Shown: piece by piece, positions 1-49,856 of the stretch
Layout: each line of letters starts with the position of its first letter
How positions within the stretch are numbered: the stretch's first letter is position 1
Assembly (NCBI GenBank): GCA_964010765.1
Contig: CAXGMD010000015.1
Location: 1 to 49,856 of the forward strand
Direction: 5' to 3'
Source: an uncultured bacterium
GTDB lineage: Bacteria; SAR324; NAC60-12
Length of the DNA stretch: 49,856 nt
Program-made: the position numbers and the translations under genes
The notes under the pieces: generated by a model
Seen by the model: only the letters and a program-made list of their open reading frames with translations
Told to the model about the DNA's origin: nothing
Databases searched by the model: none

Positions 1-1634
1 AGTTTGTTGGTTCCTCGACGAATCAACCCAACAGGAAGGTAGCCGTATTCTTTTTTGATCTTGAGGATTGTTTCCTCCCAGTTAGCCGTTGTCCAATCGT
101 AGCTCAGGCGACGGACAAACAGACTCTGGGTACTCAGATCGTTGGATAGTAACTGGCTCACCAGATTACCAAGACCACTGTTGTTGGCAGACTGGGCGAG
201 TATCGGAACAACCAGATCATCGAACTTGAGACAAAAATCACAACCCACCTTGAGGAGATGCTGATCAAAGTTATCATCACGAAAGGTTGCAATCGTAAAA
301 ATTTCACCATCTGTTTCCTGTTCCAGACACAGTACAGCCATAAAGGTCTGGCCATCTTGCAGATGGTCAACAAAGGCCACCTTGGCCAGGGATGCCCGTG
401 CTTTTCGGAAAGATTCCTCGCTGTTAGTAGGATCCTGAATCCACTCTACTGAAAGATTTTCTGGAATTTCCTCCGACTGGGGCAAGCTCGTCAAAACTAC
501 GATATGATCTCCCAACTCCCCACGGGATAGCTCTCTCAGCATGCGCCGGATAAAAATAGGGTTGTCCGAGTTGATCAATAGATGACCATCGATACGAATA
601 TCATCCATCCCAAACACTTCGATTCCATGCTCTTCCAAGTCGCCCCCCTTGCGCTCAGCAACAGACTGTAACTGGATCACCTGATTATCTCGACGCAAGA
701 CGTGCTCGGAGCTGGGATTGATCAGCACAACCTCCTCCATCACAATCCCTAGAGGCATATGCCCCGTTGATCGTTTGGTTGCATGCACGTATTCTATCCA
801 GGTCTTGTCCGCAAATTTCGATAGCAGTGGTTTTGTTTCCAGTTGGTGTTCCTGTGACTGATGAACCACTCCTCTAATCCAAGAAGGCCCCCCCTGTGAG
901 CGAAATGCTTGCAGCATCATTGGCACATACAAGTCATATGGATTCAGCGCATGATCGCAGCCCACGTCGGCAAAAAATTTACGAAAATCGCTTCCCACAT
1001 ATTGAGCTAGGGTGATCAGTTCTCCCTTGCTAAGCGTTTCCAATTGCAACACCGTAATCAATCCTTGGTTGCTATTCTTGAAATAGACATAGGCCGTATG
1101 AGCAAATGTGGCTGCGGCCTTGAGCAAGGTTTCCACCTGTTGGGGATCCCCTGCAACCCAATTGACGTCCTTGTACTCTGTAGTTAATAAGGGATGTTGA
1201 GTTGATGGAGAAACGATTACGATCTTACCCTCTTGAACCAACTGCTGATTTTGTCCTAGAATTTTGGTCATCCAAGCAGGATCATCCGAACAAACAAGGA
1301 TGTGCCCCTGCTTCTTAACTGGATCCAAACCCTTTTCACGTGATGAACGATATTCACCTAATTTGGTTGTCAAGGTAGAGACAATCAGTGAGTAATTCAG
1401 GACCCCCCCGATAATCACAAAAACAGTGAACACTCGGCCCCAGTAAGTTTCTGGCGACATGTCTCCGAAGCCCACCGTTGCGACAGTCACAATCGTCCAG
1501 TAGAAGCTATTGAAAAGGCTTCCATAGTCTGAATCGGCGTTCCCAGCCAACAGGTACTCAAAGAGATGAATCCCTAAGGTAGAAACAATAATTAGCGTGG
1601 GAAGAAACCAATAGAGAATGTGACGAATCTTCAT
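1..1634 (-). CDS. Two-TM potassium channel with tandem RCK domains (GsuK/BK-like); 3' end runs off the window
   Basis: Manual translation from ATG at 1634: MKIRHILYWFLPTLII...SFYWTIVTVATVGFGDMSPETYWGRVF (pore helix and TVGFGD filter). Two homologous RCK units follow (GHILVCSDDP...VGCDHAL and GHLLINSDNP...VGCDFCL). The frame is open to the window edge, so the ORF track missed it. Confidence 0.9.
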   Translation of the reverse strand, partial: MKIRHILYWFLPTLIIVSTLGIHLFEYLLAGNADSDYGSLFNSFYWTIVTVATVGFGDMSPETYWGRVFTVFVIIGGVLNYSLIVSTLTTKLGEYRSSREKGLDPVKKQGHILVCSDDPAWMTKILGQNQQLVQEGKIVIVSPSTQHPLLTTEYKDVNWVAGDPQQVETLLKAAATFAHTAYVYFKNSNQGLITVLQLETLSKGELITLAQYVGSDFRKFFADVGCDHALNPYDLYVPMMLQAFRSQGGPSWIRGVVHQSQEHQLETKPLLSKFADKTWIEYVHATKRSTGHMPLGIVMEEVVLINPSSEHVLRRDNQVIQLQSVAERKGGDLEEHGIEVFGMDDIRIDGHLLINSDNPIFIRRMLRELSRGELGDHIVVLTSLPQSEEIPENLSVEWIQDPTNSEESFRKARASLAKVAFVDHLQDGQTFMAVLCLEQETDGEIFTIATFRDDNFDQHLLKVGCDFCLKFDDLVVPILAQSANNSGLGNLVSQLLSNDLSTQSLFVRRLSYDWTTANWEETILKIKKEYGYLPVGLIRRGTNK

Positions 1635-1994
1635 AGTCGATTAGAATCCATTAGAATACTGCTTGGATATCGCAAACTGCTAAAATTTTTGAGAATCATA
1701 GGAACTTCTGAAAGCAAAGCAGCCCCAGATGTTGGCTCCGATTTGCTAAAAAGCATACGATAGCAACAAACCCACGTTTTTCCAGTTGTGTTCAATGATT
1801 AGTCAGAATGAAGTTATGATTTATTTTGTCCAACACAAGAGTCCACAGAGAGGAGTTTGAAATCGACAATCCTGACAGATGAATTTGGCAGGGCTAGTTT
1901 TTCTTGCAACCGAGTCAGGATTTCCCCTATAACAGTCCGTCGGTCGTTCATAGTAGTTTCATTTCAACGTTCACTTCTCAGCAGGGAATTCCTT

Positions 1995-2735
1995 ATGAAA
2001 AGATTCATTATTGCCGCAACTTTAATGCTTTTTACTGGTTGGGTGCACGCCGCTGATTTAGGTGGCAAGGTGCTACGCATTGGCTCAGACACCACATACC
2101 CTCCAATGGAAATGGTGGATGAAAAAACTGGAGAGATCATTGGTTTTGATGTGGACCTGGTTGATGCCATCTGTGAGCGAATCAACTGTGTACCCCAGTT
2201 CGTGACCACAGCCTGGGATGGAATCTTTGCTGCGCTACAGCAGGGCGAATTCGATATGGTTGTCTCTGGTGTTTCCATCACACCAGAACGCGACAAGCAA
2301 ATGGACTTTAGTGATCCATATCTCGTGGTTAGCCAGGCAATCATGGTCCGTGTTGATGACGAGGGTATGACACTGGATGACATGAAAGGGGCTGGTCGAA
2401 AGTTGGCTTCACAAACTGGAACCACCAATGCTCAACTCGCCGAAGAGTTGGTTGGCCGTAACAATGTCGCTCTTTTCGACACCTTTGCCGCCGCGGTTCA
2501 GGCCCTGCGTAACGGAGATGTCGATGGCTTGGTGATTGACGGCACTTCGGCTGCGGCTTACGAGCAGCAATTTGCCGGTGAATTGGTTGTCGGCATTCGT
2601 GGTCTCAATAGTGATCCTCTGGGATTGGTTTTCCGTGAAGGGGATGGGATGGTTGACGCCTTCAACACCGGTCTTGCCCAGGTCAAAGCTGACGGCACGC
2701 TCGATAAGCTCGTCCTGAAATACTGGAGCGAATAA
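1995..2735 (+). CDS. Polar/basic amino-acid ABC transporter substrate-binding protein (family 3)
   Basis: Signal peptide MKRFIIAATLMLFTGWVHAA; motifs DTTYPPME, GFDVDL, WDGIFAALQQGEFD, ITPER. ATG 1995 preferred over the upstream TTG. Confidence 0.92.
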   Translation: MKRFIIAATLMLFTGWVHAADLGGKVLRIGSDTTYPPMEMVDEKTGEIIGFDVDLVDAICERINCVPQFVTTAWDGIFAALQQGEFDMVVSGVSITPERDKQMDFSDPYLVVSQAIMVRVDDEGMTLDDMKGAGRKLASQTGTTNAQLAEELVGRNNVALFDTFAAAVQALRNGDVDGLVIDGTSAAAYEQQFAGELVVGIRGLNSDPLGLVFREGDGMVDAFNTGLAQVKADGTLDKLVLKYWSE

Positions 2736-2750
2736 TTTGACTCGCGCCTC

Positions 2751-4427
2751 ATGACCGACCCTTCACCAAGGCGCATCGGCCCGGAGTGGCTTCAGCTTCG
2801 GGCCAGCAATCTTGTGCTGCTGGCCAGCGCGCCCTTCTTCATCTATCTCTTCGCCACTTCCACCAACTACAGCCGCTCCCTCGCCTTCATCGTTGGTGTT
2901 GAGGAAGGTGCTGCAGAAGTCTTTCAGATCTTCCTGGTTTTGCTGCTGGGGTTGTTGAGCGGATTGATCCCCGTCCTTCTTGTTCGCAAATCTCCAAGTT
3001 GGCTTTCCTATCCTCGTGAAGTCTCCTGGTTGGGACTGGTGCTGCACTTGTTGTTGATGTCCTGGCTCCTCACACGATGGGATTTGGCGCCTTTCTGGGA
3101 TTCAGTGATTGGAGACCTACTGGATGCCCGCAGCAATCCATTCCGAGATCCCAAGGTCAATTATCCAGCCCTTACTCCAGAAGGACAGGCCTGGATGCAA
3201 GGATGGCTGGAGACTCTGCGGTGGCCCTATCTTCTTGGGACTACCTTGCTCGGTGCAGTCGGTCTCACTAAGAAATTGCCAGAGACTATCAACCGTTGGA
3301 TTTGGCGTTTACTGCTGATCCTCCAAGGAGGAAGCCTACTCTTCTTAATTCTGGTTGCACGACTAAGCTTCGCTACTGGCTTATTGCTGACCCTCCGAGC
3401 AGCCATTTTCGCTTATGTGGCCTCCGCTATCCTTGGACTGGTTCTAGCGGGAATGCTATCCCTGCAACGCAACCCTAACATTTATCGACGCTACGGGGTG
3501 ATTGCCGGAATACTGCTAGGCATTGGGTTGATCTTCTCTCAAATGCCACAAGAACAGTATGTCTTGATTGGAACTACAGAGGGACGTGCCGCTTTCATCA
3601 AGGACACTCCACAACGCTTAGCAGACACGCTGCGCTATGGTGAGTTCGACAATGGTGTGGAGATGCAGATCCGCGCTGCTAGGGATGTTGAGCAAGCTCT
3701 GGAGCTCTATGCAGAAGACAAAAGAATCAGCGCCGCTTTTCTCCCAGAATCAGCCCTTCCTGCAGAAGCCCCTATTCTTTGGCGCACTGAGTTTCTAGCC
3801 GATGAATACAGAACACCCGCAATGGTCTTTGGTGTCTTCGGCTTTTTACTTGGATTGCTGACCTTCGGAGGATGGCAGCACCGGATGCATCCACTAGCTG
3901 TCTTTGCTGAATTCTATATTGATATCCTACGTGGGATTCCCATGCTGGTGATTATCCTCTACGTGGGTTTGCCACTCAGTGGAGCCGTCAAACAAGCCAC
4001 CGATGGGTTTATTGACCTGCCCAATATGATCCGGGGAGTGTTTGCAATCTGTCTGGGCTACTCGGCCTACATGGCAGAGATTTTCCGGGCTGGCATCGAG
4101 GCTGTTCCCAAAGGGCAGGTAGAGGCAGCCCGAACACTTGGACTCGACCGATGGCAAACCGCCAGATTGGTTATTCTGCCACAGGCCCTGCGCATCGTCA
4201 TTCCACCACTTGGTAATGAATTCATCGCAATGCTGAAGGACACGGCACTCCTGTCCATTCTTTCAGTTCGCGATGCCACCCAACGAATGCGCGAATTCCA
4301 AGCGAGTAGTTTTCTTCCTTTTGCTCCGTTCAATACAGCTGCGATTCTTTATGTCGTTCTTACCCTTGCGGCTGCCAGTTTGCTAAAGTGGCTGGAACGA
4401 AGAACCACGCCTATTTCAAAAAAATGA
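2751..4427 (+). CDS. Amino-acid ABC transporter permease (HisM/GlnP type) with long N-terminal membrane and periplasmic extension
   Basis: C-terminal RGIPMLV, YSAYMAEIFRAGIEAVPKGQVEAARTLGL (EAA loop), PQALR...GNEFIAMLKDTAL. 558 aa, about twice the usual length. Confidence 0.9.
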   Translation: MTDPSPRRIGPEWLQLRASNLVLLASAPFFIYLFATSTNYSRSLAFIVGVEEGAAEVFQIFLVLLLGLLSGLIPVLLVRKSPSWLSYPREVSWLGLVLHLLLMSWLLTRWDLAPFWDSVIGDLLDARSNPFRDPKVNYPALTPEGQAWMQGWLETLRWPYLLGTTLLGAVGLTKKLPETINRWIWRLLLILQGGSLLFLILVARLSFATGLLLTLRAAIFAYVASAILGLVLAGMLSLQRNPNIYRRYGVIAGILLGIGLIFSQMPQEQYVLIGTTEGRAAFIKDTPQRLADTLRYGEFDNGVEMQIRAARDVEQALELYAEDKRISAAFLPESALPAEAPILWRTEFLADEYRTPAMVFGVFGFLLGLLTFGGWQHRMHPLAVFAEFYIDILRGIPMLVIILYVGLPLSGAVKQATDGFIDLPNMIRGVFAICLGYSAYMAEIFRAGIEAVPKGQVEAARTLGLDRWQTARLVILPQALRIVIPPLGNEFIAMLKDTALLSILSVRDATQRMREFQASSFLPFAPFNTAAILYVVLTLAAASLLKWLERRTTPISKK

Positions 4428-7400
4428 CACCTCCGCAACTTACTGAAGCAGAAGCGCTGGAACTGCTTGCTCAACACTACGGCTTGACGGGGCAACTGTT
4501 TACCCTGCCTGGGGAACGAGACCGTAACTTTCAACTCTGCTTGGCGAGCGGAGAGAAAAACACTTTCAAGGTAGTGAATGCTGAGGTTCCTCTGGAGAGT
4601 CTGAAGACTGAAATTCGAGCGATGCAGCACCTGAACTCTATACTGGGCGGTCTGGTACCAAACCCACTGGCGGATCAGGCTGGACGTTTTATTTCCCAGG
4701 GAAGCCTACAGAATGGAAGTACCTGCTGGTTACGCTTGCAAAGCTGGCAGCCAGGCACTCCTCTCGCCGAATTCAGACCACATACCACCGAACTTTTTCA
4801 TTCCGTTGGTCACTTGATGGGACGAGTTGCCACTTCGCTCTCTACCCTTGCTGTTCCAGATCCCAATCCAGAACTGCCGTGGCACCCTGATCAAGCTTTG
4901 CAAATTGTGGAAGAAGGCCTTTCCCTAGTGACAGATCCCTTACTCAAGAATTTTCTGGAGCAGGCCCTACGCTTATACGACAGGTATGGACGACCTCTGG
5001 AGACAGACTTACCTCGTTCCCTGATTCAGAACGACGCCAACGACTACAACGTGCTGGTTCATGGTAAGCTTGAAGGACCCCCAGAGTTGAGCTTGATCGA
5101 CTTTGGCGACATGGTTGTTTCCTGGACTTGTGCAGAAGCAGCTGTGACTTTGGCCTATACTCTTCTTGGTCAAATAGCTCCTTGGAAAGCATTGCAGGCA
5201 ACGCTCAGTGGTTTCAGTCAAGCCAGGCCACTCTCTTTGCTGGAGGCCGAGTTTGTCTGGCCAATGGCACTCATGCGACTCGGTGTGAGCATCGTAATGG
5301 CTGCAAAACAAATTCAGGAGCAGCCGGAAAATGAATATCTCTTGATCAGTCAACAACCAATTCGAGAGTTACTTCAACGCTTAAAGGATCTCTCACTGGA
5401 GGAAGGTATTGCCCGCTCCAGATTCGCCTGTGGCCATTCCCCTATCCACCGAAAGGTTTCTCTAGAAACTATTTTGGAAAAACAATTTTTTTTTCCAGTG
5501 ATGGGCCAAGCTCTCACTCCCGACAACACCCTGCTCTTGCCACTGGGAATCGAGAGCCCTACCAGCGATTGGCTGAGTGGTGAAGTTGAGGAACAGTCTG
5601 CTCGCATTCAACAAGCCATTGAAAGTGCACAAAAGATCTTCGCTCTTGGACTCTATGATGAGATTCGACTTTGCTACACGGCACCTGAATTTCAGCAGGA
5701 TCTAGAGTCACGGACCGTACACCTGGGACTGGATGTTTTCGGACTAGCTGGAACTCCCATATTTGCTCCACTGGATGGGACCTTCGTCACAGTTCATGAT
5801 AACGCTCAAGAGCAGGACTATGGCCCTACACTCATGTTGCAGCATGAGGATCTGAATGGAGAGAACTTCTTCACGCTCTACGGCCATCTTGATCCAGAAT
5901 GCCTAGCACTCTGGCAACCGGGAGACTTCGTCCAAGCCGGGACTCGTATTGCGAGGATCGGAGCATCACCCCGAAATGGCAACTGGCCTCCACATTTGCA
6001 CTTGCAGGTAATCGGTCATCGAATGGGATGGGAAACCGATTTCCCGGGTGTCGCCTTGCCTTCCGAACAAAGTTTCTGGAAGCAGCTCAGCCCCAATCCC
6101 TATCGTTTACTCGGAATCCAAGAGCAATCCTGGGTAGAACCGGAAGGCCTGCCACAAGATTTATTGGCAAGACGTCTCCACATCATGGGACGCAACCTCT
6201 CTCTGTCCTACAAAAAGCCGCTCACTATTTTACGGGGAGAGGGAGTCTACCTGATTGATTCTCTCGGGCGTCGCTTTGTTGACTGTGTGAACAATGTTGC
6301 TCATGTCGGGCACTGTCATCCGAGGGTTGTCGAAGCCCAAAGAAAACAAAGTAGCCTACTCAACACAAACACTCGCTACCTTCACCCCGAACTCGTCAGG
6401 TACGCAGAGCGCTTGTGTGGCTTGTTTCCTGACCCACTGAACGTCTGTTTCTTGGTTTGTACTGGCAGTGAAGCCAATGAACTGGCGCTACGACTAGCTC
6501 AAGCCCACACCCAAGCTCAGGGAATGGTGGTGGTGGACGTTGGCTATCATGGGCATACAAAATCTCTGATCGACTTGAGTCCGTACAAGCACAATGGGCC
6601 TGGTGGAAAAGGAGCACCAGACTGGGTAAGAACCACTCCCATGCCTGATGCGTATCGTGGAGTGTACAGAGAGCATCACCCTGATCCAGGCTCAGCCTAT
6701 GGGGGAAAGGTCATTGAGCACGCAGAATCACTCGCAAAATCCGAAACCGGGTTGGCTGGATTCATTTGCGAATCAATTTTGAGTTGTGGAGGACAGATTG
6801 TTCTTCCAGAAAATTATCTACAGACCGCTTATGCTGGAGTTCGCAGGCTTGGAGGACTGTGCATTGCCGATGAGGTACAGGTTGGTTTTGGTAGGGTGGG
6901 GAAAACCTTTTGGGGATTTGAACTACAGGGAGTCGTTCCAGATATTGTTACTCTGGGAAAACCGATCGGTAATGGACATCCTCTCGCAGCTGTGATCACC
7001 ACTACCGAAATTGCAGAAGCCTTTGCCAATGGAATGGAATACTTCAACACCTTTGGTGGAAACCCTGTTTCTGCGGCAGTGGGTAACGCCGTATTGGATG
7101 TGATTGAAGAAGAAAACCTCCAAAAGCATGCACTGACCTTGGGGAATTATCTGCTTGAACGATGGAAGGGAATGTCAAAGCGTTGTCCGGCGCTGGGACA
7201 AGTTCGTGGGGAGGGCCTCTTTCTTGGTATGGAGTTCGTTGCTGATCCCGTACAAAGAATACCTTGTGCAGCTCGTGCAACCTATGTTGTGGAGCGGATG
7301 AAAGCCCAAGGATTCCTGCTCAGTACAGATGGGCCGGATCATAATGTGATCAAGTTCAAACCCCCACTGGTTTTTCCAGATTCTGAAGCAGAACGGCTTT

Positions 7401-7450
7401 GCAACAATCTCGAACAGATACTCCGGGAAGTTCCTCTGCAGCTAGCCTGA
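4424..7450 (+). CDS. Fusion of APH/choline-kinase-like phosphotransferase, M23-like domain and class-III PLP enzyme (hydroxylysine kinase / phospho-lyase type)
   Basis: Kinase: [21 protein letters not shown]23: HLGLD, YGHL, PHLHLQ. PLP domain: [51 protein letters not shown] 4424 overlaps the permease stop (ATGA). Confidence 0.88.
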
Positions 7451-7499
7451 AAAAATCTACAAACCCCCACCTGAATTTCAATCTCAAATACCTTTCCTA

Positions 7500-8282
7500 T
7501 CAATTGTCAAAGGTTGAAACCTGCCAATGAGCCAGTCCTTCCAACACACCCTTCGCATAATTTTGCTGCGCTTGGTAGAACTGCTTCGCTGGAAATTTCT
7601 GCAAATATTCTTTGACTTCTGGCCGAGCATTGCCCACGAGAATTCCCTTAAAACCTTCGTCAAACATTGACTGATCGTTACCACTGTCCCCAGCAACAAT
7701 TGTGTTTGCTTCCTGCCATTTCAGTAGTTCCAGCAGGTAGCGCAGTGCTTTCCCCTTGTTGACCATTCCTGGCAAAATATCGACATAGTAACTTTCTCCA
7801 AAAGCAGCACAGATCACTTGGTAGCGTCCAACAGGCTCCATCATGCGCCTTGAAATTTCGGCTAACCACTCAAGCGGCTGTTTAGGGTCCATGATTGCGT
7901 ACGAGACCTTGTAGGGTGTCTGGCAATTGGCTGCCTCCAGGCTGATCACATCATTTAAGTCAATCAATCGCTGATGAACTTCCTCCGCAGAGAAGCCAAA
8001 CTTCTCAAGTTGTAGTTGCCAATCAAGAAGTGGTGTCGAAAAACTACCAAAAGGAGGTAGATAAAGTTCAACTCCCGTTTGAGCAATAATGGCGTCTGGC
8101 TGAGGCAACTCCTCATGCTTCAATCCGTGGAGCACATCAGGATAAGGCCTACCTGTGCAGAACATTACCCGAACCTGGCCTACTTGTTGGAGACGTTGGA
8201 GTTTTTGCCCAAGTTTACGTAACGATGGCAGATCTCCAGTGAGGGTAAAGTCGATGTCAAATACAAGATTCCAAGTCTGCAT
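7500..8282 (-). CDS. HAD-IIB phosphatase, sucrose-phosphate-phosphatase-like
   Basis: FDIDFTL (DxD), CTGR, NKGKAL, AGDSGND, GILVGNA. ATG 8282 lies just before motif I. Confidence 0.85.
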   Translation of the reverse strand: MQTWNLVFDIDFTLTGDLPSLRKLGQKLQRLQQVGQVRVMFCTGRPYPDVLHGLKHEELPQPDAIIAQTGVELYLPPFGSFSTPLLDWQLQLEKFGFSAEEVHQRLIDLNDVISLEAANCQTPYKVSYAIMDPKQPLEWLAEISRRMMEPVGRYQVICAAFGESYYVDILPGMVNKGKALRYLLELLKWQEANTIVAGDSGNDQSMFDEGFKGILVGNARPEVKEYLQKFPAKQFYQAQQNYAKGVLEGLAHWQVSTFDN

Positions 8283-8508
8283 TCGGTCCCAGCTGGTGAT
8301 GGTTGGATTCAGGAGGTTTGTTTTGCCCAAAGGTACTGCACGAAGAACGCCCGGCAATAGCCAATAACGCTCTCTTCTATTCAAGAGTAGCTTAGCAGGC
8401 AAGGCTACAAGTAAATTTGAGCATAGCGCTTGCAGCTTGTTTGTGCTAGTATACTTAGCTTTGCTATTTTTCCGGATTTAGGCAATTCACTAATTGGAGT
8501 AACTTTCT

Positions 8509-8874
8509 ATGGATTTCTTCATTCGCGAGGCATGGGCGCAGGATGCTGGTCTGGGCGGTGGTGACACTACCGCTATGCTCGTGCAGTTTGGCCCCCTCAT
8601 TCTAATCTTCGCCATTTTTTATTTCTTGATCATCCGACCACAGCAAAAGCGCCAAAAAGAATTGCGAGCCATGCTGAATGCCTTGGGCAAGGGTGATAAA
8701 GTCGTGACAAACTCTGGTATTCACGGGACGATTTTCAAGCTCGGAGAAGACACAATCACCGTAGAAATTGCTGACAAGGTCAGGATTCAGATGGATCGTG
8801 GGCAAGTTTCCCGTGTTGTGCAGAAGGCCAAGGATGCAAGTGCCTCTGACAACGAATCCAAGGATGAGTCTTGA
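8509..8874 (+). CDS. yajC: Preprotein translocase subunit YajC
   Basis: IFYFLIIRPQQKRQKE, GDKVVTNSGIHG; directly upstream of secD/secF. Confidence 0.97.
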   Translation: MDFFIREAWAQDAGLGGGDTTAMLVQFGPLILIFAIFYFLIIRPQQKRQKELRAMLNALGKGDKVVTNSGIHGTIFKLGEDTITVEIADKVRIQMDRGQVSRVVQKAKDASASDNESKDES

Positions 8875-8925
8875 GCTAACTTTTCTTGGTACTCCAAAGT
8901 TTTCAGAATTAAAGAAACACCACCC

Positions 8926-10497
8926 ATGAATGTACGTGTCAAAGGCTTGCTGATCCTGTTGGTCTTTGCGGCAGCCGTTTTTTATAGTCTGCCCACTTAT
9001 CAAGCCTACCAACCTGGGGTTGATCCTCAACAATATCCAAATCGTGTGAACCTAGGGCTAGATCTCCAAGGGGGAATGTACCTCGACATTGAGATCAAGG
9101 TTGAAGAAGCCGTTAAGGAAACTGTTAGCCGTACTGCTCAGGAATTGGAAGATTTGTTGCTGGACAACTACGTCAAATTTGTCGAAGTCCGCCAAGAGAA
9201 CAACGTCGTCATCTTGGAGATGGAAAAAGGGGAGACCGTCAATCTGACCGAGTCCCCCTACGATCGCTTATTAGTTCAGTTCACAGCAGCAGAGCAACCC
9301 AACAACAGGACAACGTTGACGCTCCTCCCAGAGGAGTTAACTCGCATTCAAGAGAATGCAATTACACAAGCTCTGGAAGTCTTGCGTAATCGCATTGATA
9401 GCCTGGGGGTCAGCGAACCCACTCTTCAACGTCAGGGGGACAACAGCATCATCATCCAACTTCCTGGCTTGAAAGACCGAGCACAGGCAATTGAACTGAT
9501 TGGACCGCAAGCCGTTCTCGAGTTTCGTATTGTCAATGATGATGCCACTCCAGCCGCTTATAATCGCTACACTGAACTTGTTCAATACGAGGAAATTCGT
9601 GACCCCATCACGCAGGAAGTTATATCCCGCAACCCTTATGTATTGAGTAAGGAAGTTTTGTTGACTGGGGAGTACATTCGAGATGCTCGGGTGCGCTTCG
9701 ACCAACAAACCAACCAACCTTACGTCTCTCTTTCCTTCGATTCTATTGGCGCTGATCGCTTCGCAAAATTGACTGAAAGAAATCAGGGCAAACGACTAGC
9801 AATTGTTTTGGATGACAAAGTGCAGTCAGCCCCAGTGATTAGAGAAAAAATTAGCGGTGGAGAAGCATCCATTTCGGGTCAATTCACTACAGAAGAAGCT
9901 GGAAACCTCTCTATAGTACTTCGTTCGGGTTCTCTGCCAGCCCCCATTGAAATTAGAGAAGAACGAACCGTTGGTGCTTCCCTCGGTGAAGATTCCGTTG
10001 AGCAAGGCCTTATCTCGCTGCTGCTTGGTGGGCTTCTGGTCTTAATCTTTATGATGGTCTATTACCGGCTCGCCGGTGTCTTCGCTGCAGTCGCCTTGGT
10101 ATTCAACCTCTTACTTATCATCGCTGTCCTGGGTGGGGTCGGTGCCACCTTAACGCTGCCCGGCATGGCAGGAATCGTACTGACAACAGGTATGGCAGTT
10201 GATGCAAACGTCCTGATTTTCCAAAGAATTCGTGAAGAACTCGCAAAAAGTAACAACTTGCGCAGTTCGATCAATGAAGGTTTTGATCGAGCTTTCAAAA
10301 CCATCCTTGATGCCAATGTCACAACACTCTTCGCAGCTCTGGCGTTACTACAATTTGGAACCGGTCCTATCAAGGGCTTTGCGGTCACGCTCTCTCTGGG
10401 AATTCTCTCAAGTATGTTCACTGCAATTGTAGTGACGAGATTCTTCTTTGAAATGATTTACCTCAACCGCAAGCAACTCAAAGCCATCAGCATCTGA
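8926..10497 (+). CDS. secD: Protein translocase subunit SecD
   Basis: NLGLDLQGG, RNRIDSLGVSEP, LRSGSLPAP, GMAVDANVLIFQRIREE. Confidence 0.98.
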   Translation: MNVRVKGLLILLVFAAAVFYSLPTYQAYQPGVDPQQYPNRVNLGLDLQGGMYLDIEIKVEEAVKETVSRTAQELEDLLLDNYVKFVEVRQENNVVILEMEKGETVNLTESPYDRLLVQFTAAEQPNNRTTLTLLPEELTRIQENAITQALEVLRNRIDSLGVSEPTLQRQGDNSIIIQLPGLKDRAQAIELIGPQAVLEFRIVNDDATPAAYNRYTELVQYEEIRDPITQEVISRNPYVLSKEVLLTGEYIRDARVRFDQQTNQPYVSLSFDSIGADRFAKLTERNQGKRLAIVLDDKVQSAPVIREKISGGEASISGQFTTEEAGNLSIVLRSGSLPAPIEIREERTVGASLGEDSVEQGLISLLLGGLLVLIFMMVYYRLAGVFAAVALVFNLLLIIAVLGGVGATLTLPGMAGIVLTTGMAVDANVLIFQRIREELAKSNNLRSSINEGFDRAFKTILDANVTTLFAALALLQFGTGPIKGFAVTLSLGILSSMFTAIVVTRFFFEMIYLNRKQLKAISI

Positions 10498-10500
10498 AAC

Positions 10501-11442
10501 ATGCTCTCTCAACCATTGCAAATCCGCTTTCTCGAAAAGCGACGATACACCATCTACCTCTCGATTTTCTTGGTTCTCAGCACTTTTTTGTCCGTGCTGC
10601 TTCATGGAGGGTTGAATTATGGAATTGACTTCCGAGGAGGAACCAACGTTCAGATTCGCTTTGACAGCGAACCAGACCTGAATCAATTGCGTGAATTATT
10701 CGCCAATCAAGGTTATGACAGCATCATGCTGCAAACCTTCGGAGCGGAGGAAGATCGAGAAATTCTACTAGGATTACCAATTGACAGCTCGTTGGGAACC
10801 GGGGAATCTCTGACAACCAACCTTCAACAAATTCTCCAAAATGCCAACACGAACCCAGAGATCCGGCGCGTCGAGACTATTGGACCAAAAGTTGGTGACG
10901 AGTTGAAAGAAGACGCTCTTCTGGCAGTTCTGATAGCTTTGGGACTGGTACTCATCTACATCAGCATTCGCTTTCAGTGGCGTTTTGGAATCAGTGCCGT
11001 AATGTGCCTCTTACACGATGTACTTGCCGTTGTTGGAGTATTTTCGTTGTTTGACAAGGAATTCAACCTAACGATCATCGCAGCTTTGCTGACGGTAGTC
11101 GGATATTCTCTGAACGATACCATTGTTGTGTTCGACCGTGTTCGAGAAAATCTTGCAAAGTTCCGCAAGCGTGAGACGGAAGATCTGTTGGATCTCAGCA
11201 TCAACGAGACCCTCAGCCGCACCTTGCTGACTTCTGCCACAACCTTGTTTGTTGTGACCATGTTGCTGCTCTTCGGTGGAGAAATTATTCATGACTTCGC
11301 ATTTGCCCTGTTTGTAGGAATCCTTGTTGGAACCTACTCCTCCATCTATGTAGCCAGCCCGATTTTCTTGCTGCTTCAAGAAAAAGCGCCACCCAAACCA
11401 GCAACACCCAGCAACACCGAACTCACCCAGGAAAGCCAATGA
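10501..11442 (+). CDS. secF: Protein translocase subunit SecF
   Basis: GIDFRGG, GYSLNDTIVVFDRVREN, ETLSRT, GTYSSIYVA. Confidence 0.98.
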   Translation: MLSQPLQIRFLEKRRYTIYLSIFLVLSTFLSVLLHGGLNYGIDFRGGTNVQIRFDSEPDLNQLRELFANQGYDSIMLQTFGAEEDREILLGLPIDSSLGTGESLTTNLQQILQNANTNPEIRRVETIGPKVGDELKEDALLAVLIALGLVLIYISIRFQWRFGISAVMCLLHDVLAVVGVFSLFDKEFNLTIIAALLTVVGYSLNDTIVVFDRVRENLAKFRKRETEDLLDLSINETLSRTLLTSATTLFVVTMLLLFGGEIIHDFAFALFVGILVGTYSSIYVASPIFLLLQEKAPPKPATPSNTELTQESQ

Positions 11443-12311
11443 CAGAATCCCCCAATCCAGGTTTCCAGCAGATTGCGATTGTCGGACTGGGCCTGATTGG
11501 TGGTTCCTTAGCTCTGGATCTACGACGGCTACATCTGGCAGAACATCTGCTCGGCTATGACCAGCGCCACCATCATTGTGAGGAGGCGCTCCATCGCAAT
11601 CTGGTTGACTCTGCCTCAACGAATTTTGATGAAAAACTCCGCGATGCGGATCTTGTCATTCTAGCAACCCCAGTCAGTAGCTTTCCTCAAGTCCTCCACT
11701 TTATCCGTCCTCAACTTGGACCGCATACGCTGTTATCCGACGTCGGCAGTGTGAAATCACCTCTCTTGTCCACAATCCAGGACTACCCCGAGTTGATTCC
11801 AAGATTTGTGGGGGGACATCCAATTGCTGGTGGCGAACGCTTTGGACCCACCAGCGCACGGACTCACCTTTTTGAAGGAAAGCGCTTCATCCTCACCCCT
11901 ACTGATGCAACTCCTCTCGAAGTCACTCAACGACTCCAGCTGCTTTGGGAAGCGCTTGGAAGCAAGGTTGCTGTAATGAATGCGGCACAACACGACCAAA
12001 TCTTTGCAGCAGTCAGTCACTTACCACACTTGATCGCCTATGCCAGCATCCAGGCCATCATTGGTTCAGATCAAGAGGAAGTACTTCAGTTTTCTGGGGC
12101 GGGACTCAAGGACTTCTCGCGAATCGCTTCTTCCAGTCCAGAAATGTGGACGGATATATTTCTTGAGAACAGAGAGCACCTACTGCCCAGACTTCGCCAT
12201 CTAAAAGAATTGTTGGGGCAATTGGATGATCATCTCGAACACGCAAACCGAGAAAAATTACAGCAATTTCTGCAGCAAGCAAAGTTTGCAAGAGATCAGT
12301 GGATTGGCTAG
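11439..12311 (+). CDS. tyrA: Prephenate/arogenate dehydrogenase
   Basis: GLGLIGGS, DVGSVK, GGHPIAG, HDQIFAAVSHLPH, RIASSSPEMW. Confidence 0.93.
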   Translation: MTESPNPGFQQIAIVGLGLIGGSLALDLRRLHLAEHLLGYDQRHHHCEEALHRNLVDSASTNFDEKLRDADLVILATPVSSFPQVLHFIRPQLGPHTLLSDVGSVKSPLLSTIQDYPELIPRFVGGHPIAGGERFGPTSARTHLFEGKRFILTPTDATPLEVTQRLQLLWEALGSKVAVMNAAQHDQIFAAVSHLPHLIAYASIQAIIGSDQEEVLQFSGAGLKDFSRIASSSPEMWTDIFLENREHLLPRLRHLKELLGQLDDHLEHANREKLQQFLQQAKFARDQWIG

Positions 12312-12469
12312 AGAATCAGCCTGAAAAAACTTGTGCTTTTGCTTGTTGAGTCTCATCTTTTTTCGTTTTATCTCGTAGATTTAAGCCGATAATCATGATC
12401 GGTTGCAAATCGATTCATTGTGCTACCGAGAAGGTGGTCGTTCCTTGTCACATGTCGTTGTAAACTCCT

Positions 12470-13774
12470 ATGAAAGTTCAGGTTCAGGATCTCGGTAAAT
12501 TGCGTCGCGAAATGCAGATTGAAATTCCTTTCGATGAGATCCGAGGGGAATATCAACAAGTGAAGGATCAGTTGCGCAATACCCGCCTGCGTGGATTCCG
12601 TCCCGGCAAGTTCCCCAAAGGATGGATGAAAAGCCGGTTCCGTAGTTCGATGGCCTACGAGATCCGTGAACGGTTATTTCCTCAGTTCTACTCGAGAGCT
12701 CTTCAATCAGAGAATCTGATTCCAGCAGTCCCTCCGACATCGTTGAACATTGACTTTGACGAGAAGAAGCCTCTGAGTTTCAAGGTTGAGTTGGAAATTG
12801 CACCGACACTTCCTGAAATTGACTACGACAAGCTGGCCCTGGAAGAACAAGAACTCAGTGAAGTCACTGATAAGGATATAGATGACATGCTCCAGCAGCT
12901 TCGTCGTGCTCGCTCGGTTCGAGAACCCAAGGAAGCTGGAGTAGTAGAGAAAGGGAATTTGGTGACTTTTGATGCTCGTGGTACTTTGGATGGAGAGCCA
13001 TTGCCAGAGGAGCAACAGATCGAAAAATCTGAGTTTGAGGTAGGTGGAGAATTATTTACTGAGTTCAGCGATGCCGTTTTGGGAATGGCTGTTGAGGAAA
13101 CAAAAACTGTTACCTTGGAGATGGGCTCCACCTTCAATGATGAATTGCAGGGGAAAAGTGCAGAATTCGAAATCACTGTTCAAAGTATTGAATTATTGAC
13201 TCTACCAGAGCTAGATGACGAGTTTTTCAAGTCCTATGGGCACGATACCGAAGAAGACCTACGCAAAGCTGTTCGTGAGATGCAGTCAGAGAACAAGAAA
13301 AACAATCGCATGACAGACTATCGGGAACAGCTTTTGCCGCAACTCGTTAGACAACTGGAAGATATTGACCTGCCCGAGAGTAGTATCGCAGAGCGAGAAA
13401 AAGCACTAAAGGAAGAAAAAAACGAAGCTGGAGAAGAGCTGACTGAAGAGCAGATCAGCCAACGAATGGAAGCACATCGTGATCGCTTACGCAGAGATTT
13501 TTTGGTAGATCACATCTTCCGAAGTGCTGCTCTACAACTGGACGAAGCAACACTGGCCAATCGTTTCTCAAATGCTGCTGGGATGATGGGGCTTTCTGCA
13601 CAGGATTTTTATAATCATCGATATGGTCGAGTGATGATGAATTCGATGGTCGCAGAGCTACGTGGCGAACAGGCACTGAACCATGTTATCGAAAAACTGG
13701 TTGGGCCAGAGCCTGCGAGTGAGGCATCAGACAATGCAAAAGAACAGCAAGCAACTGCTACTGAGCAGGACTGA
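12470..13774 (+). CDS. tig: Trigger factor
   Basis: GFRPGKFP ribosome-binding motif, FKBP-like middle domain, LPELDDEF; precedes clpP-clpX. Confidence 0.95.
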   Translation: MKVQVQDLGKLRREMQIEIPFDEIRGEYQQVKDQLRNTRLRGFRPGKFPKGWMKSRFRSSMAYEIRERLFPQFYSRALQSENLIPAVPPTSLNIDFDEKKPLSFKVELEIAPTLPEIDYDKLALEEQELSEVTDKDIDDMLQQLRRARSVREPKEAGVVEKGNLVTFDARGTLDGEPLPEEQQIEKSEFEVGGELFTEFSDAVLGMAVEETKTVTLEMGSTFNDELQGKSAEFEITVQSIELLTLPELDDEFFKSYGHDTEEDLRKAVREMQSENKKNNRMTDYREQLLPQLVRQLEDIDLPESSIAEREKALKEEKNEAGEELTEEQISQRMEAHRDRLRRDFLVDHIFRSAALQLDEATLANRFSNAAGMMGLSAQDFYNHRYGRVMMNSMVAELRGEQALNHVIEKLVGPEPASEASDNAKEQQATATEQD

Positions 13775-13809
13775 ACCGAACGAACTAACCCCAAATTAAG
13801 AGCGAGCCG

Positions 13810-14418
13810 ATGCCACTCATCCCGATGGTCGTCGAACAAACCAATCGAGGGGAGAGATCCTATGACATCTATTCACGACTGCTTAAGGATCGTATCGCCT
13901 TCATAGGCACCCCAATCGATGATAATGTTGCCAACCTGATGATCGCACAGTTGCTGTTCCTTGAGGCAGAAGATCCAGAGAGTGATATTTCTTTGTATAT
14001 CAACTGCCCCGGCGGTCTGGTCTCAGCGGGATTGGCGATTTATGACACCATGCAGTACCTGCGTCCTCAGGTGCAAACCATCTGTATTGGTCAGGCCGCC
14101 AGCATGGGAGCTATTCTTCTCGCTGCAGGCGCTCCTGGCAAAAGATATGCGCTTCCCAACTGTCGGATCATGATTCACCAGTTGATGGGTGGTTTCTCTG
14201 GACAAGCTGAGGACATTGACATCCAGGCACGGGAGATCGTACGCTTAACGGGCACGCTAAATGACGTCCTTGCCAAACATACTGGTAAAGATCCAGGACA
14301 GATAGAGCAGGATACGCAGCGTGACTACTATTTCTCTGGAGAGGAAGCCAAAGCATACGGCCTCGTGGATCATGTAATGACCAAGCGGGAAGATCCACCT
14401 GCTTCGAGCAATAGTTGA
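13810..14418 (+). CDS. clpP: ATP-dependent Clp protease proteolytic subunit
   Basis: [26 protein letters not shown]. Confidence 0.98.
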
Positions 14419-14502
14419 TTGTAACACCAACCACTCTTTTCCATTTGCTGAGCTTCAGACCCAATTGAATGATGTTTGGGTCTTAACAATCATGGAGTCA
14501 GT

Positions 14503-15762
14503 ATGAGCAACCAGAAAGACGCACCATTGCGCTGCTCATTCTGTGGAAAAACACAGGATGAGGTAAAAAAAATCATTGCAGGGCCCGGCGTCTATATCTG
14601 TGATGAGTGCATAGAACTGTGCAATGACATCATGGAAGAGGAGTGGCAGCGCGAAAAAGCAATGGATGACTCTGAACAAGTGTTGCTGAAGCCTGCTGAC
14701 ATCAAAGATGTGCTGGATAACTACGTGATTGGTCAGCAGTTTGCCAAGCGTGTGCTTTCTGTGGCAGTTCACAATCACTACAAGCGTATTCATGCAAATC
14801 TGCACGATAGCGATGTAGAGTTGCAGAAGAGCAATATTCTGTTGATTGGTCCGACAGGCACAGGCAAAACCCTATTGGCTCAGACCTTAGCCAAGATCCT
14901 GAACGTACCTTTTGCAATGACTGACGCTACAACGCTGACCGAAGCCGGTTACGTTGGAGAAGACGTCGAAAACATTGTACTGAAACTTCTGCAGGCCGCT
15001 GATTATGATACAGAGCGCGCAGAACAGGGAATTATCTACATAGACGAAATTGACAAGATTACACGCAAGAGTGACAACCCTTCTATCACACGTGATGTTT
15101 CAGGCGAAGGTGTACAGCAGGCTCTGCTGAAAATTATTGAAGGGACAACCGCTAACATCCCTCCTCAAGGAGGACGCAAGCATCCACAGCAAGAGTGTGT
15201 TCAGGTCGACACCTCAAATATCCTCTTCATCTGTGGTGGCGCTTTCGTCAATCTCGATCAAATCATTAAGCGACGGATTGGAGATCGGGCCATCGGTTTC
15301 GGTAGTAAGATTCAGGATAAGATCAAAGATGCAGATTTGTTACGACAGTTGGAGCCGGAAGATTTGCTGAAGTATGGTCTGATCCCTGAATTTGTGGGCA
15401 GACTCCCTGTCATCAGCACACTGCATGATCTGGAAGAAGAACACCTGATTCAAATTCTAGTCGAACCAAAGAATGCTTTGATTCGACAGTACCAGAAGCT
15501 TTTTGAGTTGGAAAACGCAAAGCTATCCTTCACAAAAGGTGCTTACAAGGTGATTGCTCAAGAGGCGATCAAGCGCAAAACTGGTGCTCGCGGTCTGCGC
15601 TCGATTCTCGAGAAAGCCATGCTGGACATCATGTACGAAACTCCTTCGAACAATAACATTCAAGAAGTTGTAATCAGCGAAAATACGATCACTCAAGGTG
15701 TACCTCCCAAGTTGATCATGCGGCAATCTGCTGACAACAACCGAAAAATGAAAGTTAGCTAA
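14503..15762 (+). CDS. clpX: Clp protease ATP-binding subunit ClpX
   Basis: CSFCGK...ICDECIELC zinc domain, [22 protein letters not shown] loop. ATG 14503 follows GGAG. Confidence 0.98.
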
Positions 15763-15776
15763 GCCCTCCCCGACCT

Positions 15777-16781
15777 ATGCCCCAAAAACCACTAGACGTA
15801 TACGGTATCGGCAATCCATTGATGGACCTGCTAGTACACATTCCAGCGAGCTTCCTTGAGAAGCAGGAACTGGAAGCCAATCGTATGTACCTGGTTCACC
15901 AGGAACGCCAAGATGAGTTGATTGAGGAGTTGCAATCCGGTCAACACGAAGTGATCTCTGCCCCAGGGGGATCGGCAGCCAACACCATGAGTGGGCTGGC
16001 ACTTATTGGTAGTAACGTGGGGTATACTGGTAAGCTGGGCCAAGATGAGTTGGGGCAACTGTACGAACAGTTGTTGGCAAACGAAGGAGTCACTACTCGC
16101 TTTGGTTTTGGGGAGGGTAGTAGTGGGAGTAGTCTGATCCTGGTTGGAGAGGACGGTTCTCGCACCATGAACACCTTCCTTGGAATGTGCCAGGAATTAC
16201 ACCCAAGCGACATTGATGCTGAGTTGATGCAGCAAGCCCGCTACCTGTACATCGAAGGATATCTCTGGGACACAGAAATTCAGCAGGATGCCGTCAGTCA
16301 AGCGATTGGCCTTGCCAAGAAACACGGTACAAAGGTCGCTCTCAGTCTTTCAGACCCATTCTGTGCTCAGCGTCACCAAGAAGCGTTCCACCGGCTGGTT
16401 CGTGAAGATGTCGATCTCCTCTTCTGCAACCAGGAAGAGGCTTTTGCACTGCTCAACACCGAGATCTCACAGGAAGCTCTGGAATACCTGGCCGCCCAAG
16501 TGGAGACCGTTGCTTTTACGATGGGAGCCCGTGGAGCTTTGGTATGCGAACAACGTGAGATGTTCTATATTGATCCTCGGCGAGTGAATGTCGTTGACAC
16601 AACGGGAGCGGGTGACGCTTTTGCAGCAGGATTTCTATACGGCCTGACTCACGAAAAGAGCATTTTTGAAAGTGGTGTTCTCGCCACTGCTATGGCAGCT
16701 GAAGTGATCCAGCATATGGGTCCTCGGCTGGACAGAGCCGTCAAGGAGAAAATGCAGAGCTTTTTCGGCTCTCACAACTGA
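15777..16781 (+). CDS. PfkB-family carbohydrate/adenosine kinase
   Basis: GGSAANT, RTMNTFLG, YIEGYLWD, DTTGAGDAFAAGF. Confidence 0.9.
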   Translation: MPQKPLDVYGIGNPLMDLLVHIPASFLEKQELEANRMYLVHQERQDELIEELQSGQHEVISAPGGSAANTMSGLALIGSNVGYTGKLGQDELGQLYEQLLANEGVTTRFGFGEGSSGSSLILVGEDGSRTMNTFLGMCQELHPSDIDAELMQQARYLYIEGYLWDTEIQQDAVSQAIGLAKKHGTKVALSLSDPFCAQRHQEAFHRLVREDVDLLFCNQEEAFALLNTEISQEALEYLAAQVETVAFTMGARGALVCEQREMFYIDPRRVNVVDTTGAGDAFAAGFLYGLTHEKSIFESGVLATAMAAEVIQHMGPRLDRAVKEKMQSFFGSHN

Positions 16782-16806
16782 TCCCACCTTCATCTTCTCT
16801 ATACCC

Positions 16807-17997
16807 ATGACGCTTCCCGAATTGCTGGCTCCTGCCGGGAGTTTAGAACGCCTGAAGGTCGCTGTTCTTTACGGAGCTAACGCTGTCTACCTCTCTGGAC
16901 ATCGTTTCGGGCTGCGCAGTGGAGCAGATAATTTCACTGATACTGAAATCATCGAAGGACTGCAGTTCGCTCATCAGCATGATGCCAAGGTCTTTGTCGT
17001 CCTCAATGCATTCCCCCATGACCAAGATCTCAAAGAGATGCCAGACTATGTGATCTGGCTGGAGCAGCAAGGTGTCGATGCTGTTATTGTTTCAGACTTG
17101 GGAACTTGTACGCTGATTCATCAGTACACCAACCTGCCGATCCATCTCTCCACCCAAGCGTCCTGCCTGAATTCTTGGGCCGCTCAAGCTTGGAAAAACT
17201 TGGGAGTTCAGCGTCTCATTCTGGGAAGAGAAGTATCTGTTCAGGAAGCTGGATGGATTCGGCGCAAGGTAGGGATCGCTGTAGAATTGTTCATTCACGG
17301 GTCGATGTGCATGGCCTACTCTGGCAACTGTGTCATCTCAAACTACACCGCTGGCAGAGACAGCAACCGAGGCGGCTGCGTTCAAAGTTGTCGATTTCAT
17401 TATGATGTTCAAGAAACCAATAAAGAAGAAGCCTTCAAAGCGTCCTTTATGAGTTCCAAGGATCTACGGGGTCTGGAGCAGTTGCCCCAATTTCTCGAAC
17501 ATGGAATTGACAGCCTAAAGATTGAAGGTCGAATGAAAAGCAACCTCTACGTTGCCACGACGACTCGTGTTTATGCACAAGGTTTAAAAGTTTGTGCAAC
17601 CGAACCACCTCCACTTCGGCAAAGTCGCCTGCAGGAGCTAACCCAGGAATTGGAACGAATTCCACATCGGGGTTACACCGAGGCTTCTTTGAACACACCT
17701 GCTGGACAAGACAGTATTTATCAGGGTCATCGCAACGGAGAGCAACGTTATGAGATTGCCGGAACAGTACTAGACACCTCTGAAAATTTTCTGACACTAT
17801 TGGTTCAGAACCCCTTTACTGCCGGAGAATCCCTCGAATTTCTAACTTTCGCAGGAGACACTATTTTACTGAATACCTCTGGGCTTCTGGATATCCAACA
17901 ACGACCACTGAACCGCGCCAAGCCCAATAGCCTTGTCTTGCTCCCCAGTATTCCTCAGATCAAGCCGTTGAACTTGGCTCGTCGACAAGCTGCCTAG
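16807..17997 (+). CDS. Peptidase U32 family protein (TrhP-like RNA hydroxylation protein)
   Basis: ELLAPAG, HLSTQ, HGSMCMAYSGNC, NRGGCVQSCR, SLKIEGRMK. Confidence 0.88.
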   Translation: MTLPELLAPAGSLERLKVAVLYGANAVYLSGHRFGLRSGADNFTDTEIIEGLQFAHQHDAKVFVVLNAFPHDQDLKEMPDYVIWLEQQGVDAVIVSDLGTCTLIHQYTNLPIHLSTQASCLNSWAAQAWKNLGVQRLILGREVSVQEAGWIRRKVGIAVELFIHGSMCMAYSGNCVISNYTAGRDSNRGGCVQSCRFHYDVQETNKEEAFKASFMSSKDLRGLEQLPQFLEHGIDSLKIEGRMKSNLYVATTTRVYAQGLKVCATEPPPLRQSRLQELTQELERIPHRGYTEASLNTPAGQDSIYQGHRNGEQRYEIAGTVLDTSENFLTLLVQNPFTAGESLEFLTFAGDTILLNTSGLLDIQQRPLNRAKPNSLVLLPSIPQIKPLNLARRQAA

Positions 17998-17999
17998 AG

Positions 18000-18272
18000 T
18001 CAACGTCGAATTTCAAAGCCTACTAGTCTCTCGCCCACTTCATCTCTTTCTACATCTACCGTAGCAACTTTTGAATAAGCAGGCCCTAGTTTACATTGCT
18101 CTACAAGTTGCTCTAATAGTGCCTCCTCACATTGAACGACAACCTCGACACTTCCATCGGGGCAATTCCAAACAGCCCCTTCCAGTTCTAATCTAGCTGC
18201 CTCCTGACGTACAAAGTAGCGAAAACCAACTCCTTGTACGACTCCTGTAATTTTCAATTTGTACTGCAACAT
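18000..18272 (-). CDS. acyP: Acylphosphatase
   Basis: GVVQGVGFR, NCPDGSVE, GP. Confidence 0.93.
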   Translation of the reverse strand: MLQYKLKITGVVQGVGFRYFVRQEAARLELEGAVWNCPDGSVEVVVQCEEALLEQLVEQCKLGPAYSKVATVDVERDEVGERLVGFEIRR

Positions 18273-18284
18273 TCCTTTTTTTCC

Positions 18285-19157
18285 CTACCGAGGACTGACT
18301 CCACGGAATAGCTGAACCTGCCATTTGTCCCGATACTTCTGGACAAATCCTTCGACCAGGATCTGATCTCCAAATTGCCAACTTGGTAAGCGATCCTGAT
18401 ACTTTTGACGCACCACTACCTCCACACCATTTTCCAGTAGTAGCAACTCTATGTAAGAACCTTTGCTAACTCTTCGTTCCAAGCGACCTGCCAACTTGAT
18501 AAAACGTTTATCATAGCGAGCAAGGTCTACGTTCTCTGCCTTTTGCAGCTTTGTAACATAACGGCGATTTGTCTTTGAATAGACTGTTCTTCCTTCATTA
18601 GCCAAGCGTTTCAAATAACGCCGACGTGAAGCATACGTGCTCCAGATGCCTCTCTTCTCTTCATAGGCTCGGGCCTCAGCATCTACATAGCTATCAAAAT
18701 TACTGGGCAACTGGTAGCGAGCATCAAAGAGGCTATGACCAAGACCGATGAGTAGTAGATTTACATTGGCATCTTCAGCCTGCAATAGCCCTAAAGTCCG
18801 TTGATAGCGATCTCTTGGAAATCGAGGAGACACCCAGAGTTGCAAGGGCCCATTTTGCAACCGATCCTGGAGGAAATCCCTTGCCGGCAAACCAAATTCT
18901 AGATCCTGACCCTTATGGGATTGATTCAGCTCTGGAGTATCAACAAACAGTAACCGGATTTTTTCTTCGGACTCCGTGTAGTTGTTCCGATTCCAATCAG
19001 CGTAAAAAGTGTCTCCATCGACTACCTTGACCATCGAAGGCGCAATGGGCTTTGCCTCCCAGCCAGAATTGCGCAAGTCCGTCCAGGACTCGGCAATTAA
19101 CAGTTTGGGACTGAGCAGGCATACAAGACAGATCCCAATCAAATAAATTTTTTGCAA
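18285..19157 (-). CDS. Secreted thermonuclease (SNase family) with probable C-terminal OB-like domain
   Basis: Signal peptide; VVDGDT, IRLLFVDTPE, DRYQRTL, KRGIW. GAGGTG RBS before the TTG start. Confidence 0.85.
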   Translation of the reverse strand: MQKIYLIGICLVCLLSPKLLIAESWTDLRNSGWEAKPIAPSMVKVVDGDTFYADWNRNNYTESEEKIRLLFVDTPELNQSHKGQDLEFGLPARDFLQDRLQNGPLQLWVSPRFPRDRYQRTLGLLQAEDANVNLLLIGLGHSLFDARYQLPSNFDSYVDAEARAYEEKRGIWSTYASRRRYLKRLANEGRTVYSKTNRRYVTKLQKAENVDLARYDKRFIKLAGRLERRVSKGSYIELLLLENGVEVVVRQKYQDRLPSWQFGDQILVEGFVQKYRDKWQVQLFRGVSPR

Positions 19158-19482
19158 GGATGCACCTCACATAAATGCTGTTATTCTCTATGATTTCCAA
19201 AAGATTTGTAAAACTGATTTTAACTGATAACACGGCTCCATATAATTGAAAAATCCTCAGGCAGTTCATGCACCAAAGAGCTCAACCAACTGTGGATTCT
19301 GAGGATCAGAAAATGTTTCATTTCAGAAAATCCTTGGGGTAATAACATGCTTCGGAAGCAGACAAAATACCTTGCAGTCTAGAAGTGTGGCTGTTAGTTT
19401 GAATCCAATTTTTCCTTCATCTGAACCAACCACACTGCTTCATTTGACATACCCTCTGTCAATCTTCATTCATAGGCTTCCC

Positions 19483-20850
19483 ATGCGATCCTTTTCGCGA
19501 CTGCGCCGATCGATCGGTCGCTCGTTCCTACTTTTGCTTGCTGTCTCCATGACTCCTTCCTTTACTCTTGGTGCCGAAGGTCTCTCCGACGGTTTATATG
19601 CCGATCTGGAAACCAATCGAGGTCGAATTCTACTGAAACTCTTTTACAAGCGAGTACCGAGAACAGTAGCAAATTTTGTGGGTCTTGCTGACGGAACACA
19701 AGCTTGGAAGGATCCAATTTCTGGAGACTCACGGAAGAGTAAGTTCTACGATGGGTTGACCTTTCACCGGGTCATTGCTGACTTCATGATTCAAGGTGGG
19801 GATCCATTGGGCACTGGTAGTGGTGGTCCCGGGTATCGCTTTGCCGATGAATTCCATCCAGAATTGCGACACAGCAAGCCTGGTATTCTCTCGATGGCTA
19901 ACGCCGGACCGGATACCAACGGAAGCCAATTCTTCATCACCCACAAAGAAACTCCCTGGCTCGATGACAAGCACTCCGTTTTTGGCGAAGTTGTTGAGGG
20001 CATGGATGTAGTCAATGCGATTGAGAAAGGTGACCGAATCGAACAGCTGCGAATCGTGAGGCAAGGGTCGGATGCGGAAGCCTTCGATGAAATGGCGGTC
20101 ATCTCCAAAGCCGATGCCACCAAGCAGGCTTTGTCAGAGCAAAACCGAAAAGAGCTCCCTGAAGCTAGTGCAGAAATTGATCCCTCTCGAGTGCCACAAC
20201 CCGACCAACCCGTTGCTTCCAAAGTTGCTCTGGAAATGCTTGTGATTGGTTACCAGGGTGCGCGTATTCCAAAGCAGGATCTCTACTACGACCGAGAAGG
20301 GGCGGCTGAGGTTAGCGCAAAGCTAGCCGACCTTGCTCGTCGTAAGGGAGCAGATTTCAGTGAATTGGTTGACCGCTTTACAGATCTGCCAGAGCAAACC
20401 CGCATTCCAATGATTGATCAGGCCAATCCACAACTACCACCGTTCCTCAAACCAGCCTTCTCACTATTGGAGGGTCAGGTCAGTGATCCAGTCGAAACCC
20501 CATTAGGTTTCTTGATCTTCAAACGCGTATCGCTTGAATTGATTACAGCAAGTCATGTACTGATTTCTTATCAGGGAGCACTACGATCTGAACAAAGCCG
20601 TAGCAAAGACGAAGCAATGCAACTCGCCCAGCAACTGCTCGTAGAAATTCAGGATGGTCGTGATTTTGCGGAAGTTGCTAAAGAGCATTCAAATGGACCG
20701 TCTGCTCCACAAGGCGGGATGTTGGGAGAGTTCCCCCGAGGAATGATGGTACCTGAATTTGACCAAGCAGCCTTTGCCTTGGAACCCAATACGGTCAGTG
20801 AGGTGGTTGAGACCGCTTTTGGTTTCCACATCATCAAACGCATCCAATAA
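19483..20850 (+). CDS. Exported multidomain PPIase: cyclophilin plus two parvulin domains
   Basis: Cyclophilin: FYDGLTFHRVIADFMIQGGDP, SMANAGPDTNGSQFFIT, WLDDKHSVFG. Degenerate parvulin: VSDPVETPLGFLIF. Intact parvulin: ASHVLI, GGMLG, VETAFGFHII. Confidence 0.9.
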   Translation: MRSFSRLRRSIGRSFLLLLAVSMTPSFTLGAEGLSDGLYADLETNRGRILLKLFYKRVPRTVANFVGLADGTQAWKDPISGDSRKSKFYDGLTFHRVIADFMIQGGDPLGTGSGGPGYRFADEFHPELRHSKPGILSMANAGPDTNGSQFFITHKETPWLDDKHSVFGEVVEGMDVVNAIEKGDRIEQLRIVRQGSDAEAFDEMAVISKADATKQALSEQNRKELPEASAEIDPSRVPQPDQPVASKVALEMLVIGYQGARIPKQDLYYDREGAAEVSAKLADLARRKGADFSELVDRFTDLPEQTRIPMIDQANPQLPPFLKPAFSLLEGQVSDPVETPLGFLIFKRVSLELITASHVLISYQGALRSEQSRSKDEAMQLAQQLLVEIQDGRDFAEVAKEHSNGPSAPQGGMLGEFPRGMMVPEFDQAAFALEPNTVSEVVETAFGFHIIKRIQ

Positions 20851-20856
20851 CATTGC

Positions 20857-21606
20857 ATGCCGGAGCAAGTCGCTACCGCTGCCATTGTGATCATTGGCAA
20901 CGAGATACTTTCGGGCAAAGTGAAGGATGAGAACTCTCACTATCTCTGTCGCGAATTGCGTGATCTTGGAGTGGAGGTTCGTTCTATCGTGACCATCCCC
21001 GATGATACCAAAACGATCGGTAGTGTTGTCCGGCAGGCTTCTGAAAAGTACACTTGGGTTTTTACCAGCGGAGGCATTGGTCCTACGCATGATGATTTGA
21101 CGGTTCCTTCGATTGCGGCGGGTTTTCAAACTCCACTGGTACGTTCGGAAAAGCTAGCAAAGCTGATCAGTGGCTACTACGGGAAAGAAGTGAATGAAGC
21201 TCATTTGAGAATGGCCATGATTCCAGAGGGCTCAGAGCTTCTATTTGATGAGAGCAAGCGGGTCTCTCAAATACTCTTCCATAACATTTTGATCTTTCCG
21301 GGAATTCCCAGACTGCTTCAGCGAAGATTCCAAACCTTTCGGGAACGCTTCCGTAGCAATCCAATCTATCTACACCAAATTTTCCTGAATTGTGATGAAG
21401 GACAGATTGCACATCTACTGGATCAAACCCTCGTTACCTACCCAGAATTGCAACTAGGTTCCTACCCACGAACCAAGGACGAAGAGAAACACGAGGTGAA
21501 GCTCACCTTGGAATCGAGAGAAGCCGCCTACCTGCAGGAAGTAGCCAATTACCTGCTTGAACGCATCCCTCCCCAGTTTATTTTGCGTAACGAATCCCCA
21601 ACCTAA
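20857..21606 (+). CDS. Molybdopterin-binding/CinA N-terminal-like protein (COG1058 pyrophosphatase), without a PncC domain
   Basis: IGNEILSGKVKDEN, SGGIGPTHDDLT, PGIP, GSYP. Confidence 0.85.
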   Translation: MPEQVATAAIVIIGNEILSGKVKDENSHYLCRELRDLGVEVRSIVTIPDDTKTIGSVVRQASEKYTWVFTSGGIGPTHDDLTVPSIAAGFQTPLVRSEKLAKLISGYYGKEVNEAHLRMAMIPEGSELLFDESKRVSQILFHNILIFPGIPRLLQRRFQTFRERFRSNPIYLHQIFLNCDEGQIAHLLDQTLVTYPELQLGSYPRTKDEEKHEVKLTLESREAAYLQEVANYLLERIPPQFILRNESPT

Positions 21607-21615
21607 GACCTGCTG

Positions 21616-23253
21616 ATGAATCCCCTACAACTAGCGGATCAGTTTCGAGATCGTGGCCCCTTGTTACACCTTGTGCTAGATGGCTGGGGAGTAGGCCCTC
21701 CCGACGACACCAATGCGTTCCACAAAGCTTCTCTGCCAATCTTTAGACGAATCACAGAGCAGTATCCTTACACCCAACTATGGACGCATGGTACATACGT
21801 TGGCTTACCTAGTGATAAAGATCTCGGTGGTTCTGAGGTTGGACACATGACCCTGGGCGCCGGAATCGTCATGGAGCAAGGTCCCTCTTTGATCAAACGT
21901 ATGATCGACAGTGGGGAATTCTTTGAAAGTCCAGTTCTGCAGAAGCTAACCAACAATTGTCTTCAGAATGACACACCTCTCCATCTCCTTGGCTTACTCT
22001 CTGATGGTAATGTTCACAGTCACATTGATCATACCATTGCCTTGATTAAGCATGCCTTCAAGCATGGTCTCCGTCGTTGTTATGTGCATGCTTTGCTGGA
22101 TGGCAGAGATGTTTCGATTCAATCGTCACTGGACTACACCGAACAACTGGAGTCTCTCTTCCATCAACTCAAAAGCCAGCGTCCAGAAACCGACTATGCT
22201 TTTGCCAGTGCAGGTGGACGCGAAAAAATCACGATGGATCGGGATCAGAACTGGTCTAAAATTGAACTTGGTTGGAATCTGCATGTTCACGGGAAGGGAG
22301 AGCATCAATTTACATCAGTTCGTGAAGGGATTGAATATTTTCGCCAGCAGTCTCCCGACATCATTGACCAGGATCTACCCGGATTTTCAATCGTGCGGTA
22401 CGGAAAGCCTGTTGGGCCAATCCAAGATGATCACAGCCTCATTTTTACCAACTTTCGGGCAGATCGAGCGATTGAGTTCACTCATGCGATTTTGGACGAT
22501 TCCTTCCCACATTTTGACCGAGGATTACGACCCCAGATTCACTATGCGGGAATGATGACCTATGATCAGGACCTCTATCTACCACCAGACTATCTTGTCG
22601 GAACACCCAAAGTTGAAAACCCTTTCGGTAAGCGCATTCTAGAAAAAGGATTGCGACAATTCCGGCTGACAGAAACCCAAAAATTTGCTCACGTGACTTT
22701 CTTCTTCAATGGAGGCTACCGAGAACCCCTTGATCCAAAAAAGGAAATCTATCACCTGATTAACTCGGACAAGGTTGATTCCTTTGCGAATGCTCCTGCC
22801 ATGAAAGCCAGGGAAATCACAGACCAGGCAATCCAGTTTTTACGTTCGGGAGAGTTTGATTACGGACTAATCAATTATGCAAATGCCGATATGGTGGGGC
22901 ATTGTGGGAAAATAGAGGCCGCAATCAAGGCGGTAGAGGAAGTGGACCGGCAACTTGGCAGATTATTACCGGTGATCGATGAAGTGAATGGTATCCTTGT
23001 GATCACAGCAGACCATGGAAATGCAGATGAAATGCTGGTCAAGAATAAGCAAGGTAGCTGGGAAAGCAGTACAAAGCATTCGCTGAATCCAGTGCCTTTT
23101 GTGATTTATGATCCGAAATACAAGCAACAGTATCAACTTCAAGCACATGGCCCCGGGATCAACCTGAACCTGAGTCATGTGGCAGCGACTCTGTTTATGC
23201 TCATGGGAGAAACACCCCCTAATGACATCAATGATTCCTTGTTCAGATTATGA
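21616..23253 (+). CDS. gpmI: 2,3-bisphosphoglycerate-independent phosphoglycerate mutase
   Basis: LDGWG, SEVGH, SDGNVHSH, LDGRD, NFRADRA, ETQKFAHVTFFFNG, DMVGH, TADHGNAD. Confidence 0.96.
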   Translation: MNPLQLADQFRDRGPLLHLVLDGWGVGPPDDTNAFHKASLPIFRRITEQYPYTQLWTHGTYVGLPSDKDLGGSEVGHMTLGAGIVMEQGPSLIKRMIDSGEFFESPVLQKLTNNCLQNDTPLHLLGLLSDGNVHSHIDHTIALIKHAFKHGLRRCYVHALLDGRDVSIQSSLDYTEQLESLFHQLKSQRPETDYAFASAGGREKITMDRDQNWSKIELGWNLHVHGKGEHQFTSVREGIEYFRQQSPDIIDQDLPGFSIVRYGKPVGPIQDDHSLIFTNFRADRAIEFTHAILDDSFPHFDRGLRPQIHYAGMMTYDQDLYLPPDYLVGTPKVENPFGKRILEKGLRQFRLTETQKFAHVTFFFNGGYREPLDPKKEIYHLINSDKVDSFANAPAMKAREITDQAIQFLRSGEFDYGLINYANADMVGHCGKIEAAIKAVEEVDRQLGRLLPVIDEVNGILVITADHGNADEMLVKNKQGSWESSTKHSLNPVPFVIYDPKYKQQYQLQAHGPGINLNLSHVAATLFMLMGETPPNDINDSLFRL

Positions 23254-23347
23254 CTTTGCACAGGAAAGTTGTCTGTAAAGAGTGCCAGATCACTCTTGGC
23301 TATCTTGTAGCATTGAAAACCCTAAATTCCGCCCCAATCTAACACAA

Positions 23348-24718
23348 ATGTCGCAGATCACCTGTATTGGAGCCGGCTATGTTGGTGGCCCAACAATGGC
23401 CATGTTGGCTCTCCACTGTCCAGAGCATAATTTTACAGTTGTGGACATCAATGAAGAGCGAATTCAGCGCTGGTCTTCTGACAATCTACCAATCTATGAG
23501 CCTGGTCTGCTGGAAGTCGTGCAGCAAGCAAGAGGTCGTAATCTCTTCTTTTCCAATGATATTCCCACAGCTATTCAACAAGCCGATATTATCTTTGTTG
23601 CCGTGAACACTCCAACCAAGACATTTGGTGAAGGAGCTGGGAAAGCTGCTGATTTACAATACTGGGAAAAGACTGCTCGGGATATTCTGACACATGCCCG
23701 ACAACCTGAGGTGATTGTCGTTGAGAAGAGTACACTACCAGTTCGTACTGCGGAGGCAATGTCACGGATTCTATCTTCAGGTTCTAGCCACAGCCAGTTC
23801 TCAGTCGTATCCAACCCAGAATTCCTAGCAGAAGGCACCGCAATCCCAGATTTACAGGAACCAGATCGAGTGCTGGTTGGTGGGGAAGAGAATGAATTCG
23901 GTCGTCGTGCATCCCGAACGATTGCTGACCTTTACGGTCACTGGGTCGCGGCAGATCGAATACTGCTCACCAACGTCTGGAGCAGTGAACTCTCCAAATT
24001 GGTGGCCAATGCGATGCTGGCACAGCGAATTTCTTCGATCAACAGCATTTCCGCTCTCTGCGAGAGAACTCAGGCCAACATAGGTGAAATCAGCCATGCC
24101 ATTGGGATGGATCGGAGAATTGGACCTCATTTTCTGCAGGCGAGTATTGGGTTTGGTGGTTCTTGTTTCCGTAAAGACATCTTGCATCTGTCTTACCTCT
24201 GCGAATATTACGGACTACCTGAAGTTGCTGATTACTGGGCCAGCGTTGTGCGGATCAACGAGTTCCAGACAGATCGTTTCTTCCAGAATATCCTCAAGCA
24301 GCAGTTCAACACCTTGGCGGGAAAGAAAATCACCCTGTTTGGCTTTGCCTTCAAGCCAGATACTGGAGACACACGTGATTCTCCGGCCATTCCGCTCTGT
24401 CACAAGCTACTGAGTGAACATGCCCAAGTGCGGGTGCATGATCCCAGGGCTCGGGAAGAAACCGAGCATGACCTGGCTTCCATGGAAGGAGACATCGCTT
24501 TTGTTGAAGATCCGTATGAGGCTGCTTATAGAGCCCATGCTGTTGCGCTAGTGACACAATGGCAGCAATATCGTGATCTCGATTATGGACACATTTTAGA
24601 GAACATGATGCGGCCTGCTTACCTGTTTGATGGCCGAAACCATCTCGACCATCAATATCTCTTCAATCTGGGTTACAACGTCTTCCCGCTGGGGAGTGCC
24701 CCCCTAACTCACCTTTAA
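23348..24718 (+). CDS. ugd: UDP-glucose 6-dehydrogenase
   Basis: CIGAGYVGGPT, EKSTLPV, SNPEFLAEG, SSELSKL, GFGGSCFRKD, GFAFKPDTGDTR. Confidence 0.95.
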   Translation: MSQITCIGAGYVGGPTMAMLALHCPEHNFTVVDINEERIQRWSSDNLPIYEPGLLEVVQQARGRNLFFSNDIPTAIQQADIIFVAVNTPTKTFGEGAGKAADLQYWEKTARDILTHARQPEVIVVEKSTLPVRTAEAMSRILSSGSSHSQFSVVSNPEFLAEGTAIPDLQEPDRVLVGGEENEFGRRASRTIADLYGHWVAADRILLTNVWSSELSKLVANAMLAQRISSINSISALCERTQANIGEISHAIGMDRRIGPHFLQASIGFGGSCFRKDILHLSYLCEYYGLPEVADYWASVVRINEFQTDRFFQNILKQQFNTLAGKKITLFGFAFKPDTGDTRDSPAIPLCHKLLSEHAQVRVHDPRAREETEHDLASMEGDIAFVEDPYEAAYRAHAVALVTQWQQYRDLDYGHILENMMRPAYLFDGRNHLDHQYLFNLGYNVFPLGSAPLTHL

Positions 24719-24767
24719 CAATAACCTTGGTGGTTAGGAGCCACCACCTTTAACCTGAGGGGAATCC

Positions 24768-25898
24768 ATGAGTAGCTTTGAGGCCAACCTGAAGACGATG
24801 CCCTTTGCAGAACAAACAATCCTGCTCCGCATCTTTAACTCCAAAGACGAGTTGATGGCAATTTTGCCCAATTTTCCTGCCAAGCAGGGGACCTTGCGTG
24901 TATTCTCACACGTAGCCAGTACCACGGGACAAATTGGACGGGACGAAGCCAACGAAGCGCTCCGTGTTTTTGGAGAGTACACCGAGCGTGCACAACAAAA
25001 TCCTGGTCTTCATCCAAAGCTGGACCTCCTCCTCAATCTTCGTGATGGAGACTTTCTGAGAATTGAGAGGATCGAAAGCTCATATGCTAATCTGCTAGCC
25101 AGTATCCATGACCGCAAGGCAAGCGCAGCAGAATCAGAGGCTTTCATCGAATTGCTTAATCAGGGGAAAGTGAGGGCTGCTGAAAAGGTAAGGGAGGAAT
25201 GGGAACCCCAAACCTACGTGATTGATGGAGTCCTGAATTACTTTGGCACCCACGGAAATCAGCGGATGGAATCCAGCTACTGGGACAAAGTCCCTTTGAA
25301 GTATTCCAACTACACGGACCAAGACTTTGAGGCTAGCGGTGTTCGCTATGCGCCTGGCAGTATCGTGCGAAATGGAGCCTATATCGGCCCACAAACTGTA
25401 ATTATGAATCAGGCTTTCATCAACATCGGCGCCTTTATTGCGGGAGGCGGTGTGATGATTGATGGTGGCAGTAGAATCGCGTCCTGTGCTCAAATTGGGC
25501 GAGGGGTTAAATTCGGTGCAGGTTCCGGAATAGAAGGTATCCTCGAACCTGCAGGCCGTCTGGCCTCCATTGTCGAAGATAACGTTAAGATCGGAGCGAT
25601 GTGCGAGGTGGCAGGGGTGATTGGAGAGGGTGCGGTCGTTGCCAGCGGGGTCGTGATGGCTTCCGGCAAGAAAATTATTGACGAGGAGACAGGAGACGTG
25701 GTCCCTCCACTTGAGTGTCGTGTGGGCAGTGAAACATTTCTACTTCCTGTTATTCCACCATACCGTCTTGCAGTCGGAGGTTCTATATTGAGTCCCAAGG
25801 GACGCATTGCAACGGATGCGGTCATCCTGAAACCAGGAGATTTGAGAGAGTCGGCAACCCTAAAGCATTTCCGTAAACAAGGTATTCTTTACAGCTGA
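24768..25898 (+). CDS. dapD: DUF2322-like domain fused to DapD-like tetrahydrodipicolinate N-acyltransferase
   Basis: N-terminal ~100 aa: FEANLKTMP...N.P.KQGTLRVF...NPGLHPKLDLL (DUF2322 pattern). Then RAAEK...W, DKVPLK, INIGA, SCAQIG, GILEP hexapeptide repeats. Confidence 0.8.
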   Translation: MSSFEANLKTMPFAEQTILLRIFNSKDELMAILPNFPAKQGTLRVFSHVASTTGQIGRDEANEALRVFGEYTERAQQNPGLHPKLDLLLNLRDGDFLRIERIESSYANLLASIHDRKASAAESEAFIELLNQGKVRAAEKVREEWEPQTYVIDGVLNYFGTHGNQRMESSYWDKVPLKYSNYTDQDFEASGVRYAPGSIVRNGAYIGPQTVIMNQAFINIGAFIAGGGVMIDGGSRIASCAQIGRGVKFGAGSGIEGILEPAGRLASIVEDNVKIGAMCEVAGVIGEGAVVASGVVMASGKKIIDEETGDVVPPLECRVGSETFLLPVIPPYRLAVGGSILSPKGRIATDAVILKPGDLRESATLKHFRKQGILYS

Positions 25899-25912
25899 TT
25901 ACCAACCCTACA

Positions 25913-25942
25913 AAGTCCGTGCACTGTGCTGCGCACGGACTT
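25913..25942. terminator. Hairpin between convergent genes, probable bidirectional terminator
   Basis: AAGTCCGTGC-N10-GCACGGACTT, a perfect 10-bp stem. Confidence 0.65.
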
Positions 25943-25946
25943 CCTC

Positions 25947-26258
25947 TCATTGTGCAGCAACTGCTTTGCTGTCACGTAGCTCTTCTACGATTGTCCGATC
26001 GATCGGCACCTGAACATATCCAGTTTCTTCACTCCAGAAGTAATAATAACCGGTTGGCGTTCCATCCTCTTTCTCGCCACTGGTAATCTTACCATCCTTG
26101 ATTGTCCAGGACTTAACGACTTGTCCTTCATCGACGTAGCTAACCTTGTAGTCTTTTCCGAGGACATTATCGGCGCTTCTAAAAAACTGGTTGCGAGCTT
26201 CTTCTGTACAACCCGCAGTAGCTAACGCCAGTAGGAAAAGACCTATCAGAATTCTCAT
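25947..26258 (-). CDS. Small hypothetical lipoprotein
   Basis: MRILIGLFLLALATAG-C lipobox-type signal; beta-rich 103-aa protein. Confidence 0.75.
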   Translation of the reverse strand: MRILIGLFLLALATAGCTEEARNQFFRSADNVLGKDYKVSYVDEGQVVKSWTIKDGKITSGEKEDGTPTGYYYFWSEETGYVQVPIDRTIVEELRDSKAVAAQ

Positions 26259-26353
26259 ATGGTGTCTCAGTGAGAGTGGATAAATGGTGAAGGGAAAGTA
26301 CGAAACAAACTAGCGAAAGCTAGCAGGGAGCGCAAGTGAATCTGGTGAAGACA

Positions 26354-26385
26354 GCAGATCCTGCCACTGGGAGTGGAGGATCTGC
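26354..26385 (-). terminator. Terminator-like hairpin after the antiporter gene
   Basis: GCAGATCCT-GCCACTGGGAGTGG-AGGATCTGC inverted repeat 17 nt past the stop; weak U tract. Confidence 0.55.
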
Positions 26386-26402
26386 CAAGAAGAAGGAAGG
26401 AA

Positions 26403-28148
26403 TCAGCCGAGCAGGTAGTAGAAGCCCATGTAGCTCACACCCATAATTACAGTAGGAATGGCTGCGCCCATGGCCAGATTAGCTGGATTCACACCACCAG
26501 GGAAGTAGCGTGACAGGATAGATTGTCCTGCAGGATTCGGAGCGTTGGCGATGACAGTCAGACCGCCACCAGTTACAGCACCTGCGACAACTGCGTACTT
26601 CTGGCCATCGGTAAAGCCAGGTACCAGTGTAGCCAAGAAGGTAATTGCCGCGTTGTCATTGAACGCTGTCAAAACCGTTGATCCAATCATCAAGGGCAAC
26701 TCACTCAAACTTTGTAGCACTGGCGCAATCCACCAAGCCTGAACCCCACCGTGAGTTACTAGACCAGCTAGGAAGAAGCCTACCAACAATGGCCCCTTGA
26801 TCTCCAGTTTGTTCTGATAGGCTTTGGAAGCCATGGTGAATCCAATGAAGAAGAGGAAGCCACCAATGAACAGCGGTGGGTAGTGCGCATTGAAGACAGT
26901 CCAGGCCATGAAGAGCAGGTGAGTGACTGTGACCCAACCTGGAATCGGATCTTCACGATCTTCCCACTTGACCGGCGTATTTGTTTCGGATGATTCGCTA
27001 GAGTCAGACTTCTTTAGGTTGGCAAATTCATTCTTGAAAATGATGTAGTAAAGAATGTTTGCTATCACAACACCTATGACAGCTTTCCAACCAAAGTTGA
27101 CCATCATGAACGCGATGTCCCAACCCCAGGGCGCTGCGACCATTAAAACCGGTGGAGCTGCAAAGTGGGTCAGCGTTCCACCCACAGACACATTGACAAA
27201 CAGCAAACCGATTGTCGCATAAGCAAACTTAGGACTTGGGTTGTAATCATAGAATTGCTTGGCTAGTAACAAAGCAGCAATTGTCATCGCAGCTGGCTCA
27301 GTAATGAAGGAACCGAGCAAAGGAGCTAGAGTCAAAATAGAGAACCACCAAGCCTGAGTAGTAGATTGACCAAAAGCAGCCACTCTACCCATGATCTGCT
27401 CTGCTAGCTTTACGATCGGACGAGTAGAGGCGATAGCCATGATCACTACAACAAACATTGGCTCAATATATACTACCGTGTGCGCGATATAGTCCTTGAA
27501 GGTAGACCAATCGTAGAAGCCAATGATAGCAACCATTAACGCAATTACCCAAATTCCAAAGATTGCCTCCACTTCGCCAATGAAGTGAAACAACTCCGCT
27601 TTGAAAGATGGGCTGTTCTTAATGAACTCCTCAGACTTCCCTGCTTTGCGAAGCTCTTCTTCGTGGTGGTGTTTAATGTGGTGCGCTTTTGCTGTTAGTG
27701 GAGCAGCCGCAAAAGTGTGGCAAATCGCTAACAGGAACACTAATGAGCCCACAAGATTGAAGGGGCTTTCTGCGATACGAGAAGCCAGAATCGATCCGAT
27801 TCCTCCTCCTTCTGGGTCGTTATAATCTTCCAGAGCAATTGGGAAGTTCGTTTCCACAGTTCCACCACCACCACCGGCAGCAATCACGAAGCCGGCAAGC
27901 AGTACGAACAAGACTGGAATCATCCAGGCTCTTCGTGACAGGGCTACAGCAGCCAAAGTAGACAGACTCCAGTCACGAATGCCGAGCTGTCGCTCTATTC
28001 CGTCCAACATCTTTTGGATTGGTGCTGGCAAACTGGGGCTACCCAGCACTTGTTCTCGAAACGCTACCGAACTTCGGCGAGTTCGGTTCGCTGACGCTCC
28101 TGAGGACCGGCGTCGAAAGGAGGAATTTCTCCGCATTTTGGGCTCCAT
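26403..28148 (-). CDS. Putative Na+/H+ antiporter (DUF1504 / ion-transporter superfamily)
   Basis: HFIGEVEAIFGIW, LGSFITEPAAMT, VNVSVGGTLTHFAAPPVLMVA, DNAAIT, GGGLTVIANAPNPAG. Start uncertain (28148 or 28136). Confidence 0.82.
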   Translation of the reverse strand: MEPKMRRNSSFRRRSSGASANRTRRSSVAFREQVLGSPSLPAPIQKMLDGIERQLGIRDWSLSTLAAVALSRRAWMIPVLFVLLAGFVIAAGGGGGTVETNFPIALEDYNDPEGGGIGSILASRIAESPFNLVGSLVFLLAICHTFAAAPLTAKAHHIKHHHEEELRKAGKSEEFIKNSPSFKAELFHFIGEVEAIFGIWVIALMVAIIGFYDWSTFKDYIAHTVVYIEPMFVVVIMAIASTRPIVKLAEQIMGRVAAFGQSTTQAWWFSILTLAPLLGSFITEPAAMTIAALLLAKQFYDYNPSPKFAYATIGLLFVNVSVGGTLTHFAAPPVLMVAAPWGWDIAFMMVNFGWKAVIGVVIANILYYIIFKNEFANLKKSDSSESSETNTPVKWEDREDPIPGWVTVTHLLFMAWTVFNAHYPPLFIGGFLFFIGFTMASKAYQNKLEIKGPLLVGFFLAGLVTHGGVQAWWIAPVLQSLSELPLMIGSTVLTAFNDNAAITFLATLVPGFTDGQKYAVVAGAVTGGGLTVIANAPNPAGQSILSRYFPGGVNPANLAMGAAIPTVIMGVSYMGFYYLLG

Positions 28149-28370
28149 TGCTGAAAATATTATGAAAGGGGAGGTGATCGGGGGCGAAATTGATTTGGCT
28201 TTTTTCTGGCATGCCATCTTGAGATCAACTGGCGGATGCTGAAAACAGCGAAAGCGGCAGCGCCTGAAATCTGGCGATTCAGACTGTCTGGAAGCCCCTC
28301 TCCTGATTCGTTTGCAAGGATACATTGATCAGTTCCGAACGCAATCCGAAATTCCAGTAGCAGAGCGATT

Positions 28371-29201
28371 GTGTCAACTGATTCGCTAACAATCTTGCAT
28401 CTGTCTGACTTACACTTCAGTGCATATCCCAAAAATTGGGACCAGTGGTTTTCTAAACGACTACTGGGAGCTACCAACTGGTGGCTGAACCGGAGCTCAA
28501 AATATCCATCACAACGCTGCCTTCAACTGATTGAAGTTGTGAGACAGATGGGTTGGGATCACTTGGTGATTAGCGGAGATCTCACACAACTTGCGCTACC
28601 TGAGGAATTTGCCAAAGCACGAATGGCTTTGCGGCCTCTCTTACAGAATCAGGAAAGAGTTAGCATTGTTCCTGGGAATCATGATTACTACGTTAGCGAA
28701 ACTGAGGAATCAGACTATTTCCGAAGCTACTTTGGAAGTTTCTTTGGCAAAAATGAAATTCACACCCGTCGATTGAATCAGGATTGGCACTTGATTGGTT
28801 GGCACAGCGCAACACCAACACCTTGGTACAGCGCTTCTGGCTGTGTCCGGCGTCAAACGCTAAAGGCCACAGACGAGTACCTGCAACAACAAGCGGCAGA
28901 TACGCGGTTTGTTCTGGTCAACCACTACCCAATCAGCTTCCCAGACAGGGAACACGACACGAAACACGAGTTGTTGAACTTGGAGCAGGTCCAGTATTGG
29001 CTGAGCAATCGGCCACAGATTCGACTATACCTGCATGGACACATTCATCATAACTGGCATCATGTGCAGCAATATGCATCGCATTCGCTGCATGTTGTCA
29101 ATTCGGCTTCATCGACCATGATTGACGAGAAGTCTACATCCAGTTTTCACCGTATTCGGCTGCATAAAGACCAAATACAAGTGGAACCTATTAGTTTTTG
29201 A
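28371..29201 (+). CDS. Metallophosphoesterase (Icc/CpdA-like)
   Basis: HLSDLH, SGDLT, PGNHD, HYP, LHGHIH. Confidence 0.88.
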   Translation: MSTDSLTILHLSDLHFSAYPKNWDQWFSKRLLGATNWWLNRSSKYPSQRCLQLIEVVRQMGWDHLVISGDLTQLALPEEFAKARMALRPLLQNQERVSIVPGNHDYYVSETEESDYFRSYFGSFFGKNEIHTRRLNQDWHLIGWHSATPTPWYSASGCVRRQTLKATDEYLQQQAADTRFVLVNHYPISFPDREHDTKHELLNLEQVQYWLSNRPQIRLYLHGHIHHNWHHVQQYASHSLHVVNSASSTMIDEKSTSSFHRIRLHKDQIQVEPISF

Positions 29202-29207
29202 AAGCCC

Positions 29208-29615
29208 ATGTCCAAACTTTGGTTATCCTTCTGCTGTCTAGCTCTCGCTTCTCCGGTGTTTGCCCAAGGAAATAGCATATCTGGCAACCGCTGTGCTGAA
29301 GCAATCCGTCAACTGACAGAATTCGAACCAACTGGAATCTACGGAAGTAGCGTCGAACACGAATGGACACCGGCTTCAATGTATCTGTTGCAGCGAGAAG
29401 CGGAGAAATATCGGGTACTGCACCGACATTTTCTAGATCAGGTAGAAGATTGGCGTTTCGAAGTGCTGGAAATGAAAGGGGGGAAAACGATGATGTTTGT
29501 TTTCGCTAAAACTTTTGAACCTCGCTACTGCGAAGGCCCTAACGCTTTTTTTGTCAAGAGACTCAAGCAGGAGCCGATTGGGGAAACTCGCGCACGAGTT
29601 TCAGACAGGAGGTAA
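29208..29615 (+). CDS. Hypothetical exported protein
   Basis: Signal peptide ending VFA-Q; 6 nt downstream of the phosphoesterase on the same strand. Confidence 0.65.
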   Translation: MSKLWLSFCCLALASPVFAQGNSISGNRCAEAIRQLTEFEPTGIYGSSVEHEWTPASMYLLQREAEKYRVLHRHFLDQVEDWRFEVLEMKGGKTMMFVFAKTFEPRYCEGPNAFFVKRLKQEPIGETRARVSDRR

Positions 29616-29726
29616 ATTTTCTTCCCGATTTCGTTTCCGGGAATTCCATCCGTGGCGCATTCGCTCCAGCGTCTGCTGCCACAGCATCTCTTCAAATTGT
29701 CGCAGAGAAAGGGGTTGATTCTTCAT
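29601..29726 (-). CDS. Putative 41-aa small protein
   Basis: MKNQPLSLRQFEEMLWQQTLERMRHGWNSRKRNREENLPPV, with GAGGGA upstream of the ATG; follows the SutA-like ORF. Confidence 0.4.
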   Translation of the reverse strand: MKNQPLSLRQFEEMLWQQTLERMRHGWNSRKRNREENLPPV

Positions 29727-29760
29727 GACTCGTCCCTCTTTCGGAAGTCTGCGTCATTGC

Positions 29761-29937
29761 TTACCACAAATCGCTTTCCTGAACTTCAATCATCTCCAGG
29801 ACATCTTCCGTCAGAATTAGGTCATCACCGAAAATTGGTTCTCCAACTACTTTGTCAATCTGCTGAATTTGTCCACCTCGCTCCAGATAACGAGTGGTAG
29901 CTGCTTGAATTTCTTCGCGAGTGATTTGAAGGATCAT
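29761..29937 (-). CDS. 58-aa SutA RNAP-binding-domain-like small protein
   Basis: AAGGAGA RBS; MILQITREEIQAATTRYLERGGQIQQIDKVVGEPIFGDDLILTEDVLEMIEVQESDLW. The helix plus (F/Y)LxRGGxI/VQxI pattern resembles Pseudomonas SutA. Below the ORF-track length cutoff. Confidence 0.7.
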   Translation of the reverse strand: MILQITREEIQAATTRYLERGGQIQQIDKVVGEPIFGDDLILTEDVLEMIEVQESDLW

Positions 29938-30182
29938 GGGATCTCCTTAATAAATCAATTTTTTATTAGTGAATGATTTCAGATGCCTAATTAATCTTAC
30001 TCAAGAATTATTAAGGCCGTTTATACACAAACTGCAGTATTCATACCACGAATAAAAAAATTTCTTACTACCCATGATTTCCCAAAACTTTATTTTTGGT
30101 TGGAAATCCGCCAAAATAAGTTTTTTGTGATTCTTACCTAATACAATCTTTTCTGGTTTCTTATTCAGGGAGGAAATAACCC

Positions 30183-30572
30183 ATGGCAGAAACCACATCA
30201 GAATCTGCACTTTCCGAAGAAGAATTGGAATATTTTCGCAAGAAGTTGCTCGCAATGCGTGATGAGATTTACGCAGAAAGCGCAGCAACTGTTGAGGAAA
30301 TGCAGAATGAGTCTACTCTCTACCCGGATCCAAACGACCGAGCCAGCCTGGAAGCCGAGCACTTCAACACCCTAAGGATCAGAGATCGTGAACGAAAGTT
30401 ACTCGGTAAGATTGAGGCTGCCTTACAGCGTATTGAAGATGGTACTTTCGGTATTTGTGAGATCACCGGCGAGCCGATTGAAAGAAAACGTCTGGAAGCC
30501 CGCCCCGTCACTACTCTCAGTCTGAAGGCAAAGGAAGAGCAGGAGCTCGAAGAACGTCGTCAACATCGCTGA
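30183..30572 (+). CDS. dksA: RNA polymerase-binding transcription factor DksA, 1-Cys variant
   Basis: DPNDRA coiled-coil tip, RDRERKLLGKI, globular domain CxxT-x17-SxxA; GGAGG RBS. Confidence 0.95.
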   Translation: MAETTSESALSEEELEYFRKKLLAMRDEIYAESAATVEEMQNESTLYPDPNDRASLEAEHFNTLRIRDRERKLLGKIEAALQRIEDGTFGICEITGEPIERKRLEARPVTTLSLKAKEEQELEERRQHR

Positions 30573-30598
30573 CCCAGAACCTACCCACCAACTCAATA

Positions 30599-31882
30599 AT
30601 GCAAATCAACCAATCATCCTCGCTTTTCGCCAGGGCTCAACTGCGCATTCCAGGTGGAGTGAACAGCCCTGTCCGAGCATTCAAATCTGTTCGCAGTACA
30701 CCTCTTTTCATCCGTGAGGGGAAAGGAAGCCACATTACCGATGTCGATGGCAATGACTACATCGACTATATTGGCTCTTGGGGGCCTCTTATTCTTGGAC
30801 ATTGTCACCCTGAAGTAATGGCCGCGATCGAAGAGGCGCTTCATCGAGGAGCTTCTTTTGGAACACCTACCGAAGGAGAAGTGCATCTAGCAGAAATGAT
30901 CTGTACTGCAGTGAACAGTGTCGAAATGGTCCGACTGACCAACTCTGGCACGGAAGCTTCCATGGCTGCGATCCGAGTTGCCAGAGGATATACGGGCCGA
31001 GATAAAATCATCAAATTTGAAGGATGCTACCACGGCAGTGTGGACTCTTTATTGGTCAAAGCGGGATCAGGTGTGATGACTCTTGGCCTTCCAGACTCCC
31101 CAGGAGTACCTGCGTCTTTCGTTGAACACACTCTCCTTGCCGATTTTAATAATCTCGAGTCGGTCACCGATCTCTTTGACGAATATGGTTCCGAGATCGC
31201 AGCCGTGGTTCTCGAACCTGTCGCAGGAAACATGGGAATGGTAGTGCCAGACCTAGATTTTCTGAAAGGATTGCGGAATCTCTGTGATGTTCATGGATCC
31301 TTGTTGGTGTTTGATGAGGTGATGACTGGCTTCCGAGTTGATTATGGAGGGGCTCAGGAGATCTTTGGGATCATCCCTGACATGACTATTTTCGGAAAAG
31401 TGATTGGAGGAGGTCTACCAGTTGGAGCTTATGGAGGCAGACAAGATGTGATGTTGATGGTCGCACCTGCTGGTCCAGTATATCAAGCTGGCACTTTATC
31501 TGGGAACCCACTGGCGGTAGCAGCGGGTCGCAAAACATTGGAAATTTTACAGGCTCCCGACACCTATGCGGAATTGAGTCGAAAATCCAACTGGCTGATC
31601 GATGAAATGAGGCAGAGCGCTGGACAAAATGGAATTCCATTTCAGACCAATGTCATGGGCGGGATGTTCGGCTTTTTCTTTGCTGAGAAACCGGTTCGCA
31701 ATTATCAGGATGCGGCTGAATCAGACCAGGATCGCTTCCGTAAATTCTTCATGGGTATGCTAAAGGAAGGGATTTACTTGGCGCCTTCTGCCTTTGAAAG
31801 TGGCTTTATCTCGATGGCTCATACGGAAGAAGACTTAGAAAAAACAGCAGCAGCTTGCCGCAAAGTGATGGCTACACTGTGA
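30599..31882 (+). CDS. hemL: Glutamate-1-semialdehyde 2,1-aminomutase
   Basis: PGGVNSPVRAF, SWGPLILGH, NSGTEA, FDEVMTGFR, GKVIGGGLPVG, YQAGTLSGNP. Confidence 0.97.
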   Translation: MQINQSSSLFARAQLRIPGGVNSPVRAFKSVRSTPLFIREGKGSHITDVDGNDYIDYIGSWGPLILGHCHPEVMAAIEEALHRGASFGTPTEGEVHLAEMICTAVNSVEMVRLTNSGTEASMAAIRVARGYTGRDKIIKFEGCYHGSVDSLLVKAGSGVMTLGLPDSPGVPASFVEHTLLADFNNLESVTDLFDEYGSEIAAVVLEPVAGNMGMVVPDLDFLKGLRNLCDVHGSLLVFDEVMTGFRVDYGGAQEIFGIIPDMTIFGKVIGGGLPVGAYGGRQDVMLMVAPAGPVYQAGTLSGNPLAVAAGRKTLEILQAPDTYAELSRKSNWLIDEMRQSAGQNGIPFQTNVMGGMFGFFFAEKPVRNYQDAAESDQDRFRKFFMGMLKEGIYLAPSAFESGFISMAHTEEDLEKTAAACRKVMATL

Positions 31883-32946
31883 GCTTGCTCACGATTGATG
31901 AATACCTTCGGCAGCCCGTAGCCGAGAGACTACCCTACTATCAGCGAGAAGGTCGACTATATCATGTGATGATGTCACAACAGTTCCCTCGTCCGCTGAT
32001 GGAGGAAATCTTCGGTGTCGCCAACACACTCAAGGCTATGTCACATGACTACGAAGGTCTTGAGTTCCTCTCTCGTCTGCTACGCCACAAGCGGGCGATG
32101 CTTTACTTCACCCAACCTTCGACTCGTACTTTTCTCTCCTTTTTGACTGCTTGCCAACTTGTCGGCATCACAACCGGGGAAGTGCAAGATCCTGCACTAT
32201 CTTCTGAATACAAGGGAGAGAGTCAGGAAGACGCGATCCGGGTCTTTAGCAGCTACTTCGATCTTGTCATCATGCGTGACCCGAAACCTGGTTTTTGCGA
32301 ATACATCGCGTATCGCCAAGATCGGACCGGCTTCAGTGTCCCAATCCTCAACGGTGGCAGTGGCAAGGACCAGCATCCCACCCAGGCGCTACTGGACCTC
32401 TACACGATGCACCGCTCCTTCCAGCGAATGGGTGGAATCTCTGGGAAGAGGTACGCTTTCGTGGGAGATCTTCAACGTGGTCGAGCTGTGCGCTCAGTCA
32501 TGTATTTGCTCGCTAATTACGAAGATCTCGATTTCTATGCCGTCGCGCCCAAGGGCTTTCAAATTTCTCCAGACCTTCAACTACACCTGGAGGAACGTGG
32601 GGTTCGGCTACACTTCACAGACCAATTGAACGAGGTGTTGCCTGAGGTAGATTGCATTTATATGACACGCGTACAGGATGAGTACGACCTCTCTGGAGAG
32701 TCAGGCAAGATCGACTTGGCCAACTTTAGCCTCACTGAAGAAAATGTGAATCTACTACCCGAACACGCCATCATTCTTCACCCTCTGCCTCGGCGTCAGG
32801 AGATATCCAGTGGGATCGATGCCAATCCACGAGCAATGTACTGGTCTCAGCTGCGTAACGGAGTCTATATTCGGGCTGCACTGCTGCTCTACATTTTTGG
32901 AAAAAACGAACAACTGCCGATTATCCAGGAAAAATCCAGCTCATGA
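31879..32946 (+). CDS. pyrB: Aspartate carbamoyltransferase catalytic subunit
   Basis: PSTRT, KGES, HPTQALLD, GDL, TRVQ, HPLPR. GTG start overlaps the hemL stop. Confidence 0.93.
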   Translation: MSLLTIDEYLRQPVAERLPYYQREGRLYHVMMSQQFPRPLMEEIFGVANTLKAMSHDYEGLEFLSRLLRHKRAMLYFTQPSTRTFLSFLTACQLVGITTGEVQDPALSSEYKGESQEDAIRVFSSYFDLVIMRDPKPGFCEYIAYRQDRTGFSVPILNGGSGKDQHPTQALLDLYTMHRSFQRMGGISGKRYAFVGDLQRGRAVRSVMYLLANYEDLDFYAVAPKGFQISPDLQLHLEERGVRLHFTDQLNEVLPEVDCIYMTRVQDEYDLSGESGKIDLANFSLTEENVNLLPEHAIILHPLPRRQEISSGIDANPRAMYWSQLRNGVYIRAALLLYIFGKNEQLPIIQEKSSS

Positions 32947-34259
32947 CTAACAGCCTTTGTATTAGAAATGCCACTGTCGTTTTACCCGATCAGCTGCAAC
33001 AAACTGATGTCTTGGTAGAAGATGGGATCATCAGCGCCATTGGTCGTGGATTGCCTGACGGTAAAGAAACTCTAGATGCTTCTGGTTTGATTCTCTTCCC
33101 GGGCTTGATCGATCCTCAGGTGCATTTTCGAGAGCCAGGAAATACTCACAAAGAAGATTTACATACTGGATCTAAAGCTGCTGCTGCCGGAGGAGTCACC
33201 AGTTTCTTGGATATGCCCAACAATAATCCAGCGGTGATCAATGCAGAACGAATGGCTGCCAAAAAACAACGTGCTGCCGAACAGTGTGTGGTCAACTATG
33301 GATTCTTTGTTGGTGCCACGCCTGAAAACCTAGCTGAGATCAACACCGTTCCAAATGTTTGTGGAATCAAGGTCTTCATGGGTTCTTCTACTGGAGACCT
33401 GCTCGTTCATCGTGAAGAAGACCTAGAGCGAATTTTTGCCAATGGTAGCCGCCTGATTGCTGTACACGCCGAGAGTGAACGTCAAATTCGAGACAACACG
33501 GCCCTGCTCCAAGGATGTAAGGATGTCAAGGCACATCCCAAAATTCGAGATGAGGCCACGGCGCTGGAGGCAACTGAATTAGCAGTTCGTCTATCTATCC
33601 AATACAAAAGACGGCTTCATATTCTACATCTCACCACTGAAGAAGAGACCCTACTGTTACGCCGCTTACCAAGGGATCACAAGATCTCCACGGAAGTCTG
33701 CCCACAACACTTCACGCTGACAGCTCCAGACTGCTACGAAAAACTAGGAACTCTAGCCCAAATGAATCCTCCCTTGCGCAGTCCACGTCATGGCAAGGCA
33801 CTCTGGCAGGCACTCAAAGATGATATCATCAACTGCATTGCCACTGATCACGCCCCACACACTCTTGAGGAGAAGGATGCTCCTTATGGTAAGGCTCCAT
33901 CGGGGATGCCCGGAGTAGAGACTTCCCTGCCATTACTCCTGACAAGGCATAGTCAAGGAGACTGCAGCTTGGTAGAAATCGCAAAGTGGATGAGTGAAGC
34001 GCCTGCTCGACTTTATAAGATGAAAAACAAAGGCAGGATTCAGGTGGGATACGATGCCGATCTGACCTTGGTCGATGCACAATTGAAGCGAACCGTGGAA
34101 AACGGGAAACTGTTCACGAAGGTAAACTGGTCTCCCTACGCAGGCACGGAATTAACAGGATGGCCGGTTCGCACCATCGTTCATGGTCAGACCGTTTTTG
34201 TGGATGGCCAAATCCAGCATGGGATTCGGGGTAAAGAAATTCAGTTCATGGAAGATTGA
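32943..34259 (+). CDS. pyrC: Dihydroorotase
   Basis: IDPQVHFREPG, DMPN, KVFMGSSTG, MNPPLR, TDHAPH. Confidence 0.93.
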   Translation: MTNSLCIRNATVVLPDQLQQTDVLVEDGIISAIGRGLPDGKETLDASGLILFPGLIDPQVHFREPGNTHKEDLHTGSKAAAAGGVTSFLDMPNNNPAVINAERMAAKKQRAAEQCVVNYGFFVGATPENLAEINTVPNVCGIKVFMGSSTGDLLVHREEDLERIFANGSRLIAVHAESERQIRDNTALLQGCKDVKAHPKIRDEATALEATELAVRLSIQYKRRLHILHLTTEEETLLLRRLPRDHKISTEVCPQHFTLTAPDCYEKLGTLAQMNPPLRSPRHGKALWQALKDDIINCIATDHAPHTLEEKDAPYGKAPSGMPGVETSLPLLLTRHSQGDCSLVEIAKWMSEAPARLYKMKNKGRIQVGYDADLTLVDAQLKRTVENGKLFTKVNWSPYAGTELTGWPVRTIVHGQTVFVDGQIQHGIRGKEIQFMED

Positions 34260-34294
34260 CTCTTCCTATACAGAGAACTTCCTTAACAACTTCA

Positions 34295-36220
34295 TCACTC
34301 AGCTCCTAATCGAGATTTGCGTAGAGCCTCGGTGAAGGGACGTCCGTCATTTTCCTCAAGAATCGCAGTCTGCAATCGATTCTCATACACTTTCAAGAGC
34401 GTGTAGGTGTACTCTTCGACTCGCTTCATTCGACGAGGGAGTTCATCTTCTTCATAGTGACGACCAGAAGGAATCGGAGCCAACAATCGGTGAAAAATAA
34501 ATCGTAGAGACGCTTGGGGGTAGTGGATCATGTAAAGTAGGTAGGGGACCACTTGCTTGTCTTGTTCACGTTCCTCATAGATTCGTAAAAACAATAAAAC
34601 TAAGTGGTAGTAGTTGATCCCTCGGTGGACTTGGCGCTCTACAAAATGTCTGATCGAATCCATGTAGCGTTCCTTATTGAAACGCTGTTGACCTGTATGT
34701 GCTTCGTAATAGCGTGTAATCAGAATTGATGAGATGAAATAGCTCCACGCCTTGCGAAACTCTCCCAGTGGAAAGCGTTGACGCTGATCATTGCGTGAAA
34801 ATTCTTCAGCACAATTGATCAAAACTCCTGTCGTTGAGCGTGTTTGTTGAATCGACGGCAACCGAAATTGAAAATTTCTAAGTAGCTGCTGAAGACGCTG
34901 GACATGTTCATCTTCAAGGGGATTTTTTCCTGAATGCTGTTGGTTCAAGCTGATCCAACGATGCAGTCCTCGAAGCGCCTCCCAGAGCTTTAAGTAAATA
35001 GAGTTTTCATACTGTCCCTGCAGTTCCTTAACAAGGCCTGACCATTCTTTGACCGGTAAGCTTCTGGGCAATTGTTTAAGCAATTGAATCGGAAGTTGCT
35101 GGCGCTCTCGTTGTAATGCTAGTGAAATCGGCTGATTTGGTAACAGAAAAACCAGCGCTTTGCGTTCTTGTTGAAGCTGTCTCATCCGACTTGCCAACTG
35201 TTTCAGCATTTCTTCAGGCTCCCAATCCTCCTGACCCTCTTCCAGATTGGCTGCCAACTCTGAAATAAAACCAACCAACCCATCAATTTCTTCCAGCTTA
35301 TTGGAAGCTGCCCTGAGGTAATGTGCAGGATCTTCACGTTCAAACCTTGAATATGCTCGATGCTCATGTGGAAGTAGAAAATGAATTTGTCGATCCAACT
35401 TCTTGACCTCCAGCAAACTCTTTTGCAAAACATCCGTTGGATTACGGCGAAAGGTCTCCAGAAAGTCTTCAAAGGCTTGTTCAATCACTTGGTTGATTTG
35501 TTTTGATAGGGCCTGAGCTTCCCAAAGCTGTCTCCAGTGGGTCGTCAGTTGAGCCCGGATCTTCTCTCCATCTTTCTTGAGCGAGTATCGGCCCTGCTGT
35601 GCAAAACTTTGACACTGCTGGTCCCAGCCTGCGCTAGAAACTTCCTGAGTACGGAGGATGTCCAGCTTTTCAAGCATCCCCGCGCTCACACCCGACTGCT
35701 CGCTATCAGCACCCTGCTGGTAGAATTCCATTGGCAGTACGCTCTCATTCAGATAAATTTCTCCAATCAGCTTTGAAAACAGGGTGCGAGTGATGTTGAT
35801 GATCTGTTCACTAGTCTTGATCTCTTCTGGCAGAATAATAGTGATCGTGTAAACTCTTGAAATTTCATTGAAATCAAGTCTGGAAGCTGGCAAGGGCACC
35901 TTCCCTTGCAACTGTAAACCAGACTCAGACTCAAATTCATGAACAGGTAGAAAGCGGATTTGATGATTCGGATCGCGAAGCCTCAGGTCTAGGCTCGCAG
36001 AAAATTCGAGGATGGAAGGAATGAGGTGTTTGAGCAGTGTGACTGCCTTCTCCGGAAGTTTTGCTGAGAAGTGCAGGTTTTTGAGAACAAACTCCTTATC
36101 AAAAGTTTGCTCCGTTTTCTGAAGATCGTAGTCGCGGAGTTGCTGTTCAAGGACATCAAGGTTCCCAGGACGACGAAACCGCTCTGCAAAAAACTCTTCG
36201 CTGAAGCCTGAAACAGCCAT
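34295..36220 (-). CDS. Large hypothetical, mostly helical protein (641 aa)
   Basis: Long uninterrupted ORF filling the gap between pyrC and proB; no motif recognised. Confidence 0.75.
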   Translation of the reverse strand: MAVSGFSEEFFAERFRRPGNLDVLEQQLRDYDLQKTEQTFDKEFVLKNLHFSAKLPEKAVTLLKHLIPSILEFSASLDLRLRDPNHQIRFLPVHEFESESGLQLQGKVPLPASRLDFNEISRVYTITIILPEEIKTSEQIINITRTLFSKLIGEIYLNESVLPMEFYQQGADSEQSGVSAGMLEKLDILRTQEVSSAGWDQQCQSFAQQGRYSLKKDGEKIRAQLTTHWRQLWEAQALSKQINQVIEQAFEDFLETFRRNPTDVLQKSLLEVKKLDRQIHFLLPHEHRAYSRFEREDPAHYLRAASNKLEEIDGLVGFISELAANLEEGQEDWEPEEMLKQLASRMRQLQQERKALVFLLPNQPISLALQRERQQLPIQLLKQLPRSLPVKEWSGLVKELQGQYENSIYLKLWEALRGLHRWISLNQQHSGKNPLEDEHVQRLQQLLRNFQFRLPSIQQTRSTTGVLINCAEEFSRNDQRQRFPLGEFRKAWSYFISSILITRYYEAHTGQQRFNKERYMDSIRHFVERQVHRGINYYHLVLLFLRIYEEREQDKQVVPYLLYMIHYPQASLRFIFHRLLAPIPSGRHYEEDELPRRMKRVEEYTYTLLKVYENRLQTAILEENDGRPFTEALRKSRLGAE

Positions 36221-36247
36221 GCATGAAGCTCAGTGGAGCAGGAATAA

Positions 36248-36487
36248 TCAGCGCTTGCGAACGGTGGCAATGTCACTATTCCAGTGGCGCAATTCTCGAG
36301 GACCTTCCAGAGCCGTCTTCAATTGAATCAATTCCATGAAGGGCTTGCTCTCGATATCAATATCTGGGTAACGCCGGCTGAGGTAACTCCACAAATTCAG
36401 AAAGTTTTCGTCTTTCTTTTTCTCATTTTCCCGGTTTCGATCTTCCGGAAGGAGATCCTCCCGATGGTACTGCGCATGCTTGCTCAT
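36248..36487 (-). CDS. Small hypothetical protein (79 aa)
   Basis: MSKHAQYHREDLL...; AAGGA upstream; stop lies 27 nt before the 641-aa ORF on the same strand. Confidence 0.6.
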   Translation of the reverse strand: MSKHAQYHREDLLPEDRNRENEKKKDENFLNLWSYLSRRYPDIDIESKPFMELIQLKTALEGPRELRHWNSDIATVRKR

Positions 36488-36690
36488 AACAGATTTCCTT
36501 GTCAACCGTGATCGCACCCGGAGATGCCTAATTATCCAGCTGTATTCGTTATTGTTAAGGTGGTAATCTGCAATCTGCTTGCCTCACCCCCAAGTACTTC
36601 TTCTTTTCATTACATACAACTGTTTTTGTTGAATTTTATAAATCGTTTCTAACCCGTACCTTCTTCTCATCTCTCAATATCTTTTCTTCG

Positions 36691-37833
36691 ATGTCGACGT
36701 CCTCCCAACAAACCATTGTCCTCAAAGTGGGGACTTATGTTCTTCAGCAACCCAATGGCAAATTGGATTATAACCTGATCCAAGAACTCGCAAAAACGAT
36801 TGCTGAATTACGCCAGAGAGGCCATGAAGTCTTACTCGTCAGCTCAGGCGCAATTGGAGCCGGTCGGGAACGCTGCACGGTCCTCCCGAACCCTCCGCAA
36901 GCAGCAACACCAGGTAAGGGTCGTAAAGAATTGGGCATTCAACAAATGTTGGCGGCCGTTGGTCAAGTTCGACTGATGCAAATCTACTCAGAATTTTTTC
37001 AGGAACACCAAATCCTCGTAGCTCAGGTGCTCGTCACTCGGGCTGACTTTGCCAAACGCCAATCGTATCTGAATATCCGCAATACCGTCCAACAGCTGCT
37101 GCACTTTGGAATCTTACCGATCATCAATGAAAACGATGTGGTCTCCACAGAGGAGTTACCGTTCTTTGGTGACAACGACCAACTCGCTGTTTCTTTTGCT
37201 GCATTGGCAGGCGCTAGTCATCTATTTTTTCTGACTAGTGCACCAGGGCTACTGGTTCGTGAGCAACAAACTGATGGTTCTTTCAACGATGTGGTGCTTC
37301 CCGAAGTCAAACAAGTGAATCAGGAGTTGCTTCAGCATTGCCAGCGCCCAGGAACCAACGTGGGTCGTGGAGGGATGGAGAGCAAAGTACGCGCGGCAGG
37401 GAAATCGATCTCCTTTGGGATTAATGCCTATATCACTGCCGGGAAAGAGCCCAATACTGTTCTCAAAATCTTGGATGGTGCGCAGGTGGGCACTCATTTC
37501 GTAGCTCATGGATCAAAGCTCAGAGGCTACCGCCAGTGGCTCGCGGCAGGAGCGCTGAGTCAAGGTGAACTACATGTGGATTCGGGTGCTGAACAAGCTT
37601 TACGAGTGCATAAAAAGAGTCTCTTGCTCTCCGGCGTTTGTGAGGTCCAAGGTAATTTTAGTGCCAAGGACCCAGTCAATATCTTCAACCTCCAGCACGA
37701 ACTCATTGGGGTTGGACTCGCAGCTCAATCCGCTCAAGCTTTGCGGGTCTTGCTCCAGCACAGTGAAGCCAACGGACATACAAGAGCAGTAATTCACCGT
37801 GATGACTTATTTCTGGCAGACGGACATCTCTAG
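36691..37833 (+). CDS. proB: Glutamate 5-kinase with PUA domain
   Basis: VLKVGT, VSSGAIGAG, AAVGQ, PIINENDVV, FGDNDQL, GGMESKV, IHRDDL. Confidence 0.96.
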   Translation: MSTSSQQTIVLKVGTYVLQQPNGKLDYNLIQELAKTIAELRQRGHEVLLVSSGAIGAGRERCTVLPNPPQAATPGKGRKELGIQQMLAAVGQVRLMQIYSEFFQEHQILVAQVLVTRADFAKRQSYLNIRNTVQQLLHFGILPIINENDVVSTEELPFFGDNDQLAVSFAALAGASHLFFLTSAPGLLVREQQTDGSFNDVVLPEVKQVNQELLQHCQRPGTNVGRGGMESKVRAAGKSISFGINAYITAGKEPNTVLKILDGAQVGTHFVAHGSKLRGYRQWLAAGALSQGELHVDSGAEQALRVHKKSLLLSGVCEVQGNFSAKDPVNIFNLQHELIGVGLAAQSAQALRVLLQHSEANGHTRAVIHRDDLFLADGHL

Positions 37834-39080
37834 TGGCTCTTTTCCAATGCCAAGTTGAAAAACTTGTCTTCGGTGGAGCAGGGCTGGGGCACTTAAAGGG
37901 ACAGGTTGTTTTCATTCCAGGCGCCTTACCTGGAGAGGTCGTAGAGATCCAATTACAGAAACAGCGAGGAGATTTTTCAGAAGCACGGCTCGTCCGGATC
38001 CTGGAAGAAGCTCCAGAGCGAATCGCACCACAGGAAGATCACTTTCACTGCTGTAGTCCCTGGCAAATTCTTGCTCCAGAATTAGAAGCTTACTGGAAAC
38101 GTCAGATTGTCCTAGATACCCTCCAACGTCAAACTGTGCTCTGCCACAACGATTTACAGGTGATTGAGGAAGGGCCTAGGTTGGGTTACCGCAATCGGTT
38201 GGAATTCCATTTTACCGAAGTGAAGAACCGGCTGCACTTGGCACTTCATGAGCCTGCGAGTCAAAATCCAATTCCTGTAGAAACTTGTCAACTCGGGCTA
38301 CCCACCTTGCAACGGGCATCTCAGGAATTGATCCTCCTGCTTGACGACGCTCAACTCCGACCAAAGGAGATGGGCCGCTTGGTTTTGCGAGGGAATCGAG
38401 CAGGGCAGGTTGTTGCTTTACTCCAGCTGAATGCAGCTGCAAAACAACGTTTAACTTCTCATCAGCGCCACTGGCCAAAACTGGATTTTCAGTTCATTGC
38501 TTATTCTGAGAATTTCCCAAAAGAGGCTGTCTCTCAAAGTGAATTGTTCGAATCTGCTGAGAATGCCAGAATCTGTTTTGGCGGGCTAGGTTTCTTTCAA
38601 ATCAATCCATTCTGCCTGGAATCGCTTGTGCCCGTAGTCGGTGAATGGATCAAGGGAGAAGAGGTCTTAGATCTATATGGTGGGGTGGGAACTCTCAGTT
38701 TGCCCCATGCTGAACAGACACAAAGCTGTATGATTGTTGAAGAAAACCCTGACGCAATCCATTTCGCTCAGAGAAACACCAAAGAAATTCCTCACTTCCA
38801 GGTCACTCCCTCAAAAGTACAACAAGCCTTGAAACAAATTGGTGGGCAGCAAACTGTTCTACTCAATCCACCACGGGCGGGCATTGCCAATCAGGTTCGT
38901 CAGCAACTCCTCAAGGTGAAGCCCAAGAGATTGATCTATCTCTCCTGCAATGTAAGCACTTGTGCGCGAGATCTCAAAGACCTTCAGGCCTGCTATCAGC
39001 TAAAGTGGCAGCAGGCATTCAATTTTTTTCCAGCCACACCACACATCGAATTATTGACAATTCTAGAAAGGAAGAAATGA
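37833..39080 (+). CDS. TrmA/RlmD-family RNA (uracil-5)-methyltransferase with TRAM domain
   Basis: TRAM (VFIPGALPGE), YRNRLEF, FFQIN, LDLYGGVG, NPPRAG, YLSCN, FPATPHIE. Confidence 0.88.
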   Translation: MALFQCQVEKLVFGGAGLGHLKGQVVFIPGALPGEVVEIQLQKQRGDFSEARLVRILEEAPERIAPQEDHFHCCSPWQILAPELEAYWKRQIVLDTLQRQTVLCHNDLQVIEEGPRLGYRNRLEFHFTEVKNRLHLALHEPASQNPIPVETCQLGLPTLQRASQELILLLDDAQLRPKEMGRLVLRGNRAGQVVALLQLNAAAKQRLTSHQRHWPKLDFQFIAYSENFPKEAVSQSELFESAENARICFGGLGFFQINPFCLESLVPVVGEWIKGEEVLDLYGGVGTLSLPHAEQTQSCMIVEENPDAIHFAQRNTKEIPHFQVTPSKVQQALKQIGGQQTVLLNPPRAGIANQVRQQLLKVKPKRLIYLSCNVSTCARDLKDLQACYQLKWQQAFNFFPATPHIELLTILERKK

Positions 39081-39091
39081 GAAAGAAGAGG

Positions 39092-39210
39092 ATGGAACTG
39101 GGTCAGTAGCATCTTAGACTATAGTGAGCCGTATCGATTGGTTCCGAGTGGACCTCAAGCAGTACTTGTGAGGGGGGACTCACCCGAAATTTCTACGAAC
39201 CCAATCCCAT
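39092..39210. ncRNA. Candidate structured RNA (rod with central bubble, 6S-like architecture)
   Basis: 39092-39109 pairs with 39193-39210 (17 of 18 pairs on the minus strand, counting G-U). Inner stem 39124-39130 with 39176-39183; further hairpin 39153-39173. Confidence 0.45.
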
Positions 39211-39223
39211 TTGATGAACGGTA

Positions 39224-41056
39224 TCAGACCACTTGTGAGTATTTGACTTCTCGACTTTGGTGATACTCCTGATAAGCAAGTGCGCTATCTTTCCCCATGA
39301 AACGCTTAGCCAAGGCTAGCGGAATAGAAGGCACGTGGACAACAATCAGTCCATCCAATGCATTTGAAAAGTCTCGATCCACGTTGAAGGAGAGGAACTG
39401 AGCTCCTAAGCGCAGGTAATGACGTACCAGCACAGGAACACCCTTGTTATCCTGCTCAATCTCCGAAATTAGATTGCTAATTTCTTCTAGATCATTGGGG
39501 GTGTTGCTCAAACTGTTTTTTGTTGGGATAGACTGTGGATGTCGGTATGGAGTTCTTGGGCGAACTTCCTGAGACAGGCGGTGATCGAAATGGTTTGCTT
39601 TGAGGAAACGAAGTAAAAGATTCTTTGACGTCCTGGAGTAGCTGTGACTGATGCTAACGGGCCCAAAGAGATTCTGGTACTGAGGGTGCTGGACGATGAA
39701 TTCCCCGATCCCTCGCCAAAGCAAAGATAGAGGTGCTGCCTGTCTTTGAAAGTTAGGATGGATGAAAGAGCGCCCCATTTCGATTGCGGGATTCAGTTCT
39801 CCGACAAATCTTGAGCTCAGTTCAAACAGTGAATGAGTGTAAAGTCCATTCACTCCAGCAGTTCTAGTGATTCTATCGGCCAAACCGAGCCGATATCCAC
39901 CTGCCAACCTGCCCTCTGTCTTACTCCAGAGAAACAGGTGCAGATAGCTTGCGTCATAGGCATCTAAATCCAAAGACTTCCCCGATCCTTCTCCGACGGC
40001 ACGGAAGGTAATTTCTCGCAACCTGCCAATCTCATGCATCAACTCATCGACCTGAGTGTGATTTGCATAGCCTACAAGAAAATCCTCCGTTTCCACCAAC
40101 AACTGTTCCTGTGGCAGGCCTTCTACCTCCAAGCTCAACTGATTTCGGGCAGATGCCTGGGCAATTGGCCTTCGAACTGATCGAGACTGACGAAGCAATT
40201 TGGGTAATGGAATCCATTGTTTGTGTCGTCGATTCGCAAGGAAGTAAGTCTTGAATCGAAGGTAATCAATCAGTTTTTCGTTGGACTCAAATTCCTGCAA
40301 CCGCTTGTGAGGAACACCTTTCCCAACGAAAATCTCAACAGAGGACCCTTGCTTGTTGAAAAGTTCTCGGATCAATAACCCGGTCCGCAATCTTGGATGA
40401 ATCAGACCAAGCAACTGGAAGAGGATGCTGTTCTGACCTCGAAAAAACATCGGCAGGACCGTCGCTCTTGTCATTCGCAAAATTGCTGAAACATGAGGTG
40501 TCCACGCTGAATCCATGATGCGCAGTGACTTCAAGTGGAGATAAGAGACCTCACCAGCGGGGAAAATGACTAGCGCTCCCCCTACACGCACAAAGCGCAC
40601 TGCTTCCCGTAGTGTTTTGCTGTTGGCTGGACTGGAAGACAGATTTCCGAAGGGATCGACTGGGAAAATCCAGGGCTGGATTTCGGGGATCTTGTTGAGC
40701 AGATAATTGCCCATCATCCGGAAGTCTGGGCGAACTTGCTTCAGTAACGTGCCGAGGACGACAGCTTCAAGCCCACCAAAGGGATGATTGGCCACAATGA
40801 CGAGAGGGCCCTTGGCAGGGATGCGTTGCAGATCCTCCTCTGAAATTCGAGGCTCAACCTTCAGTGCGCTGAGTGAGGTCTCCCAGAAATTAGCTGATGT
40901 CAGGTCGACTGGAAGTTGCTCATATTCTCGATTCAAGCGGCTTATTCCAGTCAGAATTTCTAGCTCGGGAGCCAATCTGTTGAATGGCTTAGGAAGGATC
41001 TCACTTAGGCTGATCAAAGGGTCTTCAATGTTGGTTTGCGTTAGCTTACGAACCAT
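39224..41056 (-). CDS. olsF: PlsC-type O-acyltransferase plus GNAT N-acyltransferase fusion (OlsF-like ornithine/amino-lipid synthase)
   Basis: N-terminal NHPFGGLE, FPAGEVS; C-terminal EIGRLREITFRAVGEG, DLDAYD, GGYRLG, EMGRSF. Confidence 0.8.
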   Translation of the reverse strand: MVRKLTQTNIEDPLISLSEILPKPFNRLAPELEILTGISRLNREYEQLPVDLTSANFWETSLSALKVEPRISEEDLQRIPAKGPLVIVANHPFGGLEAVVLGTLLKQVRPDFRMMGNYLLNKIPEIQPWIFPVDPFGNLSSSPANSKTLREAVRFVRVGGALVIFPAGEVSYLHLKSLRIMDSAWTPHVSAILRMTRATVLPMFFRGQNSILFQLLGLIHPRLRTGLLIRELFNKQGSSVEIFVGKGVPHKRLQEFESNEKLIDYLRFKTYFLANRRHKQWIPLPKLLRQSRSVRRPIAQASARNQLSLEVEGLPQEQLLVETEDFLVGYANHTQVDELMHEIGRLREITFRAVGEGSGKSLDLDAYDASYLHLFLWSKTEGRLAGGYRLGLADRITRTAGVNGLYTHSLFELSSRFVGELNPAIEMGRSFIHPNFQRQAAPLSLLWRGIGEFIVQHPQYQNLFGPVSISHSYSRTSKNLLLRFLKANHFDHRLSQEVRPRTPYRHPQSIPTKNSLSNTPNDLEEISNLISEIEQDNKGVPVLVRHYLRLGAQFLSFNVDRDFSNALDGLIVVHVPSIPLALAKRFMGKDSALAYQEYHQSREVKYSQVV

Positions 41057-41107
41057 CCTTATTCCTCATCAAAAGCAAAAAATATTTATAAAAATTTTGC
41101 CTGATGA

Positions 41108-41136
41108 GTGTTAGCACCTAATGAGATTTATGTTAG
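41108..41136 (-). promoter_or_regulatory. Pho-box-like repeats upstream of the olsF-like gene
   Basis: Minus strand CTAACAT-aaat-CTCATTA-ggtg-CTAACAC, 11-bp period. Confidence 0.5.
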
Positions 41137-41147
41137 AGAAAAGTCAG

Positions 41148-41717
41148 CTAGAGATTTTGTTTGATCAATTGAACAGCACGATCAATCTCTGCTTGGCTTA
41201 GCTGTCCATCCTTGAAAAAAACCACTTTTCCAGCTCTATTAAGGATGATCACTGCAGAGCTCTCTGGAGCTAATCCCCATGCATTGCGAATCACTCCCTC
41301 CTTGTCCAGTACGAAGCCAGGTACGATGTACTTCCGCTTACGGTCTTCCACAGTGCGCTGGACGATACCAGAGGTGCCGAACATAGCATCGTCCAAATTG
41401 ATGATGTTGAATGTCTGATGGGGATTACCCGGGAGTAAGTCAAACTGTTCCTCCAAAAGTCGATCAATGAAGTCATCATTCAAGGATGCCGCTGAACGGG
41501 TCCCAGCCAGATGGTAAATTGTGAACACCTTTCCACGAAGTTCCCGACTGTTCCACGGAACATAGCTGATCTGCTCTCCCTCAAGATTGAGTTTTCCAAA
41601 TTCTGTTAGGCTAACTTCTGGTAGACTTTGTCCAAGCTTGATCTCAGAGGCAGTGCTGACTCCAGCTGAGAAAACCACCAAAAAAATGAAGGATAATAAT
41701 TTAAGAATCAGTTGCAT
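41148..41717 (-). CDS. ytfJ: YtfJ-family exported protein
   Basis: Signal peptide; ISYVPWNSRELRGKV..YHLAG, IINLDDAMFGT, WGLAPESSAVIIL, KDGQLS resemble E. coli YtfJ. Confidence 0.82.
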   Translation of the reverse strand: MQLILKLLSFIFLVVFSAGVSTASEIKLGQSLPEVSLTEFGKLNLEGEQISYVPWNSRELRGKVFTIYHLAGTRSAASLNDDFIDRLLEEQFDLLPGNPHQTFNIINLDDAMFGTSGIVQRTVEDRKRKYIVPGFVLDKEGVIRNAWGLAPESSAVIILNRAGKVVFFKDGQLSQAEIDRAVQLIKQNL

Positions 41718-41797
41718 CGGTAATTTAAATTGATCATTTCGGGGATACAAAACAGACGACCTTTACTGACTGTAAAAGCCAAATATTCCAAAAAGTG

Positions 41798-41837
41798 ACA
41801 TCATAAATAATAACTGGACTTATCATTAAACTTTCAT
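41798..41837 (+). promoter_or_regulatory. Pho-box-like repeats upstream of the Mpo1-like gene
   Basis: TTATCAT-taaa-CTTTCAT (41820-41837) plus in-phase ACATCAT at 41798; compare CTGTCAT-N4-CTGTCAY. Confidence 0.55.
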
Positions 41838-41976
41838 TAGTTCATTTTTAGTTCGCAAAACTGCCAACTTAATATTTGCACGGAAGCTGACACCAAGGAA
41901 GGTGTACTTAGTGCAGAGGGTTTTGGCGTTTTCCACTTCACCCTTATTCGTTCGAACCATCACCCCTGGAGTCGAC

Positions 41977-42609
41977 GTGAAACAGTTCCTCGAAACTCTT
42001 CGCGAACAGCGTTGGGATGACCATCGCTTCTATCACCACTGCCGAATCAACCAATCCCTGCATCTTATTAGTGCTCTATCTTTTCTGGGTTCATATGTGA
42101 TGCTGTTCATCAACCCAGTCTGGTCTGCAATCGTGGCTTGGACGTTTTCAATGACCACAAGACAGGCTGGACACTTCTTCTTCGAGCCCCACAGCTACGA
42201 TCATGTGAACCGGGCTTCCCATGAGCACAAGGAAGAAATCAAGGTCGGCTACAACCTAAAGCGCAAAGTTGTTCTGCTCAGTATCTGGGCACTGTTGCCG
42301 ATGGCAATTTACTTCAATCCAGGCTTTTTGGGAATTCTACCGGAACACAATGATTGGCTTAGCTTCATAGAAGCAGTGGGCACAGCTTGGCTTTATTTGG
42401 GCATTGCGGCTGTCTTGTTTCGCGGCATTCAGTTGTTCGTTCAACAGGATCTCAAGACTGGATTTGTTTGGATGACAAAAATCATCACAGATCCTTTTCA
42501 CGATGTCTACATCTACTATAGAGCTCCGCTACATCTACTGCGAGGGGAACGCTTTGAGCGAGATCCTGTAATGGACATGGGTGATCTTGAGCCAATTCCT
42601 AATCACTAG
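41977..42609 (+). CDS. Mpo1/DUF962-like membrane protein
   Basis: DHRFYHHCRINQSLH and RQAGHFFFE histidine motifs, several TM helices; GGAG RBS before GTG 41977. Confidence 0.7.
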   Translation: MKQFLETLREQRWDDHRFYHHCRINQSLHLISALSFLGSYVMLFINPVWSAIVAWTFSMTTRQAGHFFFEPHSYDHVNRASHEHKEEIKVGYNLKRKVVLLSIWALLPMAIYFNPGFLGILPEHNDWLSFIEAVGTAWLYLGIAAVLFRGIQLFVQQDLKTGFVWMTKIITDPFHDVYIYYRAPLHLLRGERFERDPVMDMGDLEPIPNH

Positions 42610-44245
42610 TCTTTTCAGGCCAACCTAGGGTTTCACGTAGAATCTGTAAGCGAATGCTACGATGCGTTAGCTTCGGATTCTGCCACCACCAGCCATCCTC
42701 TGACATTTTTTTTGCCGCTGACACGAAGCGGTCCAGAACTGCCTGGAATTCAGTTTCTCCGTAGTTGAGACTGAAAATCAGCCGTCCTGTACCAACCCAG
42801 CTGAGAGCCAGTCCTTCGGCACGTAAATAAAATTGGAGTAGCCAGTGATAGCGTCCTGGTTGAGTATAGCTGATTGTCCAAACAGAGGACATATTTGTGG
42901 CTTGAATAGGGAAATCAAAATTCCTCATGGTGTGGTTGAATTTTTCACAACGTTGATTCCATCTTTCGTCCAGCCCCTCGTAAAGAGCTTGGATCTCGGG
43001 CTTTTCAATCTCATCCAGAAATGCCTTCATTGCTGACAGCACCACAGGATGGGCATTGAATGTCCCACGAGCAAAGCAGATGTCTGCAGGACGGTTTTCT
43101 TTCCAGCGTTTCATCCAGTGATGTTTGCCACAAACCACTCCAACAGGATAACCGCCACCAAGCGTCTTTCCGTAAGTAACGAGATCCGCTTGAATCCCAA
43201 AATATTCTTGTGCACCACCAGGGGCTAATCTGAATCCCAGAAACACTTCATCAAAAATCAAAGCAATTCCTTTTTCAGTGCATACTTCTCTCAATTGCTT
43301 CAGCCATGATGTGTAGGACGTTCGATCATATTGAGCCTTGCGGCTTCCATCTAGCAGCGTTGAATCTCCAGGGGCATTCCGATTAGGATGGATTGCCTGT
43401 AAAGGATTTACTAAAACACAGGCAATATTCTTACGAGATCGCAATACTTGTAGGGAGCGCTCACTCATATCAGCTAAGGTATATGTTTCATGTGGTGGTT
43501 GTGGGTTTCCAGGCCCTGGCTGAACATCCTCCCACCACCCGTGATAGGCTCCACAGAAACGAACAAGATGCGTGCGCCTCGTATGGTAGCGGGCTAGCCG
43601 GACAGCTTGCATCACAGCCTCTGTTCCAGACATGTGAAATGAAACTTCATCCATGCCACTGATTTTACAGAGTCGAGATGCGTTACTGGCCACATGCGGA
43701 TGATAAACCCCTAATGCTGGGCCGAGAGGAACACCTTCTTCTAGGCCTATTCGCATAGTACGCTTATAAAAGTCCGAACCAAAAAGGTTTACTCCATAGG
43801 AACCTGTCAGGTCATAAAATTGACAATCATCCAAGTCTGTCAAAATGACGCCATCAAATGACTTTGCAACGCTTCCAACCTTGAGGTGCTCTCTAGCGTA
43901 GGGGCTGAATGCAAATGGAATTCGATAAACTGATGTGAACTGCAAATCACTCAGGTGCTCCTTGGCCTCTGTGGTTAAACTAAGTGTTTTTTTATGTTTT
44001 TGTAGTGTTCGAGCAAGGCTATTAAATCCATTTTTCCTTTTCTCAGCCACATCATCTGGGGCTCCATCTGCAATAAAGAAAAGCTCTTCACCTAATGCAT
44101 AACCGGGCAATAAGCGTGCGAGAAATTTTGCTATTCGGGAATGACCCGCTAATGATCTGTGCTTTGCTCGGGACAGTTGGATTCTACGATAAATTTTGGG
44201 ACTGAGCGCAGCCAGTAGGCTAAGACTAATGAGAGTGGTTTCCAA
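42599..44245 (-). CDS. Class-III PLP aminotransferase (GSA-aminomutase-like paralog) with N-terminal extension
   Basis: DLTGSYG, MSGTEAVMQAVRLAR, GAYHG, FDEVFLGFR, YGKTLGGGYPVG, GTFNAHP; hydrophobic N-terminus; AGGA RBS before TTG. Confidence 0.88.
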   Translation of the reverse strand: METTLISLSLLAALSPKIYRRIQLSRAKHRSLAGHSRIAKFLARLLPGYALGEELFFIADGAPDDVAEKRKNGFNSLARTLQKHKKTLSLTTEAKEHLSDLQFTSVYRIPFAFSPYAREHLKVGSVAKSFDGVILTDLDDCQFYDLTGSYGVNLFGSDFYKRTMRIGLEEGVPLGPALGVYHPHVASNASRLCKISGMDEVSFHMSGTEAVMQAVRLARYHTRRTHLVRFCGAYHGWWEDVQPGPGNPQPPHETYTLADMSERSLQVLRSRKNIACVLVNPLQAIHPNRNAPGDSTLLDGSRKAQYDRTSYTSWLKQLREVCTEKGIALIFDEVFLGFRLAPGGAQEYFGIQADLVTYGKTLGGGYPVGVVCGKHHWMKRWKENRPADICFARGTFNAHPVVLSAMKAFLDEIEKPEIQALYEGLDERWNQRCEKFNHTMRNFDFPIQATNMSSVWTISYTQPGRYHWLLQFYLRAEGLALSWVGTGRLIFSLNYGETEFQAVLDRFVSAAKKMSEDGWWWQNPKLTHRSIRLQILRETLGWPEKTSD

Positions 44246-44265
44246 AAGGTTCCTGGGTTGATGTG

Positions 44266-44305
44266 TTGACTAAATTTTTACAACTAAATGAAGGACCATT
44301 GACAA
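44266..44305 (-). promoter_or_regulatory. Four Pho-box-like heptads upstream of the aminotransferase
   Basis: Minus strand TTGTCAA-tggt-CCTTCAT-ttag-TTGTAAA-aatt-TAGTCAA, 11-bp period. Confidence 0.5.
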
Positions 44306-45177
44306 ATTTTCTTAAAAAGCTTGCTCAGCAGGAAGATCTCAATTTTTTGCTGACTAATCGAATTCCTAGAATCACCCTAACTCGTTTTATGGGTTGGTGG
44401 AGTAAGCTAGAGCATCCCTGGATTGTAAAAAGTTCCATTGCGCTCTGGCAAACCTTCAGCGATTTAGATCTTTCTGAGTCCAATACCAAGACTTTTAAGA
44501 GCCTGCATGACTGTTTTACAAGGGAGTTAAGACCGGGTCTGCGACCGATTCATCCCAATCCAAACATCCTAACCTCGCCGTGTGATGCGATTGTTGGCTG
44601 CTCAGGAAAAATTGAAGAGAATCAGATTTTCCAAGCCAAGGGCTTTCCCTACAGTCTCCAAAGTTTGCTGGGAGAGAGTCCATTTAGTCGGGGTTGGGAT
44701 GAAAAGTTGGAGGGTGGCCATTATCTCACACTGCGCTTGACCTCCAGCATGTACCATCGGTTTCATGCTCCCTGTGATGTGCAGCTAACACATGTGACTT
44801 ATATCAGTGGCGACACTTGGAATGTAAACCCAATTGCCTTGAAGCGCGTGGAAAGGCTTTTCTGCAAGAACGAGAGAATCGTTATGCACTTGCAGACTGC
44901 GGCAGCAGTTGATTTTTTAATGGTTCCGGTTGCAGCCGTATTAGTTGCAAGCATGAGACTGCATGCGCTAGATGTTTTGTTGAATCTTCGCTATCAAGGC
45001 CCGAACGAGGTTCCCTGCCAATCCAACTATCTCAAAGGTCAGGAATTGGGCTGGTTTGAGCACGGCTCTACAATAATTTTGCTATTCAACAAAGATGTGG
45101 AGCCTCTCCCTGAATTACAATTTGGAAAACAGGTACGAATGGGGCAACCCCTCCTGAAATGGACTACAACCAACTAA
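44299..45177 (+). CDS. psd: Phosphatidylserine-decarboxylase-family pyruvoyl enzyme
   Basis: FTRELRPGLRP, SPCD, YHRFHAP, WNVN, KNER, FEHGST cleavage motif. Start uncertain (TTG 44299 after AAGGA, or GTG 44263). Confidence 0.88.
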   Translation: MTNFLKKLAQQEDLNFLLTNRIPRITLTRFMGWWSKLEHPWIVKSSIALWQTFSDLDLSESNTKTFKSLHDCFTRELRPGLRPIHPNPNILTSPCDAIVGCSGKIEENQIFQAKGFPYSLQSLLGESPFSRGWDEKLEGGHYLTLRLTSSMYHRFHAPCDVQLTHVTYISGDTWNVNPIALKRVERLFCKNERIVMHLQTAAAVDFLMVPVAAVLVASMRLHALDVLLNLRYQGPNEVPCQSNYLKGQELGWFEHGSTIILLFNKDVEPLPELQFGKQVRMGQPLLKWTTTN

Positions 45178-46235
45178 TCTGAAGTAGGCAAGATGGTTGG
45201 GGAGTCGAATTCGTTGAACTGGTACCCGAATTTACCACTTTCAATAGGAGCCAGATGGGACAGGAAAGTCTGGAAGCAGGCATCCCAATCCCAATCCATA
45301 GAGCTTTGATGAACAACATCTCTATCTAATTTTAAAGCATTGAGGCAGGCCTCTTTGAGATTTTCTGATAATACTCCATCCACTCCTGGCTTCAGGACAT
45401 CTTGAGGACCAGGAACTGGGAAGGCTGCTACTGGTGTTCCTGAGGCAATTGACTCCAGTAGCACATTCCCAAAGGTGTCTGTCTTAGAAGGAAACACAAA
45501 AACATCGCTATCAGCATAGAGTTTGGCCAATTCCTCTCCAAATTTGTAACCGAGCCAAACAGCTTCGGAATACTTTCTCTGCATTGATTCTCGAGCGGGG
45601 CCATCACCCACAATGATTTTAGTGCCCGGCAAATCAAGCCTGAGGAAAGCCTCAATATTTTTTTCGACAGCGACGCGGCCTGTGCAAAGCCAATAAGGAC
45701 GCGGGCCATAGGAATCTTCCTGGGGACGTGGTCGGAAGAGTTCATGGTTGACTCCTCTGTTCCAGATAACCGTCTTTTGGTGAACCCTGTGCTGATTGAG
45801 AAGCCGCCCCATCGTAGGAGTTGGTACCATCACTCTTTCCGCCGCCCCATGAAACCACTTTAAGAAGCTGTATCCCCAGGACAGTGGGATGGGTAGCCGT
45901 TCTTGAACATACTCAGGAAAGCGAGTGTGGTAGCTTGTGGTGAATGGAATCCTCAAGTGAGATAACCAAATTCTAGCGAATATCCCCAAAGATCCTTCGG
46001 TAGCAATGTGAACTGCATCAGGAGAAAATTCCCTCAATATATTCATCATTTTCCAAGGCGTTGTTGCCAAGCGTATTTCGGGATAACTTGGAAGAGGGAA
46101 GGTCGGGTAATCTTGCGGTTGAATCACCAGAACCTCGTGATTTTTGGCTCTGCCAATTTCAACCATTGTCGATAGAGAACGGACGACTCCGTTGACCTGG
46201 GGGTGCCAGGCGTCAGTTACTAGGGCGAAACGCAT
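45174..46235 (-). CDS. agt: GT4 glycosyltransferase, Agt-like glucosyl/glucuronosyl-diacylglycerol synthase
   Basis: TDAWHPQVNGVVR, HIATEG, SYHTRFPEY, GRVAVEKN, FPSKTDTFGNVLLE; downstream of plcP. Confidence 0.85.
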   Translation of the reverse strand: MRFALVTDAWHPQVNGVVRSLSTMVEIGRAKNHEVLVIQPQDYPTFPLPSYPEIRLATTPWKMMNILREFSPDAVHIATEGSLGIFARIWLSHLRIPFTTSYHTRFPEYVQERLPIPLSWGYSFLKWFHGAAERVMVPTPTMGRLLNQHRVHQKTVIWNRGVNHELFRPRPQEDSYGPRPYWLCTGRVAVEKNIEAFLRLDLPGTKIIVGDGPARESMQRKYSEAVWLGYKFGEELAKLYADSDVFVFPSKTDTFGNVLLESIASGTPVAAFPVPGPQDVLKPGVDGVLSENLKEACLNALKLDRDVVHQSSMDWDWDACFQTFLSHLAPIESGKFGYQFNEFDSPTILPTSD

Positions 46236-46277
46236 GGGGTGTATGCCTTTCCTTTAAAATGAATAGCTTAACGAACC

Positions 46278-47105
46278 TCACTGAGGAACGGCTTCTCGAC
46301 TCATTTTCTTTTCTTTTTCCTGGTTCTTCAGATTTTTCATCGCTTCGGAAATGACATCATCATCATGATGGTGCCAATCAATAATTCTAAACTCTCCATC
46401 TTGAGTTTCTACCAACGCTGTACACGATTCCACCCAGTCACCATCGTTCATATAAACCACGTTGCCAATTTTACGAATTTCAGGTGTATGGATGTGCCCA
46501 CAAATCACCCCATCGTAACCTTGCTTTTCGCAGTAGGTGGCAACATTCGATTCAAACTTGAAGACAAAGTTAGTTGCCCGCTTAACCTGTGCCTTTAAGA
46601 TTCTACTAAGTGGCCAATACGCAAAGCCAATCGACCGACGGATGATGTTGATCCAGCGGTTCAGAAACAGCGCGACATCGTATGCTCGGTCGCCTAATGC
46701 GTAAAGCCAGGTGTTGAAAGACTCAATTCCATCGAAAAGATCTCCGTGGATTACCAAGTATCGCTGTCCTCTTTTGCTTTGATGTATACATTCATTTGAC
46801 AGCTCTATATTACCAAACCTCATATCGAAACTGAGCCAGTTACGTAAAGCTTCATCATGATTTCCAAGGATGTAGTGTACCTTGGTACCCCGTTTGGCCA
46901 TTGTTAGAATACGGCGAATGACGTTAGAATGTTCTTGTGGCCAGTAAACCTTGCGCTTCAGTTTCCAGACATCAATGATGTCTCCAACAAGATAGAGTTG
47001 ATCACACTCATTGTGCTTCAAGAAATGGCAGAGTTGGTTGGCTTGCGTACCCTTGGTCCCAAGATGAATATCTGAGATAAAAATAGCTCGGTAATAGTCT
47101 TTCAT
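46278..47105 (-). CDS. plcP: PlcP-type phospholipase C (LpxH-like metallophosphoesterase)
   Basis: ISDIHLG, VGDIID, GNHD (His, versus GNRD in LpxH), HGDLFD, CGHIH, NDGDWVESCTAL; paired with agt. AAGGAG before ATG 47105. Confidence 0.88.
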   Translation of the reverse strand: MKDYYRAIFISDIHLGTKGTQANQLCHFLKHNECDQLYLVGDIIDVWKLKRKVYWPQEHSNVIRRILTMAKRGTKVHYILGNHDEALRNWLSFDMRFGNIELSNECIHQSKRGQRYLVIHGDLFDGIESFNTWLYALGDRAYDVALFLNRWINIIRRSIGFAYWPLSRILKAQVKRATNFVFKFESNVATYCEKQGYDGVICGHIHTPEIRKIGNVVYMNDGDWVESCTALVETQDGEFRIIDWHHHDDDVISEAMKNLKNQEKEKKMSREAVPQ

Positions 47106-47157
47106 CGGCCACGACTCCTTCATGGAAAGTTTGCACTACCAGCAATTTAGGGGAGTA

Positions 47158-47186
47158 ATGTTTAGAAACGATAAGTGTTTTGTTAA
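47158..47186 (-). promoter_or_regulatory. Pho-box-like repeats upstream of plcP
   Basis: Minus strand TTAACAA-aaca-CTTATCG-tttc-TAAACAT; same layout as the olsF site. Confidence 0.42.
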
Positions 47187-47231
47187 TTTCCAAAACCTCA
47201 GAGCAGACTGGCAAATGGGCAGGGAAATCTA

Positions 47232-48446
47232 ATGTCAGAAGTAGTTGTCGTTGGCGGTGGCCCAGCAGGTCTATCGGCAGCATTGATTTGTGCGAGAAGA
47301 GGCCTTGACACAACTATTGTGGAGAAGCGCACTTTTCCTGTGATCAAAGCCTGTGGAGAAGGGTTGATGCCAGGTGGAGTTGATGCCCTGAAGCACTTGG
47401 TTCCTCAGGAATTGATCAACAAAATGGAATACCAGAAGTTTTCAGGAATTCGATATATTGCTCCAAACGGTGAGTGCACATCAGGCTATTTTGGCAAAGG
47501 CGATGGGTGGGGAATTGAACGCTCTGAACTTTCAAAACTACTCAGTCAGGCCGCTGAACAAGAGCCAAAAATCAAAATCCTTGAAAATACGGTTGCTACA
47601 TTGAAAGGCTCACCAGAGCAACCTATCGTCCATTTCAATCACCAAACCCTGAGGCCAAATCTTCTGATCGCTGCAGACGGATTGCACTCTCCCATTAGAA
47701 GTTGGGCTGGATTAAATGGTCTCCCCTCCAAACTAAAGCGATGGGGCTTGAGGCAGCATTATCAAATTACACCATGGACCAATTTGGTAGAGGTCCACTG
47801 GTCAAAGGATATGGAGGCCTATGTCACACCTGTATCCCCGAATACTGTTGGCGTTGCTATTCTAAGTCGCCGAGAATTGATATCAAGTTGGCAAAAGCCA
47901 ATTTCTTTGAAAGAAACAGTACAAGTATTCAGTAATTTAGGACCAAAACTGCTTTTGAGCGAAGCTAAGGATCAATTGATTGGAATCGGTCCGCTTCATC
48001 AAACAGTAAAACGAACTGGAACTGGGAAAGTGGTATTGGTGGGGGATGCGGCAGGATATTTGGATGCAATCACAGGAGAAGGAATCAGTAATGCCATGGA
48101 ACAAGCTTTGCTGGTGGATCGAATACTGGAAAAGCAAAAAGAGAAGCCAAGGTTAGATGAGCTGGTGATTGATTATTCCAACCAACTACCTGCCTTGATG
48201 AGAAGCTACTATTGGCTCACTCGGCTCACTCTGCTTTTGCATCGTCGTCCATCATTGGTCAACCAAGTTGTTAAAGTCTTTCAGAAAACTCCTTGGTTGT
48301 TCAATTACCTACTGGATTTAAATTCTGCTCGGAGTTTTTCCGAAGCAGCTAGCCATTCACTCCAAATTCATGGAAGAAATCATGGAAGTGAACTACTCAA
48401 AGCTTTTATTAGAAGAAGTATCGGAGAGATTAGAAAGAAATCCTGA
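47232..48446 (+). CDS. FAD-dependent oxidoreductase (geranylgeranyl-reductase/FixC-like)
   Basis: GGGPAG, KACGEGLMP, AADGLHS, VGDAAGYLDAITGEGI. Confidence 0.88.
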   Translation: MSEVVVVGGGPAGLSAALICARRGLDTTIVEKRTFPVIKACGEGLMPGGVDALKHLVPQELINKMEYQKFSGIRYIAPNGECTSGYFGKGDGWGIERSELSKLLSQAAEQEPKIKILENTVATLKGSPEQPIVHFNHQTLRPNLLIAADGLHSPIRSWAGLNGLPSKLKRWGLRQHYQITPWTNLVEVHWSKDMEAYVTPVSPNTVGVAILSRRELISSWQKPISLKETVQVFSNLGPKLLLSEAKDQLIGIGPLHQTVKRTGTGKVVLVGDAAGYLDAITGEGISNAMEQALLVDRILEKQKEKPRLDELVIDYSNQLPALMRSYYWLTRLTLLLHRRPSLVNQVVKVFQKTPWLFNYLLDLNSARSFSEAASHSLQIHGRNHGSELLKAFIRRSIGEIRKKS

Positions 48447-48527
48447 AGGCAAGTGTGCCGGTACTTGGGCCCCGCTTGATCAGATTGAAGTGGAAAAACT
48501 ATTGGTAGGAGAAGCGGACGGAGAGTG

Positions 48528-48549
48528 ATGGGAGTCATGTGACTCCCGT
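48528..48549. terminator. Hairpin downstream of rplT, between convergent genes
   Basis: GGGAGTC-ATGT-GACTCCC; no strong U tract. Confidence 0.45.
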
Positions 48550-48554
48550 AGAAA

Positions 48555-48914
48555 TCAGGCGGCAGCTTTTTGCTTCGCTTGTTCCACAAGTTTTGCAAAT
48601 TCAGCAGGGTTTTCGTAGGCGAGATCAGCAAGTGATTTTCGATCAAGCCCAATTCCTGCAGCTTTCAGGCTGTGCATGAACACGCTATAATTCAAACCAT
48701 GTTCACGAACAGCTGCGTTGATCCTCATGATCCACAGTTGTCTGTAATCACGCTTGCGAACCTTACGATCACGGTAAGAATACTCTCTGGCACGCTCTAC
48801 TGCGTCTTTAACAGTTCGCCATAGACGACCGCGGCCACCTCGATACCCTTTAGCGGATTTTAAATATGCATTCTTTTTTTTGCGAGCGTGTACTGCTCTT
48901 TTAATTCGTGCCAT
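48555..48914 (-). CDS. rplT: 50S ribosomal protein L20
   Basis: [39 protein letters not shown]. Confidence 0.99.
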
Positions 48915-48926
48915 TGATCAGGTCCT

Positions 48927-49130
48927 TTAAGCGTATGGGAGCAATGCGACGACTGCTTGATGATCACTGCCCTCAACATACCCTTTTTGTCTGAGGCTGC
49001 GCTTTGCATCATTACTACGCTTGCGCATGCCATGGCGCAAGTAAGCTTTTTTCCGTTTGAACTTTCCAGATCCCGTCATTCTGAATCGCTTTGCCCCACC
49101 CTTGTGGGTTTTCATTTTGTAACCAGCCAT
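48927..49130 (-). CDS. rpmI: 50S ribosomal protein L35
   Basis: KMKTHKGGAKRFRMTGSGK, LLPY. Confidence 0.99.
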   Translation of the reverse strand: MAGYKMKTHKGGAKRFRMTGSGKFKRKKAYLRHGMRKRSNDAKRSLRQKGYVEGSDHQAVVALLPYA

Positions 49131-49131
49131 A

Positions 49132-49680
49132 TTACTTCTTTTTTGATGGGGCGAGAATCATGAACATAGAGCGTCCCTCATTACGGACAGGTTGCTCAAC
49201 AATCCCGTTCTCACCAATCATGCTTAGGAATCGCTCAATAAGAACCAAGCCCAAATCTTTGTGGGCCATCTCCCGACCCATGAAAACGACATTGACTTTA
49301 ACCTTGTCGCCCTCTTCAAGGAAGCGAAGAGCGTTTCGCACCTTGAACTGTAGGTCATGATCTTCAATTTTTGGTCGGAGTTTCACCTCCTTCAGATGTA
49401 TTACCTTCTGATGAACCTTGGCAGCATGTTGCCTTTTGCTTTGCTGGTATTTGAACTTTCCGTAGTCCATCAACCGGCAAACAGGCGGATCCGCCTTAGG
49501 AGAAACTTCAACTAAATCAAGTCCATCCGATTGAGCTCTGGTGAGGGCATCAGCAACTGTAATCACTCCAACCTGTCCACCCTCTCCATCAATCAATCTG
49601 ATCCGCAGAGCGGTGATTTGATCATTGACTCGTATTGAGTCATCTTGCTTGTTTGGAGCTTTCGATCTACGAATGCCTAT
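49132..49680 (-). CDS. infC: Translation initiation factor IF-3 with non-canonical ATA start
   Basis: GGAGG-cgacc-ATA at 49680, in frame through RVNDQI..IRLID, DLVEVSP, PPVCRLMDYGKF, KEVKLRP. Confidence 0.97.
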   Translation of the reverse strand: MGIRRSKAPNKQDDSIRVNDQITALRIRLIDGEGGQVGVITVADALTRAQSDGLDLVEVSPKADPPVCRLMDYGKFKYQQSKRQHAAKVHQKVIHLKEVKLRPKIEDHDLQFKVRNALRFLEEGDKVKVNVVFMGREMAHKDLGLVLIERFLSMIGENGIVEQPVRNEGRSMFMILAPSKKK

Positions 49681-49707
49681 GGTCGCCTCCAGTAAAGTTA
49701 GATGATT

Positions 49708-49782
49708 TGGTAGGCACGGTCGGGATTGAACCGACGACCCCTACCGTGTCGAGGTAGTGCTCTCCCACTGAGCTACGCGCCT
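49708..49782 (-). tRNA. tRNA-Val(GAC)
   Basis: AGGCGCGTAGCTCAGTGGGAGAGCACTACCTCGACACGGTAGGGGTCGTCGGTTCAATCCCGACCGTGCCTACCA: cloverleaf with encoded CCA. Confidence 0.97.
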
Positions 49783-49821
49783 AGAATTTCTGAAGATATT
49801 GTTTCCCCATCCAGCGTTTGA

Positions 49822-49856
49822 GTTTGGCATCGACCGACTCTCCCACCGAGTAACCT
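49822..49856 (-). rRNA. rrf: 5S rRNA, 3' end only
   Basis: Minus strand AGGTTACTCGGTGGGAGAGTCGGTCGATGCCAAAC resembles the conserved 5S 3' end (GUGGGAGAGUAGGUC.CUGCC). Confidence 0.85.

Follow-up and report, generated by a model that had tools for sequence, protein, structure and literature searches.

A SAR324 microprotein predicted to combine a SutA-type RNA polymerase-docking domain with a conserved acidic C-terminal peptide

To the best of our knowledge, SutA is the sole characterized factor that uses its docking site on RNA polymerase (RNAP). The Pseudomonas aeruginosa protein is 105 aa long (PF20661; NF041490; PDB 7F0R, 7XL3, and 7XL4), and, in the portions of PMC9300723 drawn on here, its residues 57-90 bind the RNAP beta protrusion, with binding impaired by substituting L67, M71, F74, L75, V81, I84, K60, R64, G78, or G79. 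Activation by SutA requires a D/E-rich N-terminal tail, a point made in excerpts of both PMC9300723 and the preprint of Bergkessel et al. (10.1101/423384). The model put forward in the same portions of PMC9300723 has the N-tail guide a wedge loop (residues 54-57, just ahead of the helix) into the gap between protrusion and lobe, opening the beta lobe, while residues 77-90 run the opposite way, over beta1 toward sigma region 3.1. The Discussion section of that article (He et al., PMC9300723) has both DksA/TraR and SutA acting via beta lobe opening. When the N-tail is removed, SutA inhibits rrn transcription in vitro in a dose-dependent manner, according to excerpts of 10.1101/423384. As to distribution, the sources, as far as the excerpts go, confine SutA to a handful of gammaproteobacterial orders, Pseudomonadales/Alteromonadales (PMC9300723) or a Pseudomonadales-Oceanospirillales clade (10.1101/423384), and the subject of a 2026 preprint (10.64898/2026.06.26.734693) is the Pseudomonadaceae. 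A literature search of article full texts for SutA-like proteins or SutA homologs returned only a 2018 preprint.

The window analyzed here is the whole 49,856-nucleotide stretch of contig CAXGMD010000015.1 (assembly GCA_964010765.1) from an uncultured SAR324 bacterium. An earlier, sequence-only reading of it had described a 58-aa ORF with a strong ribosome-binding site and a quoted SutA-like peptide, and had named a profile search, conservation and synteny, dN/dS, and complex prediction as checks. Both the ribosome-binding site and the peptide are present, with AAGGAG standing 5 nt ahead of the ATG (Table 1). The 58-codon ORF at 29761-29937 on the minus strand is a real gene and not a chance frame, because it has a Shine-Dalgarno site, a dN/dS of 0-0.09 in 7 of 7 pairs against same-genus genomes, orthologs across genera, and gene calls of the identical protein on at least 1000 public contigs. 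In the dN/dS check, the comparison of G000 with G008 gives 10 synonymous and 0 nonsynonymous differences, and that of G000 with the most distant genome, G001, gives a dS of 2.6 and a dN of 0.08. Searching 41 related genomes at the protein level recovered the microprotein in all eight other genomes of the genus and full-length orthologs, at 41-54% identity, in the SAR324 genera g2, g4, g11, and g12, which belong to the same family. An AGGAG-type Shine-Dalgarno sequence precedes the start in the orthologous loci as well. RNA-library contigs from four of four runs, each from a different study, cover the ORF, with the reservation that DNA carry-over is possible and that such contigs are no proof of transcription; their depth cannot rank genes, and an uncovered stretch proves nothing.

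The gene had also been called unannotated, which is true of its name but not of its detection. Of the 58 members of its cluster, the three that carry a name are each a "hypothetical protein", whereas a PF20661.3 assignment has been precomputed for 8 of 10 close homologs. Only 14 proteins among 1.84 billion representatives match the microprotein at E <= 0.001 with phmmer, and the two-module family is therefore narrow. The Atlas search led back essentially to the cluster of the microprotein itself (score 0.96), in which 30% of the members carry PF20661. Within the collections searched, the two-module protein appears only in SAR324 bacteria. A single weak match in PHROGs (phrog_31907, function unknown, E 0.0027) was obtained for the protein, and Rfam gave no match at E <= 1 over 29300-30400.

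Table 1. Features of the microprotein locus (window coordinates).
Feature	Position	Strand	Details	Basis
Microprotein CDS, 58 aa	29761..29937	-	Stop codon at 29761-29763	ORF list, dN/dS, orthologs in five genera
Shine-Dalgarno AAGGAG	29943..29948	-	5 nt upstream of microprotein ATG	Read from sequence
Putative SutA-type RNAP-binding domain	29836..29925	-	Residues 5-34	PF20661, PDB profile match, AF2 helix, interface positions
Layout of the domain			Helix ~7-19; G21 G22; short strand I24-I27; V30 V31 G32 E33 P34	
Acidic-hydrophobic C-terminal peptide	29764..29835	-	Residues 35-58	Composition, class conservation, AF2 short helix 44-50 (low confidence)
Divergent spacer, microprotein gene/dksA	29938..30182	.	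245 nt, 30.6% GC	
Sigma-54-type -24/-12 element TGGTATGAATACTGCA	30033..30048	-	GG-N10-GC; 96 nt upstream of ATG, toward microprotein gene	Pattern match
Possible proximal sigma-70-like promoter	29976..30004	-	TTGAGT-17-TGAAAT	Read by eye
dksA, 129 aa	30183..30572	+	Divergent neighbor in source genus only	TIGR02420, PF21157, PF01258, synteny
Candidate second small ORF, 41 aa	29601..29726	-	34 nt downstream of microprotein gene, same strand	

Judged by profile comparison, the N-terminal half of the microprotein is a homolog of the Pseudomonas SutA RNAP-binding domain. With hmmscan, PF20661 (SutA-RBD) matches residues 6-29 with an E value of 5.8e-7 and 29.2 bits, against a gathering cut-off of 29.3; a six-frame search gives 28.8 bits, or 29.3 counting the neighbors in the frame. 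Of the orthologs, 11 of 12 match PF20661 at E <= 0.01 (best 9e-8). When a nine-ortholog profile (A1) was compared with the PDB, SutA (7f0r_G) came out on top of the 18 matches at E <= 10 with an E value of 6.7e-4, the next match being at 0.22, and the alignment to 7f0r_G spans the segment from the Arg at the helix start through VVGEP/VVADP. Segments of ribosomal protein uL16 appear in the same search at E ~0.4.

The SutA interface positions were moved onto the microprotein via this profile/PDB alignment, in which the chain numbers are offset by 4. SutA L67, M71, F74, L75, and V81 fall on microprotein I10, T14, Y17, L18, and I24, and I84, K60, R64, G78, and G79 fall on I27, L3, R7, G21, and G22. 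The residue is hydrophobic at the positions of I10, T14, Y17, L18, I24, and I27 in 12, 10 (2 Thr), 12, 12, 12, and 12 of the 12 orthologs, respectively; R7 is Arg in nine of them, and G21 and G22 are Gly in all. Across the 12 orthologs, 9 of the 10 interface positions are thus retained in kind, the K60 position being the sole exception, and the Thr of the source genus (T14) stands where SutA has Met (M71). The positions between the interface residues vary among orthologs, and the pattern of conservation is therefore that of the SutA interface.

The second module is the very acidic C-terminal tail that the sequence-only reading had noted, and its description holds: residues 35-58 contain 8 D/E and 0 K/R and close on an aromatic or hydrophobic end, and the whole 58-aa protein has a pI of 4.05. 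The hydrophobic or acidic class of the residue is invariant in 12 sequences at positions 36, 39-42, 44, 45, 47-49, 51, 54, and 56-58, and G32, E33, P34, and E48 are identical in all 12. Residue class is as conserved in this tail as in the docking domain. The alignment portrays the C-tail as a position-specific conserved peptide, not a loose polyanion, and such conservation is characteristic of peptides that fold onto a particular surface. Pfam has no family over residues 35-58.

Structure prediction was applied to the microprotein alone and in a complex. The AF2 monomer has a pLDDT of 61.8, which is low confidence, with helices at 7-19 and 44-50. The complex prediction, which the sequence-only reading had listed among its checks, took RpoB residues 1-560 (18-row alignment) and the microprotein (12 rows) as input. 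In calibration, 116 of 157 solved complexes passed the mark of the tool, as did 2 of 215 mismatched pairs. The microprotein with RpoB 1-560 scored 0.54, compared with 0.00 for the best of three controls, which falls in the range (<= 0.60) that holds 18 of those 157 complexes and both of the passing mismatches and in which passes are more often wrong unless the pairing was likely beforehand. The runs agree on at least 81% of contacts, with a partner pLDDT of at least 63. The prediction lends weak support to a complex between the microprotein and the N-terminal part of RpoB, and the pass may reflect memory, because a like complex (SutA-RNAP) has already been solved.

These data bear on an alternative in which the SutA-like motif is convergent or reused and the partner is something other than RNAP, such as a sigma factor on its own, an activator of sigma-54, or a site on the ribosome or a chaperone, with the helix-GG unit serving as a generic docking peptide. 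Such a reading could point to the length of the match (only ~24-30 residues, at the PF20661 threshold), to the weak uL16 look-alikes in the PDB search, to the modest complex prediction with its possible memory of the solved SutA complex, and to a tail that belongs to no known family. We nevertheless regard it as improbable, as the positions that touch the protrusion in SutA are conserved, with both glycines and the strand residues included, and the similarity extends through VVGEP/VVADP. At E <= 0.001, moreover, PF20661 has matches in 62 of the 88 SAR324 genomes but in none of the 14 control genomes, and a paralog encoded by the source genome is well clear of the cut-off at 40-41 bits.

The explanation that we favor overall, and that we consider fairly probable, is that the microprotein joins a SutA-type docking module to a conserved acidic C-tail, docks on RNAP, and is expressed from a sigma-54-type promoter. 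Residues 5-34 would most likely dock in the hydrophobic groove of the RNAP beta protrusion via the helix, the Gly-Gly turn, and the short strand. Residues 35-58, the conserved acidic amphipathic peptide, would leave the domain where SutA runs over the top of beta1 toward sigma region 3.1. Because it exits at this end of the domain, the C-tail is expected at sigma or at the upstream edge of the DNA cleft, not wedging the beta lobe as SutA does. The net effect would probably be modulated initiation, with inhibition or a changed sigma or promoter preference as likely as activation. Expression would probably come from the sigma-54-type promoter, possibly together with a proximal sigma-70-like promoter.

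A comparison with SutA shows how much of the known system is retained. Both proteins have the helix, the Gly-Gly turn, the short strand, and a VV-x-[DE]-P segment, and both are small, acidic, and largely disordered alone. The microprotein differs from SutA in having neither an N-terminal D/E tail nor a wedge loop led by an N-terminal domain (NTD): only 4-6 residues stand ahead of the helix in all 12 orthologs, and residues 1-4, which take the place of the wedge loop in the sequence, are variable and have no NTD leading them. Where SutA has a short C-tail, the microprotein has its conserved 24-residue acidic-amphipathic one, so that the acidic part begins where the short C-tail of SutA begins, at the opposite end of the domain from the SutA N-tail. 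It also belongs to another phylum, and SAR324 carries many paralogs per genome. The SutA equivalog model NF041490 matches the microprotein over model positions 65-96 with 15.8 bits (E 0.019), compared with a cut-off of 145. Since the N-terminal D/E tail needed for SutA activation is absent and the equivalog cut-off is far off, the microprotein is not a SutA ortholog.

The closest tested analogue of this architecture is the SutA deltaN construct of Bergkessel et al. (10.1101/423384), a docking domain without the N-terminal acidic tail; it is a laboratory truncation that retains the short C-tail of SutA, and it inhibited rrn transcription in vitro. Among the families of small proteins, the PFL_1563 family (NF058628, a 51-position model) matches microprotein residues 5-29 with an E value of 4.2e-6, but the 26.3 bits obtained are well short of the cut-off of 60, and the microprotein is not a member. 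Our literature search found no paper on the PFL_1563 family.

The sequence-only reading had gone further and proposed a minimal SutA-like factor with the acidic tail at the C-terminus, possibly co-regulated with DksA as a starvation module. A true minimal SutA would do the same job by the same mechanism, activating the holoenzyme with sigma-S or the housekeeping sigma at promoters of the rRNA type when growth is slow. The part of that proposal that concerns a SutA-like, RNAP-binding protein survives in the docking domain, which is backed by profile and interface residues, but the same mechanism is not supported with the N-terminal tail missing. The homologous RBD, its conserved interface, the acidic tail, and the neighboring dksA gene speak for a minimal SutA, as does the shared route of DksA/TraR and SutA via beta lobe opening in the Discussion of PMC9300723. 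Against it stand the 4-6 residues in place of a tail that SutA needs, the position of the acidic part at the wrong end of the domain, the equivalog score, the inhibition seen with SutA lacking its N-tail in excerpts of 10.1101/423384, and the gene order described next; we consider a minimal SutA distinctly improbable.

The divergent region had been described as a 245-nt AT-rich spacer shared with dksA, and this is accurate: its 30.6% GC compares with 47.8% in the window and lies at the 0.1 percentile of 245-nt windows. The neighbor is a sound dksA (TIGR02420, 131.3 bits; cut-off 115.5). It stands head-to-head with the microprotein gene in G000 and in seven of the eight further same-genus genomes; in the remaining one, a contig end cuts the locus. 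An alignment of the spacer within the genus (A4) contains conserved blocks. In the four other genera, none of the seven orthologous loci has dksA within 1.5 kb. The divergent neighbor there is an indole-3-glycerol-phosphate-synthase (trpC-like) gene in four of the seven loci, with a response-regulator gene beyond it, and a sigma-54 activator gene (Sigma54_activat) in one (L021). Because dksA is near the gene in the source genus and in none of the seven loci elsewhere, its adjacency is a genus-level rearrangement, not a conserved module. The check on conservation and synteny had thus a divided outcome, with orthologs in five genera but dksA synteny confined to one. The proposed DksA starvation module is not supported, and the microprotein gene has a sigma-54-type element of its own in 9 of 9 loci.

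Sigma-54 promoters follow the consensus TGGCAC-N5-TTGCW, with GG and GC 10 nt apart and a transcription start ~12 nt past the GC. A GG-N10-GC element stands 39-96 nt ahead of the ATG in all nine orthologous loci from five genera, with flanks that are unalignable; the upstream regions were scored with the sigma-54 consensus, and the pattern was partly shaped by the sequences in which it was then counted. A random 100-nt window of the source genome reaches the scoring threshold with a probability of 0.078, and the loose pattern that fits all nine loci is expected 0.0074 times per 100 nt. Within the genus, the spacer alignment shows a conserved TGGCA(T/C)G-N4-(C/G)TGCA block directed toward the microprotein gene, of which the copy in the window, TGGTAT/CTGCA, is weaker than the elements of its relatives. 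Sigma-54-type matches in the window number 6, compared with 6.55 expected; a single match is at chance level, and the case for sigma-54 rests on conservation, among kin that are not independent.

The genome has rpoN (337 bits). A stringent genome-wide scan gave 265 sites, of which 22 lie outside long open frames. A Shine-Dalgarno-preceded ORF follows 14 of the 22, compared with 7-10 for wrong-spacing controls, which is a modest specificity. Ammonium transporter, flgB-like, and fliN genes are classical sigma-54 targets, and the 14 sites include amtB (ammonium transporter), a flgB-like rod gene, fliN, the microprotein gene, and a second SutA-RBD-like microprotein gene. A sigma-54-type element travels with the microprotein gene across five genera, and expression of the gene would probably depend on sigma-54.

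A second promoter may lie closer to the gene. In two studies, the RNA-library contigs over the gene stop at 29968 and 29971, just past the sigma-70-like TTGAGT-17-TGAAAT and ~50 nt downstream of the start (~30022) predicted from the sigma-54-type element. These ends give a weak hint of a sigma-70-like promoter, and they perhaps mark an assembly break, as the next contig in X1 starts at 29970; the X3 and X11 libraries have no contig over 29972-30191. A sigma-70 consensus scan of 29400-30300 returned 0 promoter-like sites, and the two terminator-like sites in the same interval are both on the plus strand. A dual promoter, sigma-54-type with a proximal sigma-70-like one, is possible.

The microprotein is one of several in its genome. 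SAR324 genomes carry up to 7 PF20661 matches each, nearly all in open frames of ~55-140 codons, and the source genome has at least five such microprotein genes. Its PF20661 matches are on C45 (the high-scoring paralog mentioned above), on C15 (the 58-aa gene), and on C80 and C46 (~20 bits each), and a further paralog, at C1:25638-25868, has no Pfam match but shares 44% identity with the C80 protein. A sigma-54-type element stands ahead of the C1 gene, and a CIRCE-like inverted repeat ahead of the C80 gene. In genus g11, a tandem 52-aa paralog has the helix and the tail without the Arg-Gly-Gly turn. That the 58-aa protein is a natural dominant-negative "SutA without N-tail", a docking-only peptide that sits on the beta protrusion, blocks SutA-RBD paralogs or other factors, and keeps its tail for stability or turnover and not for RNAP contact, would suit the dose-dependent inhibition by SutA lacking its N-tail (excerpts of 10.1101/423384) and a genome whose RBD-type microproteins, at least five in number, would be rivals for a single site, but is highly improbable given a tail whose position-by-position conservation is more in keeping with a specific contact than with a degron or spacer.

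Returning to the docking module with a conserved C-tail, a broader extension of it, which we offer tentatively and think rather doubtful, is that the SutA docking peptide would serve SAR324 as a portable plug, with microproteins competing for the beta protrusion and each bringing a different acidic effector peptide and stress input. The inputs would be the sigma-54-type elements of the 58-aa gene and of the C1:25638-25868 gene and the CIRCE-like operator of the C80 gene. If this is true, one of the most abundant dark-ocean lineages would practice a regulon-specific exchange of accessory RNAP "subunits", and the C-tail of the 58-aa member would define a new holoenzyme contact site. The SutA docking domain appears here in another phylum, where it has expanded into families of proteins of 50-80 residues whose conserved tails are new and whose promoter types differ; this suggests that small regulators in general use the beta protrusion as a landing pad. 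The microproteins are also short, easily synthesized peptides with which the beta protrusion could be probed. We know of no genetic system for SAR324, and because of this the microproteins may be among the few handles on how its transcription is reset under nutrient or proteotoxic stress.

Some minor candidates were met along the way. A single-protein search for related loci gave nine loci, two of which are spurious: L034 is an Anaerolineales 468-aa membrane protein with a DDLILTED-like run in common, and L035 is an antisense frame of a carbamoyltransferase gene. A search for fused or longer forms of the microprotein gave five matches of 104-303 aa. One of them, P0016, is an upstream-extended open frame that is present in L021; the others, P0024, P0025, and P0026 on contigs of ~1-2.6 kb and P0023 (104 aa) on a 108-kb contig, are probably gene-calling read-through. 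The candidate 41-aa ORF downstream of the microprotein gene has no Pfam or PHROG match; all 8 genomes of the genus that were compared keep its frame open, with a dN/dS of 0-0.39 on few changes, and it shares one RNA-library contig in X3 (29529-29971) with the microprotein gene.

The genome of the window (G000) encodes further proteins related to the SutA-type microprotein, on contigs C45, C46, C80 and C1, and the genes and associated elements are collected in the table below. The C45 and C46 microproteins differ in their C-terminal tails, and a 144-codon ORF begins 8 nt downstream of the C45 gene. The C80 paralog matches PF20661, the Pfam SutA RNAP-binding domain (RBD), with an E value of 3.9e-4, and its acidic portion is N-terminal. 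The inverted repeat that precedes its ORF is a match to the CIRCE/HrcA heat-shock operator. The C1 ORF is 44% identical to the C80 paralog (E 1e-15), despite which it has no Pfam match, and it is preceded by a sigma-54-type element. Across G000, the pattern TGG[CT]-N7-[TC]TGC[AT] occurs at 265 sites, while spacers of 5, 6, 8 or 9 give 418-474 sites; the N7 spacing, that of sigma-54-type elements, is thus rarer, perhaps through an effect of codon phase or because spurious sigma-54 sites are avoided. In g11, another SAR324 genus, a 52-aa paralog lies immediately 3' of the microprotein ortholog; it retains the helix and acidic tail and is devoid of the Arg-Gly-Gly turn and the strand.

Features and their coordinates
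Feature	Location	Strand	Remark
SutA-RBD microprotein gene	C45, L001:1453-1695		40.3 bits
SutA-RBD microprotein gene	C46, L004:1471-1680		20.0 bits
81-aa SutA-RBD-like paralog	C80, L003:1416-1661		PF20661 match
Inverted repeat	C80, L003:1363-1389		TTAGCACTT-N9-GAGTGCTAA, upstream of 81-aa ORF
77-aa paralog of C80 protein	C1:25638-25868 (= L062:247-477)		sequence identity
Sigma-54-type element	C1:25542-25557		TGGCAGTTCCCTTGCA, 81 nt upstream of 77-aa ORF
52-aa tandem paralog, g11	L016:1240-1398	-	sequence
52-aa tandem paralog, g11	L015:1767-1925	+	sequence
41-codon ORF	window 29601-29726	-	34 nt downstream of microprotein gene
135-aa ORF	window 29208-29615	+	conserved within genus
Calcineurin-like phosphoesterase gene	window 28371-29201		adjoins 135-aa ORF
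dksA	window 30183-30572	+	

Within the window, the 41-codon ORF has GAGGG before its ATG, and its frame is open in all eight genomes of the genus that were compared, with a dN/dS of 0-0.39 that rests on few changes; a search for a family match to this ORF returned none. It shares 15 nt with the terminal part of the 135-aa ORF, which runs convergently to it and has a dN/dS of 0.05-0.20 among genomes of the genus, no Pfam family and an N-terminal start that resembles a signal peptide. The DksA of the window carries only one Cys at the place of the zinc finger, which in Escherichia coli DksA is a four-Cys structure, and may be of the zinc-independent type. The D-x-x-D-x-A stretch (DPNDRA) is retained in its coiled-coil region.

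Follow-up and report, generated by a model that had tools for sequence, protein, structure and literature searches.

A linked Mpo1-like protein, aminotransferase and decarboxylase gene set as a candidate module for tailoring membrane-lipid head groups under phosphate scarcity

The replacement of phospholipids by phosphorus-free lipids is a major survival route for aquatic and soil microbes under phosphate scarcity, and also alters the sensitivity of the cells to antibiotics and phages. A handful of enzymes produce the known bacterial substitutes, namely glycolipids, ornithine lipid and DGTS. In the window analyzed here, the whole stretch of 49,856 nucleotides from an uncultured bacterium of the SAR324 lineage, genes for an Mpo1-like protein (mpo1L), a class-III PLP aminotransferase (AT3) and a paralogue of phosphatidylserine decarboxylase (psdL) were located together beside genes for lipid-related enzymes, raising the question of whether the three proteins act in one pathway and on which lipid. 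The results described below suggested, with a probability of roughly 0.6, that the trio is the central part of a conserved module under Pho control, which tailors membrane-lipid head groups together with a GT4 glycosyltransferase, in this window the Agt-like protein encoded beside PlcP. The product of the module is probably an amine-bearing, phosphorus-free membrane lipid made under phosphate scarcity.

Arrangement of the trio and its flanking genes

The original prediction described three tightly packed genes flanked by an olsF-like gene and an agt-plcP pair. The coordinates agreed with this description (Table 1), as the 3' ends of mpo1L and AT3 overlapped by 11 bases, and the divergent starts of AT3 and psdL were 17 bases apart when the longest ORFs were considered. 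The relatives of mpo1L aligned from residue approximately 25, which fits the GTG start. The strands of the three genes alternated (+, -, +), and the trio is therefore not one operon; co-transcription as a single unit was excluded in the window. The gene content of both flanks was as predicted, with ytfJ additionally present between the OlsF-like gene and the trio on the left, and GT4 followed by the metallophosphoesterase on the right.

Table 1. Positions of the trio, its neighbors, the Pho-box-like sites and hemL in the window
Feature	Position	Strand	Description
Canonical hemL	30599..31882		TIGR00713 607.8 bits (cut-off 527.3)
OlsF-like bifunctional acyltransferase	39224..41056	-	Pfam Acyltransf_2 and Acetyltransf_5; N-terminal O-acyltransferase, C-terminal GNAT N-acyltransferase
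YtfJ-family gene (ytfJ)	41148..41750	-	PF09695 E 1.5e-46; TIGR01626 152.4 bits (cut-off 151.1); divergent from mpo1L
Pho-box-like direct repeat upstream of mpo1L	41820..41837	+	3 mismatches to E. coli-type consensus; 8/10 half-site letters
Mpo1-like/DUF962-like gene (mpo1L)	41977..42609	+	210 aa from GTG at 41977; longest ORF starts at 41902
Class-III (GSAM/AMT-like) PLP aminotransferase gene (AT3)	42599..44245	-	548 aa
Phosphatidylserine decarboxylase paralogue gene (psdL)	44263..45177	+	304 aa, pyruvoyl-type
Pho-box-like array facing AT3	44267..44310	-	TGTCA-type pentamers, 11-bp spacing; overlaps 5' end of psdL ORF; 8/10 letters
GT4 lipid-type glycosyltransferase (Agt-like)	45174..46235	-	Pfam GT4/GT1 domains
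PlcP-like metallophosphoesterase	46278..47123	-	Metallophos domain; downstream of GT4 gene

The GT4 of the window, the sole one of its type in the genome (single match in the genome search), shared 42-47% identity with plcP-adjacent or module-adjacent GT4 genes elsewhere, and the metallophosphoesterase shared 44-60% identity with phosphoesterases adjoining GT4 in other loci. For the latter protein, the LpxH models scored under their cut-offs. The adjacent phosphoesterase-GT4 pair was also present in loci L003, L014, L030, L033, L034, L051 and L083. The side-by-side arrangement of the two genes resembles the PlcP-Agt lipid renovation systems (PlcP of Sinorhizobium; Agt of Agrobacterium, SAR11, Pseudomonas aeruginosa and Burkholderia cenocepacia), of which the products known to us, MGDG and GADG, contain no nitrogen. 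The operon of B. cenocepacia consists of plcP-agt-dagK (PMC13691135). The accessible parts of this paper and of PMC13700237 contained no occurrence of the words "decarboxylase", "aminotransferase" or "aminomutase"; unlike the present locus, the PlcP-Agt systems, as far as described in these parts, include no PSD paralogue, aminotransferase or Mpo1-like protein. The OlsF-like protein scored 404.8 bits against the OlsF model NF052615, under the cut-off of 620, and among 80 loci only the window and its near-twin L003 had an olsF match next to the trio. The OlsF-like gene is thus a local neighbor that does not belong to the constant set of the module. The connection with ornithine lipid made in the prediction is likewise local, and the constant partner was the GT4 lipid glycosyltransferase.

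Features of the three proteins

AT3 matched PF00202 (Aminotran_3) with 101.4 bits (cut-off 30.5, E 6e-29). The residue K360 in YGKTLGGG, aligned with FGKVIGGG of HemL and invariant in 24 sequences, is the PLP-binding lysine. The prediction had regarded AT3 as a paralog with a job other than that of HemL because a canonical hemL lies elsewhere in the window. Both points were borne out: hemL was confirmed at its position, and AT3, 27% identical to it, reached only 155.8 bits of the 527.3 demanded by TIGR00713. The best solved relative of AT3 (residues 90-458, E 1.2e-46) was the AMT domain of the mycosubtilin synthase MycA (PDB 6KFM), which acts on lipid beta-keto substrates, and the next-best long relatives were AMT domains of PKS/NRPS. 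AT3 and the MycA domain are both members of the GSAM-like subgroup of class III. Unlike the MycA domain, AT3 is a standalone protein in a lipid context, and carries a hydrophobic/basic N-terminal extension of approximately 90 aa and a Trp-rich C-terminus, both conserved, the conservation extending over the full length. Neither its neighborhood in the window nor the annotated loci of its relatives revealed a PP-binding, KS or condensation domain. The assignment as an AMT domain within a megasynthase was accordingly rejected.

The psdL product scored well above the cut-offs of both PF02666 (PS_Dcarbxylase; 184.3 bits, cut-off 22) and the PSD equivalog model TIGR00163 (177.1 bits, cut-off 111.75). 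It shared with E. coli PSD (PDB 6L06, 7CNW-7CNZ) the family, the length, the N-terminal membrane helices, the catalytic Asp/His/His residues (D108, H165 and H168, invariant and equivalent to Asp90, His144 and His147 in the alignment to 6L06) and the self-cleavage site, FEHGSTIILLF in the window, with invariant G268, S269 and T270. Differences from E. coli PSD were a weaker match (E 1.6e-33) than the one given by the genome's housekeeping copy (E 1e-50), constant pairing with AT3 and mpo1L, and two substitutions at positions equivalent to Tyr137 (Arg in 19/19 orthologues, compared to Tyr in 5/5 housekeeping copies) and Ser166 (Asn in 19/19). The second, housekeeping psd was present in the genome of the window (G000:C64) and in all four other carriers tested, indicating that psdL is, as anticipated, a divergent additional copy. 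According to the portion of PMC7952604 available to us, Tyr137 contacts the lipid phosphate and is Tyr in 85% and Arg in 15% of the PSD family. On this partial source, psdL could simply use phosphatidylserine, as Arg occurs at this position in approximately 15% of ordinary PSDs.

The score above the equivalog cut-off, the complete catalytic residues with a membrane-binding N-terminus, and Arg137 as a minority state of true PSDs in the same partial source would suit an entirely phospholipid-based function. Here psdL would be an isozyme of PS decarboxylase for phosphate starvation, and PC would be formed by the PmtA-like methyltransferase of some lineages. AT3 and mpo1L would either interconvert PS/PE/PG head groups or remove nitrogen and carbon from them ahead of phosphate recovery by PlcP. 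The textbook route to PC via PE indeed runs through PSD and then PmtA, and the lysophospholipid transporter LplT was a neighbor in 31 loci. However, additional phospholipid under Pho control and beside PlcP would be contrary to phosphorus sparing, a housekeeping psd already exists in all carriers tested, and the constant partner is a glycosyltransferase, which is even fused to AT3 and mpo1L in one protein described below. We thus consider this explanation quite improbable.

The assignment of mpo1L as Mpo1-like held in part. Its look-alikes in the Atlas were DUF962/Mpo1-like at 0.98, with PF06127 in just 12-14% of the members. The mpo1L product itself scored 18.1 bits (E 0.0029) against PF06127, below the Pfam cut-off of 24, as did the protein of locus L084 (21.1 bits) and the mpo1L part of the fusion protein P0151 (15.3 bits). 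It is a small, histidine-rich polytopic membrane protein with a helical AF2 model (pLDDT 86.9), and the alignment of 27 sequences contained invariant His, Asp and Glu residues. Small size, a polytopic membrane topology and conserved His and acidic residues are shared with yeast Mpo1, the Fe2+-dependent 2-hydroxy fatty acid dioxygenase of PF06127, and the weak profile match covered the family core. Features that set mpo1L apart from yeast Mpo1 are an additional C-terminal half containing an invariant TDPFHD motif, the score under the family cut-off, and the fusion to a PmtA-like methyltransferase in some lineages. The conserved His and acidic residues suggested an oxidase role, which stays putative because of the Pfam score below the cut-off and the absence of a fold match among solved structures.

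Conservation, mobility and phosphate context of the gene set

Among 301 sampled Burkholderiales genomes, the full trio was found in 33, remnants in three and none of the genes in 265, so that the set was all-or-none in 298. Counted by gene, AT3 occurred in 34, mpo1L in 35 and psdL in 35 genomes, the last including all 34 AT3 carriers. The three genes were adjacent in nearly all 80 genome loci that had room and in 6/7 more distant loci, and GT4 was located within a few kb of the module in 66 loci. These counts overstate independence, as the compared loci are mutually related and most of them come from one bacterial order. Co-occurrence of the three families, proposed as a check of the prediction, was thus observed with adjacency kept.

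The relatedness of the loci, by which synteny may partly reflect ancestry, as well as the alternating strands, would also agree with three unrelated Pho-regulon genes without a common pathway, kept together by shared regulation and common descent. Such an origin is very improbable given the all-or-none distribution, as the trio stayed united through changes in gene order and strand (L006, L009, L078, L084 and L088), the last but one being the sole co-directional case among the fetched loci, with the trio on one strand behind a PHP-GT4 fusion. In addition, the set appears to have moved across phyla as a unit, and its domains occur as fusions. The AT3 of the window nested in a clade of Limnohabitans (SH-aLRT 95-98) even though its host is from a different phylum, which points to horizontal transfer; copies in genomes of the host's own family were just 56-60% identical to it. 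The module ranged over approximately 11% of the sampled Burkholderiales, soil metagenome lineages and a marine member of another phylum, with relatives in eukaryotes.

P0151 was a GT4-AT3-mpo1L fusion (GT4 E 2e-36, AT3 E 4e-151, mpo1L profile E 3e-26), and eukaryotic proteins of approximately 1250 aa joined a GT2-like part to AT3. In soil metagenomes, a gene for a PmtA-like lipid N-methyltransferase (best family PmtA with 137 bits, runner-up 85) was fused to or adjacent upstream of mpo1L. This was the case in 42/79 metagenome loci, of which 11 had the two in a single open frame. On contigs with enough room, these loci contained AT3 (26/26), psdL (22/22) and GT4 (16/29).

The prediction had noted Pho-box-like repeats upstream of two of the genes. 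In the window itself these were weak, as the 8/10 half-site score of both sites was also reached by 8-11% of random windows, and the consensus pattern matched five times against 5.87 expected by chance. No clear Pho box was read by eye upstream of plcP in the window, and the upstream region of pstS in the same genome had a degenerate array only. In contrast, the orthologous upstream regions carried clear boxes in 72/80 and 75/80 loci, compared with 8-11% of control windows. TGTCAC-N5-TTTCAC was present upstream of the mpo1L orthologues at a score of at least 9/10 in 66/80 loci (3.1% of controls), and TTCAT-N5-TGTCA at the site facing AT3 in 72/80 loci (8.3% of controls), psdL sharing this divergent promoter region with AT3. 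Neighbors of the module elsewhere included PhoX, PPK2, Ppx, PhoU-PhoR-PhoB-pst, a Na/Pi transporter, a phytase-like gene, plcP, Ugd (21 loci) and LplT. The phosphate-starvation context was therefore supported by both the Pho-regulon neighbors and the Pho boxes of the orthologous loci.

Proposed pathway and its meaning

We infer the substrate, the step order, the product and the new lipid itself as follows. Diacylglycerol would be released from phospholipids by PlcP, and a sugar or sugar-acid head group would be attached to it by GT4. The Mpo1-like protein, as an iron-type oxidase, would then form a carbonyl from a sugar hydroxyl or from a hydroxyl beside a carboxylate, and the membrane-tethered AT3 would turn this carbonyl into an amine or amino acid. 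The psdL product would take the carboxyl off a serine-like head group to leave an ethanolamine-like primary amine, and the PmtA-like methyltransferase of some lineages would N-methylate this amine, the net outcome being a phosphorus-free, amine-bearing substitute for PE or PC. One point against this proposal is chemical. A pyruvoyl decarboxylase requires a free alpha-amino acid, we know of no glycolipid offering one, and we could not draw a chemically clean route from glucuronosyl-diacylglycerol. A more specific form, tentative and rather less probable than not, starts from an alpha-hydroxy-acid head group made by the glycosyltransferase, which would become a keto acid by mpo1L, serine-like by AT3, ethanolamine-like by psdL and, in some lineages, choline-like by the PmtA-like enzyme. 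This phosphorus-free series corresponding to PS/PE/PC would be a new lipid class, distributed through gene transfer across freshwater, soil and marine bacteria.

An amino-sugar glycolipid would be another type of product. In this case, GT4 would make hexosyl- or glucuronosyl-diacylglycerol, a sugar hydroxyl of which would be oxidized by mpo1L. AT3 would aminate the resulting keto or aldehyde group, with N-methylation following in some lineages, and psdL would be co-regulated but serve a chemically separate purpose, for example the supply of PE. The fusions of GT4, AT3 and mpo1L, or of the GT2-like part and AT3, indeed lack psdL, Ugd is present in the 21 loci mentioned above, and C-6' sugar aminotransferases were among the weaker PDB matches of AT3. 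The substrate aminated by the closest solved relative of AT3 is a beta-keto acid derivative, a class that would presumably include a 4-keto-uronic acid. Nevertheless, this explanation leaves psdL roleless when it is as tightly linked as the other two genes, in the AT3-carrying genomes and the metagenome loci alike, and shares its Pho-box promoter region with AT3. We therefore regard it as unlikely.

The proposed head-group tailoring resembles the BtaA/BtaB (DGTS) pathway, in which a phosphorus-free, N-methylated head group derived from an amino acid is formed on diacylglycerol under Pho regulation. The methyltransferase step has its equivalent in some relatives of the module. The enzyme families of the module are, unlike this, wholly different, and a decarboxylation step is implied. 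PF11899, which we take to represent BtaA, the SAM:diacylglycerol aminocarboxypropyl transferase, had no match in 5/5 carrier genomes, and likewise none in 14 control genomes, so that this negative result carries little weight.

The module represents a tightly linked, widespread and horizontally mobile enzyme set. The literature search found no paper describing it and no published pathway accounting for it, in agreement with the prediction that this combination had not been characterized. As culturable carriers such as Limnohabitans, Hydrogenophaga and Variovorax exist, the question is directly testable. A related fusion of aminotransferase and glycosyltransferase in algae and protists may have a bearing on the biosynthesis of their non-DGTS betaine lipids. 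If the module does produce an analogue of PE or PC that bears an amine and lacks phosphorus, environmental lipidomics would gain a lipid class, "aminolipids" so far unidentified would be explained, and the bacterial Mpo1-like proteins and a distinct PSD subfamily would receive their first function.

Conservation of the three genes as a unit

The three genes described as closely packed in the original prediction were located in the window (see the table), where their strands alternate. The gene mpo1L, for an Mpo1-like small histidine-rich membrane protein, and AT3, for a class-III aminotransferase, are convergent with an 11-base overlap, while AT3 and psdL, for a paralogue of phosphatidylserine decarboxylase (PSD), diverge from a region of at most about 90 bases. 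The predicted flanks were also recognized, with a gene for an OlsF-like acyltransferase (404.8 bits, under the cut-off of 620) on the left and genes for an Agt-like lipid glycosyltransferase (GT4) and a PlcP/LpxH-type metallophosphoesterase on the right. A YtfJ-family gene lies between the OlsF-like gene and mpo1L and has a divergent upstream region in common with the latter; the same placement was seen at the relative locus L003. The gene for a flavoprotein of the geranylgeranyl-reductase family (TIGR02032, 116 bits, under the cut-off) is divergent from the PlcP-like gene and may be a further lipid-related neighbour. Searches with a 641-aa ORF elsewhere in the window gave only chance-level hits (Phycobilisome, E 0.079), with nothing in Pfam or NCBIfam at E <= 0.001.

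Coordinates of the features discussed (positions in the window unless a locus in another genome is named)
Feature	Product	Position	Strand
hemL	canonical HemL	30599-31882	
ORF	641 aa	34295-36220	-
YtfJ-family gene	YtfJ-family protein	41148-41750	-
mpo1L	histidine-rich membrane protein, 210-235 aa	41977 or 41902..42609	+
AT3	class-III aminotransferase, 548 aa	42599..44245	-
psdL	phosphatidylserine-decarboxylase homologue, 304 aa	44263..45177	+
GT4 gene	Agt-like lipid glycosyltransferase	45174..46235	-
PlcP-like gene	metallophosphoesterase	46278..47123	-
Flavoprotein gene	geranylgeranyl-reductase family	47232-48446	+
LplT homologue	LplT	L015:13578-14819	-
PHP-GT4 fusion gene	892 aa	L084:3518-6196	+

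The trio is a unit. A scan of species genomes gave at least 553 loci with a relative of AT3, and in the best 80 of these psdL, AT3 and mpo1L were neighbours wherever the contig allowed, the usual order being psdL(-), AT3(+), mpo1L(-) and then the GT4 gene. Culturable carriers are represented among the loci by strains of Limnohabitans, Hydrogenophaga, Variovorax and Malikia. At more distant loci the trio was kept with altered gene order and strands. The co-occurrence check on 301 Burkholderiales genomes found all three genes in 33 and none in 265 (AT3 in 34, mpo1L in 35 and psdL in 35), and the three exceptions to this all-or-none pattern were one contig-end case and two remnants. At locus L084, the trio lies on one strand in the order psdL-mpo1L-AT3, directly downstream of a gene for a PHP-domain-GT4 fusion protein, the N-terminal ~450 residues of which open with a PHP-type metal-phosphoesterase-like motif (recognized by eye, no Pfam match). 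This fusion may correspond to PlcP and Agt in a single chain.

Phosphate-regulon context and origin

The neighbours of the module in other lineages are Pho-regulon genes, including PhoX (15 loci), PPK2 (17), PhoU-PhoR-PhoB-pst (about 14) and Ppx (7), and a phytase-like gene and a Na/Pi transporter gene were found near the module at L083. Also among the neighbours were plcP (13 loci), an OlsB-like gene (7), UDP-glucose dehydrogenase (21) and LplT, which transports lysophospholipids (31). The LplT homologue (358 bits; cut-off 297) adjoins the module GT4 gene at L015 and 30 further loci, in Limnohabitans and relatives, and is often followed by UDP-glucose dehydrogenase. PhoX was not found in the genome of the window, which is 92% complete.

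Pho boxes were scored over 10 letters as pairs of TGTCA-type half-sites 11 bases apart. At least 8 of the 10 letters were present in 72/80 psdL-AT3 divergent regions compared with 318/3823 control windows, and in 75/80 regions upstream of mpo1L; the latter had at least 9 letters in 66/80 cases compared with 124/4000 controls. As the loci are related to one another, the counts do not represent independent events. Upstream of mpo1L the consensus was TGTCAC-N5-TTTCAC, and the motif was retained even at 55-65% protein identity. At the positions proposed for the window, Pho boxes are clear in the orthologous loci, but the sites in the window itself have just 8 of 10 letters each. The consensus pattern showed no enrichment across the window (5 matches against 5.87 expected), and the region upstream of pstS in the same genome likewise holds only a degenerate array similar to these sites. 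Judged from these sequence motifs, Pho control of the copy in the window is likely.

AT3 was found in 8 of the 88 species genomes that represent the host phylum in the collection. Identity to AT3 of the window was 56-60% in other genera of the host family, compared with ~70-73% in Limnohabitans, where conservation extended over the full length. A quick maximum-likelihood search placed AT3 of the window and its twin at L003 inside a Limnohabitans clade (SH-aLRT 95-98), apart from those copies of the host family. The identity pattern was alike for all three genes and the GC content of the trio equals the background (about 47% in the window), which is consistent with an ancient transfer of the unit in its entirety.

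The stretch 41900-45200 was present nearly word for word in marine metagenome runs from 13 studies, in contrast to the freshwater source of the nearest protein relatives, those of Limnohabitans. Six salt-marsh RNA-library runs contained 64-80% of its words, and contigs from four of four such runs spanned the whole region; as strand, level and transcription are not readable from contigs, these were not counted as evidence of expression. MAGs titled Klebsiella pneumoniae, Akkermansia muciniphila, Chitinophaga pinensis and Synechococcus sp. (L012, L019, L067 and L075) also carry the trio. The copies at L012 and L075 grouped with Comamonadaceae in the AT3 tree, and L019 has the coordinates and identities of the Limnohabitans locus L018; the labels of the four MAGs look wrong, or the bins mixed.

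Enzyme families and gene fusions

The psdL product scored above the PSD family-model cut-offs in the profile search. Its membrane-binding N-terminus is retained, as are the Asp/His/His residues and the GST motif at which self-cleavage occurs. A second, housekeeping psd is indeed present in the genome, between ftsH and fabI; it is 35% identical to psdL and matches E. coli PSD with E 1e-50, compared with 1.6e-33 for psdL. Two psd copies were found in all four other carriers tested. Tyr137 of E. coli PSD contacts the lipid phosphate (PMC7952604). The equivalent residue was Arg in 19/19 psdL orthologues and Tyr in 5/5 housekeeping copies, and psdL has Asn at the Ser166 equivalent.

AT3 retains the PLP-lysine motif; its conserved N-terminal extension is hydrophobic and basic, and its C-terminus is rich in Trp. 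As had been proposed, it is distinct from the canonical HemL (27% identity). In the PDB search the best solved relative (E 1.2e-46) came from the mycosubtilin synthase MycA, namely its aminotransferase domain, with GSA aminomutases far weaker (E 3e-33 and worse). The MycA domain aminates a beta-ketoacyl thioester.

The Mpo1-like assignment of mpo1L held in part: its look-alike clusters in the Atlas, a resource of protein look-alikes, are DUF962/Mpo1-like, but the Pfam Mpo1-like model gave a sub-threshold 18.1 bits. Certain His, Asp and Glu positions of the protein are invariant, and it is confidently predicted to fold into a helical membrane bundle (pLDDT 86.9). Foldseek gave no match of this model in the PDB at E <= 0.001, the top hit of the VIA wide fold search (Z 5.1 over ~47 residues) did not rise above the noise expected of helical proteins, and the sequence had chance-level PDB matches only (E >= 0.56). 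Complex prediction of AT3 with mpo1L, both given as alignments, scored 0.00 in two runs, which weighs neither way. One near look-alike cluster is recorded as 55% viral (Uroviricota), hinting that phages carry mpo1L-like copies.

Several fusions connect the module proteins. In the 1151-aa metagenome protein P0151, GT4, AT3 and mpo1L follow one another in a single chain. Eukaryotic proteins (P0155, P0157, P0160, P0163 and ten more, from EukProt, MMETSP and a Bigelowiella gene model) are fusions of ~1120-1300 aa, whose C-terminal AT3 domain is 41-45% identical to AT3 of the window. For those of about 1250 aa the identity is 42-45%, spans more than 90% of the AT3 length and takes in both the N-terminal motif and the tail rich in Trp. 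This domain is preceded by a membrane region and a GT2-like part, a call based on a sub-cut-off Pfam score of 19.2 bits for one sequence and an Atlas score of 0.95. AT3 has thus been fused with a glycosyltransferase on two occasions, each time with one of a different family. The candidates P0122, P0138, P0143 and P0148 were rejected, as they resemble frame errors or chimeric gene calls.

In addition, mpo1L is repeatedly fused to a methyltransferase, the best family being PmtA (phospholipid N-methyltransferase; 137 bits against 85 for the next family, under the equivalog cut-off). The PmtA-like gene lay directly 5' of mpo1L in 42 of 79 metagenome loci, in one open frame in 11 of the 42. Where the contig left room, AT3 was next in 26/26 and psdL in 22/22 of these methyltransferase loci, with an Agt-like GT4 gene ahead in 16/29; plcP was a few kb off in several. 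That the optional last member is a lipid-amine methylase argues for a product bearing a primary amine. When the 301 Burkholderiales were searched with the methyltransferase-mpo1L fusion, only the mpo1L half was matched at the module, the other half finding matches elsewhere in a few genomes; the fusion therefore belongs to other lineages.

A proposed route to a lipid head group

These four to five genes, encoding the lipid glycosyltransferase, the Mpo1-like membrane protein, the MycA-like (AMT-like) aminotransferase, the PSD paralogue and sometimes the PmtA-like methyltransferase, form a conserved, mobile set under Pho boxes with catalytic motifs intact. We infer that the enzymes act serially on one membrane-lipid head group, and one reading would assign each its family-typical chemistry. 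The head group made by the glycosyltransferase would present a hydroxyl beside a carboxylate, mpo1L would oxidise that hydroxyl to give a keto acid, and AT3 would convert the latter into a serine-like amino acid. Decarboxylation by psdL, whose Arg might bind an anion that is not a phosphate, would yield an ethanolamine-like amine, which the methyltransferase, where encoded, could convert into a choline-like head group. An amino-sugar lipid made without psdL is a rival reading considered unlikely, and action of the module enzymes on ordinary PS, PE or PG is rated somewhat less likely still.

No clean chemical route could be derived from glucuronosyl-diacylglycerol. Some routes were set aside on chemical grounds. 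Direct decarboxylation of a 4-amino-uronic acid, a beta-amino acid, by a pyruvoyl enzyme would leave the carbanion without stabilisation, and alpha-oxidation at C5 of a pyranosyl glucuronic acid would cleave the glycosidic bond. As a substrate of psdL, ornithine lipid would be unsuitable because its alpha-amine is acylated. A search for BtaA was empty in the carrier genomes, but this negative carries little information, as the control genomes gave no match.

The PlcP-Agt part of the neighbourhood is an already known system. Neither a decarboxylase nor an aminotransferase is mentioned in the searched text of the papers describing it (PMC13691135, PMC13700237). In agreement with the original prediction that no characterised pathway has this combination, a full-text literature search, with most subscription journals outside its coverage, found no description of the trio. 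The module is a real and conserved extension of phosphate-starvation lipid remodelling, apparently undescribed so far, and its function is directly testable, as cultured carriers exist.
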